DNA of 63,948 bases, the filler included, from Porpidia crustulata (taxonomy: Eukaryota), in the NCBI GenBank assembly GCA_964255105.1. It is 3 parts of 3 records of this genome, joined end to end, with 100 filler letters (N's around TTAATTAATTAA, not from the genome) between each part and the next. Parts side by side here need not be neighbours in the genome. Positions count along the whole stretch, not along the records: positions 22,442 to 44,757 come from CAXUWE010000088.1; 2 more parts are not named here. One strand, written 5' to 3'. The translations under genes were made by a program, and so were the position numbers. Positions 1 to 63,948 of this stretch are shown in pieces. Below the pieces are notes generated by a model, which saw nothing but the letters and a program-made list of their open reading frames with translations, made no database searches and had not been told where the DNA came from. Every line of letters begins with the position of its first letter. Position 1 is the stretch's first letter.

Positions 1-885
1 GGGTTGGCGAGGGACGGGAAACTGGATAATTGGAAGCAGACTGAGAGAATCGGCTTTGCGTGTGTGGGGAAGTGATGGATGTAGGCGGAGAAAGCTTCGA
101 GTTTTGGGTTGCAATTTTTGTTCTCCAGTGCCGAGTCTTTAGACTTAGGAGGATAGATGTTGAGTAGTCAAGTGATAAGCGTTCGCTTGCAGAGGGAGTT
201 GACGGTTGTAGGACGGAAGTCTAGAGGTTGAACGGAGCGCTATTTCAAGGAAGCTGAGTGGGGCGATTCAACGCTCTCATTTCAGATTCTTGGACAAGTA
301 GGCGGGAAGTAGAGTGATATTGTTGGGACCAAGTAAATTTGCTCTCGCTGTTTCTTGCGATTCCCTCTGGCCGTTTCAGAACCCAGCGATGTTTGCGATA
401 CCATCTCCACCACAGTCCACAGATATGTCTTTCAACGACGGTTCGCTGTGAACCCCATAGCTCGTCGAGCCTTATTCATGAGCTGGTAAAGCGATCTGCT
501 CTCCAATGGCTGCAAGAGGTCCTATGCCGTGTTGTGGGTGGCTCTAAGCTGCGGTAGATTGCGTCAGGGACAGCGGTGGTACATGGGAACGGGGAAGCAG
601 ATCGATGCGCTCGTTTGGCATGATGATAATCTTAGTGATACTGTTCGAGATGGTGAAGGTGAGCGGAGGATTTGATGTCTATTATACTGCGGTCCTTCTT
701 TTCCATCATGATTCTAGTTTATATGACGCTGGTGAGCATGGTTGTGTGGGTGTTAGTGCCCATGGTGCTTTCACGTCTAACCTTCTCCGTTAGCTTGGGT
801 CTATGGCTGCGGCGCAATGTTCTCCTCGATGGTCTGAGAAGAAAACGATACGGGCATGCTTGATGCCCAGAAGCCAGGACATGGT

Positions 886-3664
886 TTACGTCCACGACGA
901 ATCTAGCAGAGCCGAGAAGTGGTAGATGGCCAATATTTTCATGGTCTTGGGCGGACCAATGGATTCTCCAGATTCAGTTCTCTTTGGCATCCATGCAACC
1001 ATAGAATACCACCGTTGTGATATCTCAAGAGTAAGTTTGTCGTCATGTTTGTGGTCGTGGTAAAGAGGTAAATTAACTGTTTCATCAAGCAAGGAGCTGT
1101 TATCTTTGGAGGGCACTAGACAGTGCGTAAGGTTGCAGTCAGGCCCCTGAGAGAAAATATCTAGGTTGGAACCAAGTCGAAGGCTGAAAGGAGAAAGAAC
1201 TCTCTCGTTTCTCATGGTCTACTTATTGGCTTGTGGCTCGATCGAAGACTTGAAACTACGAGATTGGCGAACGAACTCCGGCATAGTAGGAGGAAGTTCC
1301 AGTGACGGGTCTGACACGGCTCAATCACAAGGGTAAGATAGTTCTAGATTGGCAAGGCCCCTGACACGGAATTTTCGGGTTATATGAAGCTGAGGAGTTG
1401 ATTACGCTATCGGGTCTTCATCCAGACTGATAGACATGGTGATCCAGCAATTAGGGAGCCCATGTTCCCAGGAGTCTAGCCGTTTTCCAAGGATGGCAGA
1501 AGCTAAGGGCTGCCATCCCCGTCAAGCCTGTGCAACCATAGACTATGTGCCTTCGACAACGCCTATAATGATTGGTCGGATCAGCCGTATGTCTCCGGTA
1601 GATGATGATCATCTGAAAGACTCTTGTAACCGAACTTAGGAAGCTTATATATTAGCTTAGTGTGGCACACGACGTAATGCTACGACTATTAGCTTTATCC
1701 AACGGCTTGAGCCAGAGAGCCAAGTGAAGATCGAATCCACGGGTGTATCATGAGTGGCTCTCCACCACCTGTCTCGGACATCATCATGTTCCAGACCTGC
1801 ATTCGGTCCTGTACTAATGTACGTCGCTACCCCTGAAACGTAGAACAAATCGTGATCAACGGGAAGACCGTTACTTTTCTCCTCCACCACTCAACTTGAG
1901 TGCATACTGGAATGGCTAGGCAAATGATACCACAAGCGTGATTGGCACACGGAAAGCGTGGTAATGATATCGAGAGCATCAAGATCAAAAGGGAAAACTT
2001 CGATCAAGCGTGAGGGGCCTTGGAGGCCTGAAAAGTCCCCCCTTATCGGAGATAGCACAGACGGAAGAAAAAGCACGAATAGACTGCAAAGGATAGGTTA
2101 TTCTTGAAGCCGACCAGACACAAAGACCGAGACGAAGGAAATGATAGATCTGGGCATTCTCATCACTTAGCGTACGGTGCTTTGGAAGTCGTGATTGCAA
2201 ACGAGGCCACCCACGAGAGCGGATCACCTGGCACCCGAAGAGCGTACAATTGCCATCACGGCTAATGGATTCCGAGAGCACATGTTACCTATTGTTTGAG
2301 ATATTGGAGGAGTCGTGATCGGATGTCGCAGCTCAGAGGCTTCTTCAGGTGCGTTGGACCTAGGTGCTGGTGGTTTTTATGCTTGGATTTGAGTACATGG
2401 TAGAGAAGCTCTTCATGATGTAGCGGAAGACGGGTTTTTCCCACTCAGCTCCAGAAAGCCACCAACTCCCAGATGAAGACCTGCGACAGCTGGTGATCAA
2501 ACAAACATTGCGATGTTTCAAGATATGGAGGTCAGGAAGGTTCAGATATCAGTTGGCCCTCGTTATGTCAGCCCAGGCATCAGCCTCATGAGGCTGATGC
2601 GGCAGTCAGGGCAGATTAGTGACAGGAGTGTGGCTTGCCCGAAGGAGGCTATTGGTAATCGGTTTTGCGCATACCGACAACTTTCAGCAATTGATATTAC
2701 TACCTGGTAGCTTAGTCTGTGTGTCTGTATGGTGAACTGCACAATCTTTATGATCATGGTGAAGATGAGCGATCAAGAAACTCGCATCGCATCAACTCTA
2801 TTCTACTGTGCCCTACCACCTACAAATTACTCAGACTACATCTCCCTGAAGCGCTGACCCTTCCGATGCTTTTTCGTTGTCATCCATCATTACCACCGTG
2901 GCATGTATTCGTAATGCGTCGTCTGTCTGCTTCATGTAAGAGGTCGTTAAGCGGACTACTCTTGTCATCTATCGACTGTCATGCTGACGAATACTGTAAA
3001 GGTGGTTCCAGGACTGATGTTAATATAGGAGGAGAATGCCCTGTGAGGAGTTGGTAATTTGTAATTGCAAGAAATCCGCCAATCCATCACGCCTCCATGA
3101 TCAACTGGTCTAGCTCAGAGGCGGGAACCCGAAATGGTAAGATAAGTAGGTCAATGGATAGATACGTCTCAGGGTAGTTATCGGTGAATTTTATTCCTTG
3201 AGCTCTGATCTTTTCTGTAACTTTAGGGCGGCAGCATAGTCTCTCGTAGCATGGGCAACGATGCATGACTTCAACTCTTTTTAGATAGTCTAACTCGTCG
3301 CAGTAAAAAGCTTTGTCATCTTCATCTTCCATGAACATGTCAATTGTGAATCCTCCGTGCTTATTGTCAGCCGCCGGTAGCTAAATTATGCACCATCGGA
3401 TCTGTGAGTGCATTTGGGAGGCTGTGTGTTGAATATTGTCTGAGTAGTCTCCCTCAGTAGTCTGCCAGACACTGCAGACTCCCTGGCTCTTCTTGATCCC
3501 CAGGCTTCTTCCAGGTAATAGCTATAGTTCCAACAAAGGATTTGCCGAGATGCCCTACTCAATGATTCCTTCCATGGTTTTGGCCAGCGGGTGGAAAATC
3601 CCTGGGGGCGCTTAAGGCGTGCTAGATCCCTGTGGCTTAGCTCGTTTAGCTTTTGCGATTTCAA
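886..3664 (-). pseudogene. Fragmented, unidentified coding-like sequence
   Basis: A run of same-strand short ORFs with protein-like composition. ORFs 1891-2076 and 1657-1890 are in frame and separated by a single stop. No family recognised. Confidence 0.25.
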
Positions 3665-4702
3665 AGATTAGTAGGTACTGGCCAAATGGAATTGCTATGA
3701 TCAAGCTGCGCCTACACACCTTTCATTTATCGTCTACCATGTTGATGCAGGGTTTAGGTACATAAGTCACTCGATGACTGGTCAAATTGAACTTGAAGCG
3801 CGAGAACATAATTATAGATACTCCGAGACAAGATTGATTGGAACGACAACGGTGAACCCATGAACCAAATGTTGGTGACCTGTTCTCATCTGACGGCCGA
3901 AGAATGTACGTAGACGTCAGAATACCTGGGCAACGTTCAGACCTTCATTGAGACCGTCATTTGAGCCTCTGCCGGTCTTAGATCGTTTGCTACGATGGAT
4001 TCCCGACGTAAGCTTTGTATACTGATGCTTGGAGAGGTCAGAAGCATATCTGAGTGTGACATCTTGACAAGCACGATCGTTGACTGACGCCGTTTCCTCC
4101 GGCGTTGGATCCCATAGCAATCATTTATCGTATGCGCGCGGGCCATTTAGTTGCCCGAGGGCTTTTAAATCTGTATGTATGTGTAGAAGGTGTGAACGTA
4201 ATCGTGGCTCTCTTTACCTCTCGCTCGTCACCTCTGATGGTCTATTGCATACGATCTCTGGATTATCATGACTGCATTGGCTAGAAATGCATCACAAAAG
4301 AGCGAGAAGTGGACGAGAATCAACGAAACGTCGGTCTGCGCGCCTGGCTAGATAGCAATTACACTTCTCGAGCCAGTAGAGCAACACTCGTGTGCAAGGT
4401 GCGCTCAGTAATAGCGAGAGAATAGAATCATTTATAGTTCAACATATCAGCAGAAATGACGGAATGGAGAAGGTAGTACAAGATCAATGGAAATCATTAA
4501 CCGCGGGCGCCTTCTGACATGCACCAGTAAACCATACCAACCGCAAGCTCGTGACCCCGAATACCAAAGAAATTGTATATGAACATGAAAACCAAACCCA
4601 AGCCGGCGCAGAAAACTTATAGACTTCCCTCCGGACTACCCGATCATGGATCATTTGCGGCTAGAGTAGGACCCGACCGAGTGGAAGCGCATATGCAGAA
4701 TC

Positions 4703-5347
4703 TCACTTCTTCTTGTGATGAATGCGGCGGACGTGATCTTTCATATTGTCCACCCGACTGAACACTCTTTCGCAACCCTGCCACTCGCAAGAGACACCCG
4801 GGGCGTGTTTGGCCTCGTGACGGTCGCGATCCTTTTTGCTCGAGAACCCGGGCTGTGCGGTCTGGGAACAGCCTTCGAAGCGGCAGAAGAGGGATTTCGT
4901 ATGTCGCCGAAAATGTTTGCGTAAATCACAGCCTCTGGTGAAGACTGCTTGAGAGGTACAGCCGGGATAAGCGCAGCGCCAGCTCCTGCCATCGGAGAGC
5001 GGATAGCCAAAATTCTGTAGATCTGCCGGGTTCCCTGGAGATGATGAACGTGAGGGTTGAGAGGAGGTTCCATCATCAAAGGCGTCAGGACGGAGATTGG
5101 ACCAAGAGGAGCTTGACCATGGCTCCGTCGGGTATTGCGTCGGGGCTGTCAGGCCATGCGACGGCTGAAGCGGAACTCCAGCCGATGACGGGTTGAATTC
5201 CGGAACCCAGTGCTGCGAGGGTAGATAGGGTAGACCGACGTGCGTTGTCGGAGGGTAAGCACCAGAGTCTTGGAGGAAGAGGCGTCGGGCCTCTTCCTCT
5301 TCCCCTTCCAGAGCTCTCTCTGCTTCAGAAGACAAGAAACCGGACAT
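4703..5347 (-). CDS. C2H2 zinc-finger transcription factor (three fingers at C-terminus)
   Basis: Fingers: CAYPGC...LRKHFRRH, CRFEGC...RDRHEAKH, CEWQGC...FSRVDNMKDHVRRIH. The likely start is MSGFLSS at 5347; the ORF track extends further upstream. Confidence 0.85.
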   Translation of the reverse strand: MSGFLSSEAERALEGEEEEARRLFLQDSGAYPPTTHVGLPYLPSQHWVPEFNPSSAGVPLQPSHGLTAPTQYPTEPWSSSSWSNLRPDAFDDGTSSQPSRSSSPGNPADLQNFGYPLSDGRSWRCAYPGCTSQAVFTRGCDLRKHFRRHTKSLFCRFEGCSQTAQPGFSSKKDRDRHEAKHAPGVSCEWQGCERVFSRVDNMKDHVRRIHHKKK

Positions 5348-7765
5348 GTTTGCGCGAGCTCGAGAGCGCCTTGATGCAACTGATGTGAAGAACGGATCGT
5401 TTTGACGCCGTCGAATCGAACGACCACTGCTTTTGCTGATTGAATGTCTTGGGTGATATATCGAAATGGAAGTGATGAGAGTATTCGAGGGGAACATATA
5501 TGAGAAGCCATTCATCTCATTCATTTCAGCGGATATTTTTATCAAGGAAGCAATGTCAGACAGGCACAATTTTTTCCTCAGGTGTTTGAGAAATGAATGA
5601 ATTGGAATTGGTATCGGAAGTAATGTCAGAGTCCACACCCGCATGTACAGGTTAGGCCACGCGGCGAGGCCCTGTGCCGCTGAAGAGGTTCAGGTACGTT
5701 GGAAAAATGATTCGCTTGCATACGCTGTCGATTCCTTGCTCGCCCTAAAGGGTATTCGATAGGGCTGGCCCACGCCTACTGCTCCTTGGCTTCGATATAC
5801 CAAAGTCAGCAAATCATTGGCTTCTCAGCTCCGGCAACAGCTCGTCAGGGTTGTCGCGCTTAGGGTTGGAGGGGCTGGTATAAGAATTCACTGCCTCAAA
5901 ATCCAGGGCAAGGTTTTATGGTTAATGGAGTAGAACCAATTGACATGGCGTGTCCGATCCCTTGGGCCTGGGAGTGTTATGTTTCAAGTTTGCTGAGGCT
6001 GAAAGATGCTAGGCAAGAAGATCGTCCGCCAAGTAGGGGGTGATGAACACTGCGGGTAGGGTAGGGCCTTAAATGCGGGTAATTGACTCATAGGGGTTTT
6101 GGCTCTTTCGAAGGAGGAGATATGAACGATGAATCTTTATGAACTGCTGAATGTTTTGGTCAGGTTGCTTGGATGCAGATGTGTCACCTCTGTCGTCTCC
6201 GTCAGAAGCAACACTGTGATGATAGTCCAGATTTTCGAAACCCTATGTAGTCTGTACTGTACACAAAAGACACAGATCTATAGCCGGAGGCGAAAAGAAA
6301 TGCTACGAGTATATTGACGTCAGATAGATAGCATTCACCGGTATATCATTGAGGTCTTCAAACCATACACCGATAACCTGGGGTCATGCATGATGCAGCA
6401 GTCCAACATCTGTGCATGTCTTATTAGCTTTGACAATGGTCTTCCACTGGACCTCGTCTTCCTCTTCTCGTCCCGCGAAAGCATACAAGGTAACCCTGGA
6501 GACGCCATTCGATACGGAATTCGATACCTTATGAGGCGTGATCAACCTTAATCTCATGTCCTTTGACCGAAAACAGACGATTGCCGACATTTCTGTAAAG
6601 GAACATTCCCTGAAGAGTATCACATCCATAGCCTACCTGATGCAGAAGAGGCATCATCAAGTTGCTAAATGGAGATCATGGAGCTTAACATCTGCTTTGC
6701 AAGGCAGATATCTCATATCTGAATAGAAGTTTAGGGCAGATAATAAATGTCTCTTGAAACCACTGATCTTCAGGTGTGCAAGGGTACTTGATAGGTCCCC
6801 TCAGGCATACCTCAGGTGCGATGTTCATCGTGCAGCATTCTTCTTGTGGCAATCAGCCATAGAATGTTCTCTGCTGCTATAGAAGAGGATGAGACAAGCA
6901 AGGTGGCTTGCTTCTGCAAAGCTGATCAGGTACAGCCTACGGCGTCAGGGAAGCAGCCGCGAAAGCCTAGCCATGTAATTTCCAGCAAGGAGCAAACATC
7001 GAGACGTGATTAAATAACTGATTACAACTTTTGTGTGTGTGATTTGTAAGTGTGGGTGTGTGCTTGGTTAAGATCGCGGTACTGACTTTAGAAGAACATG
7101 TCGAGTAGGTTGGTCGAGGAGGTTAGGACGATCACGGGCCGCGAGGCTGTGATGAGTTAGAAGGTTTAGGATGAAAGCCACCCCACCGAGCAGCCAGCTG
7201 GCTAAACCATACCCGTAGTGGTTGAACCGTTAGATCGTGGAGTCGGAAGAAGAGGCCTTACTGGGGGCGGAATTAATTCGATAGTTTAGGAAACGAAAGT
7301 GTACCCGTCATCCCACTTAGCGGATGCGCAGCGGGGGGCCTGAACGACAATCGCAGCGGAGGTGCGAGTCAGCCTTGACTCACTCTCTTCTAGTTTGTTT
7401 GTAAGACGGTATTGATGTACTATGTAATACTAGATAGCACAGTGATGTGATGATCTATAACGAGCGACATTGCGAGAGTGCAACTGCAAAAATCACCCGA
7501 GGAAGCGGGCCTTACTGTTTCTCTATCAAGTCTGTCTATGAGTATCAATGTCGCACTTTCACTCGCTGAGACGAGCTGACAAAATGCAACCTATTACACC
7601 AAACATGCAAATATTTCATGATCCGTGTCTGGGTAGCCTATTGCTTTGCCTAATCCCGTTGCTCCGATATGTCTCCATTTCAAGCACTGCAACGATAGAC
7701 TCATGTTCAGCTGCTCTGGTTGAGCTGGAGAACATATGTTATTGCCTTAGCCGTAGTGACTAGCA

Positions 7766-10586
7766 CTATCCGTCTCCGGTTCCCCATCTACCGATTTCTA
7801 TTGGCTCGTCGCAAAGAACGTCAATTTCGACACCCTCAATGTCTTCAACTCCCGAACATCCCAACCGTTCGACTACAATCCAAAGTCCTACGGCATCGCA
7901 CATCTTGGGCTCCACGTCAATCTCCTTGCTACGTAGACTACTCAAGTCGTTAGCGAAATCGCCGCAACCACTGACTCCTAGAATCTGCTTGGAAGGCCCT
8001 TGCCCAGACTCGATCGTGAATCTGACCGGCGATCTTAGTACTCTACTCGATCCTATTGGATCCTGTATGGGCCTAGCAATCAAAGCAAGACGTGCGACCC
8101 GATGCACAAACAAGGGCGCCAAAAGACGGTCAATGCCGGGCGTGAATAATGCGGTAGGGAGCTTTGAAAACATTCTTCCGGCTCCTTCATTTGGCACACG
8201 CTCCACTGCGCACTCCGACATGGTGCCAATCCGCAGGCTGAATTGACCAATCTGGCCTGCTTCAAAGGTAGAGCAGACGATAGTATATGTACCTGGTTGT
8301 ACGCTTAGTACCTCTGCGATGGCGTATCCGATCCTGTACTCGCCGCTATCGCCAGCAACGTCTCGACTGGTGATCGAAGTAACTCGCTTCCCGTTCGCCC
8401 ACACGAGCTTCAGGTGTATGGGGAAGTCTTCCGTACTTTCAAGCAGTAGGATTACGTCAGAGGCATTACACAATCGAATGCTGAACTGAGGATTAGTAGA
8501 ATAGAAGATGCTGCTCGCATTCCCACCCGATGTTGCAAATGACCAAGAGCCGTCGTGCTTCTGATAAGAAGAGTACTTATCCCGGGCTTCACCAATAATG
8601 AGTGTATCGAGGGAAAATGCTGTCAATGTGAAGTTGCAGCTTGAGTCAGGAAGTCCTTGCTCGGAGACCACCGCTGTATAGGATGTGTTGGCCGGATACT
8701 CGAGCTTAAGCAAGGCGTTTGGAGAGTCAACGTACGGACTACGCACGACAGCGCCATCTTTCGAAAAGACTTTTTCGCCATTATTGTCGAAAACGTATAA
8801 ACTGATGAAATTGCCATTGTCCATGGCTTGGCATCTGTTCTTCCCCACGTGGTCTTCCGAAGCTTGAGTTTCCGTCGTGAAATGTCTACTAAGAAGCAGC
8901 CATACAATCCCACCGCTATTACTGTGTACCCGATACTGTGGATTCTGCGCAAACGAGCCACGCAGTTGTCTTAACGTAGTAATGTCCCATGTAAAGTGGA
9001 TATCTTGTCGAGCAGCAAATAAGCCCGGGTTCCAATTCAGATACATAGACCCAAAATTCTGGAGAGCATCTTTCAAATCCATCCAGATCATTCCAGCTGT
9101 CATGGACTCGATTCCCATTTCTGAAACGCCTAAATTCTTTAATTGGAATTCCTGTGACTCGCCATTTCGGACACTGATAGGGATACTTCCTTTCTCAACA
9201 TTTCCGCCAAACCAGGGATTCTTGATCAGAAGTATGCATCGATCTCCATCTTCCTTCATGTCTACGATCGCATAGTTATGCTCCCCAACTAGCCCGGTCC
9301 ACTCTTCTTCGCGCTCGGACAGCTTTCCAGTACCGATCGTCGCGAGGACGTCTCCGAAAGAAAAAGCTTTGAAAATTCGGCGCCATAACGATGAAGGTGC
9401 TATATCTTCACTGCACGCCCTATCATCACTCCGATCCCGCCATGACGACCTTGCAGATTGTAGCAAATTTACCTATGTAGAAACACTTGCTCTGGTATCC
9501 ATCCTGTCAAGACCCATAAGTCGGTGCCTGAATTGCTTCCTGGAAAATCGTAGCCGCCTCTCAATTTCAGATAAGCTTTCTCCAAAAGCGCTGGCCAAAG
9601 TAGGCCAGGATTGTTCCGATCAATGACGTGCAAAGTTCTTGCTGTCTTTGAAGTAGGTAAAAGATCATCAATTATGACCTTTCGGTAGCAGCCATTAAAG
9701 TGCATCCGAAAAATGTATTTTCCGTTTGCAGAAATGACTGGTCTTTCTAATTCAGGATCATACGGATAGAATATTGATGAAGTGATCTATGACTGTATCA
9801 GACGAGAGCCTATCTCATTCTCAAGGTGCATCTACTTGGGAGTGACCATGACTTCCCCTAGCTATGCCTGCGCATAGACTCGCAACGACGGAGCAATCTC
9901 TGTTGATATCTTGAACAAGGTCGACGCTTTGTTCAGAAATCATAGTTGGGCATGTCTCAGCAGGCCCCTGAGGAACCTGTGAATTGGGTGGAGGCAGGGC
10001 GTCATTGGGTCGCTTCCAGCCATCAAAGATCTCTAATTGCTGTTCTGAAAGAGAGAATCGAGTTTTGTCCCTAACAAAGTAAGCCAATAAGCTGCGGTAC
10101 TCCATTATATACATGAGATATTCCTGCCCAAGGTAAGCATACTCGAATTGAAGTTCGCCTGGCTTCAGGTCAAATTCTGAGTCACTTGGCTTGTCTTTCC
10201 AGGGCAGAAAAACAGACCCATACAGTCTCGAGCCCTCTAGCAGAATAATCTCTTCTCGTGTCGAGAGAACGCGATCAGATCTAGGCTCTTGCAGCTTAAG
10301 GATCGTCTTATGAGTATCTGTCGGCTTAGACTTGACGATTTTCAGGGATTCAGCCCGCTCAATCAATAAGCGGCATTTTCGGTCAAGGGTCATCTTTTCG
10401 TCTTCGGTTTTTGCCCGCTTCAATTGACGCATACATGCTTCAGCTGCGTCAACAGCCGCGTCAACAGCCGCGCTGTTGAAGTGGACATGTAGAATGTCTC
10501 CTTCCAAATCTCTGATAAACCTTCAGTCACAATCGGACCTGGCAACAATATCAACATTACCTTCGTCCCAATTTCGATGTCTCCAT
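7766..10586 (-). CDS. palB: Calpain-like cysteine protease PalB/Rim13 (pH signalling), multi-exon
   Basis: Calpain catalytic triad QDINRDCSVVASL / EHNYAI / KNPW, plus IDDLLP, LWPALLEKAYLK-GGYDFPGS and two C2-like NPQ repeats. GT-AG introns join the ORF pieces. The start exon is inferred. Confidence 0.93.
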
Positions 10587-10849
10587 TGGGTTTTGACGGC
10601 TGTCAGCGAGCAGTCAGCCCTGATCGAAACGGACATGTCTCGGATCATTTCCGTCATGCCTCGGCTACCACATGACACTCCTGATATGACGCGGGGTTGT
10701 TTTCGGCCGCAAGGCCCAAGTCCTGAACTTACTTACTACTACCTACTTCCTGTTGCCCCAATGTTTTTCTACCTCTATAGGATTTGGACTTGAGCAGACT
10801 TTCTTTTCCAGGCTTGTACCCATATTCCAAGGACACAAAAGTCGCTTCA

Positions 10850-11983
10850 ATGGCCGGTAAAGCAGGACATGCACCGCTGCCGCCGTGGGGTAATGCTTTA
10901 GCAGGAGCCACCGGTGCGGTACTCGCAAATGCAATCGTTTACCCTTTGGACATGTAAGTGGTCCTTTCATAGTATTAGATGTATCTTGATAGCCCCAGCT
11001 GACATGTGTCTGGAATTTCAGCGTCAAGACTCGCCTGCAGGTGCAAGTCAAGCGCAAAATTACAGAGACCGAACCTCTAACGGTAAACGATGCGCACTAT
11101 ACCTCACCCTCGATGCCATCAAGAAAATCATGGAAGATGAAGGGTTCACGGGCTTATATTCTGGGATCCATGGGTCTTTAATTGGTGTTGCGTCTACAAA
11201 TTTCGCCTATTTCTACTGGTATTCCGTCATCAGAACACTCTACCTTTCGATGCAGAAACTTCCAAAACCTCCGAGTACCGCAATAGAGCTCTCATTGGGT
11301 GCTACAGCTGGAGCTGTTGCCCAAGTCTTCACCATACCCGTGTCTGTCGTTACCACGCGCCAGCAGACTCAGCCGAAAGGAGATAAGAAAGGGTTATTTG
11401 ATACGGGTAGGGAAGTGGTGAACAGCGAAGATGGAGTTTCTGGACTATGGCGGGGTCTTAAGGCCAGCTTAGTCCTAGTAGTCAATCCTGCCATCACGTA
11501 TGGCGCATACCAAAGGTTGAGGGATTTGATATTCCCCGGAAAATCCAATCTCAGGCCATGGGAAGCCTTTGGTGAGCGAAATGTTAACCCATACCCAACG
11601 AATATCCTAAATGAATCCTAGTACTTGGCGCGATGTCTAAGGCACTTGCGACGTTAGTGACCCAACCCCTCATTGTCGCCAAAGTCGGTCTCCAATCTCG
11701 TCCACCACCGGCGAGACAAGGCAAGCCGTTCAAGAGCTTTGTGGAAGTGATGGCCTACATTATCGAACACGAAGGACCTTTAGCGTTATTCAAAGGTATC
11801 GCGCCACAGATAACCAAAGGTATCATTGTTCAGGGTCTTTTGATGATGACAAAGGAGAGGATGGAAATTCTCTTTATCGTACTCTTCACCTACCTCCGGA
11901 AATTAAGATCCACCAAGCTATCGCAAGCAGCAGAAGCAGCAGCTTCAAGGGCTAAAGAAGTGTTGCCAGTGGTGACTAAGTGA
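10850..11983 (+). CDS. ANT1: Peroxisomal adenine nucleotide transporter (mitochondrial carrier family)
   Basis: Starts MAGKAGHAPLPPWGNALAGATGAVLANAIVYPLD. Carrier motifs STNFAYFYWY, PVSVVTTRQQ, LVVNPAITYG, QPLIVAK. Two introns. Confidence 0.9.
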
Positions 11984-12581
11984 CCAGTCGACAAGAGCCT
12001 TTATTGTCTCCTGTATATAATGCTTAGATGTGTACATATACTGTGTTTTCGGCGTGCATTCACGGGCGTTCCAGCGGATCTAAACCGGTATATAGATCTC
12101 CAAGTCGTGCAGCTCTAGCTTTCACCTTATGACCAAAGGCTCTTCTACAGTTCTCGTTCGTAGTCATCCCGCACAAAATGAAAAGAAAAACTGAAATCTT
12201 TGAAAGTCGAACCGAACAAAATGACATCTACCCACTGCAATTACCTTCAGATTCTTGACAGTTCTGATGCTTTTGAGGCATCTGCAGATGTGAACTGTAT
12301 CGTACCAGGTAGTTTTACCTTGATTGATTGGTGATGCGCGATGCAAAAGAGCAAGCACGAACAGACAGAGACACGAGGTTTTGGTATCACGGCTAGCTAG
12401 TCAAAAGCTGCTGCAGGGTCCTTGCAAAAATGATCATTACTAGAGGCTCTACTATATACTTATAGGTACTACTTTGGGATTGCGTATAATTTACTATACA
12501 ATATAAAAGTTTTGATCAGAAACCCATACTATCCTCGCAGAGATACCAGAGCAAGTCTAAGCCTCCGCTACCAAGAGAATC

Positions 12582-13350
12582 TTATAGCATCAGCGCCGCC
12601 CAGAACGCTCCGATCATCGCCCCCCCGAGCGACATCCTGCTTCTGATCAGCGCCCCGTCTCCCGTAAAAGGACTTGCGGTCGGCCCTGTAACGCTAGCAC
12701 TAGCACCGAAGGGAGTACCCGTACCTGTCACATTCGCGCTTGTAGCGTTCGTTCCCAACTCGAAATACGTTGCCGCCAAAGGCCCTCCGGCCTTGAAATC
12801 CGCAGCAATCCTGCTGACGTTGAACCCGGAGCGGAAGGTATTGTTATATGGGAAGTTCGGCGGAATAATGAAATTTGGCGGCTGTGGGTAGAGGAAAAGA
12901 ATGTACGGGTGACCAACAACGGTGGGGGCGAGATAAGGGACTGTCGCGGGAGAATTGATGGTGGCGTAGTAGATGTGGTAATTCGAGCTGGCATTGGTGG
13001 AGAAAGTCACATTCGGTTGGAACCAGAGCAGCTTGGCGGGATTTGGAGCGGAGAGGTTCGCATTTGGGTCGACGAAGACGGCAAGATATTCGGAGGGGGC
13101 CGTTAAGGGTACGGAAGAGCTGAGCACGGGGACTTTGGCGGGGACTGAAAGGGGTGTCAGTGTTTGCCACGGCTGCGAAGCGTGAAGAGCGGAAGCGCTG
13201 ACTGGCGTAATCGAGGACTTCTCCATCGCGTACGTTGTGGTGCCCATATCTAACACCTAATGTGCCGTTCGTGCCGGGAACATAGCTTAGGGGGGTCGCA
13301 GCGAAGGTAGTAGTAGCAAGACACACCGCCACGGCTATGAGGGAAAACAT
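12582..13350 (-). CDS. Secreted, probably GPI-anchored PEBP-like protein
   Basis: Signal peptide MFSLIAVAVCLATTTFA. PEBP-like YLAVFVDPNA...PYLAP...HPYILFLYPQP...FNV. Ser/Thr tail and hydrophobic C-terminus. One intron around 13148-13200. Confidence 0.7.
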
Positions 13351-14909
13351 GACTGATTGAAACTTTGCGGAATGAACGTGTGTATTTACGAAAGACTTGG
13401 AATATTTTAGCATACATGGTCGCGAAAGCAGAAGGCTTTATATACAACTCGATTAGACTTTTGTCAACGTGGAGAAGTCGCAATCGGTCCATTGCCTTGG
13501 AATGATCGCATAGACTAAGAGATGCAGAAAATTATTGAAGGTTTGGGGCAAGCCAAAGCACTTCCAAAATAGTACGATTAAGGCTTTTCGAACTTGACCG
13601 AGACAAACCTATAAGATGAGGCTACTCATTCGTAACCCTAAAGGATGAAAGCCCATGTACATCTCGGTGACCGAGGATATACAATCGTGAACAAATCTGC
13701 AAGAGCAAGAATGCTACGTCAGCTGGAGCGGCAGCCAGACTGCTTGCAATTTATGTAGCGGGTGGGTCAGCTTGCAGTAAAGTTTCCCAAGTACTGGCCA
13801 AGTATCAGTAGGTAGGCACGTAGGATATGCTGTTGAAGATTATTGACAGAGGACAGGGCTGAATTTGTACCCTAGCCGCACCGTGCCTAAGCGAGATACA
13901 CTAATGACACTGAACACTGAGAAATATAAACCTCAATACCTGTCCTAAGAGACCCATCACCAATAATTCGTCCGTCGCGATGGCCAGTAAGGGTTTCCGT
14001 TTGTTCAGCGATTGATGTTTTATGCTAATGTATACTGCCCATAGAGTCAAAGAATTCGTCTCAGCATAACCAGAGCAAGAAGGCTCACCGCAACGGGTAG
14101 GTACCCCTTCGAATCGATGGTGCCTGGCGCGTGGTACTGAGAGCCATCAACAAATTGTTGCTGACGTACAATAACAGTATAAAGAAGCCCAAAACCAATC
14201 GTTACCCTTCCCTCAAAGGCACCGACCCTAAGTTCCGAAGAAACCACAGGCATGCGTTGCACGGGACGATGAAAGCACTTGTATGTTGGTCATAGCCCTG
14301 GAAATTGTTGAGAGTTGTTCTATTTTCAATACGCATGCTGATGTTTTTGGCAGAAGGAGGTTAAGGAGGGAAAGAGGGAGACAGCATAACGAATGTTTGA
14401 TTGGGACTTTGATCAGTTGGTGGATTTGGTAGGTTCGATGATATACCTGTTGTCGAGGATCAAATCATAAGCTCAACTTTCTACCAAACCGCTTTATCTT
14501 CATTGCCCAATTTTCCTAGGAGGAGAGCTCCATTGGACAAAAGCAGATAGTGAACACCCCTTTCCCTCCCCAAATCCAGTCCCAGGCATATGTGTGTACA
14601 GCTCCGGTCGCTTTCTCATGTGCGGTTGCTGAAGGATTGTAATCTTTACCGTGCCTATATATACCTTCAGACCTTTTCAATACCAAACGCCCTCCTGCTT
14701 ATACTCGTGGTATGAGGGTGCATGGAGATTGGGTTACATTCTACTTACCACTTTTACCTTTCTGTTCTAAAATATGTGTAGAATACAGCGAGATCAAATG
14801 GATCTTTCCGCATGCTTCAGTCTTAAAAATTGAGCGTGTCGCATCGCACCATAGTATAAAATTGATATCCACAAATAATCGCTTTACTAATGATCACTTT
14901 ATAGGGGAT

Positions 14910-16462
14910 TCAGGGCGTTATATCCCCCTTCTTCGGCTTCCAAACCACCAGTCTCTTGTCAAATCCACCACTTACTACCCATTCTTCCTTCTCTCCGTCA
15001 ACGTCTACAAGTCCAGCCCAGACACTCCTGATCTTGCTACCAAATTCGTGACCATTCTTGAGAGTCACAATGATTTTCCCTGTTTTGGCTTCGATTCCCC
15101 GTAGCGCCCCGTCATCCCCGTTTACCCATACTCCGGTTCCATCAGGCCGCCAGTAAACCTGCGGCGTCGAATATGAGGTTTGAGGCGCCAGGGTGCTGAC
15201 GTGAACTTGAATTGCCGATTCTTCTCTATCTTGAATGGCAAGCTTAGCACGGGTTTGAGCTTGTTGGGTCGCAGGTTCCGAGGAACGTGGAATTGCTGCT
15301 TCCAACGGCGGAAAGAGCATACGGACAATGATGAGTTTCATGTGCGGGAGTGCCGATGTGGCAATCGCTAGCAGACTAGGGTCGGATGGGCAGATGGCAA
15401 CGGAAGAGGGAGAGAATGTTATCCAGGCGTTTGAGTGAGGTGCGAGATTTTGCGACCCTAATAAGCGGAGCTCTACCGGTAGCTGCGAACCGGAATCGGG
15501 GAGAGCGTAGAAATGCAATGACGTTGAGTCTCGACGGGTCACTAGCAGTAGTGGATCCCTCGTGTCGGGGTGTCTGATGAACGTGATGGTTTCCGGAATG
15601 GTCGGTAGTGTGAGGGACCCGACCGGTTCACCTAATCTTTGGGCGTCGGTGTCTTCGGTGCTCTTATAATGGTAGACGAAAACTTTAGAATCCCAGCCGG
15701 CCGTTGCTATCCATATGGGCCTCATTTCGGGCTCCTGGTTCCATGTAGAAACTTGAACAACATATTTTTTATGGTCTCTCCTTTCTTCGATCGGTTCATT
15801 TTCTTTGTGGTCGTAAAGGACAACCTGACCCGACATGCCAGTAGTGACAGTTGTCAAGAATTGTCCCCCAATGATAGCACATGACAAGATTGGAGAGTCT
15901 TGGAGACTAAAGTTGGACTTGAAAAGAGTGAAGGTGGGATTTGGAGCAACAAGATTCAAGCGACGGTCGGCTGTAGTTGCAAAGAGTAATTGGAAAGTAC
16001 GATCTGACGCTTCGTCCCTAACGGTCTCGAGAGACACATGCAATATATTTGCTGAAGTAGGCAAGGTAGATATTTGAACAGGATAAGATGGAGCTAATTC
16101 AACAGAGCGATCAGATCAATGAGAGGGATAAGGAAGAGGACACGAATAAACCTCGCATTTGCAACTATACCAGGGAAGCTCCATCCTCGATCACTTTCCT
16201 TAGAACCTAGCTTCTCGAATCTGAGGCTCAGATCATAAATTTTCTTCTCCTCCAAAATTTGCTCTATAGTTAAGTCACCCTTTTCGGCGTCCCCAGCGTC
16301 AAGTGGCAATCCGGCCTCAATTAGGAAAGCTTCAAGTGTCTACGAAAATCGGTCTCGTCAGTCAGTGTTTGTACGTTCTCGTGGTTCCGGACTGACTTCA
16401 TGGTAATTGTTTGATTTGAGAAACCTCGCGCATATGGTGGCGGGGCCATCTGTTAGTGGCAT
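14910..16462 (-). CDS. LisH-motif WD40-repeat protein
   Basis: N-terminal ICARFLKSNNYHE|TLEAFLIEAG (LisH-like). WD motifs IATAGWDSKVFVY and VVSGGFDKRLVVW. Two introns. Confidence 0.8.
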
Positions 16463-16823
16463 GATGATGAACTACAGAATAACCTATTCGAACCTTACAG
16501 ATGTAGGTAGTGAGAAGCTTCATCAAACTCTTATTAAGCCTAAACGAGTAATCTGATAGAGCTTGTCGCTTATCGCGGCCCTACGTCACGGCTTACAAGC
16601 TATTTTGCTGAAAGGCTTAGACATTCGATCAGGCTCAACAAGTATGTTTCTAAATTCTATACTAGGATCGTGCAATACGCGCTTGTTAAACCCAAGATGC
16701 CTCTGAGTCTGGAGCTAAACGCTTAAATGTAATCATGGGTATCGAGGAAAAGTAAATGCTGAGGCCATAAGGGATATAAAGAAACGGGGCTTGGATGACC
16801 GTCTGGAAATAATTGACGCATTT

Positions 16824-18385
16824 TCAGTAGAACATATCCTCGGCTTTATTCCTTTTTCCACCTCTACCATTGATTTTTTCGGCGAAGAGTTCCTTTCCAG
16901 CGTTGCCGAACGTTTTGCATGGAAATAATTCTTTGAGAACTGTGTCACTACGTTTATTGGCCGCCGTTCCGCGGATTGAGAAACCTGTTTCTTTCTCTTT
17001 TGAAGCACCTCGAATACTAATTCCACCGGTCTCGAGATTTTCGAGAGCTTCCGAGTCAAGCTCGGAGTCAGATCTCTTCAAACGACCAAAGGAAGACGTT
17101 GGAGCTGCAGTAGATTCTTTTGGTGACTTGGTGGAATTGTCGTGATCTGCGAAAGGGACAGACATACGAGACGCAAACAGGTCGGCTGTCTCATCGGCGG
17201 CATCGAAAGCATCAGAACGACGATGGTTGATCATGCCAGATTTGCTCGGTAGAAGTTCTTTGGCCAGATTTGTAGAGACCATCTTCTGGGGGAACAACTC
17301 CTTTCCGGTCCCATTCAAACTTGTCTTGAGCTCAGGCTGCAAGGGGAACAGCTCTTTGCCTTGATTTTCCCTGGGAGTTGGGTAAGGATCGCGAGTCTGG
17401 TATGGTGGGGGTGGTGTCCGATGTCTGGATCTGCGTCCTGGACGATTCGGAATTTTATCCCTTCCCGGTGATGCGCTTCGGTCTCTGGATAAATTGCCAC
17501 TACGATCGTCCCTTCCTGGCCGGTAGGAGTCACCACGGCGCGCTTGCCGGAGGCGTCTTTCCCCACCACTAACACGCTCATCGGAGGATGATATCGTAGA
17601 ACGCCTTGAGTACGAGCCATACCTGCTTGCATTTTCCACGTCCCAAGATGTCGCTGTATTTAAGTCATCATCATACATACTAGGCTTGAAACTTTGCACA
17701 CTGTCTCCGTTTTTACGACGCCTATGCTCATCACGACCATACCGACGCCTACGATAGTCACCAGAATTATCTTGGGTGCTCCGGTCACGGCGACGTTGTT
17801 CACGTGGGTCAAGTTCGGGATGCATCATGTAGAATCTGCTAGCTTCGTACGCTCGTGGACGCTTTCGATCGGTGAAAAGCGCAGCGCGTACCTGTAATGA
17901 GGAGTCTGGGTTCTTTGAGGATATTTTCGCTGACCGAAGTTGCAGAGCCGATATCGCAGGTAGCTCAACAATGGTAAGGTTGGAGAAACCATCAAGAGCC
18001 TTTGATGCTATAGCTGGCGTGGCGAAAACAAGATTTGCAGATGAATCATCTATCCACTCAAGACCAGTGGGTAATTCAAGAGGAAAATGCTCTTTCGCAA
18101 ACGACATAATATCCTCTGTGGTGAGGTCATCCACGCCCCTGATGTAAATTTTATGCGGCGTGCGGTTTTGAGGATCAGCATCTGGTGACAGAGAATCACC
18201 GTTGGCGTGATGCTGAGTTTGAGGAATTGCGAAAGCGGATAGATCTGGCTCCTAATGATATAATTAGTAAGGCTATCTTTGAGCAGCATCTGAAAAAGGC
18301 TTACAAGCTGGACAGCTTCACCTTCGCCGATCGGCCCCAGATCTATGTCCATGTCATCTCCGACATTCGTCATCGTGGATGACAT
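16824..18385 (-). CDS. Nuclear cap-binding protein subunit 3 (NCBP3/DUF2414) family
   Basis: KIYIRGVDDLTTEDI...LEWIDDSSANLVF...LQVRAALFTDRK...SRFY, followed by an RS-rich tail with repeated KELFP motifs. Confidence 0.85.
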
Positions 18386-18942
18386 ATTGTGATTTATGGG
18401 TGAGTTGCCAGGAAAGGCTGGCTGGAAGGAGGATACCTCCATCCAAGGCCTTCTGCGATCCCGAACACAGCTCAATATATGAGACCCAACGAATCGATGA
18501 GTGATTGGTAAGGAGTTATAGAAGATGTAAGTAGCTAATAGCTAATTGAGGAAGACGTGGGCACGCGGGTAGATCGATGAAGATACACGAGCTTCGGTAG
18601 CAGCGACAAGCTCGCCAACTTTGGCGCAAGTCAACCAGGTCGGGTCAAGATATACTTTTGAAGGTTGGATGTAGACTTAGGTGGTGGGTGGGTGAATAAA
18701 CTAAGGTATCGTATTGTTTTCTGACCTCACGCTAAGTGTTATACCGTGGCACGCTAGTCAGCTCGTCCACCACCTCCGGAAAAGCGATCAGCCTCAAATC
18801 TAGATGTCGATTGTCCATGTCAATGGACCTGCTATCCATACTTGATCCACTTCATACGCAGAATGAATTTCAAGAGGCATTGTGCCAAAACAACGAAGGT
18901 CCAGTTCCCACGAAAACATCCATGTGTAACAAGCGCGTATAT

Positions 18943-21224
18943 TCAGTCATGGCGCTTCGGGCGCTTGGCGATCCGCTCATAGATATCATCGCTTCCTTCA
19001 TCAAGTTCGAATAGAATTCCATAGTCGTCGCAGGTCCCTTTTGTCTTCTCTGTCTCTCTCATCATATCCCTCGTCTTTCTTCGTGCCTCAGGGTCTTGTA
19101 CGCCCGTGACAAGTTTGCTGGGATCCGGCTTATTTCTCTCGTCAAGGCCTGATTCCAACCTTCCGTTGCGATTCCAATGGTTCTTGATGGCTGTGGCTGT
19201 TCTAGTCAGGCCGTGTGCCTTTGAAAGACGTTCAACCTCCGCCCATCGCATTTCGGTCTTAGAGATATCATTATTGTAGCGCATAACTGTATGCATCAAC
19301 ATCCTGACCGTCGCTCTCTCATGATCTGTCCATTTAGCGTTGGCCCCTGCATTTAGGTTCGGTGTAGCGCGCCTCGAGGCAATTCTTTCCACCGAAGACG
19401 CCTTTTCACGCTTTCGAGATAGTCCTCCTCGGTTGGCATCATTACTGGTGTCTCCGTCGGATTCGTCGTCCATGTAATTCCTATTATAAACTCCAGCTTG
19501 TCCGTAAGTAACCACATTACGAGAACTTGGCTCCCGCTTCCGAAGGGCCGTTCCTGGGTTGAGGTCCCTGTTATTGGCATTGCCGTTTTTCCTAGACTCT
19601 TCTTTCGTGCCGTGCCTCTGGGTTGCTGAATTAGGCCTGAATTTGGTCCCAGTTGCTAAAGGAGTGATTTCTCGCTTTCGGGAGCCCTTGAATTCCTTCG
19701 TTTTGTGCTTGGTGTCAGCAAACTCGTTGTGATCATTGTCGCCACCTGTGTTATTATCTTTATGGGGCTTAGCTTTGGTTTTGACCAGACTGTAGCCCTC
19801 GGTTTGAATGCACTGCATGCAAAACCAATCAACATCTAGGGTACACATTAGCATGGTTTGGCGCCTGATTCAGTTTTCGTGTCTTACCTCGATCCAATGG
19901 GAGCTGGACAGCAACACAGGCGAGGTGGAACCAGTGTTCATCTTGGCCATGCCTTTTGTCATTCTGACAACATATCCATTCGCCTAGCATATGCGGCTCC
20001 TCTACATCTAGTTTTTTACAACGCCGGCATCGGTTCCGGTCAAAGCTCATTCTAGGCGCGGTTAGATCATTGGCACCATTGCCGCTACCCAGATGACGAC
20101 GACGCTTTGGAGATGACACGTATGAGACAGAAGCTTGCGGCATTAGATACATTGGAGTAAGCTCATTGGTTAAGCCTCCATGTCTTTTTGAAATTGAGCT
20201 ATCCGATAGTGTGTCATTTGGCGTGAAACTATATGATTTAAGCCCACGGGTTGAGGCAGTTTTTTGTTTCCAAGATGGAATATACAGAATCACGATTTTG
20301 GACAAGCGCTTGTTTGGAGCCGCTTCAGGGACAGATCTATGATGTCTCTCCGAACGAGGAGCATCTACGGGAGTATCAATCCCGATACATCCACCGAAAT
20401 CCAAGACAGAGTAATTAGGAGGAGGAACACCTTCTATTAAAGATTGAACGTTGGGCAAAAGGCCATTAAGCCGCAGAGCACTGGTTTCTCGACCTGGAGG
20501 AGGCTGACTGGATTGTGGTGGATTGTGTTGCACGGAAGCATGTCGCTCGGGAGTATGGTACATTAGGCCAGGCGGTGCGCTTTTTGAGCGATGCTGGACT
20601 GAAAATGGGCCTTGCAATGGAGGATTCAGCACGTTCCTTGCCATACGTAATCGCCGCTGTACAAGAGCAATATTAGGAGTTTCTGTTTGGTTTCTAATGG
20701 ACCAGACGGTTGGGTTCATTAATGGCTCCAAGTGCCTAGGATCGACATAGGGCTGAAATATTTCAGAAAATGACAGTTCCCGGCCATGGGCTGGAAAGCC
20801 AGCAAAGCAATAGCAGCCGACAATGGCCTGGGGGCAACGGTGATGTGGATCCGTAATCTCCCAGGTTTCTCCGTCGATCAATGGCAAGTAAAGTTCGGCG
20901 TTTTCCTACTCGAACATCAGATGGATTTCCTCAAGACACGGGGTATAAAGCCTAATCCAATATACTTACAATGGAACGATCCTCACCAGGTTCGGAGTTA
21001 TCCTCACCCATAAATCGAGGGAGCTCTTCATCGAGCTCGCCAGCCCCGAAAATGAGTACCCGTGCGTCTTGATCCCAAGCATTGTGCCGCTGTCTACGCC
21101 CAAGGTTCCACGGCGCCTGTGAAGGCTGACTCGGCGTGTTTTGATGTGTTCGGAGTGGAGGCTGTTGGGAGTGAGCTAGTTCGGCAGACCTTGAGCGCCG
21201 CCCAAATTTGCCGTCAAAAGACAT
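18943..21224 (-). CDS. PHD-like zinc finger plus Myb/SANT-like domain protein
   Basis: After splicing: CRRC...WICCQND..H..EHWFHLACV...|DVDWFCMQC. C-terminal KWTDHERATV...RWAEV...RTATAIKNHWNR. Canonical introns at about 20906-20970 and 19837-19888. Confidence 0.7.
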
Positions 21225-22341
21225 TGCTTAAGACAATCATCAAAAAGGAGAAGATAATGCAAGATGAAATAATAGATTCGCAAGTAGACCAGCTACTTGG
21301 TGGAGAGAAGAGCGTCTGCGTGGACAATATTGTTCATGAAGCGATATCTAGACGACAAGGGCATCAGCTATTTGCTGGGTTAGGTAAAAGAAGAGGCTAT
21401 AATATGAGCTCCAAACGCAGACCGGCCGCGTGTAAGAAGAGCAACGAAGTTATGCTATGGGTGCAAATATTCCTAGAATCGAAGAAAGAGCTGTGGCATA
21501 ATGATGTAGATTGAAGCAAGATGGGCGAGATGCTCGAAGGAAACGATCCGTTCATCGTGAGAATATCAACTTGCACAATGAGATTGAGTAGTCTCGAAAT
21601 TGGGGTGGAAGTCACTATTGACAAAGACCCGTTCATTTTCGACGTTTCGTGTTTCTATTGTTCACCCCCTTTGCATTCTTATTGAAGGTTCTGGTCTTAA
21701 TACTCTGCAGAGAAACCTTTTGCACTTTTGCCGCTGACCTAGGAGTGGGCTGGCATTTTTACACCCTTCAAACGATGTAAGGACTCTTTCAGATACTTTA
21801 CCATACATATACTCCTATATGATCATTATGTGCTGATGCAAGCCGACATTGACGGCGAAATTCGACTCGCGCCTGCAGCTTCGAAGTATAGCGATTCGGA
21901 TTCACAAGTCGGCAAGGCCTAGTGTGCGGCTACAGCCCCTATTGTCTTGTGAATTGCCTGATCCCAGATTCTACGACTCAGCTACCCAAGTCATCATGAT
22001 GCTACACTGAGCTCGAGAAATCTCATAGTACAATTTAAGCCATCCTGACCGTTCAAAATCGGAACACGTTGTCCATTGTACGTTTGACCCCTTTGTTGAT
22101 TCTGATTTCGAGGCCACGATAATGCCGTCGACAGAAACCTCCTAAATTGTTCCCATCAATATCTTTTCCACTCACAAGCTCCATTGATCCGTATGAGCGC
22201 CATTGCATTGATGTCGTGGCATCTTCCGTGTCCATCCACGAAGCTAGCGCAACGCAATCCCCAACCACCCTCAACAGACCTAACCACAACACCTGACCGC
22301 CCCCCTATCAGATTTCTTCCCCTGATACCACCCCCCCCCCC

Positions 22342-22441
22342 NNNNNNNNNNNNNNNNNNNNNNNNNNNNNNNNNNNNNNNNNNNNTTAATTAATTAANNN
22401 NNNNNNNNNNNNNNNNNNNNNNNNNNNNNNNNNNNNNNNNN
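22342..22441. other. Assembly gap: 100-bp N spacer with six-frame-stop linker TTAATTAATTAA
   Basis: 44 N + TTAATTAATTAA + 44 N, directly after a poly-C run. Confidence 0.98.
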
Positions 22442-22894
22442 TCTATTGTCTTAGCTATACGCAGACCGCAGTCTTATAGTGAAGTCTATTACTCTTTCTG
22501 TTTATATCTTGTGTTGTTAAAGGGACAACCGTTACACCATTGCAAAAGCTCCAAGTGTCTATACATACACGCTGTCTTGGTGTCAGTGTATCAGGGGAGC
22601 GAGACCATGGTTCACATGTCCTTCACCCAGACGATTTAATAATCTTATCTCTCCCAACAATGTTGGCTACAATGGATCCATTCCACCGATTGGATGCTCA
22701 AGGTTTCTGTCCCTGCAGAGATTCTTATGGATACTGGATGAAATGCAGCCGTGTACTCCATAATGATATTTCTAATCAGTTCCCGAGAGCCTTTCCTTGA
22801 AACGCTAACACCCGCTGCACGCTAAAGGAACGAGAGAATATCGAACATACAGCTCCGGCTCAGCCCACCTCGGTTTCGGTGCAGGATTTGACCG

Positions 22895-24634
22895 TCACCT
22901 CCCACTGTCCGGGAACAACCGATCGTTAACGGCTGTCTTCTCTGTGGCACCAACCGGCGTTGAAGGCTGCTCGTGTTGGTAATCTCGCCTCGGCCCGTCC
23001 ACCGGCGCCAGATCATCCGCCATCGCGTCTTCGTAGCTCGGCGGTGCCGCGTCCGGGATGTCTGCAGGCGGAGGGGCGAAACGTCCACTGGTGGCCCCTT
23101 GAGTAGGAGGTGGCTGAGAATTGCTGGACTGTGGAAACGATGGTCGTGGTGTAGGGGTGGAAATAGGCCGGTTGATCGGAGGTTTATCTGCCATTGCGGC
23201 CAGGAGAGCTTCTGGTGGGGCGATACCCGAGAAAACTTCGACGGGCATGCGCAGCGTTTGGACTGTGAGTTCGGGCTGTCCTAAATTAGATACGTAGGCT
23301 AAAGTAGGCATTGGATGACTTACATTAACATTACCAGCAGTACCGTAGGTGAGGCCAACGTTGATATCTACAAAGTAATTGCGAGATATGTTACAGGTGG
23401 CGAAAGACGGAGCGACGCTGCTAGGCAGTGGAAGACGGTTCCATAGCCCTGCATCAATTTCCATTTCCTTCCCAATCTCGGCGTCTTTGGAGTTGCTCAA
23501 AGGTAGATGCATGTTCGCAGAGCTCATGATTACCCAGCTTGCCGGATCAGATCTGGTCAGCTCATGTGCTCGGCAAGTAGTGTTGGCTATCAGTGCGACC
23601 TGTAGTAATTCTAAGAACATAGTTGCCGGTGATTCATTAAGTTTCGTAACTAGTACTCTTAAAGGGATCGGCTCGTTGCAGCTTACAACCGGGGGGTCGG
23701 GCAATCGGCCGTCGATGCTGACTTTTGGAGGAATCGAGGACTGTTGCGATGTTTGTGACATTGTGGAGTCTCTGCGGAAAGGACCCGACTTGCCCGGTCC
23801 ATCAACGCCAGGAGCGAACTGATGCTGTCGTCTAGCATACGTTTCTCGTCTGTTAGGAGCCGACCGGGGTGGTTCGATAGGCATGAATTTGAAATGTGCA
23901 CGCTCGAGTTTTGGTCAGCTCAGAATGATGTAGAATGAGCCTCCTGAACAAGGAAGAATGCAATAGCCTCGCCAGTCCACCTACCTCCCTAAAGTTTTCC
24001 TTGTAGAAAGCAGGCCGTTGTACTGTGACCTTCACATAGTACCCTATCTGCATCTGACCAGCTATTCCGTTGAGAGACGGAGGTAACGTGCTTTTGACAT
24101 GTCGGTTGGTATCTTGTGCAAGCTCCATCCGAAGGCCAGCGAGGTTGAGATTGGTAAACATCGAGTTCTTGGAACAGTCATTGTTGAATGGGATCTGTAG
24201 TCATTCTTTGAGGAGCTGGGTATAAAGCTTTAGGGCTCTCGAAAGTACCTTGAACCGAAAAGGATACTCGTATCGACCAGCTTGTAAGGTGTAGCTCGGA
24301 TTCTTTGCGGCCACACTTTGTAATTCTGGGGATGGAAAAACGGTCTGTAGTTTGTAGAGCAGCTATACATTGGTCAGCCAGCAATTCGGTGTCAATTTTG
24401 TGTAGTAAAGTACTCACTCACCTTGTGAACCTCCAGCTGGGCATGCTCTCTTCCTGTGGGTCTGCCATACTGATCATTGTAGGTCACCAGGCGGGTTTTG
24501 CTCTCGCCTTCGAGCTTGACCACGATGGCCGAGATTGTTTCGTTGGAGGGAATCTGGAGAACGACTCGTCCGCTGATGAAGTCCAAGTTTGTGAAGCAGG
24601 CATGGGGTTTGTCAAGGAGTATGGCCACCGACAT
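22895..24634 (-). CDS. Alpha-arrestin (arrestin N/C domain, PPxY) protein
   Basis: FTNLDFISGRVVL...IVVKLEGESKT...EVHK|LLYKLQTVFP, STLPPS...IGYYVKVTVQRP, APSFATC and C-terminal PPSYED. Several introns. Confidence 0.85.
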
Positions 24635-25191
24635 GACTTCAAGATGGCTCGGCTTGCGAATAGAAGGGGTGCATGAGAGTTTTGATGATTGATGTTTAAG
24701 GATTTGGAGTATCTGTAGGATCTTTCAATGGCTCACTGTGCAGCGTCATTATCGATATGATTGGCCTGGATGACATTCATCAGTCGCAGCCTTGGGCGTA
24801 AGAGGGTAAAGTGCCGGTTAAGTTTTGTCCGAGTGAAGGCGGAGCAGAGGAAACCGCGTATGCTGCGGCACATCCGGGACATTGATGCTCTACTCTAGAT
24901 ATTCATCTACTTTTGATCAGATAAACATAAAATAATCTATGACCACCTTTACCCAGCGGATTTAGAGTAGACAATCAGCACCGAAAATTGGATCCATATG
25001 ATTCTCCACGTTGCATACACACTTGTCTTGTCGCACTACTAGAGGTCACTTTCGAAAAGTCAACACTCAATTTTTATTATCTCGAGTGTAGAAGATCTTG
25101 GAGCACCCCACTCGCAATCCAGCACATAAAGCGTCGGAGTAGCAAGAAGATCCGCATCAGATACCATTTTCCCACGCCCCTAAAGTCCCTT

Positions 25192-28100
25192 TCACACGCT
25201 ACTCCTCGTCCTTGAGCGCAAAGAGTCTCCTTTCCCCAGTGATAGCTGCTTGGAATCAGACCTTGTTTTCCTAACCCAGCCGGGTCCGCTAGGCATTTCG
25301 TGACTCTCATCCTCCTCATCAATCCCAGGGGAGTAGACCGGGTCGCTTGAGATTGTCAAATCTACGATTTGGGATCCTAAAGGTATCTGTGAGAAGCGTA
25401 GTGCAAATTCACCATCGTCCTCATCTTTGAATGTTCGAAGTTCAGGAGTAGACTTGCTTTGTTTCCGAATATTGACCTTTGCGTCGGACTTTGATCTTCG
25501 CTGTCGCTTTTGATCCTCGTCTGCTGGCAATTCGATCTTGGAAGACGACTTTGCTGTGAGCGGAAGGTTGTCATCTTCGGGCATTAAGCTTTCAAATGAA
25601 GACCTCGTTGAAGCAAGCACGTTCTCGAGAGTCGGGAACTCATCGTCAGAACCTGCGCCATCGAAAGATAAAGTTGGTTCTGGTGAGGTCTCGCGTTGGG
25701 AAGTCCCACCAAAGCGGCCAGAGCTTCGCGAAGCTGGCTTTAGAGAGAGCTCGGGAGAAGACGCCTTTTCGGACAAAGGTTGATACATATCTTCTGCTGG
25801 CCCTACCCCTGATGGGGCGTTGTCCCACGTGACGTCTTGATCATCACTATGCCTATCAAGACTAGCATTCTCGTCGATCTTATCACTCATGAGGAGCTCT
25901 GACCAAGGACTTGCAGCAGCCACGGTCTCAGCCACAGTTTGAGGCAGTATACTCTCGTCTGTTTCTATCCCAGTTATGTCTGCCTGAGCTTCAACGTTCG
26001 AAAGTCCACGTCGATTGGGGGGTGGGCTAGAACTGAAACCGTTGAACCTTGGAGAAGAGATTTTGGTCGCATTGTCCTTATTATCAGAAGCTCCACTACT
26101 AAACTTCTCTGTTCCTGAAAGTTGCGTCCCTGCTTGAATTCCATGCTCGACAACGCCGGAACCAATGCTTGAGCGCCAACCAGCGTCTTCAATCAATTCT
26201 CGAATTTCCTTGCGAACTTCTCCGTTGACCTCTTTGGCTTCGGCGTTATGTTGTGGTCCACCGTACTTGATAGGATTAGATTCCTCAAGACTTGGGTACA
26301 ATCCTTCCTTTCCTTGTGCCACCACTATGTTCGCGCGATATTGTGGACCGGCATCCCAGTCCTGTAATTGCCGCGACTGACCTTCATCCTGCTCATGCTC
26401 CATAGATTGAACGAGCTTTGGAAGAATTAGATCTGCAAATGGCAGCTCAACAATGGTGTCCTCCTCATCGCCTTCGGCCTCTTCGTAGCCTGGCATTTCG
26501 AACTTACCGTAGACCCTTTCTCCGGTCTCGTCATTGTAGAGCTCTTCCTTCACAGGCTGGTCGCGCTTAGCTAGAGTCATACGTAGTGCACCGTCATCCG
26601 TTATTTGGTCAATGAGCGCCGTTTTGTAGCCTGACACTCTGGGCTGCCAGTTTGTCTCTGCGGACATGTCCAGTTGCTTGAATGCAATGATTGTGCCGGG
26701 AATACAACATCCCTGCTCCAAGTCGGAGCATAATGACATGTCCTCTGGTAGATATGGGAGATCTTTGAAATCCTCGGCTTCGATCGGAACAGTGGCAGAA
26801 ATGTCCTCTGACTCTCGCATGAGCTGATCGTTGACTGCTTCCTCGTCGATCTCATTATTCCGAACATCTTGCAATGGCTCATCTGGCTCATCGTCTAAAT
26901 AAGCCGGTGCCTCATACTGCGAGGCATCGTATTGAGCATCTTGATATTCGTAGTCTTCATGGTATTGCTTTGATTTCCGTTTACGCTTCTTGCTGTTGGT
27001 CTTTCCTCGCCCTCTTCCTCTATGTCCCAGCTGTTGCTGCGGATCCCACCTTTGGACGAAAGGGAAAGGTGGTGTGCTGAGTACGACGCCTTCATTACAG
27101 CATTCTACAGCCTCCAGAATGACATTTTCCTTCCAACTTTCATCTTCTCCAATGCTATCTGGTACAACTTTATTGGGGAAATGGATATTCTTACTAGCTT
27201 GAGTCTCCTTAGTGGGACGAACATCTCTCATAAGCTTCTCTCGCGTGCTGATCTCGTCATCTTTCGTCTTAGGTGTCCGAAGTCCTAAGGAGCCGAAGAC
27301 CAAGCGTCGTGAGCTAGCTAGGTCAAGCTTTGCTCGACGCTTTGGTGACCTTGGGGAATCAGACAATTGGGCCGGAACAGCAGCGTCTCTATTAGCGAGG
27401 ACGGCTATATCGATGGAACGTGTCGGTGTAGCTTGTTTCTCGAGTGGCATATCACTCGTACTCGGTTTTTGAGAATCTTCGATTTCAGTCTGAGCGTATG
27501 TCCCTGGAAAATCATTTGCAAATTTTTCAAATGCACGATATTCTATGTTTTCCTCAATAGGAGCAGGTGGCTCAGCCTCTCTTTTATCATCCCTACCAAC
27601 ATAAACGCCACCGGCATCAATAGACGCTAGTAGAGCCATTCGTTTGGCTTCGAACTTAGCTGTCGTGTCTATGATGTTCAGCGCTGGCTCTTGGACAACA
27701 TTCCCTAGTTTCACTGCTGTTGGTGCTGTAAGATTCCCACCCATCGCACGAAAATCTGCTAGCGTTGCGTTCGGAGGAAGTACGCCTTTCTCTACAAGAA
27801 AGGCTCTGCTCTTATTGTCTCTCCGCCGCTGGTTGCGCTTCTGAGTCGCGCTCTTTCCCTTAAAGGGCGGCACCCGTATTTGAACTTCGCCCTTGAGGCT
27901 TGCGATGTCTGTACTATCTCGAGCAATACTGTTTGGTAGTTTTTCCAGTCCTGATTCAGAGCTATCACTATCGCTGGAGCTGCTATTACAGGTGGTGCCA
28001 GAAGACGACGCGATAGACCTCCCTTTCAATGAGGACTGTAAATTCTCATCATCTGAATCGGAGTCACTAGATGAAGACGACCCAGACGAAGAAGTATCTT

Positions 28101-29458
28101 CAATACTAGATTCACTGCTGGTGGACATGGCTGAACTGGTATCGTCTTCAATACCCAGGCTCTGTATATGATCTACTATTAGCAAGTAGAAATGGATCAC
28201 ATACGTATGTTTAGATATAGAATCCTCGCGAAGATTTATTAATAACGTACCTCGTCTGAGTCGCTCTTCCCATCTCGTGGTTTGGCATTCTCCTTATCCG
28301 ATTCATCCATATCAACATTTAAAGTATTCTTGTTTTCAGCGCCTTCGTCATCAAATACTTGAATATCTCCCTCTAGCCGGACGGTGGGTGGGGTTATCAT
28401 ACGGGTGTCGTCGAGTCGGCCAGCGTTCATGCTATCAATCGAAGCCCGCCCGTTCGCGCATCTAGGATTTACAATTGGACTATTGAAATCATCCTTTATA
28501 TTCTGAGTCGTATCCCAGACCCGGTTCATCCGCTTTTGTTCCCGGGAACCGTCGCTAAGAGCCTCACGATTGTGCTCATCCTGCGCTAACAGGTCCAGCA
28601 ATGGATTGGCGTATTCCTCTGGATATGGTCGACCGTTTTCGTCAGTTAGCTCAAGTACGGCAGGACCTTCTAAGCCCAGTCCGGTTTTACGGCGTCCCTG
28701 GGATCTTGTACTCCTTCCTGACAGCTCCTTTGATCCATCCAGATACAGTGCCCTCTCGTCATCATCCATGTTCATGTCGTCATCAGCATGTAAATCTTCA
28801 TGTAAACCCGCCAATTCTTCCGCTAATCCCTCCTCCTCGATAGCTGAAAAATCTTCGTTATCTTTGCTTCCGCTATCCTTATCACTATCGTTGATGTGGT
28901 TGGAATCGGCCCGTATCACAACTTGGCGGTCGTTGGCTCCCAATTCAATGTCTTCACTTTCCTCCTCGTAAGAAATTTTCCTTCTCTTCCTGGGAGGAAT
29001 CCGGATAGCAGGCCTATCCGCTCGTCTCAAAAACGGCCGCCCAAAAGCTACCCCATCAATAAGATGCTTCCCGTCCACAGAGATCTGGTGTCTCCCGGAA
29101 ACTTTGCGAAACCGCAGATCGAGTGTCTGCAGAGGTCGTATACTTACCCACAATCAGCTTCATGGCCAGAAGAAACCCAACTGCCTAGGAGCCGAACTCA
29201 CCACACCTCATCATCCTCTCGCAATACCTGCTCTATTTCCGCGAAATGCAAACACTCAAAGCCCCTTACTTCTACCGCATAATCCTCTAGGCCCCAGTCC
29301 TCACATTCGAGGGGAATGACTTCGTTGACTTGCTCGAGAAATTGAGAGATGGTACAACTAGCACCGGCAGCAGCGTAGGGAGGGCGGAGAACCCCTGCTG
29401 TCCATAGGATTTGAGCGGGGGGGAGGGAATGCCGTTGAACAGTCAATTGGAGTCTCAT
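25192..29458 (-). CDS. Large nuclear protein with coilin-like architecture (candidate coilin/Mug174 homologue)
   Basis: Three exons (ORFs 29198-29533, 28239-29153, 25192-28200). N-terminus MRLQLTVQRHSLP...VLREDDEV; basic NLS; Ser/acidic tracts; RGRGRG; GTIIAFKQLDMS..NWQPRVSGYKTA. The gene itself is well supported; the product assignment is inference. Confidence 0.75.
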
Positions 29459-29832
29459 GTCTAGAATTAAAGCATTTTCATCACTTTGGAGACGCCAGAG
29501 GTAGATGAGTACGCGAAATCTAGGGACAAGCACGCGAATCAGATTAGATTATATGCTTTGATGCCTGGGGGAACCACTGTAAGGCTTAGCGAGGGCATTT
29601 ATGGGAGGGCACTTAGAGCAGGTGGGCAGGTGGGCAGGCTGGGTGGCTGGTAGGTATGCCCTGTAGACAGTCAAACATTAATCTACATGTGCCCAAAGGC
29701 GAGTCAATAATAAATTGAAGCCTACTAACGCAGGTTCGCAGAGCGCATACAGTTCTGAATGTACCTCTGTGAGCAATGGATTTTACGTGAAGTGCAGTAC
29801 ATAAGCGTTATACTGAATTGAGACCGGGGCGG

Positions 29833-31094
29833 CTACCCTAGCTTCGCCCCAGCAGGAACTCCGACCCTCCTCTTCCCCATTGCTCTGCCCATCGCATCTC
29901 TGACTTCTGGATCCGCTCTAATCGTATTATTTACGAGCCAGTCCTTCACCCTACCTCTCAGCTCCTTGACACCCGCTTCATCGTCAGCGAAAGGTGCAAT
30001 GTCAAATGCGAGTAGCCTGCTAGCTTCTATGTCGAGCGCCTTGGAAGTCTGCTCAAGTCGGTTCAACTGTTGCGTATCAAAAGTCGAAGAAGCGACTGTG
30101 ATGGCTTGTGGGGGGGCGAAGACAGGGCCGAGCTGGGAGAGAGCGATGAAGAGCGTGAGGGTTGCCTTGTGAGCAAGTGTGAGCATTTGAAAGGGAAGGA
30201 GCGGCGGATGAGAGGTTAAGGATAGTAGAGGGTTGATGAGCCTAGTAAGGAGTGGTGGAACGAAAGAACGAGTCAAGGTGTAGTATTCGAGAACGAAGAG
30301 GGCAGCGAAGATAAAATAGCGCCACTGCGGTAGTTTCTTGTTAGAATCTGAATCCATGTAGCGATCCAAGAGGTACATACGAATCGTCCCCATTGCAGAT
30401 AGCCTGTCACGCCCAAGATTATCATGACGATAATAGATCCACCATAAAGGGGAATAACGCCCTGAAGCCCAGCTAGCAGATAGTCTCGAGGCGTGGCGCA
30501 GTGCTGCCATTTGAGCATGTCCGGGCCAAAACGTTCATAGGCCCAGCGCTTGACCGGGTCGATGAGCGTATCGTGAGCAACTCTCAGCCTAACAAAATGC
30601 GCTTCCGCAGTAGCCGTATCATCTGCAGATTTATCGGGATGATGTATTGCAGCTCTGAGAAAATATCAATGATGTTTTTTAGCACACCGCATTTTCAGAC
30701 GATACTCACAGCCGGCGGAATCTTGATTTGATCGTCTTTTCTTCTGCGTCAATGGGTAATCCTAGTTCCTGATAGAAATCGCCAGCTTGGCGCAGCCAGT
30801 GGTCTGCCTCAAAGAAAGTGTATAGTAAGTACACAACTATCACCGCCGTATGTATGCGCCGCCTATGTGTGATATATCTCGGACTTCCTGGCTGGGGCTT
30901 CGGGTTGCCGGCGCGAACGGTAATGCCATAGTATATGGATTGAATCCAACCAGTCGCAAGCTATGATGAAGTTGTCTGTCAGTATCTCACTTTTTTGTGA
31001 GAGTGAAATATGAAAGGGCGCCATACTAAGGGTCTCTCACATTTGGCAGAAAAGTCCAGCCGATATAAGAAAAAATGTTGTTGGCTGCAGACAT
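29833..31094 (-). CDS. Membrane-associated DnaJ-domain co-chaperone
   Basis: Starts MSAANNIFSYIGWTFLPN|LATGWIQSIYY. J domain DFYQELGL...IKSRFRRL|AAIHHPDK...KRWAYERFGP. Several TM segments. Confidence 0.85.
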
Positions 31095-31378
31095 AGTTAG
31101 GTCAACCTTTCCAAGATCTGTTTCTTCGTGGGCCACATGACGCAGATTCCCAAGACATGATAGAGAAATGTTGAGAAGTGTCCCGAAGGGTATCGGAATG
31201 TCCTCGCGAAACCACTACGCGCTACCAGGCACCCGGCTCGCACGGGGCTAGATAGATGTCGGCACAATAGCTTAACGAACGCCGAGCCCTAAATCCGGCT
31301 ATCCATCATGAAATATATTTTTATTTCAAGCCGTTTTCAAAAGTCAGTCACTGAAACCTTCGCCTCAATTCTATTGCT

Positions 31379-32443
31379 ATGTCCCAGGATCTGGAAGTTG
31401 ATAGCCCAAGCAGGCTGCCTAGGTCAATATCGCACAGTAAGACGAGGGACAGAACTGTCGACAAGGGCGAGAAAAAACGCAAACGAAAACATCAAGATGA
31501 TCCTCAGGACCCCTCACCCACCCAAAAACACCGGCGGTCCAAGCCGTCTCCAGACACACCAGCGGCAGTTAAGACGCCGACAATACCATCGATACCCCGA
31601 GACTCGGCAGCTGGTACTGCTTTTCATTCACAGACCTCTTCACTCTACCTTCCACTCTCACCTATCTCTCAGTCTCACCCTCTCCAAGGCTTGTGCGCCG
31701 AATATCTGTCACCTCTCATCTTAACCTATTACCCTCCATTTCAAGGGGTTATACTCTCCTACTCCAATGTCCGGCTATCCTCCACGCCAATTACCACAAA
31801 TGAACGAGAAGAAGTACTAGCACGCTCGATCGACGAGTACGCCGCTGCATTCATCTGGGTCACTGCGGACTTCCTACTATTCAAGCCTGAAAGAGGAAAT
31901 ATATTGGAGGGATGGATAAATCTCCAGAATCAGGGGAATATAGGACTAGTCTGCCTGAACTTTTTCAACATTAGTATTGAGAGAAAAAGGCTGCCGAAGG
32001 AGTGGAGGTGGGTGAGCGGTAAACTGGGTAGGTCAAGGACGTCCGCCAAGGGGAAGCTAAACGACGGCGAATGGAACGATAGAGCTAAAGAGCGAGAGAC
32101 CCGAACAAATGGATCAAGTGACGTAGAAGGACGTTATGTTAACGCTTCGGGGAACCCGGTGGAGGAGCTTATCCGGTTTCGTGTCAAGGACATCGAGACC
32201 TCGAGAAGCGCAGATCGGGAGAACGGGTTCTTGAGCATAGCGGGAACTATGCTGAGCCAGGAAGACGAGCAGAAATTAATGAGGCAGGAAGCTATGATGT
32301 CCCGGAGTATAGAGGCCAGGCGATCTGGACAACCTCGGGAACCTGAGCATGCCAGCTTAGTAGCTTTTGTGAACGGGGCTGACGAAAAGGATGAGGACGG
32401 TCAGATAGCACGCAAGTCGAAGTCGAAGCACAAGCGTGCTTGA
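31379..32443 (+). CDS. RPA43: RNA polymerase I subunit RPA43
   Basis: SLYLPLSPI...LSPLILTYYPPFQGVILSYSNV...FIWVTADFLLFKP...LEGWINLQ...IGLVCLNFFNISIE..RLP.EW. Confidence 0.9.
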   Translation: MSQDLEVDSPSRLPRSISHSKTRDRTVDKGEKKRKRKHQDDPQDPSPTQKHRRSKPSPDTPAAVKTPTIPSIPRDSAAGTAFHSQTSSLYLPLSPISQSHPLQGLCAEYLSPLILTYYPPFQGVILSYSNVRLSSTPITTNEREEVLARSIDEYAAAFIWVTADFLLFKPERGNILEGWINLQNQGNIGLVCLNFFNISIERKRLPKEWRWVSGKLGRSRTSAKGKLNDGEWNDRAKERETRTNGSSDVEGRYVNASGNPVEELIRFRVKDIETSRSADRENGFLSIAGTMLSQEDEQKLMRQEAMMSRSIEARRSGQPREPEHASLVAFVNGADEKDEDGQIARKSKSKHKRA

Positions 32444-32872
32444 TATGGAAGCTTGATGATCTTAGGTATCGACGATTTGGCGCTGTCAACTGCGGCTTCC
32501 CAGTGTGGAGTGTATAGGTGGCAGTCAGGATTGTATTATATAATGGTGCTATGTAACGACGCCGAAGAGCTTAAAAACCCCAGATATCAAAGCAACACAT
32601 TGGCCAATACACTTTTGCATTTAGTCCTCTATTCTACTGCTGTTTGTCTTTCATGAGGATGAAAGGTAGACGTCACATCATAGACAAGTGAGAACGGCGC
32701 GAATGGTCTGTTGAAGGCAATCGTGACGGATGAATTTTACGGCTCCCTCACTCAACGGTCTGCGTATATAATTCATCTCTTTCTTGAGCAACTAGCGCCT
32801 CGTCATGTTCACAGAGAACGTGAATGTAGTGGTATTGACGCAATCAAAAGAGAAAATATGATGTATTTCAGC

Positions 32873-34273
32873 TCAGTAATCCCCATTTGTAATTCTGTGA
32901 TCAGCCGCCGATTGCTCAACCTCAAGGCTGGGCTTCAAAGCCTTTTGCGGCGAAGGATTCAGTACCTGATCTGCCGGAATCAGTTTTATCGCTGGGTTAA
33001 TTTTCAGACCAAAACCTGGTTCGTCCAGTGCAGCTATATCGAGGTAGCCTTTTGTGGGGATTGGCTCATTGATGAACAAGTTTCCGAATACTGGAAGGAC
33101 GGATTTCCCATCAGGGGAGTTCGCCAGATATTCCTGGAAAGGGGAATTGGACTGTGAGACCACGAAGTGGTAGCTATAGGGACCACTGGCATGGGGAATA
33201 ACAGGTATGTCGTATGCTGAGGCCATAGCGGAGATTCTGAGGAGCTCGGTCATGCCGCCAACCCACATCACATCGGGCTGGAGTACATCAATACACCGAC
33301 CTTCTATAAGTTTGCGAAAACCGTATCGTGAATATTCATGCTCGCCAGTCGTAAACTTTACACTCGGATGCGCACGTTTGATTTGCTCGAATCCATCGGA
33401 GTCGTCTGGAGAAAGGCATTCTTCCCACCAGTCGATCTCGAGGTCCTCGCAAGCCTTAACCAGCTGAATGGCATATGATACGGTCAAGCTCATGTAGCAG
33501 TCGACGCGTAAAGGAAAATCGGGCCCCACACTTTCACGATGTTTTCTTAAGAAAGCAATATTCTTCTTCAGACCGGCCGGCCCCTCGTCCGGACCGTGGG
33601 GAAGAGGCACCTTTGCTCCGATAAAGCCCATTCCTTTCGCAGCGGCCGGTTCCGGCCCAGTACAGTAGAAATTCAGTCGCTCTCGGGTTGTTCCGCCAAG
33701 GAGTCGATAGACTGGCTCGTTCCAAAGTTTGCCTTTGAGATCCCACAAAGCCAGATCGATCACAGATATCACAGCAACAGGAAGCCCCTTACGTCCATAA
33801 AACATGGATGCACGGTACATAAGCTCAAAGAGGCTGTTCGTATTCCGAGGATCTTGGCGTCAGTCTTAGTAGGTTCATGTGAGAATAGGTAGAGCGTGCG
33901 ATTAATCAGATACATACCTGCACCTATCAAGAATCTTTCGAAATGTTGCTTTACAAGCCAGCAAGCCGGAGACCCTCCAAAACCAGTCGCAAAACCCTTC
34001 GTTCCATCGGAAGCTTCGATTTCAACACAGAAGGAGCCCAGGACATTGATACCCCAGCTTGTCCGTGATGCTCGATATTGCTCCCAACCCGACATCGGGG
34101 TTGCAATTGAACTGTCTATGAGCCAATGACCCCCAGCAACCTACTGTTGATCAGCATGGATCGACGGCTTTGGAAGTTGAAGTACTAACATTGTGATAAT
34201 CACCGCCAGAACCTACACCTTCGATAAGGAACGTCCCGACACTCTTTATCTGCAACGACTGATTTGAAACCAT
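32873..34273 (-). CDS. lraC: L-rhamnonate dehydratase (enolase superfamily, RhmD/LRA3 type)
   Basis: GVGSGGDYHN..GGHWLID..IATPMS...SWGINVLG, ISVIDLALWDL, VDCYMS, WWEECLSPDD, TGEHEYSRYGF, QPDVMWVGG. This matches the RhmD/YfaW signature. Two introns. Confidence 0.9.
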
Positions 34274-34656
34274 AGCTGCCTTGTATTTATTTTGGTGAGA
34301 TGGAAATACTCTTTATACGCGGCCTGAAGTAGTGGAGAGTGTTTTCGATGACGCTGAACAGTGAGTGACTTTTAAGGAACCCTTGGTAGCAGCAGCACGC
34401 TGCCAGGTGGGCTTGGCCTCAGTAGTGGCTGCACCATCCTTTGCTTCGTTATATTGAGTCGGTGCATCGAATACCGACACCTACGTGTGATGAGAAAGAC
34501 CAAGTTTCGCATAACGCGTTCCGGTTTGGTACCTTTGGTTGCAAATTGATCGACACCAAGTGTCTCGAGGGTGGAGGTGCTCTCGGGTTGTGTTCTCGGA
34601 ACCTCGGTGGATATTCTCGCGACGTCAACTGCTCCCATCCGAACACTCAGAGAGAT

Positions 34657-37350
34657 ATGGAACGTCATGCCTTCCCGTCGGCTTCGAGCCACCAGCAGCA
34701 GCAGTCACCATACTCTGCGACGTTCTCCCAACCAGGACTTTCCGAATATGCGAAGCATGAAGACGCAACCGAGAATTGGAGTGAAGACTTCAGTGGCGGC
34801 GACCTTGGAGAGGGTGAACAAGATGCCGACGATCCAGCTAAATCTCGTAAGAGACGTCGGAGGCCTATGTCAGTCTCGTACGTAATTCAAAGTATACTGT
34901 GCGCGTGCATTGGTTACCAACGTCAACTTTGAACAGTTGCGAGCTTTGCAAGCAGAGGAAGGTTTGTCGCATTTATGGGCCATCAAAAGCTACGTCCGCT
35001 GAATGGAAACTAGGTCAAGTGCGACCGTGGTCAGCCGAGCTGCGGATGGTGCTCGAGAAATGGACAAACTTGCGAATACAAGGAGCGCAAGAAGCCAGGT
35101 CTAAGAGCTGGATATGGAAGAGAGCTAGAACAGAGGCTTGGTAAGAGTACCTACTGTGTCGGCAGAAGTTGCGAACAGCAGGCTAAAATCTTACGAGACC
35201 ATCTGGAAAACATCATACAATCGCAAGGGAGACTATTGCAAGAAACCATTCAAAGCAACAACAATCGGCTGCCAATGCCGCCTCATGGGCAGGATATCCT
35301 ATCTTTCCAACAACCATCGATGCAGCCACCACAACGCGTTTCACAGAACGAATCCTTGTTCTTGTCTAACTCTTCGACCTTTTCCGAGCCGCAGCAAGCC
35401 CAGCAGGCGGGCTTCACAGGATATATTCCTCCCACAAGGTCCTCGACGCCAAAAATGCAGGAGGCTCACTTTAGTGAGCAAAACATGGCAGATAGTAGAC
35501 TGCGTGGAACAAACAACAATTTACAGAACCAGTCACCCCATGACAGGCGGTCATATACTAATCCTCCTCTCGAATCACCTACTCTTAATATTCATGCCGA
35601 GCCCCAGTCCAACTTGACCTCTCAAGACCAGGATTTTCCTCCCTACGATCTGCTCTACGCTCTCACAGATCTATACTTTAGGCATGTCAACATATGGTGC
35701 CCAATCCTACATCGTCGGACAACCCTTGATACTTTGTTTGGAAGACCATCTACGCTTGATGAATCGGATCGCATCTTGCTGCACGCCATAGTCGCTACTA
35801 CGTTAAGGTTCTCCCCTGATGATCGATTGAAAGGGGAGAACCGCCAGCGGTATCACGATGCTTCGAAGCGAAGAGTTCTTCTTTACGGTCTTGAGAACTC
35901 GTCCGTGAAAGCGCTCCAAGCACTGCTTATACTAGCTCTAGACCTCGTTGGCTCATCGAATGGACCTCCAGGCTGGAATTTACTAGCTCTTATAACAAGA
36001 TCCGTGGTACAACTAGGCTTAGCAGTGGAAACCTCTTCGTCATCAGTCTCTTCCCAGTATCCTTCCATCTACACCCTTCGAGCTGTCATTCTTCCTGAAC
36101 CACAAACTTGGATTGAAGATGAAAGTCGACGGAGACTATTCTGGATGGTGTATCTCCTCGATAGATATGCAACAATAGCTACTGCATTTGAGTTTGCTCT
36201 CAATGACAAAGAAATAGATAGGAAGCTTCCTTGCCGAGGTGATCAGTTCTCCAGGAACCAGCCTGTCGAGACGAGGTGGTTTCGAAACTCGGAGCGAGCG
36301 GAATACTCGATTGACAAGCCTGAAAATCTTGGGTCTTTCTCTTACTACATAGAAGTGCTAGGGATATTGTCCCGTGTTCACCAGTTCTTGAAGCAACCAG
36401 TTGACATCAGTACAGCATCGGACGTCCAACGCTGGCAGTATACTTACCGCGAGCTGGACAATAGCTTGACTACTTGGAGTGCTAATTTGCCGGCTGAGTA
36501 TGGCAGTATGACCCGAATCTTCAGTACCAATGGAGGCAACAAGATCGTCAATTCGCTATGGGTGATGTTACATGCTTCTTTTCACACGTGAGTTAAGCAG
36601 CTCTCAGTGAGCTAAGGCGATGCATGCGCTTGGCTTACATGATCTAGCACCGTTATCCGCCTACATTCATCTGCAGCCTATCCTACGACGAGGTCGATAT
36701 ATTTCAACCCGTCTTTCACAGCGGGGCAAAGATGTCATAGTGCTGTGGAGAACATCATTGCACTAGGTCGCTATGTCGTTAATAATGGTATGCTTGACAA
36801 ATTAGGGCCACCATTCGCCTTTAATCTATGGGTTGCAGCGCGAGTGCTGTTAGTCCACGGATCTACAATAGAACATAAAGTCAACTCGGACATCTACTTC
36901 CTCGTCGATACGCTTCGAGAAATGGGCAAGTGGTGGCAGGTCGCTGACCGCTACTGTACAATTCTCAAGCGTGTCTTGGACGAATATCGAGAATCCGAAC
37001 GAGTGGTCGCTGCCAATGGGGAACGCGTCACCCCTTCCAGCGTAAAGATTCTAGCCGATATGCGCCGTTGTGCGTATGACTTGGATTTTCTCATATCAAG
37101 ACAGCCACGGCACAGCGCCTCCAAGGTTGTTTCAGCTACACCGTATCCACCGCCGAACGAATTGGAGTACCTCGAGGCCTTTGATTTCTTCAACGTCCCC
37201 AGGCTGCCAGCTCCACCGCACGCGCCCAGCAACGGTCCCCTCGACCCTAATCTCGAGGTAGCACCAACGGAGAGCCCTAGCAATTACTTCAACATTACCA
37301 ATTACACCATGGACGCCAATGCGGACTGGTTGTTCCAACACAATAGTTGA
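34657..37350 (+). CDS. rhaR: Zn(II)2Cys6 transcription factor, RhaR-type rhamnose regulator
   Basis: Spliced RRPMSVSCELCKQRKVKCDRGQPSCGWCSRNGQTCEY, and a fungal TF middle homology region (ESRRRLFWMVYLLDR). Head-to-head with lraC, as in known rhamnose clusters. Confidence 0.8.
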
Positions 37351-40300
37351 CGACTCTGGACGACAAGGGATGATCATACCGCATGTGTTGGGTGTTGAAA
37401 TGTCCCATCCCAGGCTCGTGCAGAAGTGTGAAGCTGCAAGCTTCGGCATCCAATCGATTGGGTGGTTCGTGCGACCCACGATCTTGTGCCGGAAGCTAAT
37501 ATGCTGCACGCATGGAGCGATCGCTATCGGCTCCATGAATGTTGCACATGAGCGTCCCTGGGGAGCCTTTCCGACCAAATCTCGTGATGACAGGAGAATA
37601 CGGGCTAGGATCATCTATAATGATCCGTGACAATTTACTGAAGTATCAATAAGCTTATTCTAATCAGCTATGAGCAGGTATTCCCGAGAGACTCGTCGCA
37701 ATGACGGCTATCAAAGGTGGTCTGTCAAACTATTGTTTCTTGTTAAGAGGTGGAAAGTTGATGGGCAGCCCAGCGATGCCAGCTAATGCACCTTCAAGTG
37801 GGTAGATGGGGTAATCTAGATAAGTATTCGACTCGATCACGGCTTTCCGAATGTTTCGACGACCCGAGATCCGGTAAAATATACCAAGATCTTGTAAATT
37901 ATACTTTCAGCCTCGATTTCTGTGATACCTTACCTTGCCGTATTTGACATATTCGATCTTTAGCCGTAGAAGTTTCTGTCAATCCATTGTGCTACCTGCG
38001 TGTTGAAAATTACTCCCAAGAAGGTGTCTGTACTCCCTCATATTGACGCCCCTGCGCCAGCGACGTCAGATTCCGCGGAGAAAAGGGTTGAGCAAGCACG
38101 CTTGTCCTCTTTGCGGCCGGACTCTTTGGGTGCATGTATGAAGCCACCACACGCAGTGCCAGCCTCCAGCGCCAAAGTGGCTTTTGCCAGAGCTTTTCAG
38201 CTCACCACGGCCAGTGATAGATGCGAATCCCGCGACACCAGAGAATACCGGCGCGCACTAATACTAGCTCACTGACTGCGTGGACAGCAAAAAGCGACGT
38301 TCTTTCGATGCCATCTGTATGGGCGGGCAAGTCATACCAACTCTCAAACTTTCGATGGACGGTAGTGCGGGTCACAGTAGTCGGCATTAAAGACATCGGA
38401 TTGTCGAGTACGAAGAGCGACAAAAAGCCTCATACAGTTGGATCAATTAATAGACGTCCCTCAACATGGACACTTACCTCGACCCGGTATCCGGGATGTG
38501 CCCACCTTGCACATACTTTTACCTAGTCCGTCTACCCCGGATTGAGGGACTCTTACTACCATGCTATGACTTTGGGCGAAGCTAATTCTCAACAGCACAA
38601 GAAATGGGCAGGTGTTACAACACTGACGGGGCAATTAGAGAATTTGAATTACAGACTGGCAGAACTGGCTAGCTTGCTGGATCTGGAGACTGGGTGTCAC
38701 GTCCTGGACTGGAAGTGGTAAGATGGGTGTCACCATCTTACATCTAATTAATCACGAAGCAGCGGGAGATTGATCAGGATGATATCGACGCCGAAATGAG
38801 TCAATGAGTAATGATAGTAATGATAACATTCAAGCGGCTAAACAACAGCACAAATAATTGTCTTATTGATAACGCTACGCAATATTCCAGTTGCATCCGC
38901 CTTCCTACAATAAAAAGAACTTGGATGAGAAGGGAAGAAGTGGCAGACACGCAGAATCAGGGTCAGACAGCCCAGCTTGTCACGCTTGTGTTTTTCTTTT
39001 CCCTAGCGTGCTGGTTTTTCGTGGTTCGGGTCACGGCCTGTCGGCAGCTACGCGCACTAGCACAAGTAGCGTTATAGTTTACACCCCTTTGGATTACCCG
39101 CACTGTATCCGTACCGTATTCCGCGACACGGAACCCGATCGATCTTCGGGTGTAACCTTGTCACTACGAGCTACGATGAGCATCAACAGATCTTCCCACT
39201 AGACCCCAATTACTGGCCCATCATTTCTTACTTTACCAGAGCGGGCAGTTCCATGCCCTGTCCCAATCCCATCCGTCTCAACCACGTCCCTCCACCTCCG
39301 GTCCTCCGGATATCCGTCTGTCTACTTGTGGATATCTCCATCAATCCCTGTGAGCAGACGTCGCACACCACTGCAACGGAAAAGAAGAAAGAACGGAGGC
39401 TGGAAGAATGCTTGACAATACGAGACGATAGGTAGTCACTGGTAGTCAACGGATCAAGCTCAGTACCACGAAGCCTCTCCGGTTGCCGTTAGGCGTAAGA
39501 TAGGTGTACCTTAGTCCTTAGTCCGGCGACCTTAGAGGTACTCGTAGGTTGTGATGCTAGCAGCTGATCTTGGTGCGATTAGAGTGACCAGGGAGGAGAT
39601 GATTGGTTCTCTTTGCCTGAATCACGCTTGATCAGCTGCGACTGGGTTGAATCGTCGTGCAAGGATATCTCAAGTCAAGCGCTGCGCCATCCCTTTTCTT
39701 GCTCCCAATATAGCCTGCCGGACTAATTGAATGACTTCCGTTATTGTTGCCATGGCCCAGTAGACTGATTCCCCCTTCCCCATGTCAAGCAGCTAAGGCT
39801 TCTCTCACATTCCACGGGAAGACTCCGTACCTGTCGTCTTTCGTATCCGAATTCGCGCTCCCAACTGCTGCAAGCCACCAACCCCCCGCAGGTCCCAAGA
39901 GCCAAACACTGCTCGAGTTGGACTTGGGCGTACCATGGTTCAACTTTTCCATCTGATGCGTCTACTGCACTTCCCACGCGCTAGGAGTCGACTCCGGGTA
40001 GTCTTCAGCCTGTGAGGATTCGTCTGAAGGAAACCTGGGCGAACGGTGCACGGTATCGGCGCTGGCGAGTCAGGATGATCGTCACCCGCAAACCCACTCG
40101 AATAGCTAACGTCGAAGGTTCTGGCGGGAGAGGGCCGCAGGGAGGAAAGCGGAACCGTCGAAAGACTTTCCCTGCTCCACTCTTCAGCAGATCGAAGCAA
40201 AATCCTTCTCGGCAATCTGCCTGAGCTTTTTTGGGGATTTGGCGTCGTTGTGCATGCACGACGTCAGACAGTCCACATCGTCCATCCCCAACATGCCTCT

Positions 40301-40634
40301 CATGACTACAGGTGACCTCTAACGACGAAAGAGGCCGCGTCTAACTAACCCTAAAGTGCCACCCTCCCTCTGATATGCTGCAAGATGATTATGTGAAGCG
40401 TCGTGGCTGCCCGCCGCCCAAGGCCTAGATCTCCCACTGGTCTACCATTGACCATATGTCGCATATTGGACGAAGCCCTAATCTTCATCACTCGAACTTT
40501 TGACACATTCAGTGAAGCGTAGACGGCGACCTCGGGTGCTGCATTGGTCCGAGTTACTATCCACTCTGAATATGGATCACCCTTCGTACGCGACTTATCT
40601 CAAGCGGTACTATATGACCGTAGCAGTATAGAAT

Positions 40635-43524
40635 ATGGCCGCCGTTGGCTTCGACCCATTGACAAACGATCTGGCGGCCAATCAACCGACGATGATGCAC
40701 CCGCCAACAGCGCTGAGGGAGAAAACCAAACGTCCTCAACTCTCATGTAATCCCTGCAGGCAACGGAAGGTCAAGGTTTGTATAGCTTCGTGAATGACCT
40801 CGGCCTGCCCTGTTGATAACAGCCACATCCAGTGCGATCGTATCCAACCGTGTACCGCATGCTCTCTGCATCAGATCGCAGAGATATGTCAATATGATCT
40901 AACAGAGTCCGAACGGCATCCGATCCTACAAGCAGAGGCCTTGAAAGAAAAGGACAGGACTATTGCCAGCCTTCGCAACGAGATTCAGCTCCTTCAAGGC
41001 CATCCCATCAAATCCGAACCCCCAGACGAATTTCCGTACGGCCGCAATGCTCAAAAGATTCGCTTACCTCCCAGAGTAACCATGAATCCTGCGAGTCCTC
41101 ATCGGAAGCGCTTCCACCATTCTACTCCGAAAGATACCATCTATTTCGGGAGTCCAGGCGTGACCGGCGTCGTGGAAGAGGTCCGTATTTGCGTACATCG
41201 ACCGTCAACTTGCGTACTGAAGGATTCCTAGTTTGCAAATCTATCTGTCAATGGTCAAGGAGCAAACCTCACCCACTCTGTTCCGAGAGGCACAGATATG
41301 TTTTCGTCTCAAATGACCAAAAGTATTCCTTTCCCTACCGTTTGGTCTTTGCAGGATGATGGCTCAACCTTGTTGAAGCTGTTGCCTTCCAAGCAAGAGA
41401 TTTTTGCGTGCCTAAATGCTTTTCATTGCCGAGCCCAGTCGTTATCGTTCCCCCATATTCCTGAAGAGTGTACCGAGCAGGAAATTCGACGGTTCTTGGC
41501 TAACATAGAACACAATGCTACCGTTCACCTTGACATGCTTGCACTCCTTTTCTGCACCTTGGCTCTAGGACTGCAGACCGGCGTGTACGACAAGTACGGT
41601 GAGCGATGGGTTGCTGGTGCCGTGGAAAAAGAGTTACTGCAGGGAGACATGTGGAGTGAGTGGATCAAACGTTCATATGTTGGAGCACACTGTTAACATG
41701 CTACAGTCGCCGCTGCAATGCAGTGCCTGAGACTTTCGTCATGGACAAGCCGGCCCACACTACTGACCATCAAATCCCTGCTTATGATGAGCCCTTACTT
41801 GACGAACAGTGGAAAATTCCTTGACGCGTGGGCTTTGTTTGGGATGACTGTCCGGTTGGCGCAGAGTGTTGGCTGTAAGATGTTCCATATCTTCGACCGC
41901 ACTCGATTGCTGACCATGGCTTTTAGTGCATCGTGATCCCAGACAGCTCAATCCACCTCCACCTCCGAAGGAGGCTGCGGTGAGGAAGAGCCTTTGGTGG
42001 TGGATGCTACATATGGACCAGGAATTCTCCATGACTCTCGGACGTCCACTAGGAATCTCGAGTATGGGTGACTGCCCGGTACCGGAACCTCTCGTCCCTG
42101 AGCCCATCATCCAGAGTTTGTCCAATTATGTCTCGCAGTTTAGCATTCTGGCTCGCCAAATCCTATCCACTGGATACTTGTCAGTGGAACGAATCGACGG
42201 CTTCACGGATCAACTGTTGGCTCTTAAGGCTACCCTTCCGGCCGTGGTAAACTTTGACCAAAATTGGTTGAATTGCGAGAAATCAATCCCACCATGGCCT
42301 CTGGATGCCCAAGCGTCCATGTTACACGGATCCACCCACAACTTCCTGCTTCTACTGAACCGACAGCGAGCGGCAAATTCTCGGAGCAACGGAACCGCTG
42401 ATTATAGCTACCACACCACCGAGGCAGACGCAACCAACGTTTCGCGAGGTCGAGAGAGAGTGCTTGCCTCTTGTCGTGAAATCTTCCATTGTTTTAAATT
42501 CTTCCACACTCGTGTGCGTGCTGCCTTGACCTGCTGGACGATGGGACAACAAGCTTTCAATGCAAGCATGATCCTCCTCCTATCCGCGCTTGAAACCGAA
42601 GAAACCGGGGATCTTGAGATCGTGAAGCGTAGCTATAGCATCTTTCTCGAGATGAACAAGCTCGGCATACATAAGCTGGCGGGTACCGCAGTAGAGAGAC
42701 TAGGGGCTCTGATGAAAGAGTTTCCATCAGGCAAATCGCAGAGAGAGCCGGTCATGAGTCGTCAAGGGATGATGTTGGTGGAGGAGCCTGGACTAACGAG
42801 GCACTTGGACAAGCAGAAATCTCCGCCATTGAACTACCAAATGGCCGGCGATGCTTTAGGATACGATGGATCCGGATCGAACGCAGCTACAAGCGAGGCC
42901 AGGACTGGCGAGGGCAACAATCACGCTGGAAGATGTACGCCAACGCAGCGAACTGCAAGGAAAGCTGCTCAGCGAAAATCAGTCGGACGCGGTCCACGAT
43001 CTCGCGAATCTACAAACAAACAAACACCCAAACGCCGGCGTTCCATCCCTCATGGAAACGCCGCCCGGCAACTGTCGCCTAAAAAGTCCCATCAAAAAGG
43101 GCGTACAATCCATAGCGCAGGCGCTATCCCTCCTCCCGGATCTCTGCCGTTCAGCTTCTCCAATCCCACCATGTCCGGCTCCATAACTCCGAGCTTACTG
43201 ACGTCGAACGAGCCTTCTTTCTCTCCCATCAACGGTTTCGACCCTCAGTCCCAACGTCTACAAGAACTGAACTTCGACCCTACATCCCAGCCCCGAGACT
43301 TCCGCAACCACCGTCCGACTTTCACCCATTCCGGATCCGATCCTGGGATCCAACCGTTCGCTTTTGACACCCACATCGTACCCTCGGATCTCCTCGACGA
43401 TCAATTCCCCGCCTCAAACCAACCCATGGACTACGGCATCGACGATAGCGGCTTCAAGCAGTTCCACGCGCCATACGCTTACTCCATGGCCGAAATCCCC
43501 TGCTCCACCTTCCCACCTTACTAG
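40635..43524 (+). CDS. Zn(II)2Cys6 fungal transcription factor
   Basis: KRPQLSCNPCRQRKVK|CDRIQPCTACSLHQIAEICQY, and GMTVRLAQSVG|LHRDP...RKSLWWWMLHMDQEFSMTLGRP. The 5' end is uncertain; additional exons may lie from about 40290. Confidence 0.85.
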
Positions 43525-44475
43525 GCCTCGGCTCGATTCAAATCCGATTTAGCGACATGCATTCTGGCATCCAAGGGGGCGACGAAGGGCGGTTATTTCG
43601 ACCCAACACCGGCTGTCGTCCCTGTAGCGCGTACATTTGGCTCCTTGCAGCCCGTTGCTTGTTGGGGATGTGGGGAACTCTGATGCATTTTGGCATCGTC
43701 GTGGGGCGCGTGGGTTCCAACAGTACCATTGCCCCCTCGTGAGCGTGTGCTTTTGCTGCATCTTGGTACGGTGTTTGTTCGCGGGCGATCGTGCATTTGT
43801 TTTTTTCGATCTTTACCTTGCATCGATTTTACCATTTTCTTTCTTTGGAACTCACTCTTACAGTCATTCATCTTTTGGCTTTCCAAGACGACACCCATTC
43901 CTTTTGCACCCCAGAACTCACACTCACCTATCATAAAAAAATAAAAGCCGACGGGTGCGTTGATGTTTCCTGGATCTCGCACGACGGAATCTTCAATGAC
44001 GAGGACGAAGTGGGGAAATTCCGCAGGATTTTGTTCCAGGGGTGTATGTAGGAAATCACGCTATATCACGATTACTTTTTCTCCTTCCTCCACGCTCGCG
44101 GAAACAGATAAAACCACTACCAACTCACTTCCACTGTAATCCCCCAAGCCAAGCTCTTCGTTCGATGAGCGGTGAATTGCATACCGGTCTCCGAGATCAA
44201 AAATCCTCCCGCCTCCCACATCAATCCTTCTCCTTCTCATCCTACCTCGCCAAAATCTCTTTTTAACTTTTTATTCCTATGTTTACAAATCCCGCCCGAA
44301 TTTTTTCTCTGGTTGCGGAGTAGGCCCTAGGTTGGGTAGGTTTCGTAGGTTCTTGGGCTATGTATATCGGGTATAGGGGGATATGATGTAGGGTATGGAG
44401 TGTACTGATCGTTGGTGGGGGCGGTTGGATAAAAATGGGGAGATAGAGAAGGGATTCGGAGGAATGTATTAGAGA

Positions 44476-44583
44476 ATGTAGTAGAGGATGTAGTAGGAGA
44501 TGTAGTGGAAGATGTGGTGGGAGATGTAGTAGAAGATGTAGTAAAATATACAACAAAGGATGTAACAGCATTTGTAGTAGAAG
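44476..44583. repeat. Degenerate 12-bp minisatellite (ATGTAGTAGAAG-like, about 9 units)
   Basis: Units at 12-bp spacing: atgtagtagagg, atgtagtaggag, atgtagtggaag, atgtggtgggag, atgtagtagaag, atgtagtaaaat... Confidence 0.8.
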
Positions 44584-44757
44584 AAGTAGAGTATATATAA
44601 AAATCGGTGTCAACATAACCACGCCGAGAGCGAAATAATCAGACTGCTATCGTACATAGACCTTTTTCCTTCAGATTCGATCCTTGTCATGTACCTCTCT
44701 CTCCGATACCTTCTCGTTGAATAATTTCCTTTACTCTTGTCTTCCTCAGTCCTTGCC

Positions 44758-44857
44758 NNNNNNNNNNNNNNNNNNNNNNNNNNNNNNNNNNNNNNNNNNN
44801 NTTAATTAATTAANNNNNNNNNNNNNNNNNNNNNNNNNNNNNNNNNNNNNNNNNNNN
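44758..44857. other. Assembly gap: 100-bp N spacer with TTAATTAATTAA linker
   Basis: Same structure as the gap at 22342. Confidence 0.98.
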
Positions 44858-45599
44858 CCCCATTACCCTTCTACCCCGCCCAGAAAAAACCTCTGACCAG
44901 GTGCAAAAAAGCCTGAAAGTGACGAACCGCAATAGTCCCAACCCAAGACCGCGGGAGACCGACCCTTTTCCCCTTTTCCTTTTTTTTCCCTCGCCTCCAT
45001 TCAGCGGCAAGAACGACGTATGCGAAGATTTTCCGGAAATAAGGTTCCGCGTCAAGGCTTGAGCGGATGACGTGCACTGATGGTGAAGAAATCAAGGGGT
45101 GGGGAAAATATCCTCGAGTGCGTCAAACAACCGGAGATTAGTAGGTGCAAAGACGGGGCCTTGACAACAGACGAGATGTTCTTTGATTCTCTACGCTTGC
45201 GCGGGGGGTGAATTCTTTGAAACGTGCAGATAGCAATATGATTCAGCAGCTAAGATCCAAGATATATGAGAGAATGATACAATGCTCTCAAAGACCGTCG
45301 AAGCACACCCCAAAAAAGATCGAGTCCGCACGCAAACATGACGAATTAGTCTTACGAGCGCGCGAATCGAACTCATCGAGACCCCAACGGCCACTCGACC
45401 CGAAATCGTCCAAAAACGCCGGGACTAAACTTTTTCCTCCCAGTACCCACACGGAAACCGTACACCAAGGCAGAAATAATTGGATACATGCAAAAGACGG
45501 CGCATTGGCCCAGTCCGGAGTCTTTGTTGGTAATGCTCCTGAAAGCCTTCGATCGTTTTGCGGGTGCCCAGAGAGCCTGCTCAAGTACGCCAAACCCAC

Positions 45600-48021
45600 T
45601 TAATCCTCATCGCCAATGACTCTGACAGTCTTGCCCCCATCTCCCCGGCTCGACCGCCTCAATGGCGTGACAGCGTTTTTCCGCATGCTAGCTGCGTTCT
45701 TCCGTACACTGACAGCGGTCTTCATCACACTGGATACATTCTTGTTTGCAATCGAAATGGCAGCTTTGCTGCCACCTTTTTGGCTTGAGGTCGATTTATC
45801 CTTGACCGCCTTTGGGGTTTGGAGCTTTTCGATTCTATTTTCGCGATCCGCCCCTTCGTTGTCCACATCTTTACCTTTAGCCACACTATCATCTTGCTTC
45901 TCATTCCGTTCCTTCAACAATTTACCTGCAGACGAACGCCGTCGGCTATAAGTGATGGTGGTGTGTTTCTTGACCTTATTTTTGGTAATTTCCGAGGTCG
46001 TCGTAAGATGCATTCCCCTCAAAGATCTCTTAGATACTTTTTTCACAGGCCGCTCATTTGCGGCGGTAGACGAGGCTAAACTCCTGACTTTTGACAGCTT
46101 GGTATTAGCTTTTGACACCATCTCGCTCGCTTCATCACTCGCCACAAGTATATAGGCATATCCCTTCTTCACCTTGGCCGGAATATCCAATTTCCTCCTT
46201 TTAGTTATCGTTTCAGTGACGTTCTCAATTGCATTTTGCAGAGCTTGTCCAAACTTTCGCTTACCGCCAGTAGCAATGGGCTTCAGAGCTTCTTTGATCT
46301 CTTTCGGTTTAGGACCAAGTACGCCGCGGCAGCTTGCAGCACCGCAGCGGCATTCTTGCACGTTTTTGATCGAGTAAGGACTGAAATTGTAGTCATAAGT
46401 CAGTTCCTCTCCTGTCATGATGCCGCCGTCCCCAGCGAAAAGCGCCATACGCGGCTTGCCGGCTACAGTCCATTTGATCATTCTACAGTTGGGCTCGCAG
46501 GAATGGTTGATGAAACGGGCGATGGATCCTCGAGTGGCGTCCAGTATCATCTGTTGGTCGAAGTCCATCAGATAGTAGCACTAAGTCTGATTAGTCTCAG
46601 TTCCTTACAGACTATTGTTATTACAAACCTCTGCATTCTTGTATCGCTTGTCCATCCTAAAATCACACTCATCTTGTGTTATGATCTCACCAGTGTACTC
46701 AACAATGATCTGATTGGGCTCAAATGTACGGTTGCTTCGCACTCCGTGTCCGCGGTCGACCGTCTTAATGACTTCGACGCCGATGTTATACTTGCTTCCA
46801 TTCTTTGTACGCTCCTTCAATCCAGCGAATGCACGATTGGTACAGTGACTGGAGCCGATAGTGCAATTACTGTCATCGCACTCATAGAACATGAAACGAT
46901 TGAAGCATTCTTCGTCGCAGCCATTTTCGGGCGTGCATATACATGTCGATGCCTCAAGAGACTTCGATTTCTTCCAGATCGCGGCGGCTTCAGCAATAAA
47001 GATATCTGGTGTAGATTATTAGTAGGTACATACAGCAGCTCCGAACGTACTTACTCTTATGGGTCTTCTTCCACTCTTCTGGCTTCGGCTGGCATGGTGG
47101 TAGAGGGGAAAATATATCAAAGGGTAATTTGAAATCTCTCCCTATCTCAATGGTCCTCTGTCCTGCAAACATGGGTAATGGTAAGATTCTTCGCTGGTGG
47201 CCGGCTGTTTTCTTAGCCGATGCCTTCCTCATCTTGTTTTGCGTTTCGGGGAGCCTCGCATCAAAGTCTTGATTTTGTCCGACGTAGAGGCCTTGCGAAA
47301 GCCATCGCTTAGTGGGCGGCTTTTTCGCGGCTTGAACCTCTATTTCTGACGGAGAGGGAGTAGTTATCTTCACATTTGCGACATCGGACAGTCGAGCTCG
47401 TTTTATGCAAGGCCCCTCGAAGCTCGGGATTGCTACTTCTCTAGGTCGCGAGCTTGCTCTCTTATTGCCCTTGAGAGCTTGTATTATTTCCATGCCAGAC
47501 TCAAGAGTCTCCCTGCCCCTCTTTCCAAGGATACTCTTCGTCTTTCCTACCATATCCGTAGCTTTCTCAAGAATTTCCAAGCGCGTTGACTGGCGTCTCT
47601 TGGGCTGTCGCTCTGCTTCCATGGATTTCTTCAAATTCTCCCCGGGCATAGCACCAAGCGTCCAACCTCGATCAAGCAATTGCACGCTTTCTTGCACAAG
47701 TCTCTCCTGGGTGTCGTTGAAATTTACGAGGGTCTCGTCGGAGGTATTACGCCCATCCTCTTCCACCCTCCTCTTTCGGCGCCTATATTTGTCAGAGCCG
47801 TATAAAATATTTTCGTTGTAGATGCCAATGCTGGATTGAATTAGTCGTAGGCGCTCAGAACTTCTCCCGCCTGTTTTTATTTTGGGTGTCGCGTCGGTTG
47901 ATACGCTCGCCGCGTCGGTATTGCTCGTAGCAGGTGTTGGGGAAGAAGTGGAATTGCTATCGGACGTATTGAGAGCAATGCTTGGAGCTGAAGCAGAGCC
48001 TCTAGACTCCGAACGCGTCAT
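45600..48021 (-). CDS. ash1: SET-domain H3K36 methyltransferase, fungal ASH1 type
   Basis: AWS/SET/post-SET motifs: CDEECFNRFMFYECDDSNC, RGHGVRS, IVEYTGEII, GSIARFINHSCEPNC, ELTYDYNF, CRCGAASCRG. The upstream WLSQGLYVGQ and DFKLPFDIFSPLP blocks are typical of fungal Ash1. Confidence 0.88.
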
Positions 48022-48646
48022 GGTTGTATGTGTAGAGGTTGATTTTTTCCAAAGCTGCTGCAAGAATGAGAGTATCAAATCAAGTAGACGCAGTGAATCA
48101 AAGTCTTGTGATGCGCTTCTAATTAACGATAATTACGTAGCGATACTGAGCAAGTGTTCTTGATGACGGTCATCTACGTTGAAAATGAAAATTGACCGGG
48201 AAGTTCTCCTGTGTTGGGGATGGGAAGTGGAAGAGCGTTTTGGGTGAACTTTATATATATGTGGTAGGTGGTAGATGTGGTTCTCGGTGTTGTCGAGGGG
48301 CATTATTGGGGGTTCGTTCCAAACAAAGCTTCTCAACCAATCAATCTAGGCTTGATCACACCAGCAACTTCCAACATTCCGACCTGGGCCATCGAGTACA
48401 ATGGTGCCATAGATATATACTTCAAATCAAATTCCAAATATTATATATTACAAAATTTCCGAGCCGCTGACCAAATGTCGCCCACGGCTCACTCAACCCA
48501 CACCAACTGATGGGGTATATCAAAAGGACGAAATGTTGGGGAAATCGCTTAGACGCTCATTGTCGCATACGGAAGCAATACGGGGGCACCAAGCGGTGGT
48601 GGTCTATACAAAAGGGAAATGGCATATTGAGGGCTATTAGGACAAT

Positions 48647-50737
48647 CTACAAACCTACCCTGGCCTGCTTCATACCGGTGGGTCCTTGAAACGATTGGTA
48701 AGAGCCAGAAACGCTTTGCATTTCCATTACACCACGTCGTTGCTCGGCAGGCTGCTTCCGGAGTCTGCGCGTCCCAAAACGCTGGTCACCAGGCTCATAC
48801 TTCTGCTTGAAATGAAGATAAGTCGGCGATCTTGGTCGTAGAAGCGCGACAATCCAATTATTTAGGAAATTCCCTTGGGTGAATGGCCGATGCCGATCCT
48901 TCTTCAGAAACTTATGAGAATTGATATACTCCCTCGTTGTTTCTCCGCGCCCCATCAAATATAGGTGGTATCCCCAAAGACAGAGAGGATATGGCGTAGC
49001 GAGAAGACCGTAAAGTATCATAGCGAACGGTGTTCTCCAATATCTGATAGACTCACGGAAAGATATATTTTGAGCCGATTGGTAGTGTAGACACTGGCCA
49101 AGGCTTGCAAATGTTAAGAAGAGGCCCAGAATTGAGCCTGAGCTCACGAAAGCAATAAAATACCGATAATTCCGTCGGCCAACGCAATTGTTGATCCACA
49201 CACAATGGTGATCCTGAGTCTCTATACAGTTATCGCAGACTCGGCAATGATGACACCGGGGTGGCCGCCAGATATTGCAAGTTTTACAATACTTGGTTGG
49301 GACATCCATTGCGGCAGTCGCCGTGCCGGATGATTTGATCATGGTCCATTGAGTAGTCGGCGGACCTAATGTGAGCGGGTCTTCAGAGACTTTAGGTGGA
49401 TGTAAAGCATGCAGGTTCCGAGGTAATATCTTGGATGAAAGATTAGTTTGATGTAACGTGAGGGCCATGATTTGTAGTATTCTTACACCCGGATCTGTGG
49501 CGGACGCACGTATGAAGGATGATATGCAGATAAAGAAAAGGTAGGCAAAGATAGCTGGTACGGCAGGCGAAATGTTGTGCCAATAGTACGTTCCACTGAC
49601 AACAGTTAGTGCGGCTCTTGATGGACGATGCAATGTTGCCACTTACGAATACCCCAGGAACAAAGCAGAGGGTAGTACGACAAGAATTCCTGTAGCAATG
49701 TTGATTGGTCTGTCCCGGGTATTCTGTAACCTACCTCCCAATATGAAAGCAGTATTGCCAGAGAAGTACTGATAGTTGAATCCCGCCTCCTGCTTCGAAT
49801 CTGGAACCACATCTGATTGTCTAGGGACCGGGGAAGGCGTCGATGAGGACAAACGCTTGTGTCCTTGGCTGTCTTCTTGCATTGCGGCGCTTCCTTTTGA
49901 CGAGTGAAAGAAGGTATTTCGGAAAGATTTAGGTGACTTCTGCGCTGGAGATGATCTAGCGTCCACCTGTCTGTAATTTCTGCCAAGTTCCGGGCTACCC
50001 AGCCGGGGATTTGAGTGCCTATTGTGCAGTGGACTCTCACTATCCCCTATACTTCGAAGAGTAGCGTTTCCTGTAGGACTAGCAGTAGCTGTGCCCCGAC
50101 CTTCTGGTTCAGTGAATTCAGTACCCCTTGAAGGTGGTGGAAGATCATTATCCTGATGTAATACTGGACCTTGCTGCACTGTTGCACTAGATTCTAGGCT
50201 CTGCCTGGTCGTACTACTTCCAAGTTCGCTGCCGTAATCCGTGTGGGGATTGCGCTGTTTTTGAGCAATGGGACGCCCAGTTCTTTGCGCCTGCAGACGC
50301 TGTGAACTCATCGGATGGAAGAATGCATGAGACGTCAACGAAGGGACATGTGTCTTGCTTGTCGAGTTTGCAGAACTTTGAGGTCGGCTGCTATTTGTGA
50401 TGGTTCCGCCCGGCCCTCCAAACGCTCCACCAGGCCTCCAGCTTTCCAACAATGGCGAAGGAATAGCTCGCCTCGACGGTGGGGTTTGTGCCCAAGACCT
50501 GGTCTGCGAAGACCTTGCAGATGGCGGTCGCACTAAATCGTTGGAATGACCTCGTGAAGACACCCCTGTCCCTGAACGTTGTCTATTTGCTGCACCTTCC
50601 GTCTTAAAATCGTCACCATCTTCGGAGACGACATCGGTCATGTGCGATGATATGATACTTGGGGTTTGGTTGGAACCAGAGGTGGGCAATGGTGTGGGGA
50701 AGGAATTACTGGCAAAAGACGGAGTTAGAGACGCCAT
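48647..50737 (-). CDS. ERF2: DHHC palmitoyltransferase Erf2
   Basis: KYCKTCNIWRPPRCHHCRVCDNCIETQDHHCVWINNCVGRRNYRYF, NYQYFSGNT..GGRLQN and ETTREY. Confidence 0.92.
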
Positions 50738-51168
50738 CGCGTGGGCGTTCGTTTGTTCAATTTTGGCACTCGCCAGTGACTTCACGGTTAAGTTCTGAGG
50801 AAGCTTCGATTAGGCTGCATTTTGGGACCGAGTAAAAGGTACCTAGCAGCATTCGTCGAAGGCGAACAGAGTCAAGGTGGGAATAAAGATGGCCTGCTCG
50901 AAGCAAACAATGATGCTTTCGCAACACCGGGAGAATGATAGTGACCGAAGAGATATAACGCAATTACAGGAGAGTTCCTGACCATGGATCAGGCGTTCCT
51001 GGCAAATTGCTCGGCAATCGGAATTAGGAACAAGCGCTTAACTTCGGCGTTATCGCGCTTCGCAACCGCTTCTGTTATGTTCTTACGAAAATTGCCGATG
51101 TATCTCCTAAGCTCATCTAGAGCTTTCGACTTCATTCTCACGACACAACGTCTCTAATTTGACTCAGT

Positions 51169-51803
51169 ATGTCAGCAGCAGCAGGACGTGTGGCAAGTAA
51201 AGTCGGTGGTGCCGCTGGTAAAGTCGTCGAAAAGGCCGCGGAAGCCGGCAGTGGAAAAGGCAACCAAAGCGTTCTACAAAAGGGAGCCAAGAAAGATCCA
51301 GAGCTATATGTATGGTCCCAGGTTGTCGAACCATACCCAAAAAATCTCCTCTGATATTGCAACATTCAGATACTTTTAGCGATCATGTCTGGTGCTTTCG
51401 GCCTTGCTGGCTACCATTTCGGTACGTCTCCAACACGCATCACCGGCATTCCTCTTCCTCATCTGCTGTATTATCAGGTCGCAAGCCCACCTCATCATCC
51501 TCCGAAGCCCCTGTGAGCATGGCCGAAGGATCCATGCCTTGGCAAACCTCGAGCGTGAAGGGTGAAGCGGCCGACGAGCATTTCAAATATCAGTACCATC
51601 CCGGCGGAGACAAAAACAAGGCTCCCAAGGACGCCCCGAGTGCTTTACACAGTGTCATCGTTCCTAACGTGAGATTGCCAAAGGTATTTCTGCTGTATCA
51701 TGCTACAAGAACTCAAGAATTATTGTGTAGACTCAATCGCTGACATGCGCGGACGCAGGAGCTCCACGACAAGTACAATAAATGGGGTAAGGATGGATAC
51801 TAG
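51169..51803 (+). CDS. MLRQ/NDUFA4 (COXFA4)-like small mitochondrial membrane subunit
   Basis: LQKGAKKDPELY|ILLAIMSGAFGLAGYHF|GRKPT...MPW...FKYQYHPGGD...|ELHDKYNKWGKDGY*. Three introns. Confidence 0.7.
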
Positions 51804-52090
51804 ATGTTCGTGTGCTTTTAAGGAACTTGAGAAGCCTCAGTTGCGGTACGATTACGAACAGAAGAATGTAAATAAATACGATCGAGGTTGCAATCATAGC
51901 GTTCCATCAAATTTACTGAGGCTCAATCCTTAGGTTCACCTAAATACTGCCTCTCTCCTGGGGATGTAAATCAGTTTCATCATTACAGGCTCCTCGATGA
52001 TTTGAGGACTCAATCAGATCGTAATACTTCCGAATGCAGTTAAATACCGATACTAATTATACATGGAATCGACTAAAGTCTAATACAGCA

Positions 52091-55000
52091 TCACTTAGTT
52101 GCGTCATTGCCTTCACTTCCAGGTTTAGGCTTCCCCTTGTTCTTCTCCACCATGTTCTCCTTGTTCTCATCATCATTCTCGCTTGCTGTGGCAGGATACT
52201 TGCGGCCATCGTTTTCCGCAGGATCCGAGGCTGTCTCAGGTATCCGATCCGCGTCAGGATGAGGAGGTGCGAATCCTTCAGCACCTGCCGGGCCATCCGC
52301 GATTTCATTGCCAGCGCCGTCAACAACCCGTGTCCTCGTTTCATAGCGAGTCTGGAACGAGACCTTACCCTTCAACGAAGATACTTGCTCTTGGTCGAGA
52401 AGATTGCCATCTTGGTCTCGGTACTCAACCTTTTCCTCACGCCTTATTGATGCTTCATCCACCGATGGCTGTGGCGTTACGTTCAAATCTTGGGACTTTT
52501 GGTCTGTTCCTTGTCGGTCAGCTGGCGCTGCTACCGCCACAGGCGGTCCTGTTTGTGCAGCATCTCCAGCGTTTGGAACATTGTTCGAGTACTGTTCAAA
52601 CTAGAAGACATTGTCAGTAACGTAGAACCAAGAGAGAATGAGGCCTTGGACGTACAGTGGTATGAAATGTGCTGCAATCGAAATCCCATGTGTCGAAAAG
52701 CTTCACCTTATTACAAGCATCTTGAGTCCACATATTACCATAAGACAGCGGCGCATAGAGAGTGAAAGCGACAATGCTGACAGCAAGAAAGGCTACGGTC
52801 CCGCTCCATCCAATGGCAGGTCTATGCCTAAGGCCGAAAATTGAGATGCGGTTTGTGGCAAAATCGTAAATTTGACAAAGCGCTATGATGGCAAAATACA
52901 GGGCTGGAAAGTAATGATGAAGGAATAGCTGACGTTGCATGAGATAGAAGGGGAAGTAGTGGAAGGCCCATCCCAACACCGAGGTTCCAGTTTCATAGTC
53001 GAAGCGCTTGAACGTAATGTCTTCGTAGTCCTGGAAGCCTCGTTGCCAACGGAGGATTGAAAGTCCCTTAAACAGCGTGTAGGTGATAATAGCGAATGTG
53101 GAAGACCACCAAATCACTGGGTTACCAATAAGATAGATTTGACGATGGTCTTTTCCCCAAAAGTTAATACCTCGACGGAGCATAGGCCAGGATGGCGGCC
53201 TTGAGTCCCAAGCGTGAGACTCTACTAGGCCAGCGTTCGTAGTCCACATAACCTTCTGCAGCTCCCAGAACTTACCGAGAAAACCCGGATTCTTGTAATT
53301 GACTTTCTCTGCATCGTGTCCAAGCATAGGATGCTCATTCTGCTCAACGTACCATATACTGTTAGGGAGGGTACCTTGCTTAGCGCAGGTGACTTCTTGC
53401 TGATCAAAACCCCAATCGGGGAGCTTCACTTTATGTGAGAATAGGGCACATCCAGTCATGACGTGAACAAGCCTGAACTTCGACTCAATGGTGCGGATAC
53501 GTGTCTTCGCGGTGGCTCCATCAGACATTGACTTGACAATTTCCACTCGGAAAAAGTCGTTCGCGTCTCCCTCAAAACCCTCGTAGCCGTAAGCAGATAC
53601 CTCGTTTTGCCATTCGGCTTCGCTAACAGGTGGGCGGACATCGTGGGAATGGAGACGGCGATCAGTAATGATATGATACAATCGAAGTATGGTTCCATCC
53701 GTGATTGGTACAGGCTGCATAGTATCCCACGCCTTCAGACCTGTAATGGGACCATCCAAGCCTTCAGGTTGCGTCTGATTCTCAAGCAGCCAAATATTAT
53801 TCTCATCCTTGTGTGGATATAAAGTTATTTGCTGCTGCTTGCTTCCTGTGGGATACATATGGTTATGCGAATGTAGATACCCTCCGTGAGTATTGTAATG
53901 TCGGAAACTGACTCGACTACCCAACATTACGTCGGCAGGCACATCCTGCATGGCCTTTGAATTTAAAGTAGCCTGGAACTCCGAAGACATGAATCCATCT
54001 CCATCGCCGGGATTCACAAGGCAAACAAAATGAATGGCAAACAGAGCCATATAGAAAGTCACAGGGATCATGACTAGGCAAAAGAAACGAGCGAGGAAGT
54101 GCTTGAACCACAGGCGCTGAAGAAATCACGTCAGTCCCCCATGCAGTTCGATGGGGAGAGGATAGAATACTTACTGGTGTTATAGTTCTGTTATCACCTA
54201 GTAAGACCCACAATTGAAGTAATGTCAAGCTACCGACCCAGGCAATAGTAAACAGTCCAACCCATTTCACGCTCACTGTTGCTCCGAGGCCAACACCAGT
54301 AGCAATTAGCCAGAACCACCAGCTGGGATCAAATGCCTTGGATGGACCTTGCTCATGCTGGTTTGTGAAGCATGTCCAGGCGAGAGCTGTGAACGCGGTG
54401 AAAATGATCAAGGGCGAATCCAAGAGTATCAAGCGAGATTGCGTCAATAGACCGTTTTCTGCACACACTATTAATAAAGCCAACGAGCTATTGACTTTTC
54501 TCTAATTTACCAAATATGATAAATCCAGCACCCATCGTAGCGGTCATAGTCTTACATCCAGTAGCTTTAAGGATGAGAAACATCGTAGGCACGGTCATGA
54601 CACCCATAAGAGCCGGGAGCAATCTCATAGCCACATACGGGACACCAGGCTCGACATAGTCTTTCCCAATGTCCTTGAAATCAAATTCCCCATCGAATCC
54701 GGCAAGCCATCCAGCAAGCGTGAGTAGAAGCTTGGCAAGCGGTGGATGGACGTCCATAAAAAATTTACCCTTGATGTATTTGGATGCGAAGCCTCCGAAG
54801 CTAAATAGAAAGACAAATTAGTATGTCAACGCGAAATCAGGAAACACGTCTAGCTTACTGGACTTCATCGAAGACGACACTGCTGGGTTGATATATCCTG
54901 AACAGGCGTACTACCGCGGCGACTACGGTGAGAAGTCCCAGAAGCTGAAAGTCAGAGCCAGGCAGGAGGAAGATATCATTATCGGTGACTCCGTGGGATG

Positions 55001-55106
55001 TGTAATCCGTAGGCTTGCCCTTTGTGGATTTGGGCGCACCGTTAAGCAATTGCACATCTGTCTTCTCCATGTCAGCCAGATGTGTTGGCGATGGATTTCG
55101 AGCCAT
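52091..55106 (-). CDS. PMT1: Dolichyl-phosphate-mannose:protein O-mannosyltransferase (PMT1 subfamily)
   Basis: SVVFDEV|HFGGFASKY..FMDVHPPLAKLL, QSRLILLDS, SVKWVGLFT, MIR domains (YLHSH, QQQITLYPHKD), GNPVIWW, RQLFLHHYFPALYF, and the filamentous-fungal acidic C-tail. Confidence 0.92.
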
Positions 55107-55437
55107 GTCGTAGAATCAGGGGCTGGAAATAGATTAATAGATTGAATAATACTGTAAGCTGAATGGATTTTTGCTAACCCCGTCGTGCCCGTATGCCAGG
55201 GTTTAAAGGAGTAATGAAGAAAGTTGTAATAATGAGCGTGAGAAAAGATCTGAGAGTACTAAAACATCTTATCAAATCCGAACCAAAAGCCTGAACAGCT
55301 CTCGCAGTGCCGACCAAGCAGTGTCAACGGAGATTTCAAGAACTCAAAAAGAATTTATTCCTTCTCATGCGGCACGTCAAAGAACACGAAGCTCCAAATC
55401 TCAGCCGCACCCTACAGCAGCCCAGTAAGGCGCCCTA

Positions 55438-55566
55438 CTCGTTCCCACCCCCAAACGGTCCGCCCTACCTAGGGTTAGGGCTACAGCGTAGGGTTAGGGT
55501 TATATTGACTAATCTTAACTAGCGCGGACCGTTTGGGGGTGCGGACCGTTTGGGGGTGGGAACGAG
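55438..55566. mobile_element. MITE / non-autonomous Tc1-mariner (pogo/Fot1-like) element, 129 bp
   Basis: Perfect 26-bp TIRs (55438-55463 CTCGTTCCCACCCCCAAACGGTCCGC and its reverse complement at 55541-55566), TA on both flanks, a 17-bp subterminal direct repeat, and internal TAGGGTTAGGG twice. Confidence 0.82.
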
Positions 55567-55835
55567 TAGTATCTACATATGCCAAGACATTAGTGGCCTT
55601 CAAGGATCGAATTGAGAATCTCACGACACCTCGCACTTCTACACTGTAAGAATTCTTATATTGGATTCATTCTCTCTTGGTATCCTTGTCTGTATTCAAG
55701 AGCTCACGGGTCTTACTTGGTCACACACATATTCTGACCCCATAATCACCTCCGACATCGTGGACTCAAAAACTACAGTACATGGCCTAGACTCGCAGGT
55801 AATTACTTAAATGAACCTTACGGTTCTCAACTATC

Positions 55836-57486
55836 ATGGCGCCGTTAGCGACCAACTTTGACAATGCTGTTATTGCGACACCACACGACGAAGTCAGCAA
55901 ACCTCCTACGGGAGTTGTCCTACCTCCAAGAGATATCCGAGCTATTGTCGAGAAAACTGCTGGCTATGTCGCTCGTAACGGGGCTGTGTTTGAAGACCGA
56001 ATTAGAGAGAAAGAAAAGCATAATCCAAAATTCTCGTTCCTGAGCATCAACGATGCATACAATGCATTCTACACATGGCGTTTGCAGGAGGTTAAAGAGG
56101 GAAGAGGCACCGCAATCTCCGCTGGAAGAGTAGGAGAAGCTGTTCCAGCTGCTGAGCCAGAGAAAGCACGAGGTCCTGCTGCCCCCCCAGATTTCCACTT
56201 CTCTGCTCGGATGCCAAATATCAATGCTCAAGATCTCGAGGTCGTCAAGTTGACAGCACTTTTTGTTGCGAAGAATGGGAGATCATTCATGACCACACTC
56301 TCACAGAAAGAGACAAGAAACTATCAGTTCGATTTCCTCAGACCTCAGCACAGTCTTTATCAATTCTTTAGTCGCTTGGTAGATCAATACACATTACTGT
56401 TACAGGCTGCCAGTGTCGGAGGGGAAAAAGCGCAGAAATTTCGGGTGGCAGAACTGGAGAAGAGTGCTCAAGATCGATTCAATGTGCTTGAGAGATCAAG
56501 AAAAAGAGCAGAATGGGTCAAATTCCAAGAGGAGCAGAAGCAAAAGAAGGAGGAAGAGGCTGAGAAAGAAAAGCTAGAGTATGCACAGATCGATTGGCAT
56601 GATTTTGTCGTAGTGGAGACCGTCCTTTTCGAGGAAGCCGACGACCAGGCGGACCTGCCCCCGCCAACCTCGTTGAATGATCTCCAGTCCGCTTCACTGG
56701 AGCAAAAGGCAGCCATGTCATTACAACCCTACGATCGACGAATCGAAGAAGCAATGCCTACAGACCAAGACTATGGCCTATTCTACAGTCAGCAACAGCC
56801 CCATTCCATGCCGCCGCCGACTGGTCCCACAAAATTCGACGACGTTTACGACTCGCAACCACAGACAATGGATTACCAACTTGTCCCACAAACCCCTACA
56901 AACGCCCAAGACGACGAAGAAGATCGAGCCATCGCCGAACGTACACAAGCCCGGGAACGTGCTCAAGCCGCCCAAGCTGCAGCCAAAGGCAATGCAGGCC
57001 AGCCGATGCGTATCAGAAACGACTACGTGCCACGCGCACAGGCCAAGAGACAGAATGTAGCAATGGCGATATGTCCATACTGCAAACAACAGATCCCCTA
57101 TGAGGAGCTAGACCAACACATACGAAGTTTGCAATCCTTCTTTTCCCGTTTCTTTACACCTAGTCTGATACTAATGTGTCTTCCTAGTCGAACTCCTCGA
57201 TCCCCGTTGGAAAGAACAACGCGCCAAATCCGACCTTCGTCAATCTACCACCAATCTCTCCACTTCGGACGTCGCCGCTAATCTCAAACGCCTTGCATCC
57301 CAGCGCAGCGATGTCTTTGACGGTGTAACAGGGCAACCGGTGATCAGCGAGGAGGAAGCGGCGCGAAGGAAGAAGGCGGCGACGAGCTATGATGGGCAAT
57401 TGGAAAAGGGCAAGGACTTGGAGCGGATGCAGGGGATGAATATCAACGAGCAGATACGGCAGATCCACCAGAAGTTCAAGTCGTAA
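55836..57486 (+). CDS. PRP21: U2 snRNP splicing factor SF3a subunit 1 (Prp21/Sap114)
   Basis: Two SURP domains (IVEKTAGYVARNG..FE; VVKLTALFVAKNGRSF..YQFDFLRPQHSL), YAQIDWHDFVVVET, and CPYCKQ..HIR|VELLDPRW. One intron. Confidence 0.95.
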
Positions 57487-58199
57487 CGTTATTTGAATCA
57501 GGACGGGAGAGGATATGCAATGATTTTTGATACCACCCGTACCTCAACGGGTTGTGATTAGTAAATCTACATGACACCAGCAGGTTTTCGCGCATATGCA
57601 GCAAACTGATCGGTCAGGGTGCATCACACGAGGACTTATCCTGCTTGCAAAGATTCGCGGTTTCAGTACCTATATGTTTCTATACATTTCTGTAAGACCT
57701 CCCCGTTTGACCTGGCATCATCCAGCACCGGGGTCCATGCAATGAGACCGCAAGTACCGATGGAGCCTAAAATGCAAGACGTCCAGAACGCCACTGTAAG
57801 GCGGAACCTTCACTTATTTAATAGAGCATGGCCGAATTGGCAAGTAAATTTTTGACATTGGATCAACACATTATACATTACTCCGTTCCATTGTGATTAT
57901 ATTGGTAAGAAGCGGAACCTTGATACTCGTCTCTCATCTCTACGAGATGCCTTCATCCATGCCTCATGAATCCATGCTCATTGCTCCCAGCAGCCTTCCC
58001 GTGTCCCTAGTTTCCCTAAGGCTTTGGTGTAGATACGTGCCCTGACAAAAGAAATCTAGACCTGGCGATTGTAGCTAGGCCCAAAAGAAAAATGAGATAC
58101 AGGTATGCCCAGCAAAAGGAGGTTTGGGTATGTTAGAGGGTGGACGTGTAGTAGTGGTAATGAAATATCCATGGAATGCATTGTAATCTAAAGAAAATT

Positions 58200-60257
58200 C
58201 TAAAAGTCAAAGGCCCCGGGAATGGTGACAGATAGTCTTTGCTCACTGTTGAGGTTTGAACTGTCAGGATGTTTGGCTTCTGGTGGCAGAGCTGTGCTGT
58301 TTACTATAGTAATATCATCTTCGGGCGATGAAGCTTTTGCTTCGAGTGATTCTTTCAGATTTCTTCGCAATTGGTTTGCAATCAACTCGTCATCGATCGC
58401 AGAAAGGGATGACTGGTTCGCTCTAGGCTCCGACGAAATTCTAGGCGTAACTTTGGTGTTGTCGATCCCCGCCTCACCTTCGGGTCTTGAAATCGTCGTT
58501 TTGCCTATTGAAACGTGCTTCTCATGGGAGATAAAAGGGTCTTCACTCTCATTGGCAGACAATTCGCGGACGTTGAGGCCTTCAGTACTCGAGGCCTCAT
58601 CGGGGTTTGCACAGCTCATTTTGGCGTCTGACCTTTCAACAGAACTCCGAGGAGAATCCCGAGCGCGGACAAAAGCAGGGACTACGCCACCCCCTATCCT
58701 AGCCCAGAACATTGCTTCGCGGAGACGCACACTTTCTTCCCAGGCGAGGGCTTCGGCTTCGACGCCGTTTGCCCTCCAATGCCCATCCTTGACCATCCGT
58801 AAGAACCCGAGGAAGTCGCAAGACGCCCGCATTCGGTTAACACAATAATTGCATAGAGGATATCTTTGCGCATTTTCGGTATCGCTTGTTTTAAACCTGT
58901 GGGCTCTGGTGTACTCATTCCCTTTCCTATTCTCTCCGCAAAGAGAACAAGAGGTGATGTAAAGCCTTGGTACAGTAGGCATTGGTTCGATGACTAGACT
59001 CCCCTCGCACATGCTGTTGATTACCGTTCTTCGAGCAAGCCACGAGAGACCGGGAGCAGTTTCGAGGCGCAATGTGGGTTCAATGTCCTCTGTGAGCACT
59101 CGTTTGTAGAAGCGAGCCTCTTTTAATGGAATACTATTAAAAGACACGTCTCGAGAGGACACACTCGAGTTTGTGGAGGATGGTGTGATGGGAGACGATT
59201 GATAAGTCCCGGACGTCGAGAGAGAAGATGTGGAGCCGTTGATGGGCAATTGATTCGTCGATTGAGAGTGAAGATTTCCTAGGCTTACCGCACTAAGGGC
59301 TCCATAGGAGCCACTTGTTACGCGACTCGAAGGTTTACGCGAAGTCTGAAGAAGCATGTAGAAATCCTCGTACGCGGGAAGATCTTTACGTAGCACAGGA
59401 TTTAACAAGTGGGTGAAGCTTGTAGGTGGAGCAGATGGTATGTCATCTGCACCTGGTGTGATCGGGGAGATGTGCAAAGCCTCGAAAATCTTCGTCATCT
59501 GCTCCTGTGTTCCCAACCCGGGCGTCGAGGGAGCGGTGGACACATTGGTTTTTGAATCCGGCTCGTCACACTCTGATGACATTTGCTGCATCACTCTTTT
59601 GAGTTCGGCGAGTTGCTCTTGATGGGATGCCAGGAGTAATTCTGTATCATTGAGCTGAGCCCGAAGTTGCTCGTTACGCTTTTCTGCAAGCTCCCGCTCT
59701 TTCCGCGCAGCTGAAACCATCTATTTGAAATCAGTATTCATTAATGAGACTAGACATCTCAACCACACCTCGTTTGCTTCCTCAAAAAGAGCGGTGGTCA
59801 ACGTCTCCAACTCTTGCTCAATTCCTTTCTTATCCTTCTCCACCACAACTCTTCGCTTCTTCTCGTCAGCCAGATTTGCCATAAGCTTTACGGTTTTGTC
59901 TTCCATGTCCTGGTGTTTCACGAGCACGCCACTTGCCACCATGGTCCTATACTCCCTTAATTCGGCTTCCAATTGCTGCATCCGTTGTCGAGAGGAGTCA
60001 AGCTCATGCCGCGTTTCTGATAGGGTATCGTCTAGACTTGTCTGGTGATTTATGGCGCTGATGAGTTTGTTGCTTAATGTGGCTACCTCACTGTTCAGAT
60101 CCGGATGATGAGGAGAGTTCGAATTGTTTCTAGACAGCCCGGAGGAAGCAAGTGGACTTCGAGGATCGGGCAACGTGCTAAGCTCATCTGATGTAGCGGA
60201 CCGCGATCGAGAAATCGGCAATCCCGGTGCCATCGTCACTGCAGCCATGCTTTCCAA
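58200..60257 (-). CDS. SEC2: Rab guanine nucleotide exchange factor Sec2
   Basis: IEQELETLTTALFEEANE|MVSAARKE coiled coil, FYKRVLTEDIEPTLRL..APGLSWL, CSLCGE...YPLCNYC..RMRASCDF, WEESVRLRE.MFWAR. The 5' end is unresolved. Confidence 0.92.
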
Positions 60258-61893
60258 TGCAGAATGGCCACTGGTATGGAAGCTTCAAAACTCGAACTTT
60301 CTAAACCGAGAGTCCATAGGTAGCATCAGAACCCGAAACCGCAGAAGCTGAGAAATGAGGTTCTAGCCGGCATTCGAGACAGCAGTGGGACTTAGACCAG
60401 TATTGAGTCAGCGGCCAGCAGCGCTGGATGCCAATGGTGGGTGAATGGGGTGATTTGGAGTCGCCAAGCCGAGATCATATGATGGGAGGACAGTGGGTAG
60501 ATCTGAGGAGGAGCTGGTATTCTACCGCAACTGCAAAGAGCAACAAACACGCCAAATTGCACCGACTGTCGTTAGTCGTAAGGAGGATAGAAGAATTGGT
60601 CGACACTTTGTATTCTAGCCCAAGTCGCACAGTGTAGGTACTTCACACGGCTTCGTAGAAATAATGGCAAATAATGGATCTATTTCAAGGTTTGAGATTA
60701 CCCATGGTAGTGAGAGGTGAGGGGAGTGAGCAACGATCTGGAAAGAAATAGGATATTAACATTATTATTGTTTCCTTATTATTATTTTAGAATATGGGGA
60801 AAGGATGTCATATTGCACAGGATCTTGGCTTATGTAACATTCACCGGGCTTCAGAATCCAATCGCAGCAAGTGATTTCCCGTTATAGCCAATCAAAACAT
60901 ATGAAGTGAGCAGGGATAGGACTTCCCCACCTAGGCGCGAGGGTAAGGCACGGGATCATGCAGTTGGAGTATCTCCTCCTGTACTACATAGGTCCTAGTA
61001 ATAGGCAGCTACCTACCTACCCATCCGTGCCATTTACCTCTCCGTCATCAACTTTGAGTACTTCGTAGGTAAAACCAAATATTTACCGTGGAAAGTAAAG
61101 TATCTAACAAACATCACCCAAAATGACCTTAAGTTGTAGATGATTTTCGGACCGACTGTTGTATATTATCGAGGCGAATGACGCCTGCGAAATTACCTTG
61201 CCTGCTTGCCTAGGTCCCTATATTTCAGCCTTGCAGTCTTCAACAGAATCTGGTTATTTCCTGTTAAGCGAGCGCAGCGACGTTGGATTGTTGTTGAGCT
61301 GTTTGACCGCCAGTTTGTCATCATTTCAACCCTGCATACGTGCCTCTTTGTCATTTCACTTATAGCGCATGACCTCGAACCTGTACGGTATCTAGTCCCA
61401 TCGCCTCTTCACTGCAAACTTTTCGTGTTTCGAGAAACGAAGAAGTGATTGCATTACTGCGGCATTGCAAACACAGCGACACTCTGATTCCTCTCCGTAC
61501 ACAACTATACTTTGCATTATCACCTTGAGAGTAATGGCCCGCATCATAGACTGAGAGATCAAAGCCAGCTTTGGGCATCGTCGTCAATAATTGGATACGG
61601 TTTTACATACAGTAGTCCACTTCAGATGTCATTGTGGTGCATAGTTTGGTGCTGCCATTGTGGGCAATTGTTGTGCAGAATCCAAATGCGCTCGAATCGT
61701 ACAACAGCTATAATCATTGTTGAGCCCCTTGCAAGAATAGAAAGTGGCGAAGCAAGAAAACTTGATCATGTAGAACGGTAGTTGTTCAAGGTAGCAAGCC
61801 TAAAGCTGGGACAAGATTTAGGCGACTGTGGCGACCATGTCTGGACAGTAACATTTAAATCACACTGAATCCATTCCATATACTAAGTGGACA

Positions 61894-62479
61894 ATGTCAG
61901 ACGCAGACCTCGAAGAAGTAAAATATCTTGTTTCAACGTCCCATAGATTGTGACTAATCGTCTCAAAGATCAGAAAGGGCCGGCTAGCACAGCTTCAACA
62001 ACAAAGCGGGGTTGGTGGGGCGTTTGGGGGAGGAAGTGGAAATGGGCAGGAAGAACATCAAAAGTAAAGCAATCTCATCCGGTCGTCTCGCCATGTTCTC
62101 TACTGACTACTCCGCGCAGACAGCAAGAATGTAGACGCTGATTATCCTCGCCCGCCCTTCCACAAGCTACCTACTAATATTGCCAATAGCTGAAGCAAGA
62201 ACCTCCATCCTCGCTCAGATCCTGCTCCCCGAAGCGGCAGACCGCCTTGGCCGCATTCGCTTGGTTAAGGAATCCCGTGCCATAGATGTCGAGAATCGTT
62301 TGATCATGTTAGCACGTTCCGGGCAATTGAGGTCCAAAGTCACAGAAGAGCAGCTCAAAGAGCTACTGGGGGCGATGGCGGAAGGTGTCGAAAAGGATGT
62401 GGGAAAGATAACGATCAGCAGGAGAAAAGGAGGATGGAACGGTGACGATGATCTGGACGACTTGCTGGAGTTGACATGA
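61894..62479 (+). CDS. PDCD5/Sdd2 family double-stranded DNA-binding protein
   Basis: MSDADLEE|IRKGRLAQLQ...|...ARTSILAQILLPEAADRLGRIRLVK..RA..VENRLI.LARSGQL..KVTEEQLKELL. Three introns, including an 11-nt micro-exon. Confidence 0.9.
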
Positions 62480-62719
62480 TTAAAAGGCACAATAAGACAT
62501 ATTTACATGATACCACGAGAGCAGCGTCTGGACAGGACAGGGAGGGCTAATTTTATTACATTGCATGGCGTTTTCGGCATATGACTGATCCTTCCAATGA
62601 AGCCTTTCGCAAACCACGACTTTGTAAAGAGGGGGAAGCAGCTATAGGTCATTATTTGGACGGATCCATAGCCCTGTACACGTTCCTTCTAGTCCCTGGT
62701 CCGCGACCAACACCCTCAT

Positions 62720-63619
62720 TTACTCCCTCTTTTCTTGTGCTGCCCTTTGTTGCTTCTTGAGGTTCTTCCTTGATTGTCTCAAGTCCGGAGGTCGCTCAAT
62801 ACCGAGTTCCTTCCTCAGATCGTCTACATCTTTCTCTAATTCTTCCTCCCAGTAAACATTGATTATTTCCTTGCTTTTCAGACCGTTCTTGAAAGCCCAT
62901 GGAAGATAGGTGCTCCAGAATCTTGACCTCTCCGCTGGTTTTAACCTGGACACAGCAAAGAGGCTTAACCCAGTCATGGGTAACAGTGTGTTAGCAAATT
63001 CAAACGCCTTCAGTGCAACCTCACCTTCCACCATGACTGGCAAACCGGTGATTGCATGGTAGAAGTCGTGGCATTCTCTATATCGCTGCATGACATATGC
63101 GCATTCCTCATCATCTATGTATTTGACATTGTCCCTCGTGTCCGGAGTTACTCCTTCGCGGTCCAGCCACTCAACGTATGCCCGGCCTACACTTCTTGGT
63201 GGTGAAGTACGCAGGCGCGTCATTGACATCGTTTGGGATGTGATCCTGGGGCGATCTCGCAGTATACGCCGGCCAGTTGAGGAAGCCAGCATTGCATGTC
63301 GTAAGCGGTGGATAAAATAGGGTGTCGCAGTTGTTTCGCCAAGAGCAGCTATCGAATCTGCGTTCGTGTGATTAGTCCTTGAACCGGAACTTCACCCTTA
63401 GCCATGAAGCTTGCCTGCTCTTCGTGGATTGAATAAAGATGTGACGGCAGATCCCACAACAAGTGCGGTCCGCTCGGGGACATTGAGAGGGACATGGCCT
63501 TCGTAATTTGGAGGCGGACGGCTCAAGCCAGAGAACCTCCTCACAAAGCTGTTACATGCAAGTCGAAGCGAAAAAGGTAGATTGAGGGACCTTTGAGCGA
63601 TTATGGAATACACTGGCAT
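62720..63619 (-). CDS. COQ4: Ubiquinone biosynthesis protein COQ4
   Basis: [15 protein letters not shown]...[12 protein letters not shown]...[14 protein letters not shown]...[13 protein letters not shown] (HDxxH-x11-E motif), NVYWEE. Confidence 0.95.
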
Positions 63620-63679
63620 CACCTTATGGCATCTATCATCGTTACGTTTTGGATGGACGCAAGGGTGTATGTGTATGTA

Positions 63680-63948
63680 ACGTGATCTACCCCCTAGTTG
63701 GCCAAACCCTCTAGTTGGCCAGCGCCCTACCCCGAAATATAACTAAAGCACGATATATCAAAAATTTCCAATAATTTTTCGTCTGGTACAAGCCGGCAAT
63801 AAAGGGCGGTTTATTGCAGGTTTCGACACGCTCCTCCATCCAACCTCCACACGCTCCTCCACCCAACCTCACCGCGGTGACGACACGAAGTCTTCACCGC
63901 GGCACAGGTCGAATATATACGCGTCTAGGTAAGGAAAGAGACGCGTCA
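63680..63948 (+). mobile_element. Putative left end of a Fot1/pogo-like DNA transposon (runs off the window)
   Basis: TA|ACGTGATC start, CTAGTTGGCCA repeated at 17-bp spacing (63694, 63711), an AT-rich tract, and a 22-bp direct repeat (63826-63847 / 63849-63870). The other TIR is not visible. Confidence 0.5.

Follow-up and report, generated by a model that had tools for sequence, protein, structure and literature searches.

The gene at positions 25192..29458 (minus strand) of Porpidia crustulata quite likely codes for a coilin-family member of Pezizomycotina, a counterpart of coilin from animals and plants and probably also of Mug174 of Schizosaccharomyces pombe, orthology with the latter being proposed by analogy. 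To our knowledge fungi were long believed to be without coilin, and it was reportedly through the work on Mug174 in 2022-2024 that a fission-yeast coilin was recognised. The gene lies in a window of 63,948 nt, the whole stretch of DNA that was analysed, which consists of three joined parts of assembly GCA_964255105.1 with positions 22,442 to 44,757 being CAXUWE010000088.1. It has three exons and two introns, and the 1372-aa product ends at a single terminal stop. All four sequence features described in the initial annotation were confirmed on the minus strand. The gene model is as follows.

29202..29458, minus strand: exon 1, with the ATG at 29458 and an incomplete last codon of 2 bases; matches Pfam DUF7357 profile positions 1-77 (E 1.2e-30)
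29143..29201, minus strand: predicted intron 1, 59 nt, GTGAGT...AAG, with a CTGAT branch-like site
28251..29142, minus strand: exon 2, the start of which matches DUF7357 profile positions 87-131 (E 1.1e-15)
28162..28250, minus strand: predicted intron 2, 89 nt, GTACGT...CAG, with a CTAAT branch site
25192..28161, minus strand: exon 3, including the stop codon at 25192-25194

Both introns were predicted from sequence. Removal of intron 1 gives the junction DDEV-C-IRPL (Cys-Ile-Arg-Pro-Leu), the same as in the orthologues. An alternative intron 1 with the donor after DDE and the acceptor at 29127 (1365 aa) was rejected, as the conserved C-IRPLQ is lost and DUF7357 positions 78-86 are left unmatched. 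Reading the exon 2 frame through intron 2 leads to a stop, and the spliced length agrees with the orthologue alignment. The product had earlier been described as spliced and about 1,380 aa long; the splicing stands, and the length becomes 1372 aa after revision of intron 1. The previously noted RKRRK (starting at 28991) and the Ser/Asp-rich tracts were found again, Ser, Glu and Asp being abundant (146, 131 and 129 of 1365 residues, counted on the 1365-aa gene model). The RG box followed by a basic run was likewise located (GHRGRGRGK from 27027, KKRKRK from 26991), and so was the YLP block (YLPEDM from 26754, PGTIIAFKQ from 26700 and LILPKLV from 26430). In sequencing runs, the stretch was seen in one unlabelled run and in small shares in two air metagenomes, with no RNA run among those listed.

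The N-terminal domain begins with MRLQLTVQRH and was present as described before. Its length is about 135 aa rather than about 90 aa and it spans intron 1, since DUF7357 (PF24054) matches both exon 1 and the start of exon 2, with 106.6 and 58.3 bits against a cut-off of 27 bits. A profile search with this domain recovered 600 cluster representatives at E<=0.001, of which 488 reached E<=1e-10, far beyond chance, and the best 150 of the 600 matches were all close family members. The N-terminus of coilin is ubiquitin-like. In the AlphaFold2 model of residues 1-136 of the orthologue P0069 (pLDDT 82.1) the order of elements is strand-strand-helix-strand-strand-strand; the top rows of a Foldseek search with this model were all ubiquitin, ISG15 or SUMO (probability 1.00), and VIA-align gave Z 9.9 to ubiquitin-like chains with rmsd 1.8 over 69 residues and 43 chains at Z>=8. 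The model thus predicts that the DUF7357 N-terminus adopts a ubiquitin-like fold, in line with the coilin reading of the initial annotation. The initial annotation had also suggested a comparison with the coilin N-terminal profile Coilin_N (PF15862), and here the outcome was negative: a Pfam profile search gave no match at E<=10 for the N-terminus of the gene itself, and none was seen in 27 isolated N-terminal domains of relatives at E<=10 or in 48 whole proteins at E<=1, it being noted that HMMER filters discard most matches above about 0.1. The N-terminal profile found only four chance-level matches (E 0.54-1.9) among sequences of solved structures and no coilin chain. When DUF7357 clusters were excluded, the nearest named language-model clusters were Coilin_N of chordates (0.80) and Coilin of plants (0.77), which serve as leads only. 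On the coilin reading, DUF7357 would be the fungal coilin N-terminal domain. A two-copy complex prediction of the domain, run with the alignment unused and without controls, scored 0.00 and has no bearing either way on self-association.

The domains and motifs of the product are given below; conservation scores are against 34 homologues.

28995..29458 including intron 1, minus strand: predicted N-terminal ubiquitin-like domain plus extension, DUF7357, aa 1-135, from the Pfam match and the AlphaFold2 model of P0069
28977..28997, minus strand: basic NLS-like motif PPRKRRK, kept in the family consensus
27820..27846, minus strand: basic motif TQKRNQRRR, conservation 0.74, with RN.RR in 86/136 representatives
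27259..27336, minus strand: conserved block around RRLVFGSLGLRTPKT, conservation 0.68, also in the consensus of 48 representatives
27031..27114, minus strand: conserved block ending PPFPFVQRWDPQ, conservation 0.76, with P.FPF in 126/136 representatives
26974..27027, minus strand: short RG box with the basic patch KKRKRK after it; the RGG-type box occurs in P0002-P0012 only and the patch is more widely conserved
26410..26763, minus strand: coilin-type Tudor-like domain, Pfam Tudor_Coilin (PF23086) E 0.0027, 18.4 bits, modelled as a small beta-barrel
26026..26052, minus strand: tail motif PRFNGFSSS, conservation 0.72
25342..25374, minus strand: SUMO-interaction-like motif SQIVDLTISSD of the C-terminal tail, conservation 0.74

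The block at 26410-26770 had been put forward as a coilin Tudor domain, and this assignment is upheld. Tudor_Coilin is the sole family matched by the block in this gene, at 18.4 bits, which is below the Pfam cut-off of 27. It was matched by 16 of the 18 aligned family members (best 1.8e-8), no other Tudor family recurs, and the orthologues P0014 (32 bits), P0018 (28.8) and P0138 (35.7) lie above the cut-off. Among short-form representatives, only 10 of 48 matched Tudor_Coilin at E<=1. The model of the block is of moderate quality (pLDDT 69.5); Foldseek found nothing among solved structures at E<=0.001, and the best VIA Z was 6.9, a value which, as the tool warns, can reflect a common arrangement. 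Against sequences of solved structures, the block gave a single chance-level match (E 0.86) and no coilin chain, and the profile gave none at E<=10. In this gene the domain is not C-terminal but internal, with 407 aa downstream.

The whole family shares one layout, an N-terminal domain followed by a disordered linker and a Tudor domain, and this is conserved across ascomycete classes. Both domains, in this order, were found in 135 of the 146 diverse representatives having the N-terminal domain, and in 36 of these 135 the Tudor block forms the protein end (within 15 aa), which is coilin-like. The family was found in Dothideomycetes, Eurotiomycetes including Aspergillus fumigatus, Leotiomycetes, Sordariomycetes, Lecanoromycetes and Geoglossomycetes. 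The RG box has a far narrower distribution. It is present in this gene and its 11 closest relatives, but in none of five more distant lichen-fungus homologues and none of 135 diverse representatives. It was rightly recorded in the gene but is not a feature of the family as a whole. In the 407-aa tail after the Tudor domain, SQIVDLTISSD is a putative SUMO-binding motif, and its core [VIL][VIL]DL[TS] occurs in 143 of the 200 tails that exceed 100 aa. The tail of one relative, P0037, carries a UBA domain (E 2.7e-8). No description of such a tail with a SUMO-interaction-like motif, or of the conserved central motifs, was found in the literature.

Like animal and plant coilin (PF15862 + PF23086), the Porpidia protein has the same Pfam Tudor family, an N-terminal domain of predicted ubiquitin-like fold, the same domain order and basic NLS-like patches within a long disordered linker. 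It differs in that its N-terminus matches DUF7357 and not Coilin_N, its length is more than double that of coilin, the 407-aa tail with its SUMO-interaction-like motif comes after the Tudor domain, and its RG box is a short one found in close relatives only. The conserved central motifs, e.g. PPFPF.QRWDPQ, are described here within the fungal family and not in comparison with coilin sequence. Passages of PMC9666668 and PMC11347179 describe Mug174 as a coilin orthologue in which a disordered middle separates two distal folded domains. It assembles into Cajal-body-like condensates and depends on its N-terminal part for localisation and Tgs1 binding. The two-domain layout with a disordered middle is thus shared with the Porpidia protein, a likeness drawn from the published description. 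By this analogy, Mug174 is the expected functional model for the gene.

If the protein acts as coilin and Mug174 do, it would be nuclear. The N-terminal domain could mediate self-association and recruit partners, for example the cap hypermethylase Tgs1. The disordered linker, which is acidic and Ser-rich with basic NLS-like patches, could promote condensation, and the Tudor-like domain could hold Sm and snRNP components. Together these domains would nucleate Cajal-body-like foci for snRNP maturation, and the lineage-added tail with its SUMO-interaction-like motif may tie assembly to SUMO. A further and more tentative proposal, which we regard as possible but rather doubtful, is that the coilin of Pezizomycotina is a remodelled scaffold in which the N-terminus diverged to DUF7357, the linker gained the new motifs RRLVFGSLG and PPFPF.QRWDPQ, and a long tail with a PIAS-like SUMO-interaction motif was added behind the Tudor domain in many lineages. 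If true, Cajal-body-like condensates would exist in fungi, both filamentous and lichen-forming, that are said to lack canonical Cajal bodies, and SUMO would take part in assembling or regulating them. The conserved motifs are candidate partner-binding sites.

The link to coilin is already visible in public resources. Two relatives, P0267 (Cryomyces minteri) and P0279 (Trichoglossum hirsutum), both carrying PF24054 and PF23086, bear the automatically given UniRef name Coilin, so automatic annotation already connects the family with coilin. Talaromyces marneffei A0A093VAG7 is cited as coilin in a paper of 2026 (PMC13689312), the likeness here being by name and not by compared sequence. The view that such proteins are generally left unannotated is correct for NCBI, where relatives are labelled hypothetical, but it does not agree with the two UniRef names, the Pfam matches precomputed for many relatives and the 2026 paper; nor can the gene be regarded as a truly hidden hypothetical protein when relatives are already named Coilin in UniRef. 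The identification is sound but not new, because relatives are already marked as coilin in databases of domains and names. Its value is mainly in annotation and experiment design, the core identification being already implied by public databases. With this family the coilin link reaches the largest filamentous-fungal group, and the gene provides a concrete handle for asking whether filamentous fungi have Cajal-body-like condensates. No experiment on any Pezizomycotina member was found in the literature.

The inference of a Pezizomycotina coilin made in the initial annotation thus holds for the Tudor family, the predicted ubiquitin-like fold and the layout, while the lack of a Coilin_N match, the restricted RG box and the internal Tudor domain weaken it. 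It also counts against the coilin reading that Aspergillus nidulans is said, in a passage of PMC11964246, to lack canonical Cajal bodies. One may therefore consider a fungal nuclear protein that shares with coilin no more than a Tudor-like barrel and a ubiquitin-like domain of generic kind, for example a scaffold of the SUMO or ubiquitin pathway or of the nucleolus, being neither an orthologue of coilin or Mug174 nor an organiser of Cajal bodies. Ubiquitin-like folds are very common, Coilin_N is unmatched, the Tudor block has a weak structural match, and both the SUMO-interaction-like motif of the tail and the UBA domain in the P0037 tail (E 2.7e-8) would suit such a protein. This explanation is nevertheless unlikely, as it has to account for Tudor_Coilin being the only recurrent Pfam match and exceeding the curated cut-off in several orthologues, for the coilin order of both domains in 135/146 representatives, and for the nearest named language-model clusters being coilin N-termini and not other ubiquitin-like families.

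A second alternative concerns which fission-yeast protein is the counterpart. Eas1 (SPAC18G6.13) has a Mug174-type N-terminal domain, akin to that of Mug174 in homology and predicted structure according to passages of PMC13473130, and for this reason Eas1 may be related to DUF7357, which might correspond to the domain of either protein. The same source likens Eas1 to the Mug174 N-terminus only, whereas the Porpidia gene additionally has the Tudor domain and 135/146 family representatives carry one of coilin type, in keeping with the two distal domains of Mug174 and coilin; orthology with Eas1 and not with Mug174 itself is thus improbable. Least credible of all is that there is no real product, the open reading frame having arisen by chance or the gene model having been joined wrongly. 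The splicing is deduced from sequence and there is no RNA among the listed sequencing runs, but the 600 cluster representatives at E<=0.001, the conserved blocks over the whole length and the canonical splice signals argue strongly against it, as does the fact that gene models of similar length were made independently in many fungi.

The coilin-like gene at 25192..29458 (minus strand) is composed of three coding pieces, as deduced from stop-to-stop frames and reading of the sequence, and two introns were placed in it.

Introns of the coilin-like gene
29201..29143, minus strand: intron 1, 59 nt, donor GTGAGT, acceptor AAG, splitting a Cys codon
28250..28162, minus strand: intron 2, GTACGT...CAG

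The spliced product is 1372 aa long with a single terminal stop. In full-length orthologues the first junction reads DDEV-C-IRPL, and this ruled out an alternative intron 1 with a weak donor (1365-aa product); IRPLQTLDLRF is encoded just upstream of the acceptor of that rejected intron. The product also aligns with the orthologues across the second junction, where no odd gap opens. All the motifs quoted in the initial annotation, which had proposed a Pezizomycotina coilin orthologue, were found in place. Its core reading as a member of the coilin family has good support from three sides: the Tudor profile, the ubiquitin-like fold of the N-terminus and a conserved two-domain layout. The corrected gene model is one of the additions of the present analysis.

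Scanned alone, the segment 26362-26799 matched Tudor_Coilin (PF23086) as its sole Pfam family at E<=10 (E 0.0027), with 18.4 bits, which is under the curated cut-off of 27 bits; the match disappears when the whole third exon is scanned. Among homologous proteins from database searches (handles beginning with P), six of seven scanned matched the profile at E<=1, and P0014 (32 bits) and P0018 (28.8 bits) exceed the cut-off. It was also matched by 16/18 aligned blocks picked at <62% identity (best 1.8e-8), any other family being matched by a single member each. Searching with the block returned 178 proteins at E<=0.01, many with precomputed PF23086, the named ones being hypothetical proteins of lichen-forming fungi. 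The AlphaFold2 model of the block consists of beta strands with a moderate pLDDT of 69.5. In a wide structural search the best Z was 6.9, and rows at Z 5.3-6.4 include many Tudor, chromo-barrel, LSm and SH3-like barrels (SMN Tudor domain, Z 5.3), a level which according to the search tool indicates no more than a common small-barrel arrangement. Foldseek gave no match at E<=0.001. It is therefore the sequence profile that carries the case for a coilin-type Tudor domain.

The N-terminal domain is matched by DUF7357 (PF24054) in exon 1 (1.2e-30) and at the start of exon 2 (1.1e-15); no mention of DUF7357 was found in the literature searched. Because the domain of the window is split by an intron, residues 1-136 of the orthologue P0069 were folded instead, using a 27-sequence alignment with rows 46-76% identical to P0069. 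The model (pLDDT 82.1) shows the order strand-strand-helix-strand-strand-strand, then helix. The top Foldseek rows held nothing but ubiquitin-like domains, among them ubiquitin, ISG15 and SUMO (E ~1e-3, probability 1.00), and the wide search gave Z 9.9 with rmsd 1.8 over 69 residues and 43 chains at Z>=8. Judged from this predicted model, the N-terminal domain is ubiquitin-like, and the N-terminus of coilin is itself reported as ubiquitin-like. However, a match to the Pfam Coilin_N profile (PF15862) was absent from all 27 isolated N-terminal domains at E<=10 and from all 48 whole representatives at E<=1. In a protein-language-model atlas without DUF7357 clusters, the nearest named clusters were an unannotated plant cluster (0.82), chordate Coilin_N (0.80) and plant Coilin (0.77); in another run Coilin_N (0.77) was scarcely ahead of DWNN (0.76), another ubiquitin-like family. 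This proximity to coilin clusters is taken as a lead only. We read DUF7357 as the putative counterpart of the coilin N-terminal domain, and the N-terminus may be linked to Coilin_N. Pfam DUF7539 was also matched by 2/27 DUF7357 domains (best E 0.00093); this may be a kindred N-terminal family elsewhere in the fungi, perhaps one that connects to remoter coilin-like proteins.

A profile of 13 N-terminal domains recovered 600 cluster representatives at E<=0.001 (488 at E<=1e-10, 255 at E<=1e-30). Layout was counted within the best 150 of the 600, all with E<1e-39, on the 146 that were not among the homologues already collected. In a local profile search the Tudor block was also present in 135 of these 146; of the 11 that lack it, 10 have fewer than 470 aa and resemble truncated models. 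From Tudor to protein end there are <=15 aa in 36/135, 16-100 aa in 19 and >100 aa in 80; therefore the coilin layout is the common theme and a long tail a frequent addition. Some tails carry further domains: UBA-like in P0037 (2.7e-8), precomputed PF13446 in P0102, P0272 and P0273, and BRCT (PF00533) in P0233, which could be either lineage-specific additions or merged gene models.

The RG box was cited as a coilin feature; it is present here, and the eleven closest relatives (P0002-P0012) retain it in RGG-type form. However, it is absent from P0013, P0018, P0044, P0069 and P0102, and an RG repeat occurs in the linker of 0/135 representatives from the best 150. On the sequences compared, the RG box is not a family character and appears clade-specific; the basic patch behind it is more broadly kept. 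Scoring against 34 full-length homologues also brought out conservation in the linker and tail. The blocks that stand out are the first 141 aa, with PPRKRRK among them, the linker motif TQKRNQRRR, the surroundings of RRLVFGSLG, a block ending in PPFPFVQRWDPQ, the Tudor domain, PRFNGFSSS and, close to the C-terminus, SQIVDLTISSD. The core of the last is present in 143/200 tails of >100 aa, with roughly 0.01 chance matches estimated per tail, and we take it to resemble a PIAS-type SUMO-interaction motif. DESDKENA in exon 2 (about 28270-28300, minus strand) is kept among lichen-fungus homologues within an otherwise variable acidic linker.

Named relatives belong to Dothideomycetes, Lecanoromycetes, Leotiomycetes, Eurotiomycetes (including Aspergillus fumigatus), Sordariomycetes and Geoglossomycetes. 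The view that the family is left unannotated holds for NCBI, where they are hypothetical, but not fully for UniRef, where most are DUF7357 domain-containing proteins and two, P0267 (Cryomyces minteri) and P0279 (Trichoglossum hirsutum), are named Coilin. C. minteri has two copies, P0267 and P0268, which share 88% and 85% identity with the protein of C. antarcticus; one alone of the two bears that name, so automatic naming is inconsistent. A Talaromyces marneffei UniProt entry (A0A093VAG7) is named coilin in an omics study (PMC13689312). The identification is thus not new at database level. No literature combining coilin, Cajal and Pezizomycotina was found, titles on coilin and Neurospora included none on fungal coilin, and the literature searched, subscription journals lying outside it, gave no experimental work on any coilin from Pezizomycotina. 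Aspergillus nidulans is described as having no canonical Cajal bodies (PMC11964246). In Schizosaccharomyces pombe, Mug174 is a structural homologue of human coilin by a 2022 prediction (PMC9666668), forms condensates resembling Cajal bodies, which bind Tgs1 and require it (2024, PMC11347179), and has its N-terminal domain in common with Eas1 (2026, PMC13473130); PMC11347179 has no mention of Aspergillus, Neurospora or filamentous fungi. The present gene could be orthologous to Mug174 rather than Eas1, and its product may have a Cajal-body function.

Genes and frames around the coilin-like gene
24395-24724, minus strand: Arrestin_N frame (E 1.1e-5), just downstream of the stop of the coilin-like gene
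29836-30534, minus strand: 233-aa frame adjoining the DnaJ frame, without Pfam match
30276-30665, minus strand: DnaJ-domain frame (E 5.8e-7), directly upstream of the coilin-like gene
31355-32440, plus strand: RNA polymerase I subunit RPA43 gene (RPA43_OB 1.3e-24, SHS2_Rpb7-N 3.8e-6)
32876-33859, minus strand: mandelate racemase / muconate lactonizing enzyme family gene (MR_MLE_C 6e-42)

The DnaJ and 233-aa frames are probably one spliced J-protein gene, and the Arrestin_N frame likely belongs to an arrestin-related trafficking adaptor, as one of its exons. No functional link to these four neighbours is suggested. In Squamulea squamosa the gene model of homologue P0013 fuses RPA43, DUF7357 and Tudor in that order; therefore the neighbourhood may be conserved, and RPA43 and the coilin-like gene may lie side by side in several lichen fungi.
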